Shown here: positions 1-64,000 of the stretch, piece by piece | Position numbering within the stretch: the first letter of the stretch is position 1 | Layout: the number at the start of each line of letters is the position of its first letter | Assembly: GCA_038897215.1 (NCBI GenBank) | Contig: JAWAWX010000001.1 | Span: forward strand, 576,001 to 640,000 | Direction of reading: 5' to 3' | Length of the DNA: 64,000 bases | Source of the DNA: Acidilobaceae archaeon | GTDB taxonomy: Archaea > Thermoproteota > Thermoprotei_A > Sulfolobales > Acidilobaceae | The notes under the pieces: model-generated | Seen by the model: the letters and a program-made list of their open reading frames with translations, nothing else | Database searches by the model: none | Told to the model about the DNA's origin: nothing | Translations under genes and position numbers: made by a program

Positions 1-1414
1 GAGCGTGATAGCTTCTAAGCTGTAGTAGAGCATCTAGCGGATCTAGGCCCGCGCTTTCCGCGAGAACACTTGGTATTATCTCGAGAGCATCTGCAAATGC
101 TTCTATAGCGAGCTGCTCCTTTCCGCCCACTGTTCTCGCGTAGCTTCTTAGTCTGAGAGCTAGCTCTATCTCTGCGGCTCCACCGCCCGGCAGGATCTTG
201 GGTTCTCTCATGACGTTTCTAAGGGCATGGAGAGCGTCTTTTATGTTTCTCTCAGCTTCGTCTAGGATCATATCGTTAGCTCCTCTCAACAGGATGGTTA
301 CGCTTCTCGGGTTCTTGCATCCCTCGACGAACACCATCTTGTCTTCACCCACCATTCTCTCCTCGACTAGCGCAGCGTAACCCAGATAGTCGGGCTTCAG
401 CTCTCTGAGACTGGTTACTATCCTGGCTCCCGTTGCTCTAGCTAGCTTCTCTATATCGCTCCTCTTCACTCTCCTAACTGCTAATATCCCCTTCTTGGCT
501 AGGAAGTGTTGCGCGACCTCATCTATTCCTTTCTGAGTGATAACCACGTTGGCTCCAGTCTCGGCGATTCTCTCAACCATCTCTCTGAGAATCCTAGTCT
601 CCTCCTCCAAGAATCTCTCCAGCTGGTCTACGTCAGTGACTCTTATCTTAGTGGTTAGGTCAGGCTTCTGTATCTCGAGAGGAGCATCTAGCACAAGTAT
701 CTTAGCATCCTCTACTCTCTTAGGCATGCCAGGGTGTACGACTTCTTTGTCTAAAACGATCCCTCTCACTATCTTAGAGTCGAAGAGACTCCCTCCTTTC
801 TTCTTCTCTATCTTGACATTATCTAGGTCTACGTTATAGCCGCCATCGGGTCTCTTCTCCGCTATGATCTTTATGGTCTCGATTACTATGTCTACTAGTT
901 TCGCCTTCTCGGGACCGTGGCCCACATATTTGCTAGCTAGAGTCGTCTCAGCTATGTTGCGTAATGTCGTTTCATCTTCTAGATTTATAGGAATAGCTAC
1001 CGAATCTAGTATCTTCAACGACTCGTTTAGAGCCTTGGTGTAGCCATTGATTATCGTTACTGGGTGAATGTTCTCATCAAGAAGTCTCTCGGCTCTCTCT
1101 AGAAGAGTTCCTGCAAGGACTACTACCGACGTCGTCCCATCACCCACCTCTGAGTCTTGGGCTTTAGCTACCTCAACTAGAAGCTTTGCTGCTGGATGCT
1201 GAACCTCCATCTCTTTAACTATCGTGGCTCCATCGTTGGTGACAGTTATATCTCCAAAGGAGTCTATTAGCATCTTATCGAGACCTCTGGGGCCCAGGCT
1301 TGTCTTAAGGATCTCTGCCATCACTTTAGCCGCTAAGATATTGGCTCTCAGAGCCTCTCTCCCATAGGTTCTAGAGGCTCCTTCCTTCAATATCAATACG
1401 GGGATAGCTGCCAT
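1..1414 (-). CDS. ths: Thermosome (group II chaperonin) subunit, 3' end outside window
   Basis: Not in ORF track; manual translation from ATG at 1414: [30 protein letters not shown]...[11 protein letters not shown]...TNDGATI...EVGDGTTS. Confidence 0.97.
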
Positions 1415-1699
1415 CTCCGACCCCCCATCCAGCCTCCTCTCTTAACCCCCAGAGAATTAATATAAGTTAATAGGAAATCGGTGCGCTTTAAAAACGTTTC
1501 CCTATTGGCTTCATTGAGTATTCGTACATAAGCTAGCTTGCATCAAGCACGTCTAGAGAAGCTCGTGAGCCGACGCGCTTAAGAGAACATGGCTGAGGAG
1601 TCTAGCGTTTGCTAAGCGGAGAGACTCTATAGCGATTTATCCTCCGCTGTTCTGCTATCTCTTACTATGTCTCGGAGAGCACTCTTCGGTCGAGAAGTT

Positions 1700-2605
1700 A
1701 TGCTAGCAAGGTGTGATAGATGTGGCTCGAGAGTAGCTAAGTATTATAGGAGAGCTAGTGGTGAGAGACTCTGCGAGCTCTGCCTAGAGTCTTCTTTGGA
1801 GAAGGCTTTGAGAAAATATTTGAGGCCATGGGGTGCTCTAAGACCCGCCTCTAGAGTTCTCGTCCCGATCTCAGAGCCCATGATTCTCCACTCCATGGTG
1901 CTAGCTAGTCTCATCGTGAAAGCTAAGAGAGGATTCGGGTCACACGTTCTAGTTGTTTTCTTCGATTTCATGAAAGAGGGAGTAGTGGAGAAGCTTGTAG
2001 AGAATCTCATCGGGTTCATAGGCGGTCACGGAGGGTGGAGTGTTGTTCGAGCTGAGATCTCGCTATCTCCGAGCTTTCAGCAACTCGATTTCTTCGACTT
2101 ACTGAGAGTAAACAGGAGATTAGCTGTAGAAGCTTCTAGAAGATTAGGGGCGCGATTTGCTCTACTACCACTAACTAGAACATCGCTCCTACTACTCTTA
2201 AGCGAAGCTATAGCTAGACGTTCTTGCGACAATCTCTTAGACCTTATGCAGGAGTACCGGGTAGATGGCGTGACTTTGATTAATGCATTGTATTCGATCG
2301 AAGAGGAAGCCGTAGTTTCCTACGCGTACCTCTCGGGTATTCTCGAGGCGATCGAGACTCTTGGTCTCCACCCTCCGAAATACCTCCATTTATCTCGAGC
2401 AATGGCAGAAGCCTTAAGAGGAGGCCCTGACCTCGAATTCAGCTCGGAGAGCATTCACGCCGAGCTAGCAGGAGTCTGCATATCTAGATACGGGTATGGT
2501 AAAGCTTGCTCCTATTGCGGTGCCCCAAGTAGAGAGAGTGTTTGCGAAACCTGTAGTAGAGCTAGCTTAGCGGTTAATCTGGAGAAGGTCTACGAGAGAG
2601 TGTGA
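1700..2605 (+). CDS. Degenerate TtuA/Ncs6 (tRNA 2-thiolation) family paralogue, PP-loop lost
   Basis: N-terminal CDRC..LCELC and C-terminal CSYC..CETC Zn fingers as in TtuA/Ncs6; SGGKDS, CxxC and GHxxDD motifs absent. ORF track start 1667; ATG 1700 more likely. Confidence 0.7.
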   Translation: MLARCDRCGSRVAKYYRRASGERLCELCLESSLEKALRKYLRPWGALRPASRVLVPISEPMILHSMVLASLIVKAKRGFGSHVLVVFFDFMKEGVVEKLVENLIGFIGGHGGWSVVRAEISLSPSFQQLDFFDLLRVNRRLAVEASRRLGARFALLPLTRTSLLLLLSEAIARRSCDNLLDLMQEYRVDGVTLINALYSIEEEAVVSYAYLSGILEAIETLGLHPPKYLHLSRAMAEALRGGPDLEFSSESIHAELAGVCISRYGYGKACSYCGAPSRESVCETCSRASLAVNLEKVYERV

Positions 2606-2703
2606 GAGCAGAGGGAGCTACTACAAGGGGGTGTGAGCTAGAGCGTTGAAGGCTATAGTAAAGACTAGCAGCTTTTAACTCTTGAAGCACTGTTAATCTG
2701 AAG

Positions 2704-3429
2704 GTGCGCCTAATGGAGTTTTATGAGATAGATTTCTCTGAGAGATTTAAAAGAGAGCTGGCTGACACGCTTGTAGATATGAGGAACCCCGTTGAGGTGA
2801 AGGTCTTCGTTTCATCGAGATGCGAAACCTGCAGAGATACCATCAAGCTTCTTAAGCTCTTCGAGGAAGCTAGCCCGCGAAGTGAAGGCAGACCTTTACT
2901 GAGAGTAAAGATATACAATTATGACGAGAAGGAGGCTAAGGAGATATTTGTAGTCGAGAACGTGCGCAGAGTCCCCACAGTCTCTCTACTCGAAGGTAGA
3001 ATAAAATGGGTGGGGATTCCTGCAGGCGAGGAGATTAGAGCATTAGTGGAGACCATCTTGAGGATCAGCGAGAACGAGTCCGGGCTGACCCTTAGAACGA
3101 AAAGAGAGCTAGCTGCCATAAGAAAGCCTATACTCATAGAGACCATTGTGACACCGCCGTGCCCTTACTGCCCTTATTCTGTGCTCCTAGCCCACATGTT
3201 TGCTTTCGAAGCCTACAAGCAAAAGAACCCCGTGATCTCGTCTGAGGCTATAGAGGCTTTCGAAAACCCAGATATCGCTGACAAGTATGGGGTTATGACG
3301 GTTCCAGCTACTGCTATAAATGGACAGCTAGCATTCGTAGGAGTCCCATACGAAGAAGACCTCTTAGATTTTGTAAAAAACGTTGCTGAAGGCAAATCTA
3401 GAAGACGTCATGACCACTGGCACATCTAG
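2704..3429 (+). CDS. Protein disulfide oxidoreductase (two thioredoxin folds)
   Basis: CETC and CPYC motifs, two VP cis-Pro motifs, GIPAGEE. Confidence 0.92.
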   Translation: MRLMEFYEIDFSERFKRELADTLVDMRNPVEVKVFVSSRCETCRDTIKLLKLFEEASPRSEGRPLLRVKIYNYDEKEAKEIFVVENVRRVPTVSLLEGRIKWVGIPAGEEIRALVETILRISENESGLTLRTKRELAAIRKPILIETIVTPPCPYCPYSVLLAHMFAFEAYKQKNPVISSEAIEAFENPDIADKYGVMTVPATAINGQLAFVGVPYEEDLLDFVKNVAEGKSRRRHDHWHI

Positions 3430-3525
3430 CTAGGAGACAAGCCCTAGAGGTCGAGTGCTTAAATATATTCTCATACCTCTTAAGCTCTAACACCTTATTA
3501 CCCACTAGCCTATACGTAACCAGCG

Positions 3526-3852
3526 GTGCTACTAGTGCCCATCTCCTTCAGACCTCAAGACCTCAAGCCTTTGGGGAGAGTTGAGAAGATAATTAAATCA
3601 CGCTTACTTCTAGTCTCAATGGCTAGGAAGAAGCCTCTACCTCTAGGGCTTGAGGTCTACGCTCGTAGCAATGATGAATTCAATTATATTGGAAGACTCG
3701 CTGACATAATAGGGAGAACCGATAGGCCTTATGCAGTGGTCAAAGTGGAAGAAAGCGTTGAATCGTCTCTTCTCTCATCGCAACTCTACTACAAGCTACG
3801 AGAGAGAAGGAGAGGTAGCGGGTCAAGGAGGAGGGTGAGCCGTGGTAGATAG
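3526..3852 (+). CDS. gar1: H/ACA RNP protein Gar1
   Basis: IGRLADIIGRTDRPYAVVK motif, basic tail, adjacent to tfb. Confidence 0.8.
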   Translation: MLLVPISFRPQDLKPLGRVEKIIKSRLLLVSMARKKPLPLGLEVYARSNDEFNYIGRLADIIGRTDRPYAVVKVEESVESSLLSSQLYYKLRERRRGSGSRRRVSRGR

Positions 3853-4831
3853 CGAGGAGACTCGCTTTCTCGATTTCGATCCTATAGAGCGGAACGAGCC
3901 TCTAAGCGAGGACCTGCATGAATCCAGCCATTGCGAGAACGTGATCACAACTCCTGAGGGTTTCGAGGTATGCGCAGATACTGGAGAGGTTCTGGGAGAG
4001 AGAGTGCTTGTCGATGCGCCTGAGAGAGTCTATAGAGATGATGGGCGCCAGTCCTCGAGACACGGGGGCCCCATAGACTACTCTCACCACGCCTACGGAA
4101 TCGTTACAGACGTGTATTCAAAACGATCGAGAAACGTGCTAAGCAAAGATAAAATGACTGCTATGAGGAGGCTTGTGAGAAAGCATCGAGTTCTAGCTAT
4201 GACTAGACGAGAGAGACAAGAAAGTCAGCTCTTCCAGATTCTACGAGAAGTCTCAGCTCTTCTAGGGCTAGGTGCGAGCCAAGTCCAGGAGGCCGGTCAG
4301 ATTCTCCACGAGTTCTTGAATAGAGTAGGAGTGCCTAGCGCTAGAGAAGGTAAAGCCGTCGTTGCCGCGATAATCCATAAAATCGTAGAGAAATATAATC
4401 TAGGCATATCTCAACAAGAGATCCTCGAGAAGCTCGAAGTCGAGGCTTTCGAGATGTGGAATGCAAAAACGAAGCTCAATCAGTCGGGAGCTCTAGCTGT
4501 ACTCGCTTCTGGACCGAGAGGTCTGGGGGTTGACAGGATACTGGCTAGAATAGACACCTATATCACTAAAGCTGTTCAAGAGCTAGGCTTACCGATGGAT
4601 GTTAGAAGTCATAGCCTCGAGTTTCTCAAAACCGTTGTGAGGAATGGGAAGAGCCTTTACGGAAAGAAGCCTGAGGTTGTAGCGGGCGCTACAGTGTATC
4701 TGATAGCTAGAGTCTTCGGCTTCGACTTAAGCCAAGCTGATGTTGCTCGAGCACTAAAGATTAGAGAATCGTCAATAAGAAAACTCTACAGGTTCCTGAT
4801 GGATGACATGGTTGTTCTCATCGCTATCTAG
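3842..4831 (+). CDS. tfb: Transcription initiation factor IIB paralogue (TFB2-like)
   Basis: Crenarchaeal ribbon VCADTGEV, cyclin repeats, GKKPEVVAGATVY, SQADVA HTH; gar1-tfb synteny. Confidence 0.88.
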   Translation: MVDSEETRFLDFDPIERNEPLSEDLHESSHCENVITTPEGFEVCADTGEVLGERVLVDAPERVYRDDGRQSSRHGGPIDYSHHAYGIVTDVYSKRSRNVLSKDKMTAMRRLVRKHRVLAMTRRERQESQLFQILREVSALLGLGASQVQEAGQILHEFLNRVGVPSAREGKAVVAAIIHKIVEKYNLGISQQEILEKLEVEAFEMWNAKTKLNQSGALAVLASGPRGLGVDRILARIDTYITKAVQELGLPMDVRSHSLEFLKTVVRNGKSLYGKKPEVVAGATVYLIARVFGFDLSQADVARALKIRESSIRKLYRFLMDDMVVLIAI

Positions 4832-5948
4832 CTAGCACTCTCGAGAAGTTTATCTCGAAAGGCTTCACGATTATCCCCTTCTCAGTGATAAAGCCCGATA
4901 TTAGGTCCGGTGGAGTTATATCAAATGAGGGATTGAGAACCTCTACATCTTCAAGCGTTATTAGCGTTGTCCCCATAACCTTCCTGACTTCATCCGGGCT
5001 TCTCTCCTCTATGACTATCCCCTCTGGGCCTAGACTCCTATCTATAGTACTCGTTGGAGCAACAACATAGAATGGAACCTTGTGATAGAATGCAGCGAGA
5101 GCTACCTGAAATGTCCCTATCTTGTTGGCTGTATGCCCGGTAATGATTATCCTATCTGCTCCGACCAAGACTAGATCAACCATTCTCTTAGACATCACGT
5201 AGGCTACAGCACTATCAACTATCAGCTTGACCGGGATACCCTCTTTCCTCAGCTCCCACACGTTTAGCCTGGCTCCTTGGAGGACAGGCCGGGTTTCTGT
5301 CGTCAACACTCTCAGATTCCTCCCCTCGTACCAAGCGTATCTAACGACCCCAAGTGCCGTACCGAAGCCTGCTGTAGCTAGAGCCCCCGTATTGCAGTGT
5401 GTTAGGATAGTGTAGTTGTCTTCTACCAGCTTGGAGCCTATCCTCCCTATCTCTATGTTTGTCTTTATGTCTTCGATGTAGATTCTGAACGCCTCCTCTA
5501 GGACTAGTTCTGCTATCTTGTCAGGGCTCTTATCTCTATTCTCCTCGATTACCCTCCATACTCTAGAGAGAGCCCAGAACAAGTTAACAGCAGTGGGTCT
5601 CGTGGATTCCAGGAGTCTCTTAGCTTCGTTGAGCTTAGCTATGAAAAGAGAGCTCTCTTTAACGTCTTTGTTTTCGAGAGCCGCAAGAGCCATACCGAAA
5701 GCTGCCGCAACACCTATAGCTGGAGCTCCTCTTACCTCCATAGACTTGATCGCTTCAACAACCCTCCTATAGTCTTTAGTTCTCCTATAGACCTCCTTGA
5801 AGGGGATTAGTGTAGTATCGAGCCAGACGAAGTCCATTGTGTCTAAGTCGAAGTAAAGAGGCTTAATCTTAAGGAAGCCCTCTAGAGACTTGAGCTCTAA
5901 GATTAGATGCTTCACGCTACACACCACCAGGGCTCTCAACGAGGTCAT
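4824..5948 (-). CDS. mtnA: S-methyl-5-thioribose-1-phosphate isomerase (eIF2B-like family)
   Basis: MEVRGAPAIG, RPTAVNL, THCNTGALAT, ETRP, GADRI, NKIGT. Confidence 0.88.
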   Translation of the reverse strand: MTSLRALVVCSVKHLILELKSLEGFLKIKPLYFDLDTMDFVWLDTTLIPFKEVYRRTKDYRRVVEAIKSMEVRGAPAIGVAAAFGMALAALENKDVKESSLFIAKLNEAKRLLESTRPTAVNLFWALSRVWRVIEENRDKSPDKIAELVLEEAFRIYIEDIKTNIEIGRIGSKLVEDNYTILTHCNTGALATAGFGTALGVVRYAWYEGRNLRVLTTETRPVLQGARLNVWELRKEGIPVKLIVDSAVAYVMSKRMVDLVLVGADRIIITGHTANKIGTFQVALAAFYHKVPFYVVAPTSTIDRSLGPEGIVIEERSPDEVRKVMGTTLITLEDVEVLNPSFDITPPDLISGFITEKGIIVKPFEINFSRVLAR

Positions 5949-5991
5949 TTAGAGAGCTAGAGCTAAAGATTCTGAACACTCTTTCCTCTCG

Positions 5992-6516
5992 ATGAGTGAA
6001 AGCTCTGTGAACAGACAGCGCGAAAAGCTACTGATATCAGTGAGAGAGGGAGAGCTGCGAGTAGAGAGCTGTAGAGAAGCACGCAGTCTCTGCCTAAGCC
6101 TGAAGGCTGAAGGCTTTTTGAGCGAAGACTTGAAGATAGATAAGCTAGAAGCTCTTTATCAGCTAGCTTTGGGAAACGCTATCTACGATGGTAGAGACGG
6201 CTGGGAGGCTGTTGTCAAGCTATCTCGCGATATAGGTATACAGCTCTCCACATTCCTAGTCTACTACGACTTACGAAGAAGAGGTAGACTCGTGAAAACT
6301 AGCCCCTATCCTAGGTCCAATCTGGTTCTCGAGAAGACTCCAAGTAAGAGAGTAGAGATTCTGGTGCTAGAGGCAGGTAGAAAAGTGAAGCTAAGAGATA
6401 TTGCTGAATGGGCTAGACTTGTTCAGTCCTCGAACCACATCCCCGTTATCGCGATCGTCGACGAGCTGGGAGTGATAACATACTATGAGGTCTCAGCTTC
6501 AACTACTCTCTTCTAG
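5992..6516 (+). CDS. tRNA-splicing endonuclease, non-catalytic/structural subunit
   Basis: LEALYQL, FLVYYDLRRRG, IAIVD..G.ITYYEV; catalytic residues not evident. Confidence 0.75.
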   Translation: MSESSVNRQREKLLISVREGELRVESCREARSLCLSLKAEGFLSEDLKIDKLEALYQLALGNAIYDGRDGWEAVVKLSRDIGIQLSTFLVYYDLRRRGRLVKTSPYPRSNLVLEKTPSKRVEILVLEAGRKVKLRDIAEWARLVQSSNHIPVIAIVDELGVITYYEVSASTTLF

Positions 6517-7770
6517 CATCTTCTCCGTGGAGGCTCTTAGAGTCAAAGATATCAAAGCATATGGAGCTACTAGGGGGACTCTTAAGAGACCATTAAGCTG
6601 TCTGAGCCGTGTAGACTCCTCTGACACGGGGTCTATGAGATAGGCTTCACCTAGCCTCCTTCGAACTCTTAGCTCAATAGCTCCGCCCGTACCCGATAGA
6701 GTATAAGCAGCCAGGATTAACGAAGGAGGTTCTACAGCGGCTAGGTATGTGAGTGCTCTAAGGAGCCTAGAGTGGAGAGAGAGTCTTCCAGTCGTAGTCT
6801 CCACGGGTCTCCAGATAGTCATAGACTCTAAGAGAAGCGCTAGAGCTTGAAGCTCTCCGCCTCTCGCTAGCAGAGCTTCCGACTCGAAGCTTACTCTGAG
6901 CACGCCTGGTTCGAACTCGATCTCCATAGGCTTTGGTGAAGCGATCGTTAAACTCGACTCTGGAGACTCGATGATGGCTGAGTTTGCTTTCACAGCTCTG
7001 CTCAAATCTACACTCTGGTAGGTGAAAGGGTAGAGGACTTTGAGTCTGAGATTGAAGAATCTGTGAGTGAAGTCTAGAGTTGCTCTCTTCGACCACACTC
7101 TAATAACCGACCCCGAGATAGCCGATATCGATTCATCTCCGACCACGACTTTGAGCCCGGCTCTTTCCCGAAGCTCTCCAAGCAAAGTCGTCTTGAAGCC
7201 TGCTATAGACACCTCTAAGCTACCTGAGCGCCCTTCGACTCTAGAGCAGGAAGATGCTGAAACAAAGGCTAGAGGCTCTAGACCTATCGCTAATGATACC
7301 GTGCCTTCTTCGGTCTCGACACACGAGCCTAGCCCTAAACCTAGAGATTCTCGAGGGTGCATGATGGGAGCACGGGGTCTCCATCCTAGAGGATTGAAGA
7401 AGAACACGCCCTCAACTTCTGGCTCTAAGAGGCTTGAGACCATCGAGCCTAGAGAGGCTGAGTCTATAGACTTTAGCTCTGTCGCGAAGCCTCTCGGCTG
7501 AGCAAGCGACCCGCTGGCTATCAGCCCTCCTCCATTCACATCTACTCTGAAGCCTCTCCACACCCACGTGAAGGAAGAGGCTTCTCTCAGCTCTAAGCTC
7601 CGCAAGTCTAGTAGGTTGAAGAGGAGAGGAGCGCTGGACACTTCTAAAACAGGTTCTCCTACACGAGAGAGCTCCTCGAAGACACTAACCCAGCTAGATA
7701 CAAGAGGGTCTTTTCTCCACGAGTCGCCTCTTTTCCTAGCAGAGGAGTCTCTACTAGCTCTCGTGTCCAC
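6499..7770 (-). CDS. Hypothetical beta-rich protein, possibly like GH38 C-terminal domains
   Basis: 423 aa, GGAGG RBS before GTG; FFFNPLGW segment and C-terminal sandwich resemble non-catalytic parts of alpha-mannosidases. Confidence 0.55.
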   Translation of the reverse strand: MDTRASRDSSARKRGDSWRKDPLVSSWVSVFEELSRVGEPVLEVSSAPLLFNLLDLRSLELREASSFTWVWRGFRVDVNGGGLIASGSLAQPRGFATELKSIDSASLGSMVSSLLEPEVEGVFFFNPLGWRPRAPIMHPRESLGLGLGSCVETEEGTVSLAIGLEPLAFVSASSCSRVEGRSGSLEVSIAGFKTTLLGELRERAGLKVVVGDESISAISGSVIRVWSKRATLDFTHRFFNLRLKVLYPFTYQSVDLSRAVKANSAIIESPESSLTIASPKPMEIEFEPGVLRVSFESEALLARGGELQALALLLESMTIWRPVETTTGRLSLHSRLLRALTYLAAVEPPSLILAAYTLSGTGGAIELRVRRRLGEAYLIDPVSEESTRLRQLNGLLRVPLVAPYALISLTLRASTEKMLEESS

Positions 7771-7832
7771 TACGCTAGCCCTCCTTTACTCTAAGCTCTC
7801 CTTGCTTAAACTCCCTAATACTCGCTCACTCA

Positions 7833-7982
7833 TTGGATGATGTGACGAGACGCTGGGCTAAGCCCCTCTGGTATCGTTTAATCCTCTTTATCGCCTCCCC
7901 AGAGTTTAGGAGGGTTCTCGCGTTCCTCCAGCTATACCGATTTAGGCTCTTGAATTCTCTGAGTTTAAAGGGACGCGGATGA
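7833..7982 (+). CDS. Putative 49-aa small protein
   Basis: TTG..TGA ORF MDDVTRRWAKPLWYRLILFIASPEFRRVLAFLQLYRFRLLNSLSLKGRG; TTAAA about 25 nt upstream; stop lies in the sRNA box C. Confidence 0.4.
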   Translation: MDDVTRRWAKPLWYRLILFIASPEFRRVLAFLQLYRFRLLNSLSLKGRG

Positions 7983-8032
7983 AGAGTCTTGCCCCCACCT
8001 GAGGAGTGAAGAAATTACCGCGTTCTGACGCG
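7974..8032 (+). ncRNA. Box C/D guide sRNA (likely 16S rRNA 500-530 region)
   Basis: ATGAAGA-gtcttgcccccac-CTGA-gga-GTGAAGA-aattaccgcgtt-CTGA with cgcg terminal stem. Confidence 0.85.
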
Positions 8033-8192
8033 CTTCTTACGCTTCCTGGTCTCCACTCTCGCCGCCACCAGCTACTGCTCTCCACTCTAGGCCTGTTCGT
8101 GCCTACTTGGAGCCTGTCGACTTCCGTCGACCTTAGTAAATCTCATTCTATAAAACAGCCCGCAGGCTCAGAGAGAGTCGTGCGTCTCTCTG

Positions 8193-9614
8193 CTATAGGA
8201 TGAGTGCTAGAAGAGCGTAGAGTAGCAGTGTGGCCATTAACGGCAGGAGGGGTGAGGGGAGCCACTCCCTGTAGACTATGGCTGGTGGCAGGAGTAGAGT
8301 CGGGGTCATTGCTACCAGTGTTTCAGCTACGTTGATGAGCGAGCTCGCGTCTACCCCCACGGCTGCTCCGCTCTGCTCGAGTATTGTAGCTAGTAGTTTG
8401 AGGAAGTATAGGGTTATAGCTAGAGATAAGGTCATCAACGTAGCTAAGACGAGACTGTGTCTTCGAGACTCGGCCGAACTCCTCCTCACTTCTTCGTGGA
8501 GTTCATGAATATAAGCTAGAACCTCTTGAGCTCTCGTAGACCCAGCCGTGGTCGAGGATGCGAGAAGAGCGTCTATCACGCTCGTTAGAATGGTTTCTCG
8601 AACTCTAGCAAGCTTATCCCAGTTCAGAATCCCCACTCTAGCCTCCTCTAGCGCTTCTCTGAGTAGTGAGGAAGCACGCTCGACTGAGATGCTCTCTCGT
8701 AGAGCATAGAGCTCTATCGCTATAGCGATTAGCGTGAGGAGAGCTAGCTCGAGCAAGAGCCCTGCTCGAAGCCCTACTATACTACAAGACGCTATGAGGA
8801 GCACTGAGATAAACCCCAGGAGCTCTGTTCTCTCAACGCTCCCGACTCTTGGCCTAAAGAACATAAGCGTGAAGCCAGCAGCTAGCGATGTTAGAGCGAG
8901 CAGTAGAACCGCGATACTCCAATCGACTCCACCTAGGAGCATTAAGGGGACTAGAACAGGCATCGAGACCACTACTGTAGCCACTATCTCCGAGACTACG
9001 TATGAAGCAGCGAAGAAGACCCTCCACTGGTCTCTAGTTTTCTGAAGAGCTTCTCTCAAGAACATGACGGCTATATCCGTCCTAGAAGCTCCCACGATCA
9101 CAGAGTTCACGTAGTCTCTCAGAAAATAGCTGAACGACTTAGAGGGCGTGGTTGAAGCTAGAGCTTGTAGTGCCGCTACGGGGTCGAGCCCTAGGTTCAT
9201 CAGCACTCTAAGCCTAGAAATCTCAAATCTTAAGCTGAAAGGGAGTCTCTCACGGTCAACGTATAGGATGATGTCAGCGAGATTAGACGAGACTCTAGCT
9301 AGGGGGAGCAGTAGAGACATTATTATAGGCATGTCTCTCTCGAGAGCAAAACCTATATGAGCTCTAAACAATCGCGATGCTATAAACGGAGAAGCTATGG
9401 TCAGAACTGTGACCATCAAAGCCGCTGGGAAAGAGTTCGTGGCAACAAGCGATACCGCGAAAGCCACTGTAGAGATAGGTAAAGAAGCTCTAAACATTAC
9501 TCTGAATAGCGAAGCATACTCGCCGTAAAGTCGAGGACTCCAAAGAGCTCTCTCTAGCCTAACTAGGAGAGCAGATAGGTCTCTGATGAGGAGTAAGAGT
9601 CTAGGCGACTCCAT
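8193..9614 (-). CDS. Type IV pilus membrane platform protein (TadC/T2SS-F family)
   Basis: Multi-TM, G.DP..AL..LA..TPS motif, coupled to the secretion ATPase. Confidence 0.8.
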   Translation of the reverse strand: MESPRLLLLIRDLSALLVRLERALWSPRLYGEYASLFRVMFRASLPISTVAFAVSLVATNSFPAALMVTVLTIASPFIASRLFRAHIGFALERDMPIIMSLLLPLARVSSNLADIILYVDRERLPFSLRFEISRLRVLMNLGLDPVAALQALASTTPSKSFSYFLRDYVNSVIVGASRTDIAVMFLREALQKTRDQWRVFFAASYVVSEIVATVVVSMPVLVPLMLLGGVDWSIAVLLLALTSLAAGFTLMFFRPRVGSVERTELLGFISVLLIASCSIVGLRAGLLLELALLTLIAIAIELYALRESISVERASSLLREALEEARVGILNWDKLARVRETILTSVIDALLASSTTAGSTRAQEVLAYIHELHEEVRRSSAESRRHSLVLATLMTLSLAITLYFLKLLATILEQSGAAVGVDASSLINVAETLVAMTPTLLLPPAIVYREWLPSPLLPLMATLLLYALLALIL

Positions 9615-11058
9615 ACCTCATCACGTAGAATCTCTTCACTGCTCTAATGAATTCGTCTGGAGAGAGGCCGACGAGTCTCTCGAGATACTCGGCTCTACTA
9701 GCTAGCTCAGTCTCAAGACTGCCTTGGACTATGTCAAGCCTACGTGAGGCGTTCTGTAAACTAACACTAGCCTCTGCCACCTCTCTCTCTGACGTAGGCT
9801 TAAACTTGTCCTCGGTCGGGTCCCAGGAGAAGATCGAGACTACCTCGTCTCCCTGAATCTCAGCTATCTCCCAGACTCTTCTTCGGGCTCTCCAACCAAG
9901 CCCAACGACTTTTCTAAGAACAACTATCGAGGATATAGATTTAAGGAATAGAGAAGGCAGACTTATGGGCTCCATCTGGAGACGCGCTATAGCGCTCTCA
10001 GCGCTATCTGCGTGGAAAGTGGTGACACAACCATGGCCTAGAGCTGCTGCTTGAGCTAGAAGCCTCGCCTCTCTCCCTCTAACCTCCCCGACTACCAGGT
10101 AGTCAGCTCTTCTTCTGAGAGCGAATTTGAGAAGGTCTTCTAGGTCGATGTCGGGAAGGTTTTCTGCAAAAGTGCCGGGTCTCGTAACCAGAGCGTCCCA
10201 GTAGTGCCAGGATAGGTTGAGCTCCGGAGTATCCTCAATCGTGACTACTCTAGAGAAGGGGGGGATGAGGGTTAGGAGAGCCTGAAGAAGCGTTGTCTTC
10301 CCAGCGCCCATGCCTCCAGCTATTATGATAAAGCTCTGAGCTTCGAGAAGCATCCATAGATAGGAGGCCATGAGTGGAGACAAGGTTCTAGAGGCTATCA
10401 AGTCCGCCATAGTCACGGGTTTCTCGGGATATTTTCTGAGAACAATGCTACTACCGGCTCTGCTCACTTCTCGCTTGAAGGTGATAGCGACCCTGTAGCC
10501 TTCAGGAGTGAGACCTTCAGCGTAAGGTACTGTAAGGCTTACCGACCTTCCGATTTTCCTACCAAGCTTTAGGACAAGCGAGTCGAGCTCGCTCTCAGAT
10601 AAAACCATATCGACCTCTATCCAGATAGCAGGAAAGAGTTTGCTCACTACTAGCACGCTTTTCCCTGCTCCCTCGACGGCTATCTCCTCGACGTTATTGT
10701 CTATCACTAGAGGGTAGAGTTTATCGTAGCCACTCAAAGCTTTCCTCATATAGTAATCCTCGATTAGGTTAGAGGGCTCGTCGGCGCCCGAGACTATCTC
10801 GGCTATCCTGTCCTCAGGAAGGGGAGGGGGCTCGATAACCTTCATCCTAGGGAGTCCGTCATCGCCTCTGTATACTCTATACTCGACTACCCCCACAGTA
10901 TACCTAGCTAGGAGTCTAGACGAGTCTACGGCTAGTAGTCCGACACTATCGGCTTCACGAACCCTATCCTCTAGCCTAGTCTTCTCGGACTCCCTAAACC
11001 CTCTTGTCTTTGCTTTAGAGAGAACTCTCCTAGTTCTAGATAGCAGAATGTTAAGCAT
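9601..11058 (-). CDS. Type II/IV secretion ATPase (TadA/FlaI/VirB11 family)
   Basis: GGMGAGKTT, TIEDTPEL, VGEVRGRE, GH...TFHA. Confidence 0.95.
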   Translation of the reverse strand: MLNILLSRTRRVLSKAKTRGFRESEKTRLEDRVREADSVGLLAVDSSRLLARYTVGVVEYRVYRGDDGLPRMKVIEPPPLPEDRIAEIVSGADEPSNLIEDYYMRKALSGYDKLYPLVIDNNVEEIAVEGAGKSVLVVSKLFPAIWIEVDMVLSESELDSLVLKLGRKIGRSVSLTVPYAEGLTPEGYRVAITFKREVSRAGSSIVLRKYPEKPVTMADLIASRTLSPLMASYLWMLLEAQSFIIIAGGMGAGKTTLLQALLTLIPPFSRVVTIEDTPELNLSWHYWDALVTRPGTFAENLPDIDLEDLLKFALRRRADYLVVGEVRGREARLLAQAAALGHGCVTTFHADSAESAIARLQMEPISLPSLFLKSISSIVVLRKVVGLGWRARRRVWEIAEIQGDEVVSIFSWDPTEDKFKPTSEREVAEASVSLQNASRRLDIVQGSLETELASRAEYLERLVGLSPDEFIRAVKRFYVMRYGVA

Positions 11059-11116
11059 AGTCTAGAAAAACACCCCCGAAAGAGCCCTAGAGAGCCTCTA
11101 TCCTATGTTGTTGAGT

Positions 11117-11545
11117 CTAGCCTGCGAGAGCAACAGACTTCTCGAAAGAAACTCCTTCTACCTCGTAGGCTATGATTAAGGCTCTAGCGTTAGCCGAGAC
11201 GCTGATAACTACGCTCGTCTTCACTCCTGGAGGAATGACTAGGGAGTCTCTCTGGTCGCCGCCGAGCACGGAGACTTTTCGAATCTCGCCTGTTTCGAGA
11301 TACTCTCTCATCTCTTTGATGACAACGTTTGCGCTATGAGCGTTCACGAGTTCTAAAGTGACTAGCTTCAAGGAGTCGGAGACCTTGTGCTCCTTAGCGA
11401 TAACTATCAGAGTCTCTCCCTGCTTGGCGGCTAGATCCATAGTTTTATTGAAATACTCGTAGACGAAGAGAGCTCCTACTATGGTGAAGGCTAGAAGCAG
11501 TAGGGTAGCTAGTAGGGGTGAGAGGCCACGGGAGAGTCTCTTCAC
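11117..11545 (-). CDS. Archaeal type IV pilin
   Basis: Class III signal peptide MKRLSRG/LSPLLATLLLLAFTIVGA. Confidence 0.85.
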   Translation of the reverse strand: MKRLSRGLSPLLATLLLLAFTIVGALFVYEYFNKTMDLAAKQGETLIVIAKEHKVSDSLKLVTLELVNAHSANVVIKEMREYLETGEIRKVSVLGGDQRDSLVIPPGVKTSVVISVSANARALIIAYEVEGVSFEKSVALAG

Positions 11546-11733
11546 CTGCTCTCACCTCTAAGGATCAGTAGGGTAGCCTCTATGGTAGTGAGTCTTTGAT
11601 GACTAAACGCTAATAAGCAAGAGCTAATCTAGCTCGATTTGCTAACCTAGTGAGGGAACTACTGTCTAATTATAGCGTTATTAGGGTCGAGTGAAGAGTC
11701 TCCCTTCTAGGCTTAACGCGGGGGATATGAGGA

Positions 11734-12429
11734 GTGGCAATGAAAGAAAGGCCTCCACTGAGAGTAGTGATATCGGACCCTGCTGGAGGGAGGACTGTAG
11801 TCAAGGTGGTAGTGAAGGGGAAAGACGAGATACCTTTCAGAGACAGCATGGTTAAAACTAAGGAGAAAGAGAGAACAGAGCTCCCTCTAGCGAAAGTTAG
11901 CGAGAGCCTCTTCAAGAAGCTAGAGTTAGAGCCTACGCGAGTCATGACTCTGAGGTTCAGAATAGGGGACAAGAAGATCAAAGCACCCTTCAGAGTCGAG
12001 GTAGACAGTAGCGTGCCTGAGGGAGAGGTGTGGATTAATAGCAATCTACTGATTGAGATAGCGGGCTCCACGGAGGCGGAAGCCGAGGCTTTCAGAGCAC
12101 AATCGTGGCAACTAGCAGTAGGAGAGAGTGTTCTCAGAAAGCTCGTAGGGCTCGAGATAGGAGACTTGATAGACGGCTCTCTACTCTCTCTACCGGGGCT
12201 CAGGCTAAAGATAACCGGGGGTACTGACGCTACGGGGATACCTATGCACCCAGGCGTTCCAGGAACAGGTAGAAGGGAAGCACTCCTCTCCGACCCTCCA
12301 GGTTTTAGGCCGAAGAGACCTGGAGAGAGGAGAAGAAAAAGCGTGAGGGGGAGGATGATACCCGACCCCTCCACAGAGAGGAGGAAAACTGCTCTCGCTC
12401 AGCTTAACCTAGTAATAGTGTACGAGTAG
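11734..12429 (+). CDS. rps6e: 30S ribosomal protein S6e (long form)
   Basis: VVISDP, LKITGGTDATGIPMHPGV, GERRRKSVRG, QLNLVIV. Confidence 0.95.
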   Translation: MAMKERPPLRVVISDPAGGRTVVKVVVKGKDEIPFRDSMVKTKEKERTELPLAKVSESLFKKLELEPTRVMTLRFRIGDKKIKAPFRVEVDSSVPEGEVWINSNLLIEIAGSTEAEAEAFRAQSWQLAVGESVLRKLVGLEIGDLIDGSLLSLPGLRLKITGGTDATGIPMHPGVPGTGRREALLSDPPGFRPKRPGERRRKSVRGRMIPDPSTERRKTALAQLNLVIVYE

Positions 12430-12614
12430 CTCTTCGAGTCATAAGAGCGAACCTCAACTGCTTTCTTACCCAGCTCGTGTAGAACTCTAAGACTCCATTA
12501 TCGCAAATCTCGCAGTCTCGGCAGCGAAGAGTTCGGGAGATGCAAGCTCCCCAATAAGTACATAAAACCTAGGGTAGAGGTATGGTTACTTAGTCTCTAC
12601 TGGGAGGAGAGGAG

Positions 12615-13853
12615 TTGAGTAACGTACAGCAACCAGACGTCAATATCGGAGTCGTAGGGCACGTAGACCACGGTAAGACAACTCTAGTTCAGGCGCTTAC
12701 GGGAATCTGGACAATGAGATTTAGTGAAGAGATAAAGAAGGGGATGACGATAAGGCTAGGCTACGCTGATGGAGAGATATGGGAGTGTGAGGAGTGCGAG
12801 TTCCCGTCTAACTACTCTCCAGAGCCTGTCTGCGATTGCAAGCCAGGGTCGAAACCTCGATTGAAGAGGAGAATCTCGTTCATAGACGCTCCGGGTCACG
12901 AGACCCTAATGGCTACCATGCTTTCAGGAGCGGCTCTTATGGATGGAGCCATTCTAGTCATTGCAGCCAACGAGCCTTGTCCTCAGCCTCAGACAAGAGA
13001 GCATCTAGCCGCTCTCACAATACTCGGGATCAAGAACATAGTCGTTGTCCAGAACAAGGTTGACGCCATCACTCCAGACCAGGCTAGGAAGAACTACAAC
13101 GAGATACTAGAGTTCGTAGAGGGAACAGTAGCAGAGTCTTCCCCAATAATCCCGATATCAGCGTTAAAGAAGGCTAACATTGACGCTGTTCTAGCTGCAA
13201 TAGACGAGATCATAAAGCCCCCTGAGAGAGATCTGAGTAGCCCGCCTTTGATGTACGTAGTTAGGAGCTTCGACGTAAACAGACCCGGAACAGCTCCCGA
13301 GAATCTAGTAGGAGGAGTTGTCGGAGGCTCTCTCGTACAGGGAGTTCTTAGAGTAGGCGACGAGATCGAGATAAGGCCGGGAATACTTGCCGAGAAGAAG
13401 GATAAAGTCGAGTACACACCAATCTACACCACCATAACGAGCCTCAGATTCGGCGATATAGAGGTAGAGGAGGCAAGACCAGGAGGTCTTGTAGCTATAG
13501 GAACAAAGCTTGACCCCGTGCTGACGAAATCAGATAGAATGGCCGGCAATGTTCTAGGAAAACCAGACAAACTGCCCCCTGTTCTCGACAAGCTAGTCAT
13601 TAGACACGAGCTTTTCGAAACACTTCCCGGAGCTAGGGAGAAGATTAAGATAGAGGATATTAGGAAAGGAGAGACTCTAGTTCTATCCGTAGGACCTGCT
13701 ATAACCGTAGGGACTGTAGCGACAGCCAGAAAGGAGTACATCGAGGTTAGTGTGAGGAGACCTGTCGTAGCAAGAGAAGGATTCAGGGTAGCTTTAAGCA
13801 GGAGGGTAGCAGGCAGGTGGAGGCTCATAGGCTGGGGGGTCGTAGAGTCGTAG
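12615..13853 (+). CDS. eif2g: Translation initiation factor aIF2 gamma
   Basis: [35 protein letters not shown]. Confidence 0.98.
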   Translation: MSNVQQPDVNIGVVGHVDHGKTTLVQALTGIWTMRFSEEIKKGMTIRLGYADGEIWECEECEFPSNYSPEPVCDCKPGSKPRLKRRISFIDAPGHETLMATMLSGAALMDGAILVIAANEPCPQPQTREHLAALTILGIKNIVVVQNKVDAITPDQARKNYNEILEFVEGTVAESSPIIPISALKKANIDAVLAAIDEIIKPPERDLSSPPLMYVVRSFDVNRPGTAPENLVGGVVGGSLVQGVLRVGDEIEIRPGILAEKKDKVEYTPIYTTITSLRFGDIEVEEARPGGLVAIGTKLDPVLTKSDRMAGNVLGKPDKLPPVLDKLVIRHELFETLPGAREKIKIEDIRKGETLVLSVGPAITVGTVATARKEYIEVSVRRPVVAREGFRVALSRRVAGRWRLIGWGVVES

Positions 13854-14254
13854 TCTTGTTAGTTGACTCAAACATATTCATATACATAGCGGAAGGCCTC
13901 ATACCCTTATCTAGTTTTGCGAAAACACTCGAAGCATCTTACATAATCCTAGTCCCAGATAGAGTGATAGAAGAGCTAGCAAATCTGTCATCGACCGGAA
14001 GTCATTATGAGTCTAAGGTAGCGAAGAAGGCGCTAGAGATAGCCACCAGTATATCCCGAGTAGAGACTACCTCAGCTAGTAGAGCAGACGACGCTATAGT
14101 AGAGCTAGCGGTAAAGATCAAGAGTGAAGGTAAACCGGTAGTAGTAGCCACAGCTGATAGAGAGCTAAGAGCTAGACTTCGAGAAATAGGAGTACCCACT
14201 ATGTATTACAGGAAGAGCAGAGGAGAACTCGAGCTAGAATGGGAGCCTCTCTGA
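13817..14254 (+). CDS. PIN-domain nuclease (Fcf1/Utp24-like); start uncertain
   Basis: LVDSN, VIEEL, ADDAI, VATADREL; conserved position after aIF2g. Confidence 0.88.
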   Translation: MEAHRLGGRRVVVLLVDSNIFIYIAEGLIPLSSFAKTLEASYIILVPDRVIEELANLSSTGSHYESKVAKKALEIATSISRVETTSASRADDAIVELAVKIKSEGKPVVVATADRELRARLREIGVPTMYYRKSRGELELEWEPL

Positions 14255-14328
14255 GCATTACCCTAAAAAGCCTTAGACATAGTCAACTTAAACGCTTTAG
14301 GCTCTGGATCTCATAGAAACGGGCTCTA

Positions 14329-14889
14329 GTGTGGTGCTTGAAGTTGTTCGTGCTCTACGAGGTCGAGGAGTGGCTAGGAATAGAGCCTCAGCACGTCTAC
14401 TCTGGAGAAGACCTGAGCAAGGTAGCCTTAGAGATCCTGAGAGATAGACTAGAGGGCATAGCCGACCCCCAGCTTGGAGTCATAATAGCCGTGGTCTCAG
14501 CGGAGATCTCGAGTGAGGGCGTAACGCTACCTCTCCCAGGAGACCCCGATTTCTACTTCAAGGTCAGATACACTGTGCTCGCATACGAGCCTATCCTCAA
14601 CGAAGTCGTGAGAGGAATAGTAAAAGATGTTAGAGAACAAGGCTTAATAATAGACCTAGGGCCTATCGATGGATTCGTGCACAAGAGTCAGATAATAGAC
14701 GAGAATGTAGAACTCCTTCCCGATAAGAGAGGGTTCAGAAGCGAATCAGGGAAGATCATAGAGATAGGCGATATAGTGAGAGCTAGGATCAGCCAGATAG
14801 CCAAGCCTACGCGAAGAACGCCAGCTCTCAGAGTAGGTCTTACGATGAGACAACCGTATTTAGGCAAAGAGGAGTACATTAAGAGATAA
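14329..14889 (+). CDS. rpo7: RNA polymerase subunit Rpo7 (E')
   Basis: S1 domain, GPIDGFVHKSQI, LTMRQPYLGK. Confidence 0.95.
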   Translation: MWCLKLFVLYEVEEWLGIEPQHVYSGEDLSKVALEILRDRLEGIADPQLGVIIAVVSAEISSEGVTLPLPGDPDFYFKVRYTVLAYEPILNEVVRGIVKDVREQGLIIDLGPIDGFVHKSQIIDENVELLPDKRGFRSESGKIIEIGDIVRARISQIAKPTRRTPALRVGLTMRQPYLGKEEYIKR

Positions 14890-14903
14890 GAGGTGAGTTT
14901 CAC

Positions 14904-15152
14904 TTGAAGCCTAGAAGAGTTCCCACGAAAAAGCCGGCTTTGAAGGCTTGTAGAGCGTGCGGGACTCTGAACCCTAGAGACTCCACTAATTGCTCTTCCT
15001 GCGGGTCAACACAGTTCTCCGATGAGTGGAGCGGATTGATCATAGTATTCGATCCAAGCACTAGCCTCTTAGCCAGAAGCGCTGAGATAACGGAGCCCGT
15101 GATAAAGGCTGTACGCGTAGCTGGCAAGATAGTGGTGAAGATGAGAGAGTAG
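14904..15152 (+). CDS. spt4: Transcription elongation factor Spt4 (RpoE'')
   Basis: KACRAC..CSSCGS..FSDEWSGLIIV. Confidence 0.95.
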   Translation: MKPRRVPTKKPALKACRACGTLNPRDSTNCSSCGSTQFSDEWSGLIIVFDPSTSLLARSAEITEPVIKAVRVAGKIVVKMRE

Positions 15153-15158
15153 CTGGTC

Positions 15159-15725
15159 ATGTACGTCTCGGCTTTCAGGCTACCTGAGAAGCTCCGAAAA
15201 GACTACGCCGTAAGCCTGGGTCCTGTAACTCCTTCTCTCGAAGAGATTCTCTCTAACTTCGAGACTAGTGGCCTAATCTGTGTAGGCGATGTAGTCTCAA
15301 GTACTTGCATTAAATCGTCTTCAAAGAGAAGAATAGAGAACATAGTTGTACTTTACGATAGAAGAACTATGAGAAAGCCGCTAGCACTAATGAATTCTAG
15401 CATAGAGCAACTACAGCTAAGGATTGAAAGAGTTGAGAATCCTTCGAGCTACGTTACTACGAGAGCGATCGAGACTCTCTGCAGACTTCTGGAGGAAGCG
15501 TGCTCCACTCGCAACACTAGGCTAGCCTTAGAGGTAGATGGAGAGGAGGACCTTCTAGCTCTAGTCGCTCTAGAGTGTGGACCACGAGATTGGACTGTAG
15601 TCTATGGAATGCCGGGAAGAGGAGCTGTTGTGGTTCCACTAACACCTCTCCTTAAGAGCATAATACAGAACCGCGTCCTACAACTAAAGCCTGAACTAGC
15701 CCCGCTAAGGAACTCGAAAACTTAA
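15159..15725 (+). CDS. GTP-dependent dephospho-CoA kinase (DUF359)
   Basis: VGDVVS, VENP, VDGEEDLLAL, YGMPGRG; conserved synteny. Confidence 0.88.
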   Translation: MYVSAFRLPEKLRKDYAVSLGPVTPSLEEILSNFETSGLICVGDVVSSTCIKSSSKRRIENIVVLYDRRTMRKPLALMNSSIEQLQLRIERVENPSSYVTTRAIETLCRLLEEACSTRNTRLALEVDGEEDLLALVALECGPRDWTVVYGMPGRGAVVVPLTPLLKSIIQNRVLQLKPELAPLRNSKT

Positions 15726-15760
15726 AAAGGAGGGAGATTAAGGCGAGAAGAGGGGTTGAA

Positions 15761-16096
15761 TTGAGTCTTAGCACTAGAGTCTCTAGGAGAGACATAGTTA
15801 TCGGAGGGGGGAGAGCTGAGATTAGGAGAGAGAAGTACAATCCTCTCGTGGGGCGCATCGAGCTAGAGGTAGAGATAGAGCATTTACTAAAACCTACCCC
15901 CTCTCGCGTAGATGTTAGAAGAGCGATAGCGGAAGCTTACGGGGTAGACTTGGAGAGAGTGTATGTGCGAAGCCTTAACACGGAGTATGGGGTAGGCGTG
16001 ACGAGAGCCGTTATCCACATATACGATAGCGTTGAGAGAGCGAAGAGTTTCGAGCCAGAGTATGTGATTAAAAGAAATGAGGGAGAGAGCTCCTAG
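15761..16096 (+). CDS. rps24e: 30S ribosomal protein S24e
   Basis: NPLVGRIE, TPSR, TEYG, EPEYVIKRN. Confidence 0.95.
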   Translation: MSLSTRVSRRDIVIGGGRAEIRREKYNPLVGRIELEVEIEHLLKPTPSRVDVRRAIAEAYGVDLERVYVRSLNTEYGVGVTRAVIHIYDSVERAKSFEPEYVIKRNEGESS

Positions 16097-16108
16097 AGGT
16101 GAACCCTA

Positions 16109-16345
16109 ATGAGTTCTTCTAGCAAGAAGAAGGAGCTGAAGACATACATACACAAACTCTATGTAATCGACCAGTCCACGGGAACCGTGAAACTAAAGAA
16201 CAAGAAGTGCCCTCGTTGCGGTAGCATAATGGCTCACCACAAACAACCAGTGGAGAGATGGCATTGCGGAAAGTGTAGCTACACGGAATTCGTGAGCGCT
16301 AAGCCCACAGCGCCCCCGGCTCCCGCTAAGGGAAGAAAGAAGTGA
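16109..16345 (+). CDS. rps27ae: 30S ribosomal protein S27ae
   Basis: KKCPRCG..MAHH..RWHCGKC. Confidence 0.97.
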   Translation: MSSSSKKKELKTYIHKLYVIDQSTGTVKLKNKKCPRCGSIMAHHKQPVERWHCGKCSYTEFVSAKPTAPPAPAKGRKK

Positions 16346-17376
16346 TAGTGCTCGGCATAGAGTCTACAGCGCATACATTCGGAGTCAGTGTAGTCTCCGA
16401 GGACCCTCCCTTTATCTTATCTGATATTCGTAGATTCTATGCTACCAAGAGTGGCGGAATCCTGCCGAGAGAAGCCTCGTCTTTCTTCTCGAAGATAGCC
16501 GGGGAGGCTGTGAGAGAAGCCGTGGAGAAGGCCGGGGTTAGCGTTAGAGAGATAGACGCGATAGCTGTAGCCCTAGGGCCGGGGATGGGTCCTCAGCTCA
16601 GAGTAGGAGCTAGCGTGGCTAGAGCTCTCGCCTCCTACTATTCTAAGCCCCTAGTTCCTGTAAACCACGCGGTAGCCCACTTAGAGATAGCGAGATTCAC
16701 GACTGGCTTACTGGACCCGATAGCTCTCTATGTAGCTGGAGGCAATACCGCTGTTGTCTCCTACGTCGCTGGCAGATATAGAGTCTTCGGTGAAACTCTA
16801 GATATAGCTCTAGGAAACCTTCTAGACACCTTCGCTAGAGAAGCTGGACTAGCACCGCCCTACGTTATAGGAGGAGAGCATGTTGTTGACGCGTACGCCA
16901 GAGGAGGAAGCTATCTGAAGAATCTATTTCCCTACGTAGTGAAAGGACAGGATGTCTCCTTCTCCGGACTCCTAACAGCTGCTCTGAAAGCATTGAAAGC
17001 AGGCTTCAGGATAGAGGATGTATGCTATACTCTGAGAGAGATAGCCTACTCATCCGTAGTAGAGGTCTTAGAGAGAGGCCTAGCTCACACAGAGAAGAGA
17101 GAGGTAACGATCACCGGGGGTGTAGCAGCAAGCAAGGTCCTAGTCGAGAAGGTGAGAGCAATGGCTGAGCTTCACGGAGCCGAGTTTAAGCCCGTGGAGG
17201 CGCGATATGCTGGAGATAATGCAGCAATGATAGCGCTAACGGGACTCTTTGCTTTCAAGAGCGGGCTGTACATGAGAGACGTCAAGAACGCTCACATAAG
17301 GCAACGATGGAGGCTTGACGATGTAGACGTACCGTGGTATTACAGCCTTCCAGCAGCGATAATCGCGAGGCGGTAG
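16342..17376 (+). CDS. kae1: KEOPS tRNA t6A synthase Kae1
   Basis: LGIESTAHT, VNHAVAH, ETLDIALGN, DNAAMIA. Confidence 0.97.
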   Translation: MIVLGIESTAHTFGVSVVSEDPPFILSDIRRFYATKSGGILPREASSFFSKIAGEAVREAVEKAGVSVREIDAIAVALGPGMGPQLRVGASVARALASYYSKPLVPVNHAVAHLEIARFTTGLLDPIALYVAGGNTAVVSYVAGRYRVFGETLDIALGNLLDTFAREAGLAPPYVIGGEHVVDAYARGGSYLKNLFPYVVKGQDVSFSGLLTAALKALKAGFRIEDVCYTLREIAYSSVVEVLERGLAHTEKREVTITGGVAASKVLVEKVRAMAELHGAEFKPVEARYAGDNAAMIALTGLFAFKSGLYMRDVKNAHIRQRWRLDDVDVPWYYSLPAAIIARR

Positions 17377-17379
17377 GCT

Positions 17380-18072
17380 GTGCTAGAGTGCTTTGAGAGC
17401 TGGGTTAGGACTCTTCCTCTGCTCAAACGCGGAGCAGAATCTGAGATAAGAGTAGGAGACTTTGCGGGCATCAAGGCCGTCTTCAAGATCAGATTCAGGA
17501 AAAACTACATGGACCCCCTTCTAGCTAATGAGCTAATAAGCAAGAGGACTAGAAAAGAGGCGAAGGTGATAGCGTACGCTAGAAGCAAAGGCGTGCCAGC
17601 TCCATCGCTTTTAGCTGTATTCCCTAGCGTAGGAGTCATAGTCCTCGAGTACATAGAGGGAGTTAAGCTGAAGGATTTGATCGACGTGAGCCTCGAAGAG
17701 TCTTCACTCCACATGTTTGAAGCCGGTAGAATACTAGGCAGGCTACACTCAATCGGTGTAGCTCACGGCGATCCAACCACATCTAACCTGATAGTCTCTA
17801 AGCGGGATAACTCTCTCAAAATAATAGACTTCGGGCTCTCAGAGTTTACTAAAGACGTAGAAGACCTAGCTGTAGACATTCACCTCTTTAGGAGGGCTTT
17901 AGAGAGCACTCACGCTCTCTACGCGAAGAAGCTGATCGCTGCGTTTGAGGACGGGTATAGGGATGCCTTTGGAGTAGAAGCAGAGAAGATGTTAGCAAGA
18001 GCTGATGACATACGACGGAGAGGAAGATACGTGGAGGAGAGGAGAAGAGCTGTTTGGAGAATCCCGAGGTAG
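17380..18072 (+). CDS. bud32: KEOPS kinase Bud32
   Basis: RGAES, HGDPTTSN, IDFGL, RGRY. Confidence 0.96.
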   Translation: MLECFESWVRTLPLLKRGAESEIRVGDFAGIKAVFKIRFRKNYMDPLLANELISKRTRKEAKVIAYARSKGVPAPSLLAVFPSVGVIVLEYIEGVKLKDLIDVSLEESSLHMFEAGRILGRLHSIGVAHGDPTTSNLIVSKRDNSLKIIDFGLSEFTKDVEDLAVDIHLFRRALESTHALYAKKLIAAFEDGYRDAFGVEAEKMLARADDIRRRGRYVEERRRAVWRIPR

Positions 18073-18078
18073 AGAGCT

Positions 18079-18660
18079 TTGAGAACCGGAGCGCTCTCCC
18101 TCAAGCCTAGAATCTACGTGGTTACAGCTAACCCGCAGAAGGGAGCAGAAGCCGTGGCTATACTGAGAGCTGAAGGCATAGAGTCAGATATCATAATCGA
18201 TAGAAAGCTAGAAGTTCAAAGCTCGAGTCTGGAAGAGGTGGCGTTAAAAGCAGCTAGGCTAGCCTACGCTAAACACAAAGTCCCCGTAGCCGTAGACGAC
18301 TCTGGTCTCTTCATAGACGCTCTAGGAGGATTCCCTGGCGTCTATAGTAGCTACGTCTACGAGACTATAGGGATTAGGGGGGTTTTGAAGCTTCTCGAGA
18401 ACGTGCCTCAAAGGAGAGCCTGTTTCAGAACCGTCGTCGCTGCCATAGTGCCGCCTCTCGAGATCATCGAAAAGGGCGAAGTATGCGGGGAGATATCAGT
18501 AGAGCCGAGAGGAGAGAGAGGCTTCGGCTTTGACCCTATATTCGTGCCTCAAGGGTATACTAGGACTTTTGCTGAGATGAGCTTCGAGGAGAAGAACGCG
18601 ATATCTCATAGAGGTAGAGCTTTCAGAGCTCTAGCTGAGAGATTAAGGAGAGCAGTGTGA
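18079..18660 (+). CDS. rdgB: Non-canonical purine NTP pyrophosphatase (RdgB/HAM1)
   Basis: DDSGL, GFPGVYS, GFGFDPIF, KNAISHR. Confidence 0.96.
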   Translation: MRTGALSLKPRIYVVTANPQKGAEAVAILRAEGIESDIIIDRKLEVQSSSLEEVALKAARLAYAKHKVPVAVDDSGLFIDALGGFPGVYSSYVYETIGIRGVLKLLENVPQRRACFRTVVAAIVPPLEIIEKGEVCGEISVEPRGERGFGFDPIFVPQGYTRTFAEMSFEEKNAISHRGRAFRALAERLRRAV

Positions 18661-18662
18661 GA

Positions 18663-18728
18663 GCGTCAGCCCTCACACGGCTCTTCACGGGCTCAGATGA
18701 GCCTCGTTCCGGAGTCGGTCTTCATCCA
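18663..18728 (-). ncRNA. Box C/D guide sRNA overlapping the polB1 stop codon
   Basis: Minus strand ATGAAGA-22nt-CTGA-gccc-GTGAAGA-gccgtgtgaggg-CTGA. Confidence 0.72.
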
Positions 18729-21535
18729 CTATAGTTCTCTCCTAGGAGCTTGCTTAAGCTTTTATGCCCTACTATCTCCTCCCAAGTGAGGCCTAGCGCT
18801 AAGAGCACCTGCTCTAAAGCTGTCTTAGCGTGCTCCAAGTACTTGCTCGTGTCTATATCGCTCAGCTTAGCTAACTGGACTGGCTTGACGCCCACAGAAT
18901 CTCTAGTCTTCACGTACGAGATCACGTCACCTCTAGAAACGCTTATGTTCTCGTAGAGCAGGAGCTTCGCTGCTTTCACGTGCTGAGGCGTTGTTTTCTT
19001 GTACTCGTCTAGATCTTTCGACAACATGACTCTTATAGCTAGCTCTTCTAGAGTATAGCCTTTGTTCTTCACCCTCCTATATATCTCTTTGACTTTCTCC
19101 GATATGGTGTCGATCGCTTTCAAGAGAGACTCGACGTTCTCTACGTTCCTCAGAATCTCCACGACTTCAGAGAACTCTCTCTTGATGAACTCTGGGGTAT
19201 TGCTCTTCTTGCCCACCATTCCTTTAATCACGACCTCTCTACTCTCCGTTATCCCAATGTAGTTCTTCTTCAGACCGCTGAAGAGAGCTACTTTGAACAG
19301 CTTATCGATCTCTAAGTCTAGCCCGTACTTCTCCTCGACGTAGGAGATCAGCTTCTTTAACGAGTCCTGATTAGGAGACCATAGGAAGAGGCTGTCTGTG
19401 TCTCCGTAGAGTATTATGAGTGATAGCTCTTCAGCTTTCTTGAGAGTATCTAGCATGACCGCTCTGCCTATAGCCGTGACGCTCTCAGCTAGGCTGAGGC
19501 TGAAGAACGGGAACTGCTCATTCCCGAATACTCCGTAGCTCGCGTTGATGAGAACTTTGAGAGCAGCCTGGACTACGTCGTACCACGCTCTCTGCTCTGG
19601 AGAGAGCTCCGGGTCTTTCGCTAGCTTCTTGAAAACGTGGACTCTCAGATCTCTCATTAAGCCTACTAGCTCGCTCGTCACTCCTCTGAAATCCACGCAG
19701 ACTCTATGCTCTACCTCTGGCACCTCCCTGTAGTCCTTGCAGTAGGGGTTGTTCACAGTCTCATAACTTAGATTCCAGTTCCTTATGATGGAGGGATATA
19801 GGCTGGCGAAGTCTAGAACCAAGACTTTGAAGAAGACTCCTCTTGGAGGCTCTAGCACGATAGCTCCTCTATACTTCTTCTCCTTGATCACCGCTCTACT
19901 TCGAGCCTCGCTAAAGCTAGCTATCTCGCTCTTATCCGGAATTAGCCATCCTCTTCTTCTATGCTCCCAGTTCATCAGACTCCTGATCCAAGTCGATACC
20001 TGATGTCTTGTTAGGTCTTCTACACCCAGCTTTGTGATACGTGCGAGTAGAATAACCAAGTTCCAGACTAGATTCGAGTCGTATGTAGTCAGCTTTAGAG
20101 TTAGCTCGGCATCTCGAAGGTTGTAGGAGGCTAGCTTGTCTAGAGGAACTCTGGAGACCACGTCGCCTAGCTTCATCTTGGCTTCTCCTAGGAGAGCCTC
20201 TGCTATAGCGTCTAGAGTCTGCTCTCTGTACTTGTTGCCGAAGGCGTATGCTTTGAGAGCCTTTATGCTGAATAGCTTGTGGAGGTCTATGTGTATAGAG
20301 TGTCTAAACGTGACTCTATCCTCGTGGAACTCCAACGGTATAGAGTTCGGGTTCACTCCAAGCAACACAAGCCTGTTGTAGAGATATACTAGGTCGAAGT
20401 TATCTCCATTGAATGTAAGCACTACCGGATATCTCTCTAGCTCCTCAAAGACAGCTAGGATCAAGGCTTTCTCGCTATCATACACCTCTACTACAACATC
20501 TTCAGGGAGTTCGTTCTCAAAAACCGAGCCCTCTCTAAGTAAGAGGAATACCTTCCGTCTACCCTTAGAGTCAACGAGAGCAACACTGATTACGGGATAG
20601 AGAGCGTTATTAGGGTCGGGGACTCTTCCCTCGGCTGGAGTGTAGACCTCAACGTCTAGAGACACTCTGAGAGCGTCAGGAGGCTCCTCTAGAAACATTG
20701 AAACCCAGTCTTCGACTAAGCGCGGGTCGACCTCGGTTTTTATAGAGCTAGCTAGCTTCATGGCTTTCTCCGAGGCTAGAGCTCTCGAAGCTATACCCGT
20801 TGAACTCTTGACTCTAGCAATAGACTTCTCGGCAACGTGTCTCGCACCGGGTACTATGAGGTTATCGAAAATGTAGTTGTTATGATATCTTATATCGGCT
20901 TCCCATACTTGAAACCCCTTGCTCCTCACTTTCTCTCTAAGTTTTCTCACAGCTAGAGGGTCTCTCGTAATCACCTTAGTCAGCTTCAGCGTCTCTCTTC
21001 TTATCGGGTGGAATTTGGAGACTAAGTCGAACTGCATTACCGAAGAATCTGTCTCCGAGTCTACGCCTATAGAGGCTAAGTCTTCCGGAGAGGCGTTGGT
21101 GAGAAAGTACGGCCTGTGGTCTGTTCTATCTACCCAGCGTGCTAGCTCGCCTGAGTCTGTTAGGATGAAGACTACGGCCTTCCCCAATCTTCCATCATAT
21201 CTAACGTCGAGAACATAGCCTGAAGCTTCTCTCACTAGGTTATAGGACTCCTTTAGAATACCCTTATCGAAGACTCCTTCTCGAGCCTCCCCGCTTTCCT
21301 CGCGCTTCTCAAAGCTATTCACGCTCCTAATCTCCTCTTTGAGAGATGATAGAAGACTAGCTAAACCATAGGAGTCTAAGTCCTCTCCTCTCTTCTCCCC
21401 TCCTATCCTTTCGGCAACAGAGTCTACACGAGACTCTCGCGGGCTCTCTTCAACACCCTCCTCCCAGCGGATATAGTCGTCTAGAGTACCTCTCCCCCTT
21501 CTAGACAAGCCGCTCTCACGTCTTCTGCTAGACAA
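18722..21535 (-). CDS. polB1: Family B DNA polymerase PolB1
   Basis: Exo DVE, FNGDNFD, DFASLYPS, KVLINASYG, YGDTDS, KKNY; N-terminal extension typical of PolB1. Confidence 0.96.
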   Translation of the reverse strand: MSSRRRESGLSRRGRGTLDDYIRWEEGVEESPRESRVDSVAERIGGEKRGEDLDSYGLASLLSSLKEEIRSVNSFEKREESGEAREGVFDKGILKESYNLVREASGYVLDVRYDGRLGKAVVFILTDSGELARWVDRTDHRPYFLTNASPEDLASIGVDSETDSSVMQFDLVSKFHPIRRETLKLTKVITRDPLAVRKLREKVRSKGFQVWEADIRYHNNYIFDNLIVPGARHVAEKSIARVKSSTGIASRALASEKAMKLASSIKTEVDPRLVEDWVSMFLEEPPDALRVSLDVEVYTPAEGRVPDPNNALYPVISVALVDSKGRRKVFLLLREGSVFENELPEDVVVEVYDSEKALILAVFEELERYPVVLTFNGDNFDLVYLYNRLVLLGVNPNSIPLEFHEDRVTFRHSIHIDLHKLFSIKALKAYAFGNKYREQTLDAIAEALLGEAKMKLGDVVSRVPLDKLASYNLRDAELTLKLTTYDSNLVWNLVILLARITKLGVEDLTRHQVSTWIRSLMNWEHRRRGWLIPDKSEIASFSEARSRAVIKEKKYRGAIVLEPPRGVFFKVLVLDFASLYPSIIRNWNLSYETVNNPYCKDYREVPEVEHRVCVDFRGVTSELVGLMRDLRVHVFKKLAKDPELSPEQRAWYDVVQAALKVLINASYGVFGNEQFPFFSLSLAESVTAIGRAVMLDTLKKAEELSLIILYGDTDSLFLWSPNQDSLKKLISYVEEKYGLDLEIDKLFKVALFSGLKKNYIGITESREVVIKGMVGKKSNTPEFIKREFSEVVEILRNVENVESLLKAIDTISEKVKEIYRRVKNKGYTLEELAIRVMLSKDLDEYKKTTPQHVKAAKLLLYENISVSRGDVISYVKTRDSVGVKPVQLAKLSDIDTSKYLEHAKTALEQVLLALGLTWEEIVGHKSLSKLLGENYSG

Positions 21536-21745
21536 GCTAGCCCCGAGGAGGAGGCTAAGGAAAGTAGCCTAAAAGGTTGACAGGAACTCGCAAGCTATCC
21601 TCTAGAATAGCTGACTCGAGCCTGGTACGCGATAAGGTAGAGTCAATCATCCCTTGTCTCTCGAATACTCGGCTCTAAACATGTAGCGAGTAGAGTAGAG
21701 AGGGAAAAAGTCTCGCCTATCTAATAGTCCTAGGGGCGAACGGCT

Positions 21746-21916
21746 TTGGCTCTGGATAAGAGAAGAGTTCTCAAAGGGCTAGATGAGAGTTTGCTAGCAA
21801 CGCTTGAAGAGGAGGTGCTTGAGTACGAGGAAGAGGTGTATATACTCGTTGCTAGCATCGCTAGAAGGCTGTCAAGAAGGATAAAGAAATGTTTGAGGGG
21901 AAGGGGGAGGAGTTAG
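21746..21916 (+). CDS. Possible 56-aa small protein
   Basis: TTG ORF MALDKRRVLKGLDESLLATLEEEVLEYEEEVYILVASIARRLSRRIKKCLRGRGRS, purine-rich and coding-like, GGGG RBS-like upstream. Confidence 0.3.
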   Translation: MALDKRRVLKGLDESLLATLEEEVLEYEEEVYILVASIARRLSRRIKKCLRGRGRS

Positions 21917-21928
21917 GTTCGCTATCTT

Positions 21929-24900
21929 CTACGATTCTATGATTATGTAGTAGGGTATGTGACTGTACATGAAGACCACGTTAGGCGTACCCGCTGAGAT
22001 GTGTCCTACGGTCGTTACCGTGAATGGAGCCGGTAGCGTGAAGAGCACCGGGACTATGTACGTTCCCGGAGGTGCTTGACCGCTCACGGTAGTCAGGACG
22101 ACTGCTATAGCCGTGCCTCCAGAGACCCTATAGTCGACTACCGTGGAGTGCACGTAGTAGCCGGAGTCGTAGAAGAGTGTGGCTGAGCCCGTGGGCTTGA
22201 CTATAGCCTCGCCGGACCACGTGGCGCTCACGGGCAGCAGAGCGGGGACTCCTCTCACCTCTATGACGGTCTGGAAGACGTTCTGAGCTACCGGGACCGT
22301 TCTAGCTCTCGCTGTGAGCAGCGAGAGCGTTAGAGTTATGCGCTCCTCGTAGGCCCGCCCTGAGAACTGGATGTTTCTAACCACTACTCTGTACGTCTCT
22401 CCGCTGGCAACAGGGCTCATCACGGCCGAGTAGCCGGGCCCTACGCTGTCCCAGAAGGCTCTCGGGTTCGGGGTCGCTCTCAGCGAGGGGTCTATCGTTA
22501 GCTCCGCTGCTAGCTGCGCGCCGTTGACTGTTATGGGGATTACCTCTAGGGTCTCGTCGTCGACCATGTAGTAGGTGTAGGGGCCGTAGACGTGGATGTC
22601 CACGTTGCTAGCGAAAGCAGCGCTCCCTAGGACAGGCCACCGGGCTCCCGCTAGCAGAGCCCAGGCGTTAGCCACGCCTCTGTCGATCTTCACCTTGAAG
22701 ACTCTCCAGTCTCCCGACTCGTATCTCCAAGTGTAGTCGAAGGCTCCTCTGAGAGCGTAGTTCTTGTACAGCGTCGTCTCGGGGGCCGAGGTGATCTCGA
22801 TGACTCTGCCCGGCTCTCTAACCACTATCGGCGTGAAGAACGATACCGGAACCAGGGCTCTGAAGCCCTGCCTGGGGTCTTCGAATAGCAGATAGCCGCT
22901 GTAGAAGCCGGGGGTTTCGGGGCCTCTGGCGATGACCGCTACCGACGCTCTAGCCGCTACCGCTATCCTAGCGGGAGCCACCCTCACGTCATCCCATCTC
23001 TCGTAGGCGTAGCCAACGACTCTCGCCTTTATCGGTAGGTCTCCTCTGTATGTTGCTCCGGAGACTCCTATCCTCACGACTAGATACTTGGGGAGGTTGC
23101 TGACATCGACACCCATGTATCTAAACGCTAGCTCCTCGATCTCTCTGAGCTGTCCTTCGAGGTCTCCGATCTGTATCCTCAGGACGTTGGCTCCCCTGAT
23201 ATCGTACATTATTCTAGCCGTCTCGAGCCAGGAGAATCTACCGTCCGCGCCCACGTCTATCCAGTACGCTAGCTCGACTATAGATGTGGTTATCAGCTGG
23301 CTGAAGCTCCCGGTTCTACCGCCTCTCTCGAAGAACTCGTATGGGTAGATTAGCTGTATCTCGAAGTAGTCGAATCCCCTTAGCTTCTCCAGGTCTATTA
23401 TCAGGTGTCCTATAGCTGTAGCCGCTGCCACTCTTAGAGTTAGGTCTTCTTTAGCGCACCTAGTTATTATGGCTGGGTTGAGGTTGAATAGTACTATGTC
23501 GCAGAGACCGAAAGACCCTCTCTCGGCCATCCTGACTGGAGTTATGGTAAACGAGCCTCTGCCCTCTATGGTGAGTGTTCTGACAGCGAGCCTCCTTGGC
23601 TCTACCTCTGGTATGAATATCTTCGGCTCGAACCAGACAGCGTTGGGGCTAACGCTACCCCCATACGTGAAGGCGTGTGCGGATACTCCAAGCTCTCTCA
23701 TCACGTCTGCCAGGATGCTCGTCGAGTAGACTCTCGGGTACCTCGGGTCTAGAGCCGCTTTAACTGCGCCGTAGGCATTCACGAAGCCCGCTCCCTGAGA
23801 GAGTTCATCGAAGCCCATGTCTCTAGCTGTGTTCATTAGCAGAGTCTTGAGCATATAGGCCGGCATACGCTCTCCAGTAGCCGATCTGTAGGCGGATATC
23901 ACTAGAGCACCCGCGCCAGCTGCCATAGGCGTAGCCTGGCTCGTTCCGCTGAAGAGATCGTGAACTCTAGTGCCATCGAGCGTTCTCGCGCGCAGAGCTT
24001 CCCACGTTCTCCCCACAGCCCAGGCGAAGGAGCCGACCGCGACGATATCGGGCTTCACTATGCCTAGCTCCGTGGGGCCTCTATTGCTCCATGTGATGAC
24101 CTGCCTGCTGGAGCCAGGCCACGCGTATCCGAAGATGGGCCTGTAGGTGAATTCCGTCGCAGCGCCAACCCCAATCGATAGAGCTGAGGCGCCGGGAGAG
24201 GCTATAGTGCCCCATCCGGGCCCTCCGTTGCCTACTGCTATGAAGTGAGCCACGCTCGAGACTAGAGTGGTATAGTCGAAGACTACGCTAGCCGGGTCCA
24301 TGCCGGAGGCCCAGCCCCATATGGCCCAGGCGCTTATCCCATAGGAGTTGCTGGTAACGTCTACTAGAGGCTTGCCGGTATAGCTCCATCTCCAGGTATA
24401 TCCCTCAAACGCTATCCATGGGTTAGTGGAGAGAATAGGCCACAGGTACCTGGAGCCGATGCCGTAGGGTGTCTCTATGTCGAAGCCCGTGAAGAAGTAT
24501 ATGGAGGCGAGCACTGTGCCCATGTAGAGCGCTGGCGCTGCCGCTATCTTAGCGGCTGGAGCCTGGCCGGCTATGCTCCTCACTCCGTAGCCTGTCTCAG
24601 CGTAGTAGTCTCTGCCGGCTGCTGTCGTAGCGCAGAAAGTGCCGTGGCTGTGGTAGTCGTAGGCTATCACTACGTAGTCTCCGCGCGCATCGAGCCCGGG
24701 CCATATCAGAGCTACCGGCTCGTAAAACCATATCTCCCAAGGGCCGAGGATCCTGACTCCGTGGCCGAATGGTAGAGTGGGAACTATCTCTCTCAACACT
24801 CCCGCTTTCTCTAATATTATGGCGAAAGCCGTGTCGTAGACAAAGCCTGCTAGAGTTCCAACCGAGTAGTCTGTCACGCTGTCTCCGTTCAGGTCTCTAG

Positions 24901-26116
24901 CTATAACCTCGTTGCCATACGCGATCCTGACCTCGTCAGCGAAGGAGAAGTCGGGCTCGCTGGGAGCGCCCGGGATGCTAACACCACACCTTCCTAGAGC
25001 TATGCTGAGCAGGTATAGACCCGTAGTGGTGTCTACGTAGAGGGAGTCGAATAAGCCGTCTCCATCGCTGTCTACCACTAGAACCGGGATTGAGTACATC
25101 AGTGTGGACGAAGTCCCGCCCACGATAGCTGATATGAGCTGGAAGAAGAGTCCGAATCTACCAGCGGCTATGGGTATGCCGTCTACACTCCAAGCTGTGG
25201 GAGCGGGCACGAAGGCGTCTAGCGAGGCGCACCCTCTTAGACCCACGTAGAGATAGGGTGCAGTCCAGCTAACGATGTAGTAGGGGGGCATGAAGACGTA
25301 GAGCTGGCTGAAGTCGACTGTGACAACACCGCCGGACACTGTGACGGAGACGGGGGTCAGGACTAGGCCTAGGCTACTCGAGTCGAAGATCAGCGGTGTG
25401 CCGCGCTCGTCTCTAGCTATTGAGTCTAGGCCGAGTGCTGGAGAGCCGTAGTCTACTCCAGTGTCTATGATCGCTATCTTGACCTCCTCGCCTCTAACGC
25501 CTAGCTCCTCCCATACTCTCTGAGCCCCCGTGATTTCGACTGTGTAGTGGTAGGCTCCGCTCCCGCCAGCGTCGGGGCTCCCCTGCTGGATGGCATGCTG
25601 TAGCTCCGCGCTAAATGCTTCTAGACCCCTTATCTGCCTGTTTATCAGAGCGTCGAACCTGATATCGGGCATGATCGCTAAGACTCCCGGAGTCCTGGAG
25701 AGAGTCTCGAGGTCGCTCCTAGCTATAACAGCATAGACCAGATAGCCGACGTGCGTCGGGAAGACTCCTAGAAGCCCTCTAGTCTTCCCTCTCAGTGTCT
25801 CGATGGGAGCCTCTCTGCCTAGTAGTATCAGGACTCTTCCCAGAGGCTCCTCAGCGCCTCTAACTATCTTGAAGACCCCGTTATCGAAGAAAACGTCAGC
25901 GTTAACGCTAAGTAGCCCTTCGTCCTCAACATAGGCTCCATAGACCCAGTAGCTATCGTCTAAGAGAATGGGGCTAACAAACGCTCTGGTATAGCTTAGA
26001 CCAGTTAAGGAGATAGGTCTCCCTGTAATGCTAGGGTTCGAAGAAGCTAGAGACTCTATGGGGACTAGCGATAATATGATGACTGCTAACAGGAACACTA
26101 TAGAGAGGTGTCTCAA
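21929..26116 (-). CDS. Large secreted subtilisin-like (S8) serine protease
   Basis: Signal peptide; triad IIDTG, HGTFCA, GTSQATP; oxyanion GNGG. Confidence 0.93.
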   Translation of the reverse strand: MRHLSIVFLLAVIILSLVPIESLASSNPSITGRPISLTGLSYTRAFVSPILLDDSYWVYGAYVEDEGLLSVNADVFFDNGVFKIVRGAEEPLGRVLILLGREAPIETLRGKTRGLLGVFPTHVGYLVYAVIARSDLETLSRTPGVLAIMPDIRFDALINRQIRGLEAFSAELQHAIQQGSPDAGGSGAYHYTVEITGAQRVWEELGVRGEEVKIAIIDTGVDYGSPALGLDSIARDERGTPLIFDSSSLGLVLTPVSVTVSGGVVTVDFSQLYVFMPPYYIVSWTAPYLYVGLRGCASLDAFVPAPTAWSVDGIPIAAGRFGLFFQLISAIVGGTSSTLMYSIPVLVVDSDGDGLFDSLYVDTTTGLYLLSIALGRCGVSIPGAPSEPDFSFADEVRIAYGNEVIARDLNGDSVTDYSVGTLAGFVYDTAFAIILEKAGVLREIVPTLPFGHGVRILGPWEIWFYEPVALIWPGLDARGDYVVIAYDYHSHGTFCATTAAGRDYYAETGYGVRSIAGQAPAAKIAAAPALYMGTVLASIYFFTGFDIETPYGIGSRYLWPILSTNPWIAFEGYTWRWSYTGKPLVDVTSNSYGISAWAIWGWASGMDPASVVFDYTTLVSSVAHFIAVGNGGPGWGTIASPGASALSIGVGAATEFTYRPIFGYAWPGSSRQVITWSNRGPTELGIVKPDIVAVGSFAWAVGRTWEALRARTLDGTRVHDLFSGTSQATPMAAGAGALVISAYRSATGERMPAYMLKTLLMNTARDMGFDELSQGAGFVNAYGAVKAALDPRYPRVYSTSILADVMRELGVSAHAFTYGGSVSPNAVWFEPKIFIPEVEPRRLAVRTLTIEGRGSFTITPVRMAERGSFGLCDIVLFNLNPAIITRCAKEDLTLRVAAATAIGHLIIDLEKLRGFDYFEIQLIYPYEFFERGGRTGSFSQLITTSIVELAYWIDVGADGRFSWLETARIMYDIRGANVLRIQIGDLEGQLREIEELAFRYMGVDVSNLPKYLVVRIGVSGATYRGDLPIKARVVGYAYERWDDVRVAPARIAVAARASVAVIARGPETPGFYSGYLLFEDPRQGFRALVPVSFFTPIVVREPGRVIEITSAPETTLYKNYALRGAFDYTWRYESGDWRVFKVKIDRGVANAWALLAGARWPVLGSAAFASNVDIHVYGPYTYYMVDDETLEVIPITVNGAQLAAELTIDPSLRATPNPRAFWDSVGPGYSAVMSPVASGETYRVVVRNIQFSGRAYEERITLTLSLLTARARTVPVAQNVFQTVIEVRGVPALLPVSATWSGEAIVKPTGSATLFYDSGYYVHSTVVDYRVSGGTAIAVVLTTVSGQAPPGTYIVPVLFTLPAPFTVTTVGHISAGTPNVVFMYSHIPYYIIIES

Positions 26117-26363
26117 TCGTTACACCTCTATGCTCTGGCTAGAGAGTGCTCAGCCAGATGCTTTTAAACTTGTAGCAAGAATAGAGAGAAGACCCGCTAA
26201 ACACACCGCAAGCGATTCTCGAGGAGTCTATAGAGACCCGCTCTAGGATAAGAGAGCCGCGAGGTAAGCGATAGCTTGTCGCCACTAGTAGCGAAGTCCT
26301 CAAGCTTCGAGCGAGAACTCTCCCCGCTCTGCTTAAAAGCTCGCAATGCAACGAGATCAAGCA

Positions 26364-26430
26364 CGAGCCTCCGGCCGTGTGAGTCCCCCGCAGAGGGGTC
26401 CGTGAGCTCGGCCGGTCCCCCAGTCTTACA
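26364..26430 (+). ncRNA. Possible H/ACA-like guide RNA
   Basis: CCGGCCG/CGGCCGG stem enclosing tandem GA motifs and a CCCC/GGGG hairpin; ACA about 12 nt after the stem; lower stem weak. Confidence 0.3.
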
Positions 26431-26533
26431 CTATTGCTCTAAGTGTTCTCTAAAGTGCCACCATCTCGTGGAGAGCTATTCGAGAGCAGGTCTTGTGCTT
26501 TGCCTGAAATCATGCTATACCTCTTGGGTAAAC

Positions 26534-26540
26534 TTTAAAG
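26534..26540 (+). promoter_or_regulatory. TATA box of tRNA-iMet
   Basis: TTTAAAG preceded by purine-rich BRE (GGGTAAAC), about 42 nt upstream of the tRNA. Confidence 0.6.
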
Positions 26541-26581
26541 CCCCACCTTGCCTAGATCAGAGCAATCTGGCGGGGCGAAAC

Positions 26582-26658
26582 AGCGGGGTAGGGCAGCCTG
26601 GTAGCCCGCGGGGCTCATAACCCCGAGGTCGGTGGTTCAAATCCACCCCCCGCTACCA
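26582..26658 (+). tRNA. Initiator tRNA-Met (CAT), intronless, CCA encoded
   Basis: AGCGGGG/CCCCGCT acceptor (A1:U72), GGG/CCC in anticodon stem, CTCATAA loop, TTCAAAT T-loop. Confidence 0.97.
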
Positions 26659-26706
26659 CTTGTTTATAGGAAGATTGTTAAAGCCCAGTTATTCGCACTG
26701 TGCTGG

Positions 26707-27999
26707 ATGAGTGCTGTGGCTAAGGTTTTGTACGTGGTTCTCGACGGGGCTCCTGATGGTTTCGAGTCTCCTAAGAGAACTCTTGAGGAAGCATGGAAGC
26801 CGAATCTAGACTCTCTAGCTGAGAACTGTCTAGGAGGGCTTCTCTACGTCGTGGAGAAAGGTGTAGCTCCGGAGAGCGATGTAGCCGTCATGTCTCTCTT
26901 AGGCTATGACCCGAGAATCTACTATACTGGTAGGGGGCCTCTTGAAGCTCTTGGAGCTGGCTTAGAGCTAAGAGAGGGAGCTGTAGCGTTTAGAGCGAAC
27001 TTCGCCACAATAGACGTGAAGACTAGAGAGATAAGGGATAGAAGGGTTGGGAGGAGCCTGACGACGGCTGAAGCTAGGCTCTTAGCCGAGTCTCTTGACG
27101 GGATGAAGCTAGACGAAGGTAAGGCTATAGCTAGATTCAAGGCTACAGTTGGGCACAGAGGAGTCTTAGTCTTAGAGCATAACTACGTTAAGCTGAGCGG
27201 TAATGTCTCAAACAATGACCCAGCTTATGTGAGAACAGGAAAGATAAGCGTGGCCGTCAAGCCGACATCTATGAGCCTAGCTAGAGTAGAGCCTCTAGAC
27301 GACAGTCTCGAGGCGAGAACCACAGCAGAGCTAGCTAACGAATTCTTGGAGAGAGCTGTAGAGATTCTCGCGAGCCACCCCGTTAATCTTGAGAGGTCTT
27401 CTCGAGGACTGCCTCCAGCCAACGCTATACTCGTTAGAGACGCTGGAGACAGCCTGCCGAAAGCGCCCCCAGCCAGAGCCCTCTTTGGAGCCAGCATTGC
27501 CGGAGTAGCCGAGATGCCTGTAGAGATAGGGCTCTTCAGAGCTCTAGGAGTAGAGGTTCTCCAGCTCCCACAGAGCACGTCTAAGCAGGAGGTTCTTGAA
27601 GCAAGCGCTATAATAGCGGCTGAGGCTTTAGAGAAACATGACGTAGTCTACGTGCACCTCAAAGGACCCGACGAGCCTGGACACGATGGAGACTTTGAGG
27701 AGAAAGTGAGAGCAGTAGAGGACATAGACTCGATATTCTTCTCGAGAATACTTACCAGCATCAGCAGAGAGGACACACTGATAGTCGTGACTTCAGACCA
27801 CGCGACACCATGGGATAAGAGAGCACACAGTGACGATCCCGTGCCCTTGATGATCTCTCATCCTAGCCTTCCGGAAAGGAGAGGAGGCTTTTCAGAGCAC
27901 CATATGCGAGAAGGAAGGCTAGGAGTAATAGAGGGGGGATTTAACGTGCTCCCTCTAGCTCTCAAGCTAGCGAGAGAGCTGAGAAGCAAGCAGAGATAG
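26707..27999 (+). CDS. apgM: 2,3-BPG-independent phosphoglycerate mutase (archaeal)
   Basis: LDG..D, PESD, YTGRGPLEA, HLKGPDEPGHDG, TSDHATP, HSDDPVP; ORF-track start 26632 lies inside the tRNA. Confidence 0.93.
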   Translation: MSAVAKVLYVVLDGAPDGFESPKRTLEEAWKPNLDSLAENCLGGLLYVVEKGVAPESDVAVMSLLGYDPRIYYTGRGPLEALGAGLELREGAVAFRANFATIDVKTREIRDRRVGRSLTTAEARLLAESLDGMKLDEGKAIARFKATVGHRGVLVLEHNYVKLSGNVSNNDPAYVRTGKISVAVKPTSMSLARVEPLDDSLEARTTAELANEFLERAVEILASHPVNLERSSRGLPPANAILVRDAGDSLPKAPPARALFGASIAGVAEMPVEIGLFRALGVEVLQLPQSTSKQEVLEASAIIAAEALEKHDVVYVHLKGPDEPGHDGDFEEKVRAVEDIDSIFFSRILTSISREDTLIVVTSDHATPWDKRAHSDDPVPLMISHPSLPERRGGFSEHHMREGRLGVIEGGFNVLPLALKLARELRSKQR

Positions 28000-28002
28000 A
28001 AG

Positions 28003-28245
28003 CTACCTCTTCCCTGTAAGCTTTCTCGCCTCGCGCTCAGTCTCCCTCAGGATCAGTATGTCTCCTATTCTGACCGCTCCCATAACGTTCCTAGTAAGTA
28101 TCCTGCCCTTATCTTTACCCTCGAGAATCCTTACCGTAACCTGAGTGACCTCTCCTGTGACCCCAGTTCTCCCAATTATCTGTATTACCTCAGCAGGGTA
28201 GCCTAACTCCTCGACAGTGCCCCCGCTAGAGCTCACTGCAGGCAC
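28003..28245 (-). CDS. rps28e: 30S ribosomal protein S28e
   Basis: [34 protein letters not shown]. Confidence 0.97.
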
Positions 28246-28362
28246 ACCTATCTGATGCTTTCACGGATAACTCCCCTATTTAAGCTTAACCCCCTCTACC
28301 TTAGACGTCATCAAGACAAAATTTAATAGTGCTCTAGCGGGAGGGGAGAGGGGGGTAAGGTC

Positions 28363-28542
28363 ATGCCTAGAGAGAAGGTCTGTAGCTTTTGCGGGAAGCC
28401 TGTAGAGCCGGGTACAGGCATGATGTTTGTGACTACGAAGGGAGAGATCTTATGGTTTTGTAGTAGTAAGTGTAGAAAGAGCTTTATGATGGGGAGAAGA
28501 GCTTCTAAGCTAGCCTGGGTTGTGAAAGCGCGAAAAGTCTAG
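28363..28542 (+). CDS. rpl24e: 50S ribosomal protein L24e (59 aa, below ORF cutoff)
   Basis: [24 protein letters not shown]...WFCSSKC..KLAW. Confidence 0.96.
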
Positions 28543-28566
28543 CTCTTACCAGAGGATCTTCTCGGG

Positions 28567-29004
28567 GTGAGCAGCATGGGTGTTGAGAGAACACTTATAC
28601 TAATCAAGCCTGATGCTGTTCGAAGAGGCTTAATCGGAGAGATCCTAGCTAGGTTCGAGAAGAAGGGGTTTAGGATAGTAGCGCTAAAGATGCTCAGGAT
28701 GACTCGAGAGCAAGCAGAAGAGTTCTACAAGGTTCACAGATACAAGCCTTTCTTCGAGGAGCTAGTCAACTTCATAACGAGCGGTCCCGTGGTGGCAGCT
28801 GTTCTGGAGGGAGAGTCCGCTATATCAGTAGTCAGGCTGATGATCGGGTCTACGGACGCCAGGAAAGCAGAGCCCGGCACTATTAGGGGCGACTATGGAC
28901 TGTCCATCTTAGAAAACCTGATACACGCTTCAGACTCTCCAGAGATGTTTGCTCACGAGTCTAGCATAGTATTCTCTGATGAGGAGCTCAGACACCTTTC
29001 TTGA
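28567..29004 (+). CDS. ndk: Nucleoside diphosphate kinase
   Basis: [25 protein letters not shown]. Confidence 0.97.
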
Positions 29005-30823
29005 GAGCACTCTTAATCTTAAGCTCTAAGAGAACGTAGGACCTATCTCCACTCTTGACCTTAGCTTCCACGATCTCCTTCAACGTTATCAGTTCGTCTA
29101 GAGAAACTAGGTCGAGGAACTCTGAGAGTAGTTTGTTAGCGTGGTCTAGAGGGACATCAGTGTATATCACGTCTCCTTCATCGACATGTCTTCCTACGAG
29201 AATCCTGCCTTGGATAGAGATTGCTATCTTGGCTCCTGCTCTAGCCTCGGAGAGACTCCGGTCTCTATCTTTGAGAGCCATGATTTTCCCCAAGGGTCTC
29301 CCTTGAGAGTCCATGACGGGAGACCCTGGTTTCACGACTCCCGAGAGGACCTCTACTCCGACTATAGCTGGGTCGCTTCTGCGGAAGATGCAGCCCGGCA
29401 GTATCCTCATCTTACCTGGTCTCACTAGAGATTCCAGTGCTCTGAGCCTCTCAGCTCTCTTCTCTTCCTCGATCCACTTCTGGAAGTCTTCGAGAAGCTG
29501 GTATACTACATTGCCCTTGAAGATCTTGACGCTCGCGCTCTCAGCTTCAGCCTCGGCTTCCGGTAGAGTCTTCACGTTGAACGCTATGATTACTCCTAGG
29601 TACTTGTTTAGTTTAGCTGTGACGCTAGCGTCGAGTACATCGCTCTTAGTCACAGGCCCTATATCGGCTACTCTAACAGGGACGTTAATTCTCCTCAATG
29701 CCTCTACTAGAGCCTCCAGGCTACCTAGAGTGTCCGCTTTAACCACGACTCCCATGTTCTCTGTTCTAAGCCTGACAGAGGCCACTTCTTTCTCGACGTC
29801 TCTAATCGCTACCTCTAGCTGGTCATCACTCCAGACGGCTAGTAAAGGAGACCCTGCTATAGCCTCTTCCAGTCCTTCAGCAGCTATCCTTACTCCTGCT
29901 GCTGCCGAAACCTCTTCTACAGTCTCAAACTTAGCCTCCCTACTGCGGATCTCGTGAAGAGGCTTTGGCATAAGGAGAGCTCTCACGTGAGTAACCAGCG
30001 GTTTCGTGAGCCCTCCGAGGACTATTCTGTCTCCAACTCTTAGAACTCCATCGTATATTATAGCGTCAACAACGTGGCCCAAGCCCGGCATCTCTTTAAC
30101 CTCTAAGACTACCCCTCTAGCTGGACCCTCGACTACAGACAGTCTTCCACGCATATACGCTTGAGTAAGCCCAGCTAGAAGAGCTAGTAGCTCCGGTATC
30201 CCTTCACCCGTCTTGGCTGAGAGAGGGACTATGGCGACCTTCTTCGTGAAGTCTTTTATCCTAATGAAGAGGTCTGAAGGGATTCCTCTCTCGTAGAGCT
30301 TGCCTACTAGATCGTACACCTTGTCTTCGAGAATCTTCTTAACTGTCTCGGGCTGCTTCTGGTAGCTCTTTATAAACGGCTCATCGTGATAGGGGACCCA
30401 GCCGGGTATACGGTCTATCTTATTCAATGCTACAACAAAGGGGGTTTTCCTAGAGAGAAGAAGGTCTAGAGCTTCGTAAGTCTGAGGCTTAGGTCCCTCC
30501 ATTACATCCACGACGAGTACAGCTATGTCGGCAACACTTCCCCCCCTTCTCCTGAGATTAGAGAAGAGTTCGTGGCCAGGTGTGTCTATGAAGAGCAGGC
30601 CGGGTATGACTAGCTTGAAGGGTATCACGGACTTGAGAGGCTCTGCTATCTTCTCGATTACATCCGCTGGAACCATGCTGGCTCCTATGTGCTGAGTTAT
30701 GCCTCCAGCTTCTCTCGCCGCTATAGCTGTCTTCCTAATCTTGTCAAGTAGACTCGTCTTACCGTGGTCTACGTGTCCTAACACTACGACTATGGGTTGT
30801 CTAAGCCTGACCCCGCTACTCAC
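28988..30823 (-). CDS. infB: Translation initiation factor aIF5B (IF-2)
   Basis: [33 protein letters not shown]. Confidence 0.98.
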
Positions 30824-30933
30824 AGATATCCCCTCTAGAGTCTAGGGGATTCTCCGCTAATAAGCTCGGTCTAGATTATCGCTCTAAGGACTTTTTAGGT
30901 CGAGTCTTCCCCTAGCCCTCGCTGGAGAGAGTC

Positions 30934-31890
30934 TTGAGCGAGCTCTCGAGAATCGTGGATGCTAGAGTTGAGCCAAACGCTACCATATGTGAGCTCTTCA
31001 AGGTGTACGCTTCTATTCACGGATTTTCAGCCGCTGACCTCTATAGAGCACTAGAGATTCTATCTAGGGGGCTGAAGGAGAGCGACGTGAGGATCCTGGC
31101 TTTCACAGGAAACCTGGTAGCGTCGGGTCTCCGAGGTGTGATAGCTCAGCTGATAGAGTCAAAGCTCTTCAATATCGTAATCACTACTGCTGGAGCTTTA
31201 GACCACGATATAGCTAAATCGAGAGGAGGCAGATACTTCAAGGGCTTCTTCGAAGCTGACGATGCGGAGCTGAGGAGAAGAGGTCTTTACCGCTTAGGCA
31301 ACATATTCATAGCAAGCGAGGATTACGGTCCTCTAGTCGAGGAGTTCGTTAGAGAACTGGTAGAGGAAGCAGTTAAAGTTAAGAGAGAGTGGTCTCTCTT
31401 CGAGCTACTCAAGCTAGCCGGTGGGATGATCAGCGATAGGAATAGCATCTTGAGGAGCTCCTACGAAGCGGGAGCAGAAGTCTTCGTTCCAGGATGGCCT
31501 GACGGAGCCTTCGGGACTGCTCTCTTCGTAGAGTGGAGTAGGAGAAGAGGGGACTTCTCCATAAACTACTTTAGAGATATGGAGAGACTAGCTGAGATAT
31601 TCTTCAATAAGGGGAGAACTTGTGCTCTCATTCTAGGAGGCGGGATTAGCAAACATCACGCAATCTGGTGGGCTCAGTTTAGAGAAGGATTAGACTACAC
31701 TGTATACGTGACCACAGCCGTGGAGCACGATGGGAGTCTCAGTGGTGCGCGACCTAGAGAGGCTGTGAGCTGGGGTAAAGTGAAGGAGGCGGGGGAGAAG
31801 GCTATCGTCTACGGAGATGCTACAGTGATACTGCCTCTTCTAGCGTCCTGTCTCCTCTTCAGGTTCACTACTCCACAAGACATCGGCTAG
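30934..31890 (+). CDS. dys: Deoxyhypusine synthase
   Basis: FTGNLVASGLR, GGGISKHH, DGSLSGA..EAVSWGK. Confidence 0.96.
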   Translation: MSELSRIVDARVEPNATICELFKVYASIHGFSAADLYRALEILSRGLKESDVRILAFTGNLVASGLRGVIAQLIESKLFNIVITTAGALDHDIAKSRGGRYFKGFFEADDAELRRRGLYRLGNIFIASEDYGPLVEEFVRELVEEAVKVKREWSLFELLKLAGGMISDRNSILRSSYEAGAEVFVPGWPDGAFGTALFVEWSRRRGDFSINYFRDMERLAEIFFNKGRTCALILGGGISKHHAIWWAQFREGLDYTVYVTTAVEHDGSLSGARPREAVSWGKVKEAGEKAIVYGDATVILPLLASCLLFRFTTPQDIG

Positions 31891-33390
31891 CCTAGCGTAC
31901 GCTATGATAACAGTCGCTACTAGCGAGCCAGGAGGACCCAGTTTTTCCAGCATAGCTCCCAGCTGGCTCAACTCGCTACTACTCACAACTAGAGGGAGAG
32001 CTATAGCGATTATCGTAGTGTAAGCAATAAGACCGAGTAGCGTCCCGAAAGCGCCTGGGAGAATTATCTTGAACGCTAATCCGACCACTATGCCTGAAAG
32101 CAGGGGAGATATGGTCCTGGCTCCCTCGTAGAGGATCTGGACGACCCCTCTACCCCAGATCGCTATAGCGTAGACTAGAGCCGAGAAGACAGCCATAGCT
32201 AGCTGAGCTACGAGGAAACCGTAGACTCCAGCAACGCTAGTGAGCACTATGGCTAGAGGAAGAGAGGCTAGAGAGAGCGTCGCGGATATCCTAGAGTACT
32301 CTAGAACCCTCCCTCTAGCCACTAGAAACGAGCCTGCTAGCTGATAGCCTAAAGGAGATAGAAGGAAGGGGGCTATGATGAAGTAGAAGTACGACGGAGC
32401 AAGCTCAAACCTACCACCAAACAGGATTTCGACAATTAAGTCTATCGAGAGCACTAAGAACCCGGCTACAGCCACTAGGACTAGAGAAGAGCGCTCTACA
32501 GCTAGGCGGAAGCCTTCTAGAGCTCGAGAATTCTCCCCTCTAGAGGATGCCACTAAAGCTGCTGTCTGGAGAGCGCTCGTTATCTGCTGTATAGGAGTCG
32601 CTAGTCTAGATGCTAGAGCTAGATTACCTACCTCTAGGTCTAGAGCGACTCTATACAAGAATCCAGTCTTCACGCTATCTATAATCATAGAAGCTATGCT
32701 TGATGCATGGAGAGGGAGAGATCTAGCTAGTAGCATCGCTTGAGCCGAAAGAGCTGGAGCCTCGACTCCCCCCACGACTCTATAGGCTATCAGAACGCTT
32801 GCTAAACCCATCGAGAGAAACGTGAGTGACTGACCTAGGAGAAACCCGAGAACCCCGTAGCCTAGAAGTACTAGCGTTATCGAGAGAGCTACTCTCAAAG
32901 CTGTAGAGAGCAGAGTGAGTGCTGCCGAGAGATGGAATAAACCGAGCCCGTTTAGAGCCGCTTGAGACACTGTGAGTGTCGAGACTCCAACCACGTAGGG
33001 AGCTAGGACGATTAGGTACCCTGCTAGCTCCCGCCTACCTAGCAGAGAAGCCAGCCACGAGGATGCAACTATCTGAGAGAAGGCTAGAGCTGAGGATGTA
33101 GCCAAGACTAGTATCAGCGCTGAGGAGTAGAATCTCCTCCTCGAAGAGTAGCTAGTCTCAGAAGCCACGACGCTACTGAGGACACCGCTGAGGCTGAAAC
33201 CCGCTAGAGCGGTCATCACTGTGGGGATTAGGAGAGAGACTGCGGCGAGGCCGTAGCCCTCAGGCCCTAGTAGCCTAGCTACAGCTATGCTACCTAAAGC
33301 CGCTATAGCTATAGATGCGTAGTTAGCTATCGTTATCGAGACACCGGCTTTCACGAAGACCTCGCTTAGCCTCATCTGCTCGCTTTGCAT
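31840..33390 (-). CDS. Oligosaccharide flippase (MOP/Wzx family)
   Basis: About 14 TM helices, ARLLGPEGYG; in operon with aglB. Confidence 0.85.
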   Translation of the reverse strand: MQSEQMRLSEVFVKAGVSITIANYASIAIAALGSIAVARLLGPEGYGLAAVSLLIPTVMTALAGFSLSGVLSSVVASETSYSSRRRFYSSALILVLATSSALAFSQIVASSWLASLLGRRELAGYLIVLAPYVVGVSTLTVSQAALNGLGLFHLSAALTLLSTALRVALSITLVLLGYGVLGFLLGQSLTFLSMGLASVLIAYRVVGGVEAPALSAQAMLLARSLPLHASSIASMIIDSVKTGFLYRVALDLEVGNLALASRLATPIQQITSALQTAALVASSRGENSRALEGFRLAVERSSLVLVAVAGFLVLSIDLIVEILFGGRFELAPSYFYFIIAPFLLSPLGYQLAGSFLVARGRVLEYSRISATLSLASLPLAIVLTSVAGVYGFLVAQLAMAVFSALVYAIAIWGRGVVQILYEGARTISPLLSGIVVGLAFKIILPGAFGTLLGLIAYTTIIAIALPLVVSSSELSQLGAMLEKLGPPGSLVATVIIAYARLADVLWSSEPEEETGR

Positions 33391-33842
33391 CTCTCTTCAT
33401 CATATCTCTTAAGGTACTCTATGTTCTCTCTCTCAGACTCATCTATGCTCGTGACCGAAAGCCAAGCCTCTATGATCTCTCTAGCTAAGATCTCGGTTAC
33501 CAGCCTGCCGCTCATTGCAAGCACGTTCGCGTCATTCCACAACCTCGCTCCTCTAGCTGTAACAGGGTCGTTGCATAGAGCTGCCCTGACGCCACACACT
33601 TTGTTAGCCGCTATGGAGACCCCCGTGCCCGTATAGCAGACTAAAACACCCCAGTCTGCTTCTCCTCGAGCAACAGCTTCAGCAACCTCTAACGCCACGT
33701 GAGGCCACGGCTCTGGCTTGCTCGAAGCCATTGAGCCGAACTTCTTGACCTTGAATCCTCTCTGCTCAAGGTACTCTACTACAGCTCTAGCAGCTGGGTA
33801 CACGTCGTCCGAGCCGACTGCTACAACGGGCACTCTAGCCAC
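33372..33842 (-). CDS. RpiB/LacAB family sugar-phosphate isomerase
   Basis: GSD, CYTGTGVSIAANKV.GVRAAL, NDANVL. Confidence 0.92.
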   Translation of the reverse strand: MARVPVVAVGSDDVYPAARAVVEYLEQRGFKVKKFGSMASSKPEPWPHVALEVAEAVARGEADWGVLVCYTGTGVSIAANKVCGVRAALCNDPVTARGARLWNDANVLAMSGRLVTEILAREIIEAWLSVTSIDESERENIEYLKRYDEERCKASR

Positions 33843-33890
33843 CTTCTCCTCTCTCTTTTGAGCCGAGATTTTTCTATCTGAGAAGCAGAG

Positions 33891-36272
33891 CTACCGGTCT
33901 ACCCACTTGTAGATGAAGACTAGAACAGCGTACCTCTCCACGGAGTCTCTGCGGCTGACCTCGTGGAACACGTCGACTACCACTGCTTCAAGCACGAAGC
34001 TCTCCGGGGGCTCAGCGAAGATGAATTGCAGAGCTCCTGTCGCTGGATCGAAGACCGCTGGTAGGGTTAGGCTAGTGTTCGCTAGGAAGCCGCAGCTTCC
34101 GAGACACTTCCTAGAGAGTTCTAGCACGCCGTGAGTAGCCAGCCTGTATATGAGTGTCGACTTGACTTTCTCCACGTTGCTCGAAGGGCTACCTGCAAAG
34201 CCTGGGAACATGTACGCTACTCTGTTAACTCCCCGAGTAACCGAGTAGTAGTCCGTGTCTAGGAAGCTGGGAGCGCTCGGGTCTACTCTATGAGCTATTC
34301 TCAGCATTTGGAAGGATTTGGGGAAGTCTGCTAAGCCATGCACTACGTAGTACGTGTTCCCTATTGTCTGAATGCTGGGCATTGGGAACACGTAGAGTAC
34401 CGGGTCTTCTCGGATAGAGTGGAGCACGAAGACCTCGTAGAAGACTATGTATGTCTGGTTGGGGTTGAGGCCTAAGAGCTTTAGGAGAGCTATCGCTTCA
34501 GCCTCGCTCGAGCTAGTTAGGATGCGAGCCAGTAGCCTGATGTGTGTTTCATTCCACGTAGAGCCGTCTGCGATAGTCCTTCTCCCGGCATCGACTGAGA
34601 TCCAGTACCCGTAGTCCCACCAGCTGACGATCACGTCTTCTCTCGAAGTGTTATGCTTCAAGTATTCGAGAGCCCTAATCCACGCGTTGTTTAACGGTAC
34701 TACAGTCTCCCCGCCGATAGCTAGAGGCCCGAGCCCCGCTGTGAGTATTTGGGGAGCTCTGAGGCTATTCACCTCGTAGCTAGCGTGAACACTGTAGCCG
34801 AGGAATACCAGGAGAAGAGCTATGATGCTCACTGTGAAAACTATCCTGACCTCGGGGCTCAGAACCGAGGCTCCGCTATACTCTCTAGTCCTCGCTTTCT
34901 CTCTTTTTCCAGAAACCTCTCTAGGGGATAAAGCTAGGTAGGCTTTGCTCACAAGCCCGAGAGATACTCCTGAAGCTATGGTGGTGTAGAGTACAGCTAT
35001 CTGCAGGAAGTACGCCATATTGTAGCTCGCGTAAGCCATCAGTAGAGCCATAGACCCTAGTGTGAGAGCAACGTGGATAGAGAGATTACCCCGACCTCTA
35101 TAAGACTCGAGAGCAGAGAACACTAGCCCGGTCAGCGTGAAGAAAACAGGAACCCCTAGCTCCGGAATCAGTGCTCCCAATCCCAGAGGCTGGTGCTCGC
35201 TAACGCTCTCAGCTAGCGGGCTAAATCCTCTAACTCCTAGCGCGAGAAGAACTCTCCCAGGGACGCTGATCACTTCTAGATGTATCAGCACGAATCCTAC
35301 CACAGCACCCGAAGCTATGAGCCATAAGTGCTGAAGCCTAGTGTACGGAAACAGCTTCTCATCAAAACCTAGACTCTTCCAGGCTAGGATTGCAATGTAT
35401 GCTATGAGAGCAGCTAGCGGGATGAAACCCATGCCTTTAGCAAAGTAGAGAATAGACACCGCGGGAGACGCGGAGACAACTACAGCCATAGCTGTTAGAG
35501 TCACTGCGTAGACTAGAGCACGCTCTCTACTAGCAGACCCGTAGACTAGGAAGTCTAGGAGAATAGCTAGAGCTAAAGACAAAGCGATGAAGTGATAGCC
35601 TCCCCAAATGAAGGCAACAAAGCCGCCCACCGCGCCGGCTAGAACTGCTAGGGTCAGAGAGCGGGAGGAGCTCTTGGAGGAGAGAGCCTCGTAGAAGAGA
35701 ATGTAGTGTAGAGTTATGGGTAGGAAAGCGATAGTCATCTTCTCAACGAACCCAACAGTGGTTCTCGAGAGTGCTGAGGGGAGGAGAGAGTATAGCGCTG
35801 CAGCTACGAGAGCACCGCTATGAGACCCCGTGACTCTATATACGAGAAGATATGCTAGAATACATGTCAGAACGTAGGCTATCACGGGCTGGAGAGCTAC
35901 CCACTCGCGTAGAGTGAGCTCGGAGACGAGAGAGACTATGTGGTACGTTGCCGCGGACAACCAGCCTACTCCTATATACTCTCGTCTGAGCAGGTCTCTC
36001 CCGAGAGGATGCCAGAAGAGATCCTGGTCTTGTAGCTCGCTGAAGGAGAAGAGCCCTCTCTCGTAGAAGTGTTTAGCTATATAATACATTATGAAGGGGT
36101 CTGCCTCATCTAGCTCGAGCCCGTACTTCACTGCTGGAAGGAGCCTGAGATAGGTCCCTGTGGCTAGCACTAGAACTAGTAGCAGAACACAGACGAGACT
36201 CCACTTCTCTCTAAGAGCTTCTATGAGTAAGTTCGACCATCTCCTTCTCTCTCTCAAAGCCTGAAACCTCAC
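33891..36272 (-). CDS. aglB: Oligosaccharyltransferase AglB (STT3)
   Basis: EADP, SVSEHQP, WWDYG, DFPK; multi-TM N-half. Confidence 0.95.
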   Translation of the reverse strand: MRFQALRERRRWSNLLIEALREKWSLVCVLLLVLVLATGTYLRLLPAVKYGLELDEADPFIMYYIAKHFYERGLFSFSELQDQDLFWHPLGRDLLRREYIGVGWLSAATYHIVSLVSELTLREWVALQPVIAYVLTCILAYLLVYRVTGSHSGALVAAALYSLLPSALSRTTVGFVEKMTIAFLPITLHYILFYEALSSKSSSRSLTLAVLAGAVGGFVAFIWGGYHFIALSLALAILLDFLVYGSASRERALVYAVTLTAMAVVVSASPAVSILYFAKGMGFIPLAALIAYIAILAWKSLGFDEKLFPYTRLQHLWLIASGAVVGFVLIHLEVISVPGRVLLALGVRGFSPLAESVSEHQPLGLGALIPELGVPVFFTLTGLVFSALESYRGRGNLSIHVALTLGSMALLMAYASYNMAYFLQIAVLYTTIASGVSLGLVSKAYLALSPREVSGKREKARTREYSGASVLSPEVRIVFTVSIIALLLVFLGYSVHASYEVNSLRAPQILTAGLGPLAIGGETVVPLNNAWIRALEYLKHNTSREDVIVSWWDYGYWISVDAGRRTIADGSTWNETHIRLLARILTSSSEAEAIALLKLLGLNPNQTYIVFYEVFVLHSIREDPVLYVFPMPSIQTIGNTYYVVHGLADFPKSFQMLRIAHRVDPSAPSFLDTDYYSVTRGVNRVAYMFPGFAGSPSSNVEKVKSTLIYRLATHGVLELSRKCLGSCGFLANTSLTLPAVFDPATGALQFIFAEPPESFVLEAVVVDVFHEVSRRDSVERYAVLVFIYKWVDR

Positions 36273-36388
36273 TCGCCCTATCTAGAGCAAGACTCTTCCG
36301 TATTTAAGCTGTTGACTCTTCTACTAGCGCTATGTGCTGAAAGCTAGATAGCTATTAAGCTTCGCCTCCTCCCCTATCCGGGGGGCGG

Positions 36389-36748
36389 ATGGCTAGAATC
36401 GACGTAGAGGAGTTTAGAGGCGTTCTAGACTACCTCCTTAAGCATTACGAGAAGCTAGAAAGCATGGAGAGAAGGCTTTCTCAAATAGCCAGCTCGGAGC
36501 TAGAGGCTACTCGAGTCAAGCTCTGGAAGATAGCTCTAGGAGGGCTTATAAGCAAATACAAGACTCTCATAGAGGACTTGAATAGAGGAGAGTCTATATC
36601 AGTCGTGATCGATGCCTGCAAGATTAGAGACGAGGTGAGCAGATTACTGAGCGAGTACTCGAGAGACGAGGACCTAATAGCGCCAGTTAGGCCTGCTCTC
36701 GCTAAGATCTACGCTGACGCGCTAGAGATATGTGGTGAGAGCCCCTAA
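36389..36748 (+). CDS. Hypothetical helical protein
   Basis: 119-aa ORF, GGGGG RBS, coding-like composition. Confidence 0.7.
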   Translation: MARIDVEEFRGVLDYLLKHYEKLESMERRLSQIASSELEATRVKLWKIALGGLISKYKTLIEDLNRGESISVVIDACKIRDEVSRLLSEYSRDEDLIAPVRPALAKIYADALEICGESP

Positions 36749-36848
36749 GAGGTCGTGTCTCCAGGACTATGGCTCTCCTCGAGAGCGAGCTGTGTGGTTT
36801 AAAGAGGCGAGAGCTGAGCAACCGGTTTAGAGGGCTGGCTATTGAGAG

Positions 36849-37439
36849 TTGGTGGTTGAGATGCGCTTGCCGAGTCTAGAACAGGAGGTTTACGAGCCGC
36901 TCTCGTGGATAGCTGGAATCTCTGCTATCCTCATAGCTTTCATGGGGCCATCTCTTCTAGATATCGACGCGCTAGCAGACCCCCGCTGGTTAGGCGTAAT
37001 CGCTGGAGTCTTGGTTGGATTCGTGGCTCACGAGTTGATGCATAGAAATGTGGCTAGAGCCTACGGGCTGTCTGCTGAGTTCGTAGCGTACACTCCCGGG
37101 CTCTTAGTTACAGTCTTCTCGGCTCTGCTTCCAGTGAGGATCCTAGTGCCGGGCTATGTGAGGATCCGGGGGGTCTCTACTAGGAGAGGCTATGCTCTCT
37201 CTATAGCTGGAGGGCCTTCCGCCAACATATTCATCGCTATGCTCGGAGCGATCTCGCACAGTCTTCTAGGCTATCCAGCGAGTAGATTCGTGGAGGGAGT
37301 CGTCGAGGTCAACCTCTGGCTAGCTTTCTTCAACCTGCTCCCAATCCCCCCGCTAGACGGGTATAGGCTAGCTTCTCTAGACGCTAGGATATGGCTCTGT
37401 CTCCTAGCTCTCGTGGTCCTAGCCTGGATTCTCTGGTGA
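36849..37439 (+). CDS. Site-2 (M50) intramembrane metalloprotease
   Basis: HELMH, GP..N, NLLPIPPLDG. Confidence 0.92.
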   Translation: MVVEMRLPSLEQEVYEPLSWIAGISAILIAFMGPSLLDIDALADPRWLGVIAGVLVGFVAHELMHRNVARAYGLSAEFVAYTPGLLVTVFSALLPVRILVPGYVRIRGVSTRRGYALSIAGGPSANIFIAMLGAISHSLLGYPASRFVEGVVEVNLWLAFFNLLPIPPLDGYRLASLDARIWLCLLALVVLAWILW

Positions 37440-37445
37440 GAGTCT

Positions 37446-37979
37446 TTGAGGAGAGCTAGGAGAGTACTCCTCTTCGGTAGGTTTCAGCCATTCCATTTGG
37501 GGCACGTCGCTCTCACTAGATGGGCTCTCTTCGAGCTGGGATTCGATGAAATAGTGTTCCTGGTGGGGATGGCGTCAGAGAACTATACTCCAAGAAACCC
37601 CTTCACGGCGGGTGAGCGCATCGAGATGATCAGACTCTCGCTGAGCGACGAGAGGCTACCTCTAGAGAGAGTCGTTACAGCCACGATTAGAACCATGGAG
37701 ATAAACATAGGCAACATGTTCTACGTGCTCTCCTACGTCCCCAGAGTAGAGGCTATAATGACTAGGAACCCAGTGCTAGCCAAGATGGCCTCGGACGCGG
37801 GGTTGAGGGTCGTGGTGCCTCCTAGCTTTAATAGAGATGAGTGGAGAGGAGAGACGATAAGACTCAAGATAGCTAGAGGCGATGAGACTTGGAGAAGAGC
37901 CCTCACGCCATCTACCGCGTCTTTCATCGAGGAGATTGGGGGAGTTGAGAGGATCCGAGCTATCCTCTCTCAGGACTAG
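37446..37979 (+). CDS. nadM: Nicotinamide-nucleotide adenylyltransferase
   Basis: GRFQPFHLGH, NPFTAGER. Confidence 0.93.
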   Translation: MRRARRVLLFGRFQPFHLGHVALTRWALFELGFDEIVFLVGMASENYTPRNPFTAGERIEMIRLSLSDERLPLERVVTATIRTMEINIGNMFYVLSYVPRVEAIMTRNPVLAKMASDAGLRVVVPPSFNRDEWRGETIRLKIARGDETWRRALTPSTASFIEEIGGVERIRAILSQD

Positions 37980-37982
37980 AGG

Positions 37983-39110
37983 CTAGAACTGATACTGGAC
38001 CCTGTATCTGAGAACCCCGGCTAGCCCCCCGAATGTCTCGAGAAACCAGGGGGCTTCCGGCACGCCTGATGGGATTACTATGACTTTAGCCCCTCTAGAC
38101 TCTCCCTCCTGCTTCCAGGAGTCCTTGTCTTCTCTGTTCTCATGCACTAGTAAAGTCTTAACTGCTCCCATCTCGAGAGCTAGCTTCACTTCCTTATCTC
38201 CATAGACAGCCATCCCCGTCATCTGAGCTAAGTGGAGCTTGAATTCTTCGAGTGCTTCTACAGCCTCTCTGTAGATCTGTGCTTGTATCACATCTCTAGC
38301 CTTCATGACTGCCTCTTTCAGACCCTCGTATCCCTGGTACGCTACGTCTACTAGCTCCTTGGAGACTAGCTGAGCTAGCCTGTAGTCTAGGAAGCCTCCT
38401 TTGACGAAGTCTTGCTTAGCGTAGCCGGGACCTGCTACTATGACCGCTTTGAGCACTCCCTTCTCTAGGAGTGGGAGAAACTTGCTGTTAGCTGCTTCAC
38501 CTACCTTCTTGAAGAACTCTTCGACCATCTGCTCTATTATCCTATCGTATCTCCTCTGGCTCTGGCCTCCTTTCTCGTGCTTTCCTGGGACGAAGCCTTC
38601 TAGCTCGTCTAGCACCTCTATCCTGCCTCCTTTAAGGAGCCCTATTGTTGCTTGGTCTCTCTCAACTATGATTATGCCTACTGCCTCTTTCTCCTCGACC
38701 ATGTCTTCTAGGAACGATGTTATGAACTCCTTCTCGGTCCTGTAGTAGAAGACTGGGACCTTCTCGGGGGGTGAGAACGTTAGGCATATGAAGTCCCCTG
38801 TGTCCATGTTCTCTCCGCAGAACACTACTAAGCCATTGGGGGGAGTCTTCGGGATCATCTGGATCCTGTCTATGGCAGCGCTTAGAGCTCTCTTGACAGC
38901 CTGCCGTGTCCTCTTCAGCTTTATGTTATCCGTGATCGAGAACTCTTGCCTCAGCAGTTGGAGGACGTCTGTGAGAGGCTTCCCTGGGGGGACGTAGAGG
39001 CTTAGGAGGACCGTGGCTGGAGCCTGCCAGCTCTTCAGCTCTCTTATGATCTTAGCTAGCTCTTCTCTGCTCACCTTCAGCTTCTCTAGCACCTCTTCTC
39101 TGCTGCTCAT
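37983..39110 (-). CDS. prf1: Peptide chain release factor aRF1
   Basis: NIKL, GKHEKGGQSQRRY, AGPG. Confidence 0.97.
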   Translation of the reverse strand: MSSREEVLEKLKVSREELAKIIRELKSWQAPATVLLSLYVPPGKPLTDVLQLLRQEFSITDNIKLKRTRQAVKRALSAAIDRIQMIPKTPPNGLVVFCGENMDTGDFICLTFSPPEKVPVFYYRTEKEFITSFLEDMVEEKEAVGIIIVERDQATIGLLKGGRIEVLDELEGFVPGKHEKGGQSQRRYDRIIEQMVEEFFKKVGEAANSKFLPLLEKGVLKAVIVAGPGYAKQDFVKGGFLDYRLAQLVSKELVDVAYQGYEGLKEAVMKARDVIQAQIYREAVEALEEFKLHLAQMTGMAVYGDKEVKLALEMGAVKTLLVHENREDKDSWKQEGESRGAKVIVIPSGVPEAPWFLETFGGLAGVLRYRVQYQF

Positions 39111-39184
39111 CTCTCTTACCCTATCAGGTAGCCTCTCTCAGCTATCGCTGAGCAGAGCTTAAAGATTGAGAGGCCCCGGTTTAG

Positions 39185-40123
39185 TCATGGGATTAGGAGT
39201 GATAAGACTGCTTTCTGAGCGTGTAGCCTGTTCTCCGCCTGGTCCCACACGACGCTCTGAGGCCCGTCTATGACCTCGTCTGTCACCTCTTCGCCCCTCC
39301 TAGCTGGGAGGCAGTGCATGAAGATAGCCTTGTCTCCAGCTAGGCTCATCAGCTCTCCGTTGACTTGGTATGGCTTCAAGAGTCTCTTCTTGAGCTCAGC
39401 CACATCCTCTTGACCCATGCTGACCCAGACGTCCGTGTAGACCACGTCCGCTCCTCTGACGGCTTCTCTGGGGTCTTCTATGAACTCTATGGTGGCTCCC
39501 GTCTTCTCAGCCTCTCTCAGCGATGCTGCTAGTAGCTCTGGGTGAGGTCTAAGCTGGGGTGGTGATGAGATGACTATGTGGAGACCGAGCTTGGCTCCGG
39601 CTACTATCAGACTGTTAAGCACGTTGTCGGAGCCGTCTCCGACGAATACTAGCTTCACTCCCCTCAGTCTCCCCTTCTTCTCGAGTATCGTCATCATGTC
39701 TGCTAGAGCTTGGAGAGGGTGGCTCACGTCGCTGAGCCCGTTTATCACGGGCACGCTCGAGTAGCGAGCTAGCTCGACTAGAGTCTCGTGCTTCCTCACT
39801 CTAGCGACTATCCCGTCGACGTATCTCGATAGAGTTCTAGCTGTGTCAGCCACGCTCTCTCCTCTAGCTAGCTGGAGCTCATCCCACCTCATGTAGAGAG
39901 CTCTCGCTCCAAGCTGGTGCGCTGCGACCTCGAGGCTCACTCTAGTCCTCGTGCTAGGCTTCTCGAAGAGTAGAGCTATGACTCTCCCCTCTAGGAGGGG
40001 GATTATTCTCTCTCCTCTACGCTGTCTCTCCTTGAGTTCGAGACCTCTCCTGATGATCTCCTCGACTTCGCTCGACTCGTAGTCCACTAGTTCAAGCAAA
40101 TGCCTGCCTCTAAGAGTTCTCAA
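39185..40123 (-). CDS. argF: Ornithine carbamoyltransferase
   Basis: STRTR, HPLQ, DVWVSMG, HCLP, QAENR. Confidence 0.96.
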
Positions 40124-40142
40124 GGAGGCTCAGCCTCCGAGA

Positions 40143-40412
40143 CTAGGAGCCTAGAGCTTCTCTTAAGTCTTCCTCGGTTATACCTAAGTCCTCCTCCGTG
40201 AGCTCTACCTCTAGCTCTGCTAGGAACGACACCAGGTCTCCTATAGCGACCTCGTCTCGAAACACTAGGCTCTTCACGTCATCCCAGCTCTTCACTCTAA
40301 CACCGAAGTCCTCCCAAGCCCATTCAGCTACCTCCTCGAGACTACAGTGCTCTCTGAGCTTCTCGTAGAGCCTAGTCTTCAGCCTAGCTAGTCTCTCCCT
40401 TCTAGAGGCCAA
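40143..40412 (-). CDS. Hypothetical acidic small protein
   Basis: 89-aa ORF with GGGG RBS, co-oriented with argF. Confidence 0.7.
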   Translation of the reverse strand: MASRRERLARLKTRLYEKLREHCSLEEVAEWAWEDFGVRVKSWDDVKSLVFRDEVAIGDLVSFLAELEVELTEEDLGITEEDLREALGS

Positions 40413-40475
40413 TTCTCAGCCCCCTCTCTTTATTAACTCGAATAGCTTTATCTAAGCAGAGCGGGCAAGAACCTC

Positions 40476-41072
40476 TTGATCGAACTCTTAGAGAGCCTCG
40501 TGAAGCCTGAGAGAGGAGGGAGGCCTTCCTTCACTCTCTACCACATCTACGTAGCTCTTAGAGAGCTGAGGAGAGAGCCTCTAGGAAGACCTACTCTCTC
40601 CAGAGTCTTGGAGTTAAGCGATTCCTCGGTGAAGACTCTACTAGCTAGGCTCGAGAAGAGAGGGCTAGTAGCTAGGAGTAGAGGAGGAGCCTACCTAACC
40701 GAGGCGGGAGCCGAACTCCTAGACTGGCTAGAGTCTAGACTCTCGATCTGCGAGACGAGTCTGAGCATCGAGCAGTGGGGGAGAGTCGCTGTAATCACTG
40801 TAGCGTGCGTTAACCCCCCGGTTAGAGAGGTTGACGCTCTAGCATACAGAGACTTCTTCATATCAGCTGGTTGCAGTAAAGCCATGATAGGAGGGCTTGT
40901 CGAGAAGAGGATAACTATGCCCGGGCTGCCTCCAGACCTAGAGGAGAAGATTAGCTCCGAGGTCTCCAGATGCGTTCCTCGAGATAGAGAGAGGCTCGTA
41001 GCCATAGTGAGCTATGAGGAGCTCAGCAAAGCGTGTAACGCTCTCCTGAGTGTCTTCAAGCAATGCCTTTAA
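40476..41072 (+). CDS. wHTH protein with DUF4443-like C-terminal domain
   Basis: GGRPSFT..H, PLGRPTLS..LELS..SVKTLL.RL...G. Confidence 0.7.
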   Translation: MIELLESLVKPERGGRPSFTLYHIYVALRELRREPLGRPTLSRVLELSDSSVKTLLARLEKRGLVARSRGGAYLTEAGAELLDWLESRLSICETSLSIEQWGRVAVITVACVNPPVREVDALAYRDFFISAGCSKAMIGGLVEKRITMPGLPPDLEEKISSEVSRCVPRDRERLVAIVSYEELSKACNALLSVFKQCL

Positions 41073-41252
41073 CCGGGGAGTTAACGGGTTTCAATCATTA
41101 CGAGAGAAGCTCGAGACCTAAAGCTACTACTTCTAGAGTGCGCTCTACTCTAGCCTAGTAGTACTCACGCGCGTAAACCCAAATTATACAAACTCTTTTC
41201 TAAGAAGCTTAGCTAGCTCAGAGAGAGCCTTGAGTAACACTAGTTGTAGTTA

Positions 41253-42014
41253 CTACAGAGAGGGCTCTGGGCTCGAGCACTTATCTAGAAGCTCTTTCAG
41301 ATTCTTCGAGAACCCTACTCTAACCCCTAGTCTCGGGTCTGTGTATATGTAGAGGAGCCCCTTACTCTGAAGAGTTCTCAGTACTCTCATGAGCCAAGAG
41401 TAGTCTGCTTCGAGCTTCTCCTGGAGCTGGTCTACATACATGTAGGTTGTGCCCCATCTAGCGTAGTGTGAGGCTAGGTGAGCTAAGACTTCGAACTCAT
41501 CCTCGCTTATCAAGCTTCTGAGCTTGGAGAGAGCGCAGGTAACCGTGGAGACTCTCTCTTGTAGTTTACTGCCGGCTTTACCCGTTAGCTCGGCAGTAAA
41601 CGGCAAGACTTGCTCAGAGGGAGTGGAGCGAGCTGGCTGAGCCTTGTCTTTTATTGCCTGCTTTACGCTAGACGAGAGGATCCTCTGGGCTATGAGAGCG
41701 TACTCGTCGAGAGAGCTCTTCCTAGCCTCCCTCATGTAGATAGACCTAGCGTACTCCTCTCCTCTAGCTGTGAGATACCAGAGCCCCGAGCTGTACTCAA
41801 CGTAGCCTCTGACCCTCCAGTAAGACAGGTAGCTCGACACGTACCTAGAGCTCAGCCCTAGGACCTCAGCGATCTCCGCTGACCTCATGGGTCTGGAGAG
41901 GAGGAGCAAGAATATCGAGTCCACTACTCTGCTACGCGGCCCGCTTCTCTCTCTCTTCTCTAGAGCTCTCTCTAGTAGCTTCTCCTCATCTCTCGCTCTC
42001 CACTCGATGCTCAG
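41253..42014 (-). CDS. whiP: Replication initiator WhiP (winged-helix initiator)
   Basis: GPRSRVVDSIFLLLLSRPMRSAEIA..SRYVSSYLSYWRVRG plus a second wHTH; frame open upstream of GTG 41924 to CTG 42014 with GGGG RBS. Confidence 0.82.
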   Translation of the reverse strand: MSIEWRARDEEKLLERALEKRERSGPRSRVVDSIFLLLLSRPMRSAEIAEVLGLSSRYVSSYLSYWRVRGYVEYSSGLWYLTARGEEYARSIYMREARKSSLDEYALIAQRILSSSVKQAIKDKAQPARSTPSEQVLPFTAELTGKAGSKLQERVSTVTCALSKLRSLISEDEFEVLAHLASHYARWGTTYMYVDQLQEKLEADYSWLMRVLRTLQSKGLLYIYTDPRLGVRVGFSKNLKELLDKCSSPEPSL

Positions 42015-42107
42015 AGCTCCCCGCCCCTAGCTGGGGGTAGGCTATATCGGCTCTTGCTCAGAGAGCCTCGGTCTTACGCTAGTTTAACCCCCCGGTTAAC
42101 GGCTCGG

Positions 42108-43265
42108 CTAGAAGACGCTCAAGCCAAGAGGCTCGAGTCGCTTCAAGAGATGCTTCTCTAGCTCCGCACCCGTCTTGTAGTATTTTAGTAGGAGCTTGTC
42201 CCCCCTCTCTAGCACTATGCCCGGGCTCGGGGGGACTAGCCAGTCGCTCTTAGCTTTCTTGTATACTGCCACCACGACGAAGCCTTGGTCCTCTAAGTCT
42301 AGCTTGCTCAGCTCTACGGGGTCTTCGCGAGTGTAGGATACCTTGAGGTAGGCTTCTTCACCCATCTCTACGGCTTTGCCCAAGACCTCAGAGACTTCTC
42401 TCTTTAGCACCACGCTAGCGAGCTTGTAGGCGGCGTCTCCGATCTCCTCTAGGCTCTTTATGAAGACAGCTAGGCTGACCACGTCTCTAGAGGGGGCTGA
42501 GTAGGAGTGCTCCATGACGCCCTCGAGGCTCTCGTAGTACAGCTTGTCTACGTAGTCTTCTAGCTCCACAACGCTCGAAGCTATCTCCACATCGTCCTCT
42601 ATAAGAGCGTAGAAGGACATATCGAGCATAGCGTCTAGAGAGAGCTTCAAGCTCTTCACGCTATCAGCCAGCCTATCTCCAGCTCTAGAGAGAGCCGCTA
42701 CTTCCTGAGAGCACTTCTCGACGTTGATAGGCTCCCCTAGCTCTCTCGAGAGCTGCTCTATCTCATCCACGGGCCCTCTGACCACGAGGAGGTCTCCCTC
42801 CATAACGCTAGAGACCTCGGGAGCCAGCAGGTACCTCTCTCCTCTCTTGATCAAGAGCACGTCGACGAGAGCCGAGAGAGGCCAGGAGGAGTCCCGCTTG
42901 CTCCTCAGCGGGAAAACCGCTTCGCCCATGCAGGAGGCAGCAGTGATGTAGGGGTGCGGAGGGTAGCCTCTGAGAACAGCTGTAGCCAGGTCTCCGGACG
43001 CGTTGCTTATACTGTCTAGAGCCGAGGCCACGCCGACTATCCCGTGGATCATCCTCGGAGAGCCGCCTACTCTCAGAGCCTGGAAGGTTCTCTCTATCAG
43101 CCGCCTGGACAGACTGTCGACCACGTCTTCTATCATGAGTACTTCGAGCGCTGCAACGCTATCGTTGAACGCTAGAGAGTACACTGCTAGGTCGAAAGCT
43201 GTGCTCGAGTACCGCCTCAGCTGAGCTAGGAGGCCTCTAACGGTCTCCTCGTGTAGTTCGCTCAA
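42108..43265 (-). CDS. PhoU / TrkA-C (RCK-C) repeat protein, ion-transport regulator
   Basis: Two PhoU-like helical bundles (ELEDYVD, LEEIGDAA) alternating with RCK-C domains (GDLLVVRG, GDKLLL). Confidence 0.8.
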   Translation of the reverse strand: MSELHEETVRGLLAQLRRYSSTAFDLAVYSLAFNDSVAALEVLMIEDVVDSLSRRLIERTFQALRVGGSPRMIHGIVGVASALDSISNASGDLATAVLRGYPPHPYITAASCMGEAVFPLRSKRDSSWPLSALVDVLLIKRGERYLLAPEVSSVMEGDLLVVRGPVDEIEQLSRELGEPINVEKCSQEVAALSRAGDRLADSVKSLKLSLDAMLDMSFYALIEDDVEIASSVVELEDYVDKLYYESLEGVMEHSYSAPSRDVVSLAVFIKSLEEIGDAAYKLASVVLKREVSEVLGKAVEMGEEAYLKVSYTREDPVELSKLDLEDQGFVVVAVYKKAKSDWLVPPSPGIVLERGDKLLLKYYKTGAELEKHLLKRLEPLGLSVF

Positions 43266-43746
43266 TAGAGGGCTCTCCCCGATCTCCTCGGCTAAGTAGA
43301 CAGTATAAAACTAGCGCTGCTTCAGCGACTGGGCCCAGCCTGCTCCCCGCCTTCTTGACGTACACGGGGGTCCCGTAGGCTAGCTCGCTAGCAGAGAAAT
43401 CGGGGTCTCCTCCGTTGAAGACCACGAGGACTCTACCGCTGTAAACCGGGGGGTTAAAGGGGTCTATGAACTCTCTAGCGTGCCCGTGGCTGACGAGGAG
43501 GACGGAGTCTGGCTTAAGTAGCTCCAGCGCGTCGGGCAGGTCTTGGAGCACCAGGAAGCTACCTCCAGCTCTCAGAGCTAGCCTCATAGCCTCAGGGATC
43601 CCCGATTGAGCAGCAGCCCCGTAGACCTTCGTAGCCACGAATACCCTCAAGCCGAGCCCGTAGACGAGCCTCGCTGCATCGACCAGTCTCTGAACGCTAC
43701 TCACGTTGTGCAAGAGAGCGACCAGCTCCGCCAACTCCCTCACCAC
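43237..43746 (-). CDS. DUF2122 family SPOUT-like protein (often labelled RecB-family nuclease)
   Basis: LHNVSSVQRL, GAAAQSGIPE, DLPDALELL, RLGPVAE. Confidence 0.72.
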   Translation of the reverse strand: MVRELAELVALLHNVSSVQRLVDAARLVYGLGLRVFVATKVYGAAAQSGIPEAMRLALRAGGSFLVLQDLPDALELLKPDSVLLVSHGHAREFIDPFNPPVYSGRVLVVFNGGDPDFSASELAYGTPVYVKKAGSRLGPVAEAALVLYCLLSRGDRGEPSIERTTRGDR

Positions 43747-43810
43747 CAGTCGAGAGCGCGGAGGAGAGCCTCTATAAACGCGTAGAGCTAAATGCTCTCC
43801 GAGGACCTCT

Positions 43811-44557
43811 CTAGAGGCTCTTAGCTCGAGCGCTCGGAGAGCAGACGGGGCAGTTGGGGCTTCTCGCTACCGGTATCTCCGAGAACTCAGCGTTGTAGCC
43901 ATCGTACACTATCAGCTTCCCTAGTGCTGGCTTACCGTAGCCCGTCAAGATCTTTATCGCTTCAGCAACCTGCAGCATAGCCATGACTCCTGCTGTTGTC
44001 CCCAAGATCGGCGTCCTCTCCTCCTCTCTCGGAGGCTTGGGCACTATGCAGCTGAGACAGGGGGTCTTCTCGGGGACTACTACGAGGAGCTGGCCCCAGA
44101 GTCCTCTGACTCCAGCGTGGATGAGGGGCTTCCTGTGCTCTACTGAGGCTTTGTTGAGAGCTAGCCTGGTCTCCCAGTTGTCTAGACAATCTAGCGCGAG
44201 ATCAGCCTCTCCTACTAGCTCGTATAGTAGCCTCTCGTCGGCTCTAGCAGTCACAGTCTTCACGGAGACGTGGGGGTTGAGCTCTCTCAGCTTCTCAGCG
44301 GCAACCTCAGTCTTGAGTCTACCCAGGTCTCTAGTCGAGTAGAGCACCTGTCTGTTGAGATTACTCAACTCTACTCTCTCCGAGTCTACGAGAACAAGCT
44401 CCCCGACGCCAGCAGCAGCCAAGTACATAGCGGCAGGAGAGCCGAGTCCTCCCAAGCCGACTACGAGAACCCGCGACTTCTTGAGCTTCTCCTGAGCCTC
44501 TACTCCGAATAGCCTCAGCTGTCTATCGTACCGCTCTAGCTCGATACTCGTGAGCAA
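43811..44557 (-). CDS. ThiF/MoeB/UbaA E1-like adenylyltransferase
   Basis: RYDRQ, GLGGLG, SNLNRQ, CLDN, PCLSC, CPVC. Confidence 0.95.
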   Translation of the reverse strand: MLTSIELERYDRQLRLFGVEAQEKLKKSRVLVVGLGGLGSPAAMYLAAAGVGELVLVDSERVELSNLNRQVLYSTRDLGRLKTEVAAEKLRELNPHVSVKTVTARADERLLYELVGEADLALDCLDNWETRLALNKASVEHRKPLIHAGVRGLWGQLLVVVPEKTPCLSCIVPKPPREEERTPILGTTAGVMAMLQVAEAIKILTGYGKPALGKLIVYDGYNAEFSEIPVARSPNCPVCSPSARAKSL

Positions 44558-44591
44558 AAGCGAGCCCTCCTCCTCTTCCAGTAGATGAGGC

Positions 44592-45572
44592 TTATAACGC
44601 CTGGTCTTGAGCGAGAGCTACGGCTACGTAGTCGGCTATAGCTCTAGCGAGAGGAGGCGGGACAGCCTCTCCCACCATGTCGTACTGGAGGTCTCTGCTA
44701 CCCAGGAAGACGTGATAGTCTGGGAACCCCATGAGTCTCGCCTGCTCTCTCACAGTCAGAAGCCTGTCCTCGTAGGGGTGGATGAATCTAGAGGATCCCA
44801 TGACCGTGGGGGCTCTCCTCCTGGGGTCGAGTCTCACGTAGTTGGGGTGTCTGCGCCTAGCTCCCTCAAAGTATAGGAGCGCCTCACCCCACCTCAGCTT
44901 AGAGACTCTAGCTCTCATCCTCCTCGAGAGCTCCTGAGGATACTCGTGGTTAGGAGGGTAGCTGGAGCCTGGTGGAGGCAAGTCTCTTAGAGCCTCCTCT
45001 ACGCTAGGCCCCGGCTTCTTAGGAGGCTTTATCTTGAGGTTCGAGACGAACACTCTAGTCCTCACGCTGGGAGAGCCGTAGTCCTCGGCTCTCAGCACGT
45101 TGAAGTAGACTCTGGGGTAACCTACTCTCTCCAGCTCTCTCCTAATACTCTCCGCTATCGGGGGCTCCATCACTCCTCTAACGTTCTCTATCACGAAGAC
45201 TCTAGGCTTTAGGTCTCCTATCAGTCTAATAGCGTGGAGGAAGAGCTGCCCTATCGGATCACTGTAGAGTCTGTCGAGCGGATCCCTCATCCTCCTAGGG
45301 TTAGCTTCTGTAAACGGCTCGCAGGGAGGGCTCGCTATCACCACATCTACTTCTCCTCGAGAAACCCCCAGGAGGCTCTTGAGTAGAGAGTAGTCTACAT
45401 CCTTGACGTCTTCAGCGAGCACTAGAGCCTCGGGGAAGTTGGCTTTATATGTTCTAGCTACGGGAGGGTTATTCTCTATCGCTGCTAGAACCCGGAACCC
45501 TGCCTCGACGAAGCCTCTACTATAGCCTCCTCCTCCCGCGAAGACGTCAATGAGAGTATAGGTTTCTCTCAT
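44592..45572 (-). CDS. Orphan C5-cytosine methyltransferase
   Basis: [39 protein letters not shown]; no restriction gene adjacent. Confidence 0.93.
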   Translation of the reverse strand: MRETYTLIDVFAGGGGYSRGFVEAGFRVLAAIENNPPVARTYKANFPEALVLAEDVKDVDYSLLKSLLGVSRGEVDVVIASPPCEPFTEANPRRMRDPLDRLYSDPIGQLFLHAIRLIGDLKPRVFVIENVRGVMEPPIAESIRRELERVGYPRVYFNVLRAEDYGSPSVRTRVFVSNLKIKPPKKPGPSVEEALRDLPPPGSSYPPNHEYPQELSRRMRARVSKLRWGEALLYFEGARRRHPNYVRLDPRRRAPTVMGSSRFIHPYEDRLLTVREQARLMGFPDYHVFLGSRDLQYDMVGEAVPPPLARAIADYVAVALAQDQAL

Positions 45573-46110
45573 CCTCCGCTATCTCCTCTTCCAAAATTTT
45601 GATATACTTAGCTAGCTTCTCAGCATGACTGCTCCTAGACGCTTCTAGAGGAGCACCGCACTGAGGGCACGCGAAGTCGTTATCGAAAGCCTCCTGTAAC
45701 GTGTAGCGAGACCCGTCTAGAGGGCACGTGAACCACTCTGTCTCAGTCTCGCTAGCTAGCTTCTCTTTGAGCTTCTCGAGGGTCAGCTTCTTCCTCTTGA
45801 GTAGATTAAAGTTTAGAGCATCGCTGTCTACGTACCAGACGTATCTCAACATATCCTGCTTGAAGTCTCTCTCCTTTCTCAACTCTATCAGTCTAGCTTC
45901 GTAGAGCATTCTGAGGACTTTGCGGACCTCTATCTGCCTCAAGCCTGTAAGCTCTTCTATCTCGCTATCGCTTAGCCCGCCTTTCTCGCTATGGACTAGT
46001 ATCAGTCTGAAGATGTTGAGAGCTAGAGATGGGTCTATCTCGCTGTTCTCAAACACTCTGATCACCAGCTCTTCCACGAGTTTTGACGCATCAGCAGGCT
46101 CTCTACTCAT
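45547..46110 (-). CDS. tfe: Transcription factor TFE (TFIIE alpha)
   Basis: wHTH, VRKVL..LY, YVW, CP..RYT..EAF..F.CP.CG. Confidence 0.92.
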
Positions 46111-46655
46111 ACTCGTAGCACCCTCTTGCCTCTCTCTGAGGGGATTATCTTGAGTCTAGCTCCTTCAAAGTATATCCTAGACCAGGAGCCCCTATAAAGC
46201 CTATCGAGAAATAGAGCTAGAGCAGAGACCTCGCTGTGAGGCTGGCTCCCCACTGCTACGTTGTAGTCTGAGTTCTCGTAGAAGAACCTCTCCACCTTCT
46301 CAGCGCCGACTACTACCAGCTTGGGTTTAGGAGACGACCTTATCTCCTCGATCACATCGTCTAAAGCGAGACCATACATGGTCAGATGGATGACCTCCCC
46401 GCCACTAGACCTCCACGAGGAGACATAGCTCTTGCTGCTTACACCACACTCTAGGTGCATCGAGCCCCCCCAAGTCTTCAAGACTTTCTTCAAGCTAGCG
46501 ATCACGCCTTCGTCACAGACGTCTCCTAAAATGAATCCATTAGCTCCAAAAGCTCTAGCTACTAGCCCTACGTGAGTAGTTACTCGCTCGTCTCTCCCGG
46601 GTCTGTGCCCGATTCTTAGAACGTAGACTCTACCATAGAGACTAGCCGGGTGCAA
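46107..46655 (-). CDS. trm56: tRNA Cm56 2'-O-methyltransferase
   Basis: [33 protein letters not shown]. Confidence 0.95.
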
Positions 46656-47790
46656 TCTTCTCGAGCCCTCTAGCGGCCTCTCTTCTAGCGCGTGCAGCGA
46701 TTAGGTTCTCGACTGCTACTAGGAGCTCCTCTAAGCCTAACCCCTTCAAGGCCGATATCTTCACGATTCTGTAGTCTACTCTCCTCTTAGAGCACGCTTC
46801 CTCGATTACTCTAACTCTCTCCTCGAGCTCCTCTAGGGAGACCTTGTCTATCTTGTTGGCTGCCACTATTATCGGGATGCCTATAGCCTCGATCCTGGAT
46901 AGCACGTCTAGCCCTGCTTCTACCTTCTCTCTAAGCAATCTAGAGTCTTCTGAGACGTCTACAACGAAGATGATCACGCTAGCTAGCCTCACCTCCTCGA
47001 GAACAGCGTGGAATGCCTCGATGATCTCGGGGGGCACGTCTCTTATGAAGCCAACGGTGTCTACGAACACTACCTTCTTGCCGTTTATGACTCTAGAGGA
47101 GTGCTTAGTGTGGAGAGTAGTGAAGTACTCCTCGCCAGTAGGCTCTCTCTCCCCCGTCACGGCGTTGAAGAGCGTAGTCTTCCCGGCTGAAGCATAGCCC
47201 ACTATAGCCACGTGGGGTAGCCCGAGGCTTATCCTGGAGAGAGCTCTACTCCTCCTCATCTCCCTCAGTCTCTCCAGCTCTTCTCTTAGCTTAGCCAGCC
47301 TGCTAGTCAGATGCCTGTAGTAGCTGTCTGTAGCGTAGCCTCCAGAGCCCAGGAATCCGGGGAGTTCTCCCAGCTTCTTCCTCCTAATCAGCTCTCTCAC
47401 TAGAGGCAGCTCGTGCCTCAGCCTAGCTATCTCTATCTGGAGTAGCGCTTCTCTGCTACCAGCGTGCTTCATGAAGATCTCCAGTATGAGCATCACTCTA
47501 TCCAGAACCCTGACTCCCATCTCTTTAGCGATCTTGAAGAAAGAGGAGGGCTTGAGATTCCCGTAGAATATCAGCGCTTGAGGCTTCTCCTCTCGCGCTG
47601 ACTCCACGATTTCCTCGAGAAGCCCCCTCCCGACACCCCAAGAGTATCTCGTCTTCCATACTCTAATCACTCTATACCCGGCTATTTCAGCTAAGACGAG
47701 CGCTTCTCCTAGCTGGCTCGCTTTGACTTTCGGTATCACGAGATACGCTTTCAGCCAGCTATCTTCTCTCCTCCTCTTCTCTCCTAACAA
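46642..47790 (-). CDS. hflX: GTPase HflX
   Basis: [29 protein letters not shown]. Confidence 0.93.
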
Positions 47791-48268
47791 CCACCACCTC
47801 TCCTAGAGTAGCTCCTCGAGAGTACGGCTTCTCCTCGAGTAGAGGCTCTTCTTCCGTAGCCACTAGGATCTTGACTCCTAGAACTCTCTCTATCCTCTTA
47901 GCTAAATCGATTGGCGGCTTGTACTTCTCGCTCTCTATCCTCCTCACTACCTCAGCGCTAACTCTAAGCCTCTGAGCTAGCGCTTCTACCGTGAGACCCC
48001 TCTTCTCTCTAGCTCTCCTCACTAGGTCTCCATAGCCTTCTACCAGGTCGAGGCTCTCCACGCTTCTAGCTCTAGAGGTCTGTCTAGTGAGCTGGCGTGG
48101 AGGAGTCTCTCTCTTCTCCTCTCTGACTACCACAGCCCTCCTGCCGAGTCTCTCAAGGCAAGCCGGGCATATCCTCAGCTCGGCTTCGTCTACGCGAGCT
48201 CTAACAGTCTTCTCCACGCTCTTCCCGCAGATCTCGCACACTTCTCGAGTCATGTAGACTCCGCGCAC
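47759..48268 (-). CDS. mbf1: Archaeal MBF1 (Zn ribbon + HTH)
   Basis: CEICG..CPAC, HTH, ATLG. Confidence 0.92.
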   Translation of the reverse strand: MRGVYMTREVCEICGKSVEKTVRARVDEAELRICPACLERLGRRAVVVREEKRETPPRQLTRQTSRARSVESLDLVEGYGDLVRRAREKRGLTVEALAQRLRVSAEVVRRIESEKYKPPIDLAKRIERVLGVKILVATEEEPLLEEKPYSRGATLGEVVVVRREEEERR

Positions 48269-48351
48269 CGTGCTAACAGAGTTCTACTTGGGGGTATTAA
48301 TTGGTTCTCCCAATAAAAACCCCTTCTCGAGCATCTATCTGAAGGGGTTGA

Positions 48352-49497
48352 GTGCAACCGGGTCATGTTCAGGCGAGCGAGACCGATATCCTTAGAGAGA
48401 AGGTTAGATTCTTGACTCAAGCTAAGCTAGCTCTAGAGCGCGACCTAGAGTACTATAAGAACGAGGTGTCTAAACTCCTCTCTCCTCCACTCATCGAGGC
48501 TACTGTGATCGACGTGATCGACTCTGATAGAGTAATAGTTCGGAGTAGCTCTGGCCCCAACCTCTTAGTGAATGTTGCTAGCAACGTGGATAGAGGGAAG
48601 CTGAAGCCCGGGGTAGCTGTAGTCTTGAATAGCAGAGGCTCGACTATAGTGGACGTGCTCCCCGATAGAGTAGACCCTCTAGTCTCGGTCTTCGTGGTCG
48701 AAGAGGCTCCAAGCGTGACATTTGAAGACGTGGGGGGACTGGACTCTCAGCTTAGGGAGATCTACGAGGCAGTCATACTCCCCCTCAAGAACCCTCAGGT
48801 CTTCGTGGATATGGGGATAGAGCCTCCTAAAGGCGTCCTTTTCCACGGCCCCCCCGGGACTGGGAAGACTCTAGTGGCTAGAGCTATAGCTCGAGAAGCT
48901 GGAGCTACATTCATCAGCTTGAGTGCTAGTAGTCTTCTCAGCAAGTTCGTGGGCGAGGGAGCTCGGCTCGTTAGAGAGCTCTTCAAGCTAGCTAGAGCCA
49001 AGGCTCCATCGATAGTGTTCATAGACGAGATAGACGCAATCGGGGGCCGTAGAGTAGAGGTGGGGACTAGCGGGGAGAGAGAGGTTCACAGAACTCTCGC
49101 TCAGCTCCTAGTAGAGCTAGACGGCTTCTCGCCTCTATCCAACGTGAGGATACTAGCGGCTACGAACAGGCTAGACGCTCTAGACCCTGCTCTCCTCAGA
49201 CCGGGGAGATTCGATAAGCTCATAGAGTTCCCCCTGCCCGACAAGAAGGGGAGACTCTCTATCCTCAGGATACACACGAGAAGAGTCCCTCTAGCGCCAG
49301 ACGTGGACCTTGAGGAGATAGCAGCGACCACAGAGGGCTTCAGCGGAGCGGAGCTCAAGCTACTAGTCGTGGAGGCAGCATACAACGCTATCAGGAGACA
49401 CTCTAAGATAGTTACAGCAGAAGACTTTAAAGTAGCTATAGAGAAAGTGAAGACAACGAGAAGCAAGAAGTATCAGGAGAGCTCTCTAACCTACTAG
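48352..49497 (+). CDS. pan: Proteasome-activating nucleotidase
   Basis: Coiled coil + OB, GPPGTGKT, IDEID, RPGRFD. Confidence 0.93.
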   Translation: MQPGHVQASETDILREKVRFLTQAKLALERDLEYYKNEVSKLLSPPLIEATVIDVIDSDRVIVRSSSGPNLLVNVASNVDRGKLKPGVAVVLNSRGSTIVDVLPDRVDPLVSVFVVEEAPSVTFEDVGGLDSQLREIYEAVILPLKNPQVFVDMGIEPPKGVLFHGPPGTGKTLVARAIAREAGATFISLSASSLLSKFVGEGARLVRELFKLARAKAPSIVFIDEIDAIGGRRVEVGTSGEREVHRTLAQLLVELDGFSPLSNVRILAATNRLDALDPALLRPGRFDKLIEFPLPDKKGRLSILRIHTRRVPLAPDVDLEEIAATTEGFSGAELKLLVVEAAYNAIRRHSKIVTAEDFKVAIEKVKTTRSKKYQESSLTY

Positions 49498-49579
49498 CGT
49501 CCAGCGTCTAGAGACCTTGGGATAGCGTGTAGAAGAGGGGAAAACCTCCCGCTCTCATAGTATCTCGGGGGTCTCCGTA

Positions 49580-49819
49580 TTGTCTAGTAGAGGCGGCAAG
49601 ATCTCATTCATCAAGATCTATGCTCTCAACCACAAGCCCTCTTCCGGCTGCAACTTCTTCAGCGTGGAGGAGAAGCAGGGAGTCTACGTGGCTCGCTGTT
49701 CTCTCTTAGAGCACTACATACCGAGCCCCAGTGTTCACAAGTGTGAGAGCTTGTGGGAGCACTGCCCCTATAGGAGACTCTACTTCCAGGTGATGGGGGA
49801 GCGCCAGCCTCTAGCATGA
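49580..49819 (+). CDS. Small 4-Cys hypothetical protein
   Basis: CNFF..C..C..CPY; GGGGG RBS. Confidence 0.7.
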   Translation: MSSRGGKISFIKIYALNHKPSSGCNFFSVEEKQGVYVARCSLLEHYIPSPSVHKCESLWEHCPYRRLYFQVMGERQPLA

Positions 49820-49932
49820 TAGTCCGCTTAGGCTTAGCTTCTAGGAGTGGTTGAGAGCTCCCTCTAGGCCTCTCTTGGAGACAAGGTGGTTATCGAGAAT
49901 CGCGGGTCTCGCGTGTCGCGCTAATCGACTGA

Positions 49933-50244
49933 CTATATCAGAAACGCTTGGCTCACCACGTCCTGGAAGTCTCTAGGTAAGCTCTTACCTCTCTCTTTAT
50001 AGTACTTGTAGGCTTTCTCTAAGAACTTTACGAGAGTGGGGCAGTTCTCGAACCTCCCTTCTCTAGGGCACTTCTCCTGTCTGCCTTCTATGTTGATCGA
50101 GATGAGGCACATCACTGTCTTCTTGTCGAAGTAGGGGCAGAGCTTGTGGTACTTCTTAGCAGACTTCATCATAACCGAGACCCACCTCTTCTCCTCGCTA
50201 TCCTCCTGGCTCTCTCTGCCTGTAAGCTCGTGGAGCTTAGTCAA
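49933..50244 (-). CDS. Small 4-Cys hypothetical protein
   Basis: CPYF..C..C..CP; GGAGGTG RBS. Confidence 0.75.
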   Translation of the reverse strand: MTKLHELTGRESQEDSEEKRWVSVMMKSAKKYHKLCPYFDKKTVMCLISINIEGRQEKCPREGRFENCPTLVKFLEKAYKYYKERGKSLPRDFQDVVSQAFLI

Positions 50245-50344
50245 GCTCTCACCTCCGAGTCTCGAGCGCTTTGTGGCGGGGATTCTTAGGTGTTACTGTG
50301 GTGCTTGGGAGATACGCTCTCAGACACGCTAGCGTCTATGGTGG

Positions 50345-50674
50345 CTAGCTACGAGGATTAGAGCCTATCTGGGTTTTGACTGGAAGAGTGAGACTGCTAG
50401 AAGAGTGCTGAGAGACTTCCAGCTACTCATGGCTTCAGCTTACGGGATCTCCGTAGATGTCGATGTGCTAGAGCTCCCAGTAGGAGAGACTGATAGCGAG
50501 GCTGAGAGCCTACCAGTAGTCTACGTGGGGGATAAGCTTCTCGCTCGAGGAGAGGTTCCAGCGATCTCGAAGCTAGTCGAGGGAGTCTTCGAGGTGCTCG
50601 AGGAGTCCCTACCTCTCCCTAAGCTCTCGGGCTTCCCCCTCCTAGCTCTCGAGAGTGAGGTAGAGGAGGGCTAG
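50345..50674 (+). CDS. Hypothetical, Cys-less thioredoxin-like fold; start uncertain
   Basis: Frame open from about 50333; LPVVYVGDKLLARGEVP resembles a Trx-fold C-terminal half. Confidence 0.55.
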   Translation, partial: LATRIRAYLGFDWKSETARRVLRDFQLLMASAYGISVDVDVLELPVGETDSEAESLPVVYVGDKLLARGEVPAISKLVEGVFEVLEESLPLPKLSGFPLLALESEVEEG

Positions 50675-50721
50675 AGCTTATCCTCCCCCCGGGCTACAGG
50701 ATTCTACCTCTAGGGAGTGGA

Positions 50722-51216
50722 GTGGGTCTAAGCGAGAGCCAGGCTTCCAGAGTATACGCTGTTCTAGCCTACCAGTTCGGAGTAGAGGTGGCGGAGTGCT
50801 TCGCGAAGCTTGAGAGAGAGCTTGCTGTAACGCTATCGCCTAGAGGGAGGATAAGAGACGTGCTACTAGGAGGGAGGAGGATTCTGACTCTCAGACCCTC
50901 GACGGGCATGTTTGCTCTAACGCTGCTAGCGGGAGACGTGATAAGAGAGTGTGTAAAGCCCCCCAGGCATAGAGTCATAGTTGACTCCTCTAAGCTGGAT
51001 CTCATCAAAGGCTCTGTCTTGAGACCCGTGGTTATCGACCTAGACCCATCAGCTAGAGCGGGAGCAGAGGTGCTCGTTGTGAGCGAAGACGATAGACTCC
51101 TAGGAGTCGGGAAGCTAATGCTACCTCCAGCAGTAGTCAAGAGCGTCGACCGAGGCGAGGTCGTCAAGCTTAGAGAAGCCAGCTCGCTCCTCGAGAAAGC
51201 TTCGAGTAGCAAGTAG
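50722..51216 (+). CDS. Stand-alone TGT C2/PUA domain protein (split archaeosine TGT)
   Basis: YQFG, S..GRIR.V, TLRP..G, DP..RAG.EVLVV.E.D.LLGVG; near tgtA that lacks PUA. Confidence 0.82.
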   Translation: MGLSESQASRVYAVLAYQFGVEVAECFAKLERELAVTLSPRGRIRDVLLGGRRILTLRPSTGMFALTLLAGDVIRECVKPPRHRVIVDSSKLDLIKGSVLRPVVIDLDPSARAGAEVLVVSEDDRLLGVGKLMLPPAVVKSVDRGEVVKLREASSLLEKASSSK

Positions 51217-51314
51217 AAGCCGCTGGGAAAGCTTCGGGGACTCGCTGACGACGAAGGTGTGAGAGTAGCTAGTCTGGAAACCGACAAAAACCTGGGAGTA
51301 GTGTAGGAAGCGAG

Positions 51315-52061
51315 GTGGAGTGGCTCTTGGAGCTCGTGTTGAAGAGGTTTGGTGAGAGCGAGCTCAAGGGCTCGGTTTTGATAACAGGGTTCAGAGGCTT
51401 CGGAATGGTCGGCTATCTCGCCTCTAAGCATCTAGCTCTAGCTCTTAGAGCTGAGAAAGCGGGGGTGATCCTGCTGAGAGATACGCCAGCATTCATAGCC
51501 GTTGAGGAGGACGGAGTAGGATACCCCTTCGAGGTATACTACTCGCCAAAGCATAGAGCCACGATACTACTCAATAGAGCCGTGCCTCAGGGGAGAGCTC
51601 TTGCTGAGTACGGTCGCGGCGTAGTAGAGTGGGTTGAGAGAGTAGGCTTCAACTACGTGATCCTAATCGGGGGGCTCAATAGAGAATTCAAGCCTGGTAG
51701 CGACACCTACGGGTATAGATGGCTTAAGAACTCAGAGTATAGAGGACCGCACCTCCAGGCTCCAGAGTTAGAGGAGGGCCTCGGAGTCGTGGGCCCACTA
51801 GCGTATCTCTACATGCTTCTAGATGTTAAGCGCATCCCTACAGTAATGGTTCTCTCCTACACGTTCCCCGAGGCTATCGACTACGATGCTGTCCTCGTAG
51901 CTGTTAGAGTAGTAGCTAGAGACTTGCTCGGAGCAGACCTAGCATTCGAGGAGCTCGAAGCTCTAGCTAAGAAGCAGAGAGACGAGATAGAGAAGATAAT
52001 AAGGATGCTCGAAGTCGAGACAGCTAGAGCCTCCGAGGAGGCTAGAGGGATGTACATGTAG
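51315..52061 (+). CDS. PAC2 family proteasome assembly chaperone (PbaB-like)
   Basis: ITGFRGFGMVG, IGGL, VVGPLA, C-terminal MYM (HbYX). Confidence 0.88.
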   Translation: MEWLLELVLKRFGESELKGSVLITGFRGFGMVGYLASKHLALALRAEKAGVILLRDTPAFIAVEEDGVGYPFEVYYSPKHRATILLNRAVPQGRALAEYGRGVVEWVERVGFNYVILIGGLNREFKPGSDTYGYRWLKNSEYRGPHLQAPELEEGLGVVGPLAYLYMLLDVKRIPTVMVLSYTFPEAIDYDAVLVAVRVVARDLLGADLAFEELEALAKKQRDEIEKIIRMLEVETARASEEARGMYM

Positions 52062-52066
52062 GTAGG

Positions 52067-53599
52067 CTAGCACCTCTCAACAGTCTCTGCTCCGAGCTCT
52101 CGAGCCTCGAGGCCAGCGACTCTCTGCCAGTACACGTCGCTACAGTACTCGACTAGAAGTCTAGCTCCTGCTCTCCTAGCTTTAGCGGCTAGAGCTCTCA
52201 CGAAGTAAGCGAGTAGCTCGACTACTCTCTCATCCAGAGTCTCGCTTACCACGCTTTGAGTAGTCGGGTATACTCCGCAAAGCTTCTCCGGGATGAGGCC
52301 TAGGAGTGGCTTATAGTACACTACGACCTCTCCGCTTCTCCAAGCTACCCCCACGTCTAGCAAGCACTCAGTCTCATCTACTAGAGGCTTGAGGACTACT
52401 CTCTCCGCTCTCTCTAAGAGCTTATCTATTATGGCTGATGCTCTTTTATGATATCTCACTAGCTTAGGGTTCCAGGAGCTCTCGAGAGTCGATAGCTTCA
52501 GAGCTCTCGCTCTCCCTCCAGCTTCCGGAGTGTGCTCCTCGAGGTACTTGATGTACCTCCTCATCCTTAGAAGACACTCGTATGCTCTAGGGTGGCTTGC
52601 AGAGAGCTCTAGGAGATACTCCCAGAGCCTGCCCTCTCTTATAGCCTGCTTAGTCTTCTCTATACTCCTCCTTATGACGTAGAGGTTGTGGAGAGCTACT
52701 AGCTTGACTCTCTCCCCCGGCTCGGCTCCAGCTAGGTCTTCAGCGGACCGGGTCGAGCACACGGGGCACTCGCATGGTAGGTGCTGGAGCTCTCTCACCT
52801 CGTAGACCCCGTTTTCCGTCATGTACCTCCCGTCTCTCGCGTAGAGTATGTAGGAGGCTGAGTCGAAGGAGTCTACTCCGAGAGCTACAGCGAAGGGGAT
52901 GATTAGAGGGTGGCCTGCTCCGAAGAGGTGGACTGGTCTGCCGGCTGGGAGGACTCTCTTAGCCGCGTATATCATGTCGAGGATCGTGGTGAACTCGTAC
53001 CTCTCCAGGAAGACAGTAGGGCTGCCTATACCGTACATGAAGTACCCTCGTAGGAGCACTGCTCGCCTAGCAGACTCCTCAACTAAGTCTAGATATCTGC
53101 CCCCTTGGATCGGCATGACCCAAGCCTGGTCCGAGTCGGCTATGAGGCTCTCCGCCTCTCTCCCTCTTCTCAGAGTCTCCTCAACGGTCCTTCTGGCTGT
53201 CTCGTAGTCCACGTCTCCTGTGGGCACGTCTAGTATGACCGCTATATCGCTACCTATGGCTTTCTCGTACTCAACTATCTCTCTTTGCTCTACGTCTATG
53301 TCTCCGTACTCTAGTATCTGGTAGGCTCCAGAGTCCGTCATCACGACTCCATCGAACCCGAGGAATGAGTGTACCCCCTTCTCAGCGACTACGCTACCGT
53401 ATCTCTTCTTCAGCAAGTAGGCGTTAGTTATGATTTGCTTGAAGCCAGCTCTCCTGATCTCCTCTACGCTGACCTCTTGTCTGGCTACGTCTACTACCGG
53501 GAAGAAAGCTGGAGTCTCTAGAGTCCTACCTCTTACCCTAATCCTCCCTATCCGCCCAGCTAGGTCTATGTCTCTGATCTCGAATGTGGGCTGAGCTAA
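52067..53599 (-). CDS. tgtA: Archaeosine tRNA-guanine(15) transglycosylase
   Basis: FEIRDIDLAGRIG..ETPAFFPV (upstream of ORF-track start), TDSGAYQ, HLFGAGHP, DSFDSA, CECPVC. Confidence 0.95.
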   Translation of the reverse strand, partial: LAQPTFEIRDIDLAGRIGRIRVRGRTLETPAFFPVVDVARQEVSVEEIRRAGFKQIITNAYLLKKRYGSVVAEKGVHSFLGFDGVVMTDSGAYQILEYGDIDVEQREIVEYEKAIGSDIAVILDVPTGDVDYETARRTVEETLRRGREAESLIADSDQAWVMPIQGGRYLDLVEESARRAVLLRGYFMYGIGSPTVFLERYEFTTILDMIYAAKRVLPAGRPVHLFGAGHPLIIPFAVALGVDSFDSASYILYARDGRYMTENGVYEVRELQHLPCECPVCSTRSAEDLAGAEPGERVKLVALHNLYVIRRSIEKTKQAIREGRLWEYLLELSASHPRAYECLLRMRRYIKYLEEHTPEAGGRARALKLSTLESSWNPKLVRYHKRASAIIDKLLERAERVVLKPLVDETECLLDVGVAWRSGEVVVYYKPLLGLIPEKLCGVYPTTQSVVSETLDERVVELLAYFVRALAAKARRAGARLLVEYCSDVYWQRVAGLEARELGAETVERC

Positions 53600-54042
53600 A
53601 CCTTCACACCCTTAGACCTCAAGTATTCTAGGTATAGAGTGTGCACTTTCTGAGCCATGGGTCCAGAGCCTTCGACGCCATTAGAACTCACTCTAATCAT
53701 CTTCCCGATTTCTACGACGTTAACGTCCTCGTAGACCTTCACTAGATGCCTCCCTATTCCTCCTTGAGTGATGAGAAACTCAGCGAACTCCTTGGCGTCG
53801 AAGACAGAGCCCTCTTCTAGTATGATCTCGCTTATGCTAGAGCCACTGATGAAGACTAGAGGCCAGGAGCGCCCATCGGAGTCTACGGCTCTCTCTAGTA
53901 GCAGATTGAGGTTGCTTAAATCGAAGCCTCCTAGCTTACCCCTATAGAGCCTCCCGTTAGTCAGCCTAACCGATATCTCCTTATCAAGGAGACCCGACAT
54001 CTTCGAGTAGAGCCTCCTACTCGCCTCCGAGGGTACCGACAT
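53596..54042 (-). CDS. Sm-like (Lsm) protein with C-terminal extension (SmAP3 type)
   Basis: Sm1 V.L..GR.Y.G.L.GFD..LNL.L, Sm2 ISGSSI, extra domain. Confidence 0.9.
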   Translation of the reverse strand: MSVPSEASRRLYSKMSGLLDKEISVRLTNGRLYRGKLGGFDLSNLNLLLERAVDSDGRSWPLVFISGSSISEIILEEGSVFDAKEFAEFLITQGGIGRHLVKVYEDVNVVEIGKMIRVSSNGVEGSGPMAQKVHTLYLEYLRSKGVKV

Positions 54043-54111
54043 CTACCCCACCCCTCCAGCTAGAGCCCAAAAAGCAGGTCTATAAGCTTATCTAGAAGCA
54101 CGAGTAGGTCT

Positions 54112-54252
54112 AGAGGAGTACTCCTCTCATCCTACTAACCTCACGCAGGAAACGCGGAGAGTTAGCGCTAAGTCTCGACTTAGCTGAGAGCAAGGCTACA
54201 TACATGCCTCTATCTAGAGTACTTGCTTCCAGATCCTCTCTTCTGGAGAGCA
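54112..54252. promoter_or_regulatory. Cluster of inverted repeats, possible operators
   Basis: AGAGGAGTACTCCTCT (54112-54127), GCTAAGTC-tc-GACTTAGC (54167-54184), TTGCTTCCAGA..TCTGGAGAGCAA (about 54223-54253). Confidence 0.45.
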
Positions 54253-54306
54253 ATCCTTAATAATAGGGGGGGTTGCTTAATGTACTCGACTATGAGGTGA
54301 GTCGAG

Positions 54307-54789
54307 GTGAGAGTCGTTAGAAAAGAGGTCTTAGCCATTGTCGCCATAGCCTTGCTGGCAGCTCTAGCAGGCTACTACGCTCTCCAGGTCTATGCTCAAG
54401 AGCAGGCCTCCAGCCAGGTCTGCTCTGGCACCGCTAAGGCTTTCGAGAATCGCGAGAAACACATGCTACACAAGAGTTTCGCCAAGAAGCTAGCGCGCCA
54501 CGCTCTAGCAGCTAGATTCATCGAGGTCAGTCCAGAGTACGCGTCGGAAGTCGAGAAGATACTGAGAGAGAACCCTGAGACAGCAACGCTCCTAGAGGAG
54601 GGCTTCACTATAGCTAAGATCAAGCCTCTGGTCAGAGCATACGTGGGAGCGGGCGGAGAGGTGACGCTGAAGGCCACGCAGGCGATAGTGGTGCTGAAGA
54701 AGGGCTCTGAGGCGTGCTATGCGTACCTAGTAGACTTATCGAATGGGACTGTAACCAAGCTACCGCAACTAAACAAGCTAGCGAAGTAG
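54307..54789 (+). CDS. Exported hypothetical protein (PepSY-like C-terminus)
   Basis: Signal peptide ending VYA; YLVDLSNGTV hairpin; GAGGTGA RBS. Confidence 0.75.
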   Translation: MRVVRKEVLAIVAIALLAALAGYYALQVYAQEQASSQVCSGTAKAFENREKHMLHKSFAKKLARHALAARFIEVSPEYASEVEKILRENPETATLLEEGFTIAKIKPLVRAYVGAGGEVTLKATQAIVVLKKGSEACYAYLVDLSNGTVTKLPQLNKLAK

Positions 54790-54882
54790 AGCGAGGAATT
54801 CAGCGATAAGAGCTATCCAACCTCCCTCTGTCCACGATATCTTTTTCCCTCTCTCCATGAGACTTCTCAGCGGGGATGGAGA

Positions 54883-55380
54883 GTGCTAGATTCTAGTAGG
54901 CTCGAGCTGGTTGCAGTCCTAGCTGCTTCTATTCTAGTCGCTACTCTCTTCCCCGTAGCAGTGTACATAACCTATCCCGATGTGAGAGGATACGAGCCAG
55001 GCTTGGAGGAGGTCTTATCAGAAGATTTGGTATTGAGACCTCCACGATTTCTCGTAGGCTCAGCTAACAGTGTTCTCTATAGAGGCAGGAGTGTAGAAGC
55101 TCTTAAAGACTCTAGCTTCCACGAGCACACACAGAGAGCCAGGCATCTAGTAGTCTTCACTGAAAGAGAAGGCAGAGCCATCTTAGTCCTACTCCCTCAC
55201 TACTTAGATAGAGCAAGTGGAGCTCTCGTTTCCGGAGAAGAACTCGCTAAAGCTATACGAGCGAGAGAGGCTCTGCTAGTAGTCGAGTTCTTTGAGACGC
55301 ATAGAGGCAGGGTAGGTGTTGTTGTTGAGGTGAAGCTAGAGGATAGGGAGTACGTGGCTCTTAGAGCTAGCAGGCGGTGA
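54883..55380 (+). CDS. Membrane-anchored hypothetical protein
   Basis: Single N-terminal TM, beta-rich remainder. Confidence 0.7.
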   Translation: MLDSSRLELVAVLAASILVATLFPVAVYITYPDVRGYEPGLEEVLSEDLVLRPPRFLVGSANSVLYRGRSVEALKDSSFHEHTQRARHLVVFTEREGRAILVLLPHYLDRASGALVSGEELAKAIRAREALLVVEFFETHRGRVGVVVEVKLEDREYVALRASRR

Positions 55381-55383
55381 GTC

Positions 55384-55941
55384 TTGAATCTCTATCAGCT
55401 CGCCTTAGCTGCTCTAAGCGCGCTCTCCGCTATCCTCCTCATCTATATCTCTTACATCATCTTAAGAGTCTATCTGAGAGTTGGAGAGAGCCCTCTCGGC
55501 TATCTTTCTCTCTTCTTCGCTATCCTAGCCGTTAGCCAGGTTGCTTCAACGGCTTCTCACTTAGTCGATGACCCTCGAGTTTCTCTCTCGCTATACTCGT
55601 CTTCGTCCTCTATAGCTTCAGCAGCATTCATCATACTACTCTACTCAATAAGCCGGTCTAGAAGAGAAGAGGTTTACGCTATAGCTCTCCCCGCACTTCT
55701 AACATCCTCCCCCGATCTGATCGCCTCTATTCTCTCTCTCGCTTCCTCTCTCTCAGTTAAAGGGAGAGCTCTCAAAGCATACCTCATGGCTCTCTCTATA
55801 GCGTTCTTTCTAAAGGGTCTCAGCGCTCTCCTACTAGCTTCTCTAACAGGCTTGTACTTAGCGCTAGCATCAGAGCTTCTGAGAGCAATCGTGACTCTCC
55901 TCTTCGCCATCTATCATGCTAGAAGGGTAGCAGGGTCATGA
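55384..55941 (+). CDS. Polytopic (about 6 TM) hypothetical membrane protein
   Basis: Almost entirely hydrophobic; ATGA overlap with the wHTH gene. Confidence 0.75.
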   Translation: MNLYQLALAALSALSAILLIYISYIILRVYLRVGESPLGYLSLFFAILAVSQVASTASHLVDDPRVSLSLYSSSSSIASAAFIILLYSISRSRREEVYAIALPALLTSSPDLIASILSLASSLSVKGRALKAYLMALSIAFFLKGLSALLLASLTGLYLALASELLRAIVTLLFAIYHARRVAGS

Positions 55942-56216
55942 GGAAGAGAAGTAGGCTTGACCTCATACTAGAGGTCTTGGAAGCTGTCTACGAGGAGGGA
56001 GACTCTAACCCTACTCGGCTCTCTCTAAGAGTAAATCTGTCCTACGATAGGCTCAAGAAGCTGCTCGACGAGCTCGAGAAAAGAAGGCTAATAGAGATAT
56101 CGCCATCCAATAATAGAAAGGGGTCTATGAGAGTGACGCTGACACGCGAAGGAGAGAAGCTCATGCTCGAACTCAAGAGGCTGAAGAGAGTGGTCGAGGA
56201 CTACGGTCTCATCTAG
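55938..56216 (+). CDS. Winged-helix transcriptional regulator (HTH_45-like)
   Basis: KRSRLDLILEVL..NPTRL...NLSY..L..LL..L...LT.EG. Confidence 0.88.
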   Translation: MRKRSRLDLILEVLEAVYEEGDSNPTRLSLRVNLSYDRLKKLLDELEKRRLIEISPSNNRKGSMRVTLTREGEKLMLELKRLKRVVEDYGLI

Positions 56217-56266
56217 AAGGAGCGAAGGTTGACTTATATAAGCTTCGTGTCTAAGCGGTTCTGCTT

Positions 56267-56620
56267 ATGAGGAGTTCTGGCTTGGGGAGCGTGGTCTTCA
56301 CTGCTAGAGTCTCTAGCGTGAAGCCGGGGTTTATCAGAGGCCAGCTCATAGCTACAGCCGAGTACCCCGGGGGGCTGATGGTTTTCGACGCTATAGAGAG
56401 TCTCTTCAGCGTCAAGGAGGGAGAGTTGCTCGAGGTCCGAGTGAGCGATGAGAAGCCAGGGAATCTAGACGAGCTAGACTTCTGCGGTCACGGCTATCTG
56501 GCTGCAGAGGAGGAGATAGGGGAGACTGTTCTCTCACTCTGGGGTATAGTGTTTAGATTCAAGCCTCCTCTAGGGCTCGAGATGGGGCGCAAGTACTATC
56601 TCTGCTTGAAGAAGCTGTAG
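56267..56620 (+). CDS. rpo8: RNA polymerase subunit Rpo8 (G)
   Basis: OB fold, FD, DFCGHGY, SLWG, YYLC. Confidence 0.85.
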   Translation: MRSSGLGSVVFTARVSSVKPGFIRGQLIATAEYPGGLMVFDAIESLFSVKEGELLEVRVSDEKPGNLDELDFCGHGYLAAEEEIGETVLSLWGIVFRFKPPLGLEMGRKYYLCLKKL

Positions 56621-56684
56621 AGAGCGATATGCACTCACGGAGACCCCCCTCTCTCAGGGCTCTGGGGAGGCTTTCGGAGGGTCG

Positions 56685-58280
56685 TTGTTGGACTTCTCTC
56701 AGCTAGAGAGAGCTCCTCTACTCGTGAGGGTAGCGGCTCTCATAGCTTCTCTAGCGGTATTCCTGCTAGTTCTCGGGGCAGTCCTGGGTCTCCTCGAGAC
56801 CCGCTTGCTAGCTCTCCTCCCATCAGCTGTAGTAGCGCTCGTCTTAGCTATCCTCGCTCTCCACGGTGCTCGAGCCCTCCTAGCCCGCGCTAGCGTAGCC
56901 GTTCTATTCTCCTCTCAGAGCGAGAGTAGCTCTGGAGAGCATTGTAGAGCTCTAGCTCTAGACTTGAGGAGCGGTAGAGCTGAGGATGCTTCGAGAGAAC
57001 TCTCTAAGATAATCGGAGAGAGAGCTAGGAGGACTAGCGCTAGGTACGCTGTAGTAACCGGGCTCTCTGGCTCTCTCTCGAGAACAGTTCTAGCTGTTCT
57101 GGGAAAGCCCGAGGTGGTAGAGCACGAGTACTTGGTGTTGAAGAAGCTGCTCCCCTCAGCTATCCCCGGCTTGAGAGCTCTCGAGGAGAGCTGGATTTGC
57201 TCAAGTAGCTTAAGCGAGATGACTAGAAGACTGAGTCTAGGCTTCGGAGCCCCTCTGGTTCACTCTTTCCCAAGCCCTCCTCCATGTTCTAGCGATGAGA
57301 ACTCAGTGGTCCTAGGAGAGCTCCTAGACTTCCCCGGAGAGGAGTTCAGAGTCTCTCGAGCAGACATATCGAAACACGTGGCTGTCTTCGGGTCAACGGG
57401 GTCGGGTAAGTCTACGACTCTCTCCTCTCTAGCTGTAGCGGCTAGAAAGCTGGGCTTCTCAGTACTCGTTCTAGACTGGACTGGAGAGTACCCCCAGCTC
57501 TTAGCTAGAGCTGGAGCCGTCTTCGAACTCCTCAACCCAGCTAGAGGGCAGGCTTCTCTAAACCCTCTAGAGTCTGTTGAAGACGAGGAGATGCTGCTAA
57601 ACATAATGGGTAAAGCTTTGAGCCTAACAGGACCCCAGTCTTATCTCCTCGTGAAAGCCATGGAGGGAGAGAAGCCTAGAAGCTTGAGAGAACTCGAGAC
57701 CAGGCTGGAGGAGCTACCCGAGGAGTCTAAGTGGGATAGAGAGGTTAAGAGAGCTCTCCTCAGGAAGATCGCTCTACTCACGAGAGGCTCTTATCCCGCG
57801 TTCTCGAAGACCACTCTGCCGGAGCTAGAAGGGCTGAAGGTAGTCGATATGAGTAGCGTGAGAGGCTGGGTTGCTAGGAAGAGTTATGCTCTCTTCATGC
57901 TCGCTACTCTCTTCGCTAGAAGAGAGCGCGAAGGCTCCGGTAGCCCTCTCCTAGTCGTCATAGACGAGGCTCACAACATACTCTACGGGGAGGAGCAACT
58001 CTTCGTAGAGCAGCTATTCGCAGAAGCTAGGAGATACGAGCTCAGCCTAGCTATCGCTACCCAATCCCCATCCTCTATACCGAACGGGGTTCTCTTGAAC
58101 GCCAACACTAAGATCGTTCACGCTCTGAAAAGCGCTAGAGACAAGACTCTCATAGCTGAAACCATGAGTCTCCCGCAAGAGTACCTAGAGGTTCTCGATA
58201 AGCTCGAGCCTGGAGTAGCTCTAGCTCAGACCCCCTCTTGTAGTAGAGCTCTCCTTCTGAGAGTCAAGCTCAGCAACTAG
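56685..58280 (+). CDS. Membrane-anchored HerA/VirB4-like ATPase (CedB/CedD-like)
   Basis: Two N-terminal TMs; HVAVFGSTGSGKS, LDWTGEY, IDEAHN, EARRY, ATQSPS. Confidence 0.85.
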   Translation: MLDFSQLERAPLLVRVAALIASLAVFLLVLGAVLGLLETRLLALLPSAVVALVLAILALHGARALLARASVAVLFSSQSESSSGEHCRALALDLRSGRAEDASRELSKIIGERARRTSARYAVVTGLSGSLSRTVLAVLGKPEVVEHEYLVLKKLLPSAIPGLRALEESWICSSSLSEMTRRLSLGFGAPLVHSFPSPPPCSSDENSVVLGELLDFPGEEFRVSRADISKHVAVFGSTGSGKSTTLSSLAVAARKLGFSVLVLDWTGEYPQLLARAGAVFELLNPARGQASLNPLESVEDEEMLLNIMGKALSLTGPQSYLLVKAMEGEKPRSLRELETRLEELPEESKWDREVKRALLRKIALLTRGSYPAFSKTTLPELEGLKVVDMSSVRGWVARKSYALFMLATLFARREREGSGSPLLVVIDEAHNILYGEEQLFVEQLFAEARRYELSLAIATQSPSSIPNGVLLNANTKIVHALKSARDKTLIAETMSLPQEYLEVLDKLEPGVALAQTPSCSRALLLRVKLSN

Positions 58281-58844
58281 TCTCGAGACAGTCTCGACTA
58301 GACTCGGGTCTCTCTCGAGCCAGTCTATAGAGACTCCCGTGTTCCAGCTCTCGATAGACTTCAAGACCTCCTCGACAACCTCTAGAGCACTCCTACCAGT
58401 GCAGTCTATCTCGACCACGTCGCTCGAACTATCTAAGAGCTCTTCAGCTATAACGTTGAAAGCCTCGGCTAGAGTGTTCTCTAGGATCTTCGCTGAGCTC
58501 CAGCCTCTAGACTCTAGTCTCTTCTTCAAAACCAGGGGGTGTAAGCGGAGCAAGACTACGAGAGCCACGTGTTCTCCGGCATGCTCTAGCCAGAGAGAGG
58601 GGCTCACGTCAGCAACCACAGCGCAAGAGCTTAGAGACTCGGCGAAGCTCGCTACAGCTTCTCCAGCTCTCTCAGCCAAGACTACTCTAGCCTCTCTACC
58701 AGTAGGGTCGGGAGCTAGAGCCCCCTTCTCCTCGTAGACCACGCGTGCTTCAACGAAAACGCAGCCCAAGAGCTCAGCTAGGAGAGAGCCCACGCTAGAC
58801 TTGCCGACACCAGGAGTCCCTACAACCAAGACTAGAAAGGGCAT
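58221..58844 (-). CDS. Adenylate kinase family (AK6/Fap7-like)
   Basis: GTPGVGKS, LRLHP..L..RL..RGW...KI.EN..AE, IDW. Confidence 0.88.
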   Translation of the reverse strand: MPFLVLVVGTPGVGKSSVGSLLAELLGCVFVEARVVYEEKGALAPDPTGREARVVLAERAGEAVASFAESLSSCAVVADVSPSLWLEHAGEHVALVVLLRLHPLVLKKRLESRGWSSAKILENTLAEAFNVIAEELLDSSSDVVEIDCTGRSALEVVEEVLKSIESWNTGVSIDWLERDPSLVETVSRLVAELDSQKESSTTRGGLS

Positions 58845-59067
58845 CTAGCAACTCTCCCCAGTTAGAGCTCTCAGAGAGCTATCTTTAAAGCACTCCCCGA
58901 AAGAGGCTACAAGGCTCTCTCTGAGTAAAGTCAGAGCTCTATCCTCTCCCCTCTTTGGAGAGTAGCTCTCCTTAGGCGCGCCATGCCTATGATCAAACTT
59001 TAAAAGGCGAGCGGGTATAGTATATTTATTACTATCGTTTATGGTTACGCGTGCTGGGTGAGGGGGA

Positions 59068-60726
59068 GTGAGCGTCAGGATCCCAGTTACCGAGGCTACA
59101 GGAGTCCCAGTGTTGATACTGAAAGAGGGGACCTCTAGGACTGTCGGCAGAGAGGCTTTTAGAGTCAACGCTATGGCTGTGAAGGCTATCGCCGAGATGC
59201 TGAGGACCACATATGGCCCCAAGGGAATGGATAAGATGCTGGTAGATAGCCTCGGCGATATAACGATAACCAACGACGGAGCCACTATACTCGACAAGAT
59301 GGATGTCCAGCATCCCACAGCTAAGATGCTAGTCCAGATAGCAAAAGGGCAGGACGCTGAGGCGGGTGATGGGACTAAGACCGCGGTCATACTGGCTGGA
59401 GAGCTCATAAAGGAGGCGGAGAAGCTTCTCGATAAGAACATACACCCAACGATAATAATCGAGGGCTACAAGCAGGCTGCTGAGAAAGCTGTCGAGTACC
59501 TCTCCTCCATAGCTATCTCCATCACTCCCGAGCAGAGAGACGTGCTCTTGAGGATAGCTATGACTAGCTTGAGTAGCAAGGCTGTGAAAGACGCTAGAGA
59601 GCACCTGGCGGAGCTCGCTGTAGAAGCTGTTCTAGCTGTAGCCGAGAAGCGTGGAGACAGGTGGTACGTAGACCACAACAACATACAGATCATCAAGAAA
59701 CACGGAGGTAGCCTCCAGGACACTCAGCTAGTCAAGGGCATAGTCTTAGACAAGGAGGTAGTCCACCCAGACATGCCCAAGAGAGTGGAGAACGCTAGGA
59801 TAGCTCTCCTAGACGCTCCTCTCGAGATAGAGAAGCCCGAGATCGACTTGGAGATAAGCATATCGAGCCCCGAGCATCTCAAGAAGCTGATGGAGAAACA
59901 GGAGAGGATACTAGCGGAGAAGGTTGAGAAGATAGCTGCTACCGGAGCCAACGTGGTGATCACTCAGAAAGGCATAGACGACGTGGCTCAGTACTATCTA
60001 GCTAGAAAGGGGATACTGGCAGTCAGGAGAGTCAAGAGGAGCGATATAGAGAAGCTAGCTAGAGCAACCGGAGCCAGGATAGTCACAGACATAGACGACC
60101 TGAAGCCCGAAGACTTAGGCTACGCTACTCTAGTAGAGGAGAGGAAGGTTGGAGAAGACAAGATGGTGTTCATAGAGGGAGCTAAGGAGCAGAGAAGCGT
60201 CACTATACTCATAAGAGGAGGCTTCGAGAGACTCGTTGAGGAGGCGGATAGAGCTCTACACGACGCCATAAGGAGCGTGGCAGACGCCGTCATGGACGGG
60301 AAAATCGTGGGTGGAGCCGGGGCAGCAGAGGTAGAGGTGGCTAAACACCTCTACGAGTACTCGAAGAGCCTAGCCGGCAAGATCCAGCTAGCGGTAGAGT
60401 CTTACGCGCGAGCCCTAGAATCCATACCCCAGATACTGGCCTTCAACGCGGGGCTAGACCCGATAGAGACTCTAGTCAAGCTGAGGAGCGCTCACGCCAG
60501 CCCTGAGGGCAGGTGGATAGGTCTAGACGTAGACACAGGGAACCCCCTGAACTCCATAGAGAGAGGGATAGTGGAGCCTCTCAGAGTGAAAGCAAACGCC
60601 TACAAGGCGGCAGCAGAGATAGCCACGCTCATACTCAGAATAGACGATATGATAGCAGCCAAGAGAGAGGAGAAGAAGGAAGAGGAGAAGAAGAAGGAGA
60701 AGAAGGAAGAAGAAGAGGAGAAGTAG
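59068..60726 (+). CDS. ths: Thermosome subunit (second paralogue)
   Basis: GPKGMDKML, TNDGATI, GDGTKT, LRIDD, K/E tail. Confidence 0.98.
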   Translation: MSVRIPVTEATGVPVLILKEGTSRTVGREAFRVNAMAVKAIAEMLRTTYGPKGMDKMLVDSLGDITITNDGATILDKMDVQHPTAKMLVQIAKGQDAEAGDGTKTAVILAGELIKEAEKLLDKNIHPTIIIEGYKQAAEKAVEYLSSIAISITPEQRDVLLRIAMTSLSSKAVKDAREHLAELAVEAVLAVAEKRGDRWYVDHNNIQIIKKHGGSLQDTQLVKGIVLDKEVVHPDMPKRVENARIALLDAPLEIEKPEIDLEISISSPEHLKKLMEKQERILAEKVEKIAATGANVVITQKGIDDVAQYYLARKGILAVRRVKRSDIEKLARATGARIVTDIDDLKPEDLGYATLVEERKVGEDKMVFIEGAKEQRSVTILIRGGFERLVEEADRALHDAIRSVADAVMDGKIVGGAGAAEVEVAKHLYEYSKSLAGKIQLAVESYARALESIPQILAFNAGLDPIETLVKLRSAHASPEGRWIGLDVDTGNPLNSIERGIVEPLRVKANAYKAAAEIATLILRIDDMIAAKREEKKEEEKKKEKKEEEEEK

Positions 60727-60831
60727 GGAATCCCGCTGAGCCCTTCTCTCTCCCCTCTCGATTAAGTAGCTCTCAAACCCGCTCCTAGCCTCTATTCTAT
60801 CCTCTAGTCTAGCCTAGCATCTAGGAGCCTA

Positions 60832-60889
60832 GGGGTCGGCGAGGTGTCTTCTACTCACTAGCTCGTCGTCGTCGCCTCCCCTCATCCCC
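60832..60889 (-). ncRNA. Candidate box C/D guide sRNA
   Basis: gggg-ATGAGGG-12nt-ACGA-gcta-GTGAGTA-12nt-CCGA-cccc; degenerate boxes but exact 12-nt guides and a terminal stem. Confidence 0.55.
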
Positions 60890-60970
60890 GGCTATCACTG
60901 TACTTGTCGAGGAGCTATAAGGCTATGTTTTCTCTGAGGGCTTGTAGGCTTAGTCGCGCTAGCTCTCGGG

Positions 60971-62398
60971 GTGCGCGGCTTGAGTGAGGAGGCTCCCGTC
61001 AAGACTCACGTGGACTACGCTCACGAACTCGACGTCTTGGTCAAGCCGGAAGCCTTGATCCCGGGCGTGGAGAGAGAGGCGGGCTCTCTCCTGGGCTCCG
61101 GCTTCCCCTTGTTCAGCATAGGCGGAGGCTACTTGAGGCAAGCTCTCTCCTGGATCCTCCTAAGCTTCCACTCTAGGCGAGGCTACTACATAGTGGATAC
61201 TCCGTCTATAGCTAGTAGCGAGCTCTTCCAGATCTCCGGCCACATGGACTTCTACAGGAAGAACATGTTCGTGCTGAGCATAGAGGAGAAAGACTACGTG
61301 GTAAAGCCCATGAACTGCCCCTTCCACATCCTCATATTCTTGAACGAGCTCGGCAAGAGAAGAGGCAGGCTCAAGCTCCCCTTCAAGATATTCGAGCTCG
61401 GCAGAGTCCACAGGTACGAGCCCAGCGGGACTATACACGGGCTGCTTAGAGTCAGAGGCTTCACTCAAGACGATGCCCACATAGTGGTGGAGGAGTCTCA
61501 GACAGCTGAGGTCGTGCTGAGTGTGTTCGAGGAGATGAGAGTGCTCCTAGAGGAGGTCTTCTCTCTCCCTCTGGGCTCGGAGAACGCCCGGATTAGAGTC
61601 AGCGTCTCCGACAAGAGCCTAATAGGCAAAGACTTCATGGGCTCTCTCAGCGAGTGGGAGCACGCTGAAGACGTTCTAGAGAAGGTGGCGAGACACATAG
61701 AGGAGCGCTACGGAGTAAAGAAGACCGTGGGGGTTGGCGAGGCAGCCTTCTACGGGCCTAAGATAGACTTCATGCTTGTCGTGAGAGAAGCGAGCGTAGT
61801 CAAGGAGTGGCAGATGGGCACGATCCAGTTCGACTTCAACCTACCCAGGAGATTCAATATAGAGAAAGAGGTCAGAGAGGTCTTCGGAGACGTGAGGGTA
61901 TACCTGATCCACAGAGCTCTACTAGGCTCTCTCGAGAGATTCCTAGGAGGCTACCTGGAGTACTCTAGAGGCAGGCTGCCCTTCCCGCTAGCCCCTCTCC
62001 AGATAGCGGTTCTCGCCATCAAGGGGGGAGGCGAGGAGGACAGAGAGATAGCGGAGATAGCCGAGGAGCTCAAGAAGAGACTCGCATCGCTCGGGTTCAG
62101 AGTAGGGGTAGCGGAGACGAGCAAGACGGGGCTCTCCGGCGCTGTGAGACAGCTCGAGTCAACCCTGAAGCCCCCCATCGTGGTCTACGTGGGGGCTCGC
62201 GAAGCCAGAGAGAGGTTCCTCACAGTCTCAGTGTACTCTATGAGAGACCGTAGGAGAGAGCAGAAGAGAGTACGCTACGAGACGCTGGAAGACGCGGTCT
62301 CCAGGCTAGAGGAGCTAGCAGAGCAGCTAGAAGAGGGGGTGGTCAGAGTCTCGGGAGCCAGGCCCAGGCTACCGGCAGACCTCAGCTTCCTCCTCTAG
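60971..62398 (+). CDS. thrS: Threonyl-tRNA synthetase, catalytic subunit without editing domain
   Basis: KPMNCPFH, RYEPSG, RVRGFTQDDAH, AFYGPKID, HRA..GS.ERF. Confidence 0.96.
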   Translation: MRGLSEEAPVKTHVDYAHELDVLVKPEALIPGVEREAGSLLGSGFPLFSIGGGYLRQALSWILLSFHSRRGYYIVDTPSIASSELFQISGHMDFYRKNMFVLSIEEKDYVVKPMNCPFHILIFLNELGKRRGRLKLPFKIFELGRVHRYEPSGTIHGLLRVRGFTQDDAHIVVEESQTAEVVLSVFEEMRVLLEEVFSLPLGSENARIRVSVSDKSLIGKDFMGSLSEWEHAEDVLEKVARHIEERYGVKKTVGVGEAAFYGPKIDFMLVVREASVVKEWQMGTIQFDFNLPRRFNIEKEVREVFGDVRVYLIHRALLGSLERFLGGYLEYSRGRLPFPLAPLQIAVLAIKGGGEEDREIAEIAEELKKRLASLGFRVGVAETSKTGLSGAVRQLESTLKPPIVVYVGAREARERFLTVSVYSMRDRRREQKRVRYETLEDAVSRLEELAEQLEEGVVRVSGARPRLPADLSFLL

Positions 62399-62433
62399 GG
62401 TTGGAGAGCGGAGGGCGAGGGGCTGGGAGGATT

Positions 62434-62517
62434 TGTGCTAGACCCCGCCGGCTCCCCTCTTCATCCCATTCCCGGGTAGCTCTCCGGGAGCGTCTGAGAG
62501 GTTCCCCGGGCTCTAGC
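62434..62517 (-). ncRNA. H/ACA pseudouridylation guide sRNA
   Basis: Minus strand GCTAGA..TCTAGC basal stem directly followed by ACA; internal pocket; CCTCT/AGAGG upper stem with K-turn (CAGA / ATGAAGA). Confidence 0.68.
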
Positions 62518-62536
62518 TTCCTCCTCTCCGAGCTTA

Positions 62537-63826
62537 TTAGCGTTTGAACGCGGAGACTCCAGCGTACCTAGCCTGGGGGCCGAGCTCTTCCTCGATCTCG
62601 ATTAGCCTATTGTACTTAGCCGTTCTCTCTCCTCGAGCCGGAGCTCCCGTCTTTATCAGGGGGGCTCTCAGAGCTACAGCTAGGTCTGCTATGAAGGGGT
62701 CTTCTGTGTCGCCGCTTCTATGGCTCACGACCACCTTGAGCTGGCTGGATTCGGCTAGGTGAGCGTACTCTAGAGCCTCTGTGAGAGTCCCCACCTGGTT
62801 TACTTTGAGTAGAGCTGCTGTCGTCGAGCCAGCCTCCAGACCCTTCTTGAGCCTGTCTACTCTGGTGACGTATAGGTCGTCTCCGCAGACTAGAGCTCTC
62901 CCCCCGAGTCTTCTGGCTAGTTCAGCGAACCCCTCGAAGTCGTCTTCTGCCAGAGGGTCTTCTATGTAGGCTATGGGGTATCTCGACGCTAGCCCCGCGT
63001 AGAGCTCTACGAGCTCTCCTCTGCCGAGCAGCCTCCCGTCTACTCTGTAGCCTCCGCTCTCTCTAAGCTGGCTAGCTGCAGCGTCGACCCCTAGGAGCAC
63101 GTCTGAGCCCTCAGAGTAGCCCGACCTCCTCACAGCCTCTACTAGAGCCTCTAGAGCCTCCTCCACTCTCCTCATGGGGGGAGCGAAGCCTCCCTCGTCT
63201 CCAACGTTCACAGCGCTCGCTCCATACCTCTCTCTAAGCAACCTCTTGAGCTCCCAGTAGACCTCTACGGCTACGCGGAGAGCTTCAGTGAAGCTATCAG
63301 CGTTCACGGGAGCGATCAGGAACTCCTGGAAGGAGAGCTCGTTGCCAGCATGAACCCCCCCGTTGATCACGTTCATGAGGGGGGTCGGGAGAACCCTGGC
63401 CGAGACCCCGCCCAGGTACCTGTAGAGAGGGAGGCCTAGCTGAGCTGCCGCAGCTCTAGCCACAGCCAGGCTGACGGCTGTGGTCACGTTGCCCCCGAGT
63501 CTCGACTTATCCTCCGTTCCGTCTAGAGCAACCAGCATAGCGTCTACCAAAGCCTGGCTCCTCGCATCAACCCCCACAAGCCTGGGGGCGACGACCTCGT
63601 TGAGCCTAGCTAAAGCGATAGAGACCCCTCTCCCAGCCCACCTCCTCCCCCCATCTCTCAGCTCTACAGCCTCCCCCGAGCCTCTACTAGCACCACTCGG
63701 AGCAATAGCCCAGCCGACAGCACCCCCCCGAGTAGCGACTACAGCCTTAACAGTAGGAGACCCTCGAGAGTCGAGAGCAAGAAGCCCTCTAACAGAAGCT
63801 ATCTCGAAAACCCCCAAGACACCCAC
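62537..63826 (-). CDS. eno: Enolase
   Basis: DSRG.PTV, PSGAS, GDEGGF, LKVNQVG, SHRSG, RGERTAKYN. Confidence 0.97.
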   Translation of the reverse strand: MGVLGVFEIASVRGLLALDSRGSPTVKAVVATRGGAVGWAIAPSGASRGSGEAVELRDGGRRWAGRGVSIALARLNEVVAPRLVGVDARSQALVDAMLVALDGTEDKSRLGGNVTTAVSLAVARAAAAQLGLPLYRYLGGVSARVLPTPLMNVINGGVHAGNELSFQEFLIAPVNADSFTEALRVAVEVYWELKRLLRERYGASAVNVGDEGGFAPPMRRVEEALEALVEAVRRSGYSEGSDVLLGVDAAASQLRESGGYRVDGRLLGRGELVELYAGLASRYPIAYIEDPLAEDDFEGFAELARRLGGRALVCGDDLYVTRVDRLKKGLEAGSTTAALLKVNQVGTLTEALEYAHLAESSQLKVVVSHRSGDTEDPFIADLAVALRAPLIKTGAPARGERTAKYNRLIEIEEELGPQARYAGVSAFKR

Positions 63827-63928
63827 ACACCCAGCCGAGGAGACCCCCAGCAGAGCGAGGAAAAAACTTTAGCGAGAAAGAATGGAGGGAGAGAGAAGAG
63901 AGCTAGCGGCTACGGAGTCTGCTACTCG

Positions 63929-64000
63929 CTAGCCTCTGGGCTCGACGGGTCTCTCAATGGTGTACTCGCTACCGGCCTCAGTGAAGACCTTTATGACGTG
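63929..64000 (-). CDS. 3' end of a gene starting outside the window
   Basis: ...HVIKVFTEAGSEYTIERPVEPRG*. Confidence 0.5.
   Translation of the reverse strand, partial: HVIKVFTEAGSEYTIERPVEPRG

Follow-up and report, generated by a model that had tools for sequence, protein, structure and literature searches.

A probable WhiP-type replication origin in an Acidilobaceae archaeon and a probably separate quasi-palindromic element at its edges

The closest described systems are oriC3 of Sulfolobus and oriC2 of A. pernix, which lie directly downstream of whiP, carry TACTAC-type repeats around a ucm in an intergenic gap and have repeats with 85-bp spacing within the whiP ORF (Robinson & Bell 2007; Samson et al. 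2013, PMC3607249). In Sulfolobus, the repeats inside the ORF were footprinted by WhiP (PMC3607249). WhiP-type origins follow an IR/ucm/IR pattern with 12-bp TACTACTACTAC inverted repeats (preprint 10.64898/2026.08.15.744077), and the ucm sequence is given in supplementary Table S1 of PMC12141716 and likewise in the preprint. These sequence features are shared by a locus in the window, i.e. the whole 64-kb stretch of DNA that was analysed; the triplet repeats are degenerate here. Very probably, this region serves a hot-spring archaeon as one of its two chromosomal replication origins, with a build resembling that of the known WhiP-dependent origins. The main reading, a WhiP-type (Sulfolobus oriC3/Aeropyrum oriC2-type) origin together with a separate quasi-palindromic element (QP) on a 1.16-Mb crenarchaeal chromosome, is given a probability of about 0.7.

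The replicator core corresponds to the 180-bp gap between a PH0730-like gene and whiP, directly downstream of the latter. The AT-rich patch pointed out in this gap by the earlier note exists and holds a perfect ucm (ATTATACAAACT, 41183-41194, + strand), identical in 12 of 12 positions to the Sulfolobus ucm oligonucleotide and kept in G001, Caldisphaera, G015 and A. pernix (five-genus alignment A1). TACTAC-type triplet repeats were aligned on both sides of the ucm across five genera, this genome and four others. The left repeats (41125-41164, no strand assigned) consist of TACTACTTCTAG at 41125-41136 and TAGTAGTAC at 41156-41164, and the right ones (TAGTTGTAGTTACTACAG, 41241-41258, no strand assigned) overlap the whiP stop codon at 41253-41255. 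Both correspond to the 12-bp inverted repeats of WhiP-type origins, from which they deviate here by 2 mismatches to the 12-mer. The exact TACTAC repeat pattern is present in the Saccharolobus locus L081, and the repeat/ucm layout of the core recurs in Saccharolobus and S. acidocaldarius. By homology, the TACTAC-type repeats would be WhiP sites and the ucm a UBP site. Two marks of a WhiP-type origin, the IR(TACTAC...)/ucm/IR arrangement in AT-rich intergenic DNA and the adjacency to whiP, were both found. The cumulative AT, RY and MK disparities have local minima at about 580-660 kb, and the gene-strand switch occurs in the same zone, near 620 kb; the metagenome runs yielded no usable depth gradient. 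Homology and this weak skew suggest origin activity at the whiP gap. The earlier proposal of a whiP-adjacent origin is supported by the identity of WhiP (52% to A. pernix WhiP, E 3e-69), by the IR/ucm/IR core downstream of the gene and by the composition and gene-strand switches near 620 kb.

The whiP gene extends from 41253 to approximately 42014 on the - strand, and its homologues carry the name 'replication initiator protein WhiP'. The upper end is approximate: starting at the canonical GTG (41924) would place the N-terminus too far downstream, and a non-canonical start near 42008-42014 is needed to include the conserved GPRSRVVD. The resulting N-terminal extension is kept in A. pernix, Caldisphaera and relatives. 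Three 18-mers had been noticed in the inter-domain linker (41564-41581, 41584-41601 and 41649-41666) and were described as variants of the quasi-palindrome. They are present, but they turned out to be three copies of a distinct conserved 15-bp element, W (GRCARTAAAMNRCAA), in direct, inverted and direct orientation. The 15-mers extend past the ends of the 18-mers. The W-C box (GGCAGTAAACTACAA, 41559-41573, - strand) and the W-A box (GGCAATAAAAGACAA, 41644-41658, - strand) occupy nucleotides 351-365 and 266-280 of the whiP CDS, respectively, counted from GTG 41924; the W-B box (GGCAGTAAACGGCAA, 41592-41606, + strand) is inverted relative to both and forms an 18-nt inverted repeat (I10) with W-C. 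The three boxes are read in three different reading frames of the linker.

At least 15 whiP genes carry the W boxes at the same three places and in the same directions, with 51 matches observed versus 2.3 in shuffles. The column conservation of the boxes was 0.81-0.83 compared with 0.53 in the remaining linker, and the third-codon-position conservation was 0.72-0.86 compared with 0.47-0.50 in the wH domains. The element is conserved from Sulfolobus to Aeropyrum: the W-A to W-C spacing of 85 bp is the same in Sulfolobus, and S. acidocaldarius whiP has GACAATAAACGACAA with this spacing preserved. Conserved repeats inside the whiP ORF, another mark of a WhiP-type origin, were thus found at the sequence level. 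The W boxes fit the published WhiP-footprinted repeats inside the Sulfolobus whiP ORF, and in the linker codons they would provide three more, putative, WhiP sites. The suggestion that the boxes of this origin overlie coding sequence can be kept in so far as conserved elements do lie in ORFs including whiP, whereas those of the linker belong to a different motif.

The surrounding genes are the same as at A. pernix oriC2. The order eRF1-ATCase-orf89-wHTH-whiP-(PhoU)-DUF2122-Dcm is kept from A. pernix to Caldisphaera. The PH0730-family winged-helix gene wHTH198 (40476-41072, + strand; Pfam PH0730-like_N; PDB 2p8t, E 1.5e-11) is convergent with whiP, and a gene of this family adjoins whiP across the family; it is present too in genomes without QP and whiP. 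Upstream of whiP is a gene with a PhoU/TrkA_C domain (42108-43265, - strand; Pfam), syntenic across the family.

The four 16-18-bp quasi-palindromes described in the earlier note were confirmed. The QP architecture is T[TA]AAC-YGGGGR-GTT[TA]A, in which inverted arms of 5 bp (TTAAC and GTTAA) enclose a G-rich spacer of 6 bp (YGGGGR). A scan of the 64-kb window with the core AACCGGGGRGTTAA, allowing at most 1 mismatch, gave matches at 40810 (-), 41071 (+), 42084 (-) and 43444 (+); this is far beyond chance (4 versus 0.01 expected), and none of 100 shuffles reached 4. When G000 and G001 are aligned, each of the four copies stands out as a perfectly conserved island. QP1 (CTAACCGGGGGGTTAA, 40810-40825, - strand) is inside the wHTH198 ORF, in a stretch where the surrounding protein is only 58% identical in G001. 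QP2 (TTAACCGGGGAGTTAA, 41069-41084, + strand) forms the outer edge of the origin core and contains the wHTH198 TAA stop codon (41070-41072); a QP is found at the equivalent core edge in G001, G015 and A. pernix. QP3 (TTAACCGGGGGGTTAA, 42084-42099, - strand) is situated 8 bp beyond the PhoU-like stop codon; from it, the probable start of whiP is some 70-90 bp downstream. Together, QP2 and QP3 make up a 38-nt inverted repeat (I1, 82% complementary) which encloses the core and whiP. QP4 (TAAACCGGGGGGTTAA, 43442-43457, + strand) lies inside the DUF2122 ORF and is conserved in G001; no QP was seen at this position in the other genera compared.

The observation that the window has no other full copy holds, and 13 more copies (at most 1 mismatch) were found elsewhere in the genome. 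Of the total of 17, eight are located in two stretches making up 0.6% of the genome. Clustering at the whiP locus only had been expected from a genome-wide scan. Instead, a second cluster of four copies was detected at 1,081,836-1,086,404, at the ORB-type origin located at 1.085 Mb, where the QPs surround ORB repeats and a second ucm that sits between the ORBs, and where one QP abuts an ORB. The nine remaining copies are dispersed beyond the two clusters, often directly after stop codons, and the genes near them have unrelated functions.

Two counts within the family of this archaeon showed enrichment of QP in 17 of 18 and in 22 of 23 genomes, and all 31 genomes of the Sulfolobaceae-like family were enriched as well; a reversed-pattern control yielded 0-3 copies per genome in one analysis and 0-1 in another. 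It brackets both mapped A. pernix origins. In five Sulfolobaceae genomes, QPs flank whiP in all five, and they occur at orc1-1 and at orc1-3 in four each. The flanking QPs of the Sulfolobaceae whiP origin are about 1 kb away, in contrast to the QP at the core edge here. QP also lies just outside the 130-bp origin region mutagenised in S. islandicus. In the genomes examined of Acidilobaceae (including A. pernix and Caldisphaera) and Sulfolobaceae, QP nearly always brackets the origin modules, and it does so for every type, whiP, ORB/Orc1-1 and Orc1-3. It is apparently an undescribed origin-flanking element common to two archaeal families and, as far as the origin literature was accessible, has apparently not been named there as an origin element.

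QP was compared with the known origin motifs. At oriC1-type origins of five genera, QP abuts the outermost ORB with a gap of 0-5 bp; besides this genome, the abutment was observed in G001, G006, A. pernix oriC1 and Sulfolobus oriC1, with S. acidocaldarius and Saccharolobus among the cases. QP differs from the Orc1/Cdc6-bound ORB or mini-ORB in being without the TCCA-N-TGGAAA dyad and the matching G-string layout and in occurring also at whiP origins and far from any origin. The ucm/UBP system (Dhanaraju et al. 2025, PMC12141716) is represented here by the 12/12 ucm and the second ucm at the other origin; no orthologue of UBP was identified in the genome. The likeness between ucm and QP is conceptual, both being sequence-specific motifs at all origins plus many other sites. 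QP as a form of the ucm, an AT-rich 10-12-mer (A)TTATACAAAC in the unwinding region, was rejected: the sequence of QP is unrelated, GC-centred and palindromic, and QP lies outside the AT-rich core where unwinding takes place. An initiator gene beside its replicator, with repeated sites in the origin, the promoter region and the gene itself, is reminiscent of plasmid iterons with Rep autoregulatory inverted repeats and of DnaA boxes in the dnaA promoter. In contrast to these, at least three unrelated repeat classes (TACTAC, W, QP) are present here, and the QP class is common to origins with other initiators.

A close counterpart of QP was found in conjugative plasmids. pNOB8 carries 12 exact and 8 near-exact copies (about 20 in total) matching the 16-mer TAAACTGGGGAGTTTA, and other Sulfolobales conjugative plasmids (pING, pKEF9 and others) carry several QPs. 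The pattern T[TA]AAC[CT]GGGG[AG]GTT[TA]A fits the chromosomal QPs and the 20 pNOB8 copies. The plasmid and chromosomal motifs have the same arms, spacer and length, are multi-copy and are both genic and intergenic. The QPs of this study differ in being chromosomal and GC-adapted (TTAACCGGGGGG...), in keeping their positions across families and in being concentrated at origins. The multi-copy plasmid motif was reportedly termed a recombination motif in the work of She in 1998, Stedman in 2000 and Greve in 2004, and TAAACTGGGGAGTTTA is presumably that motif.

QP is probably a separate, widely conserved motif and not WhiP's own docking site. It may be recognised by a protein that binds this sequence specifically. 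Such a protein would probably act as a symmetric dimer, would probably differ from WhiP, and would mark the borders of origin modules or insulate them there. From genus to genus, QP changes its polarity with respect to the adjacent ORBs and whiP, and the central GGGG is its most conserved part; a simple symmetric-dimer model is therefore not a full explanation. Recombination between QP copies would explain origin modules that are inverted or relocated between genera. More tentatively, QP might be the mark of origin cassettes exchangeable between plasmids and chromosomes, or the site of a new origin-boundary factor. As a cassette mark, QP would allow origins to be inverted, excised or swapped between plasmids and chromosomes; a boundary factor would work alongside the initiators and UBP, and its stalling of replication or transcription would also make QP recombinogenic.

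The reading proposed in the earlier note, QP as the initiator box of WhiP, is unlikely. If it held, the WhiP pseudo-dimer with its two winged-helix domains would bind QP at its own origin, in its own promoter for autoregulation and as accessory sites at the other origins and elsewhere. In 12-13 genomes there is indeed a conserved QP 165-257 bp upstream of the point where the whiP starts align, and 9 have one 170-250 bp downstream; the QP-rich families are a subset of the whiP-bearing families, all of them having whiP. The W boxes and QP have similar GTAAAC/GTTAAC-like ends, and a 33-nt stretch of QP2 with its flanks shows 73% complementarity to the W-B region (I2). In vitro, WhiP of Sulfolobus reportedly bound each of the three origins, which would fit the QP distribution, but in vivo it was present only at oriC3 and inside its own ORF. 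Moreover, the published WhiP sites are already accounted for by the separate W boxes and TACTAC repeats, and four whiP-bearing genomes (G009, G019, G022 and G025) have no QP near whiP. The sites of a one-origin initiator box should be found at its own origin alone or be strongly concentrated there; QP also flanks the Orc1-dependent origins of A. pernix and Sulfolobaceae and is abundant in conjugative plasmids and multi-copy in Caldisphaera intergenic DNA. WhiP probably does not bind QP. The copy at 42083 may nevertheless serve in autoregulation of whiP, because the position upstream of whiP is conserved in those 12-13 genomes.

It is quite improbable that QP is the core of a site-specific recombination site, with two recombinase arms and a 6-bp asymmetric crossover spacer, making origin modules invertible, excisable or exchangeable. 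The 5-9-bp inverted arms around the invariant spacer YGGGGR match tyrosine-recombinase sites, the arms in Caldisphaera extending to CATTGTTAAC/GTTAACAATG, and a dif-like site with a 6-8-bp spacer has the same form; dif is single copy, whereas QP is multi-copy. This reading also draws on the identity of QP with the pNOB8 16-mer, on the 38-nt inverted repeat around the core and whiP, on the inverted orientation of flanking QP pairs in 10 of 14 cases and on Caldisphaera and G013, where the [core+whiP] module is bordered by QPs and inverted with respect to the wHTH gene. Against it, the genome has a single Phage_integrase-family gene, and one tyrosine recombinase gene combined with active sites numbering from 17 to more than 40 on a chromosome would be destabilising. 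The QP positions are stable within the genus, the orientation of QP to an ORB at a distance of only 4-5 bp is reversed from one genus to another, an outcome that a QP x QP crossover cannot yield, and no QP inversion or strand-switch junctions were seen in the contigs of two metagenome runs. Least probable is an RNA or single-strand hairpin at gene 3' ends (REP-like or a transcript-end structure), present at origins incidentally. In its favour, 6-7 of the 17 copies here either overlap a stop codon or follow one at a distance of up to about 66 bp, 18 of 24 examined Caldisphaera copies are intergenic with about 10 of the 18 likewise near or over a stop codon, and the extended arms could make a 9-10-bp stem. 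Against it, one-sided arm changes are fixed without compensation (at the A. pernix origins, the copies have TATACC...GGTTAA), the Y at position 6 and the R at position 11 change independently of each other, QP occurs in both orientations relative to the adjacent gene, many copies are buried in ORFs or lie directly at ORBs in origin DNA that is not transcribed, and no U-tract follows.

The origin described here is a well-resolved WhiP-type replicator from an uncultured, small-genome Aeropyrum relative, and the layout of its core repeats, ucm and whiP-ORF boxes is conserved across families. The W boxes, read in three frames, cleanly illustrate how constraint on the DNA can shape the linker of a protein. 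QP is the more useful lead, being a 16-bp motif at the edges of experimentally mapped origins in the model organisms examined, and it bears on what sets the limits of an archaeal origin and on the way in which several origins came to be gained. If QP were a recombination site, it would offer a mechanism for the capture of extrachromosomal replicators; if it marks exchangeable cassettes, it would provide a concrete mechanism for 'extrachromosomal element capture'.

All seven sequences listed in the earlier note, four quasi-palindromes and three variants, were recovered at their positions. A search with the core AACCGGGGRGTTAA, allowing at most one mismatch, gave four matches in the window, at 40810(-), 41071(+), 42084(-) and 43444(+), whereas 0.01 would be expected and none of 100 shuffled sequences reached four. 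The quasi-palindrome (QP) has the general form T[TA]AAC-YGGGGR-GTT[TA]A, in which a G-rich 6-bp spacer lies between two 5-bp inverted arms, or, as one string, T[TA]AACYGGGGRGTT[TA]A. The source genome, G000, is a single contig of 1,159,524 bp with 54% G+C, of which the window covers C1:576001-640000, and it carries 9 exact and 17 near-exact copies. The copies had been expected to cluster only at the whiP locus; in the genome-wide scan, 8 of 17 were located within two stretches, 616,810-619,457 (whiP locus) and 1,081,836-1,086,404, the latter at an ORB origin. Six to seven of the 17 overlap a stop codon or closely follow one. Against G001, a genome of the same genus, each of the four window QPs stands out as a perfectly conserved island while the DNA around it has diverged. 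The second and third window copies (41047-41084 and 42084-42121) form an inverted repeat that extends to 38 nt with 82% complementarity; because two different genes have their 3' ends within it, both close with SVF-type codons (TGAG(T/C)GTCTTC). One perfect dispersed QP, at 698,408, is situated 568 nt into a nucleotidyltransferase-like gene (~310 aa), a position that appears conserved in G001, and about 2.4 kb from the sole Phage_integrase-family gene of G000 (700,794-701,252).

The ORF at 41253-41924(-) was identified as WhiP: it has 52% identity to the A. pernix protein, and its homologues carry the name 'replication initiator protein WhiP'. The real start must lie upstream of the GTG at 41924, because the conserved GPRSRVVD, which is kept in A. 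pernix, Caldisphaera and close relatives, sits in an open frame above it. No canonical start codon for this N-terminus (...ERSGPRSRVVD...) was found in 41925-42026, and translation would seem to need a near-cognate start (CTG near 42014 or ATC near 42008). A TATA-like ATATAG is located about 27-33 nt upstream of 42014. Its neighbours are a PH0730-family winged-helix (wHTH) gene (40476-41072, +) and, to one side, genes for PhoU/TrkA_C, DUF2122, ThiF and a C5-methyltransferase; aspartate carbamoyltransferase and eRF1 lie to the other side. The order eRF1-aspartate carbamoyltransferase-orf89-PH0730-like wHTH-whiP-(PhoU-like)-DUF2122-C5 DNA methyltransferase (37983-45572; compared loci L034-L038) is kept in A. 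pernix K1 (G014, 1,669,696 bp), Caldisphaera lagunensis (G017, 1,546,846 bp) and further family members from other genera.

The motif bound by UBP, ucm (ATTATACAAACT / TTATACAAAC), occurs in each of the three Sulfolobus origins and in both of those of A. pernix (PMC12141716), and WhiP-type origins have the arrangement IR(+)/ucm/IR(-) with a 12-bp TACTACTACTAC repeat (preprint 10.64898/2026.08.15.744077). In the 180-bp gap between the PH0730-like gene and whiP, downstream of the latter, a 12/12 match to ucm was detected at 41183-41194, inside the AT-rich patch that had been noted before. It is flanked by the left triplet repeats TACTACTTCTAG (41125-41136) and TAGTAGTAC (41156-41164) and by the right repeat TAGTTGTAGTTACTACAG (41241-41258), which overlaps the whiP stop. 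This core block can be aligned across five genera, A. pernix included, and Saccharolobus and S. acidocaldarius have the same layout downstream of whiP, there with the exact TACTACTACTAC. The cumulative AT, RY and MK disparities of the genome reach local minima at about 580-660 kb, where the gene-strand bias switches; a second set of extremes was found around 1,085 kb to 13 kb. On the basis of the core layout and the disparity and strand switch, the locus is accepted as a WhiP-type origin with predicted initiation, and the earlier claim of a whiP-adjacent origin is supported. As a UBP candidate orf89 was rejected, its protein being acidic and without a PDB match, and no UBP orthologue was identified in G000.

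The three whiP-internal sequences had been taken for variants of the QP. They are not degenerate QPs but three copies of a 15-mer, GRCARTAAAMNRCAA (W boxes), at 41644-41658(-), 41592-41606(+, inverted) and 41559-41573(-), and at least 15 genomes, which belong to several families, have whiP genes with boxes in these three positions and orientations. The two direct copies fall in different reading frames, giving for example TIKDK and DNKRQ in Caldisphaera, and LSFIA is encoded by the inverted one. No nucleotides of the gene are better conserved than the W columns, which have a column conservation of 0.81-0.83 against 0.53 in the rest of the linker and about 0.69 in the winged-helix domains; at third codon positions the values were 0.72-0.86 in W boxes and 0.47-0.50 in the winged-helix domains. 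In 19 whiP genes 51 W matches were counted, compared with 2.3 in shuffles. S. acidocaldarius whiP has GACAATAAACGACAA at CDS nt 341(+), 393(-) and 426(+), with the 85-bp direct spacing seen here, and in Saccharolobus whiP a 15-nt sequence is repeated perfectly, in direct orientation, at a distance of 85 bp. In WhiP ChIP-seq, most DNA was recovered from inside the whiP ORF (Samson et al. 2013, PMC3607249); the conserved AT-rich repeats there, among them a perfect direct repeat, are footprinted by WhiP at nanomolar affinity (PMC3607249). The W boxes fit these published repeats, and WhiP is predicted from sequence to bind them here as well. The view that binding sites overlie whiP itself is therefore right for the W boxes, where it was already known in kind, but not for the QP.

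A classical ORB origin, outside the window, occupies the tiaS-rpiA gap (1,085,239-1,085,663; L001:8239-8663) within the second QP stretch. Three direct ORBs, the Orc1/Cdc6 elements (AGACCCCC(T/C)CGTTTCC(T/A)CTGGAGCCCAC and a shorter copy), and one inverted ORB enclose an AT-rich stretch in which a ucm, GTTTGTATAA, is found at L001:8450-8459. Neither of the two orc1/cdc6 genes of G000, at 262 and 470 kb, is close to this origin. The first ORB is directly adjoined by a QP, and a second QP, in inverted orientation, follows at a distance of 1,150 bp. A QP 0-5 bp outside the outermost ORB was also found in G001, A. pernix oriC1 (ORBs at 444.9-445.2 kb, QPs at 444,596 and 445,222), the comparison genome G006, and oriC1 of Saccharolobus and S. 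acidocaldarius, where it lies between ORB3 and the orc1-1 start. At whiP origins, 12-13 genomes have a QP 165-257 bp ahead of the aligned whiP start and nine have one 170-250 bp downstream; in the core alignment a QP stands at the outer edge of the core in four of the five genera.

Two families of the order are rich in the element. In the Acidilobaceae-like family, the 14-mer with at most one mismatch was present in 17 of 18 genomes (2-42 copies each; reversed control 0-3), and the 16-mer pattern in 22 of 23 (reversed control 0-1). In the Sulfolobaceae-like family, which includes the genome taken as S. acidocaldarius DSM 639 (G045), the 16-mer pattern was found in 31/31 genomes with up to about 20 copies. 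It is rare in the other families, and no QP variants were found near whiP in the QP-poor ones. Among five complete or near-complete Sulfolobaceae genomes, whiP/oriC3 is QP-flanked in all five, with one copy in the upstream 356-360-aa ORF and one 1.0-1.4 kb downstream; QPs are present at orc1-1/oriC1 in four and upstream of orc1-3/oriC2 in four. In Caldisphaera the element is extended to CATTGTTAAC-YGGGGR-GTTAACAATG and has about 30 copies; 18 of 24 examined are intergenic, often 7-66 bp past a stop codon. In C. lagunensis (1,498,826-1,499,579; L031:4826-5579) a single metallo-beta-lactamase-fold gene is bracketed by two inverted QPs, both 26-bp extended palindromes, one about 100 bp upstream of the start and the other directly past the stop.

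The QP with its flanks also matched several places in Sulfolobales conjugative plasmids. pNOB8 (NC_006493.1) carries TAAACTGGGGAGTTTA in 12 exact and 8 near-exact copies. This 16-mer is the 'recombination motif' reported as the place of origin of variants of pNOB8 and pING (She 1998; Stedman 2000; Greve 2004). Ten of the approximately 20 pNOB8 copies are gathered in 2.4 kb of mostly non-coding DNA (L091, 15,428-17,846). The QP was rejected as the AspA centromere of pNOB8, as there is none upstream of aspA, and as its putative origin motif, TCTATACCCCC, which is at 10.5 kb while the QP cluster is elsewhere, at 15.4-17.8 kb. Dense clusters were also detected in Sulfolobaceae chromosomes, at G058:C1:1,311,016-1,351,836 (L086-L088; 13 copies in 40 kb) and at 395-427 kb in S. 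acidocaldarius (L089-L090; 6 in 32 kb). These are rich in small ORFs and are probably integrated plasmid-like elements; several of their copies have the common left flank TTTTTCTCAG.

The QP is predicted to be a protein site. A hairpin is unlikely, because one-sided arm changes are fixed without compensation (e.g. A. pernix TATACC...GGTTAA), variation at position 6 is independent of that at position 11, and both orientations relative to genes occur. The QP may be a recombination site: its arms flank a spacer, it is connected with plasmids, and the core and whiP module is inverted in Caldisphaera and the genome G013, with QPs at the borders of the module. However, G000 has a single tyrosine recombinase gene, the QP polarity beside ORBs flips between genera, and no junctions were seen in DNA contigs of two metagenome runs. 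The depth of the metagenome contigs over the stretch was flat, and two metatranscriptome runs, 3% sampled, gave 0 reads on it. No crenarchaeal dif sequence for comparison with the QP was found in the accessible literature.

WhiP may also be the QP binder: according to a secondary statement all three Sulfolobus origins are bound by it in vitro (PMC3607249), and the QP-rich families are a subset of the whiP-bearing ones. The binder is nevertheless probably not WhiP, because its sites are already accounted for by the W boxes and TACTAC repeats and because Sulfolobus WhiP in vivo is confined to oriC3 and its own ORF (PMC3607249). The proposal that QPs are the initiator boxes of a WhiP-dependent origin does not agree with their clustering at the ORB origin, their position in the flanks of Orc1-type origins and their occurrence in plasmids. 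The distribution of the PH0730-like wHTH does not support it as a specific binder, since it is found in many genomes without QP and whiP. A transcription-factor regulon was rejected, as unrelated genes lie near the dispersed copies (MoxR ATPase, PLP enzyme, Clp1-like, RNA methyltransferase, NTPase, epimerase, MBL hydrolase, aldo-keto reductase, MFS transporter) and no regulator gene was found repeatedly. The QP was also rejected as an ORB or a ucm, from which it differs in sequence and position.

The origin is of the known WhiP-type kind, and its W boxes repeat a published property. The elements listed for these origins are ORB, mini-ORB, C2/C3, ucm and IR, without the QP, whose position in S. 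islandicus oriC1 is immediately beyond the 130 bp that were mutagenised. Searches of accessible texts with the QP strings in both orientations and with the Sulfolobus variants gave no relevant match, and as a universal origin-flanking element the QP is undescribed as far as the accessible literature shows. The QP, common to chromosomes and plasmids and not tied to one initiator, is a conserved and selected DNA element in the flanks of every origin type in the two families.
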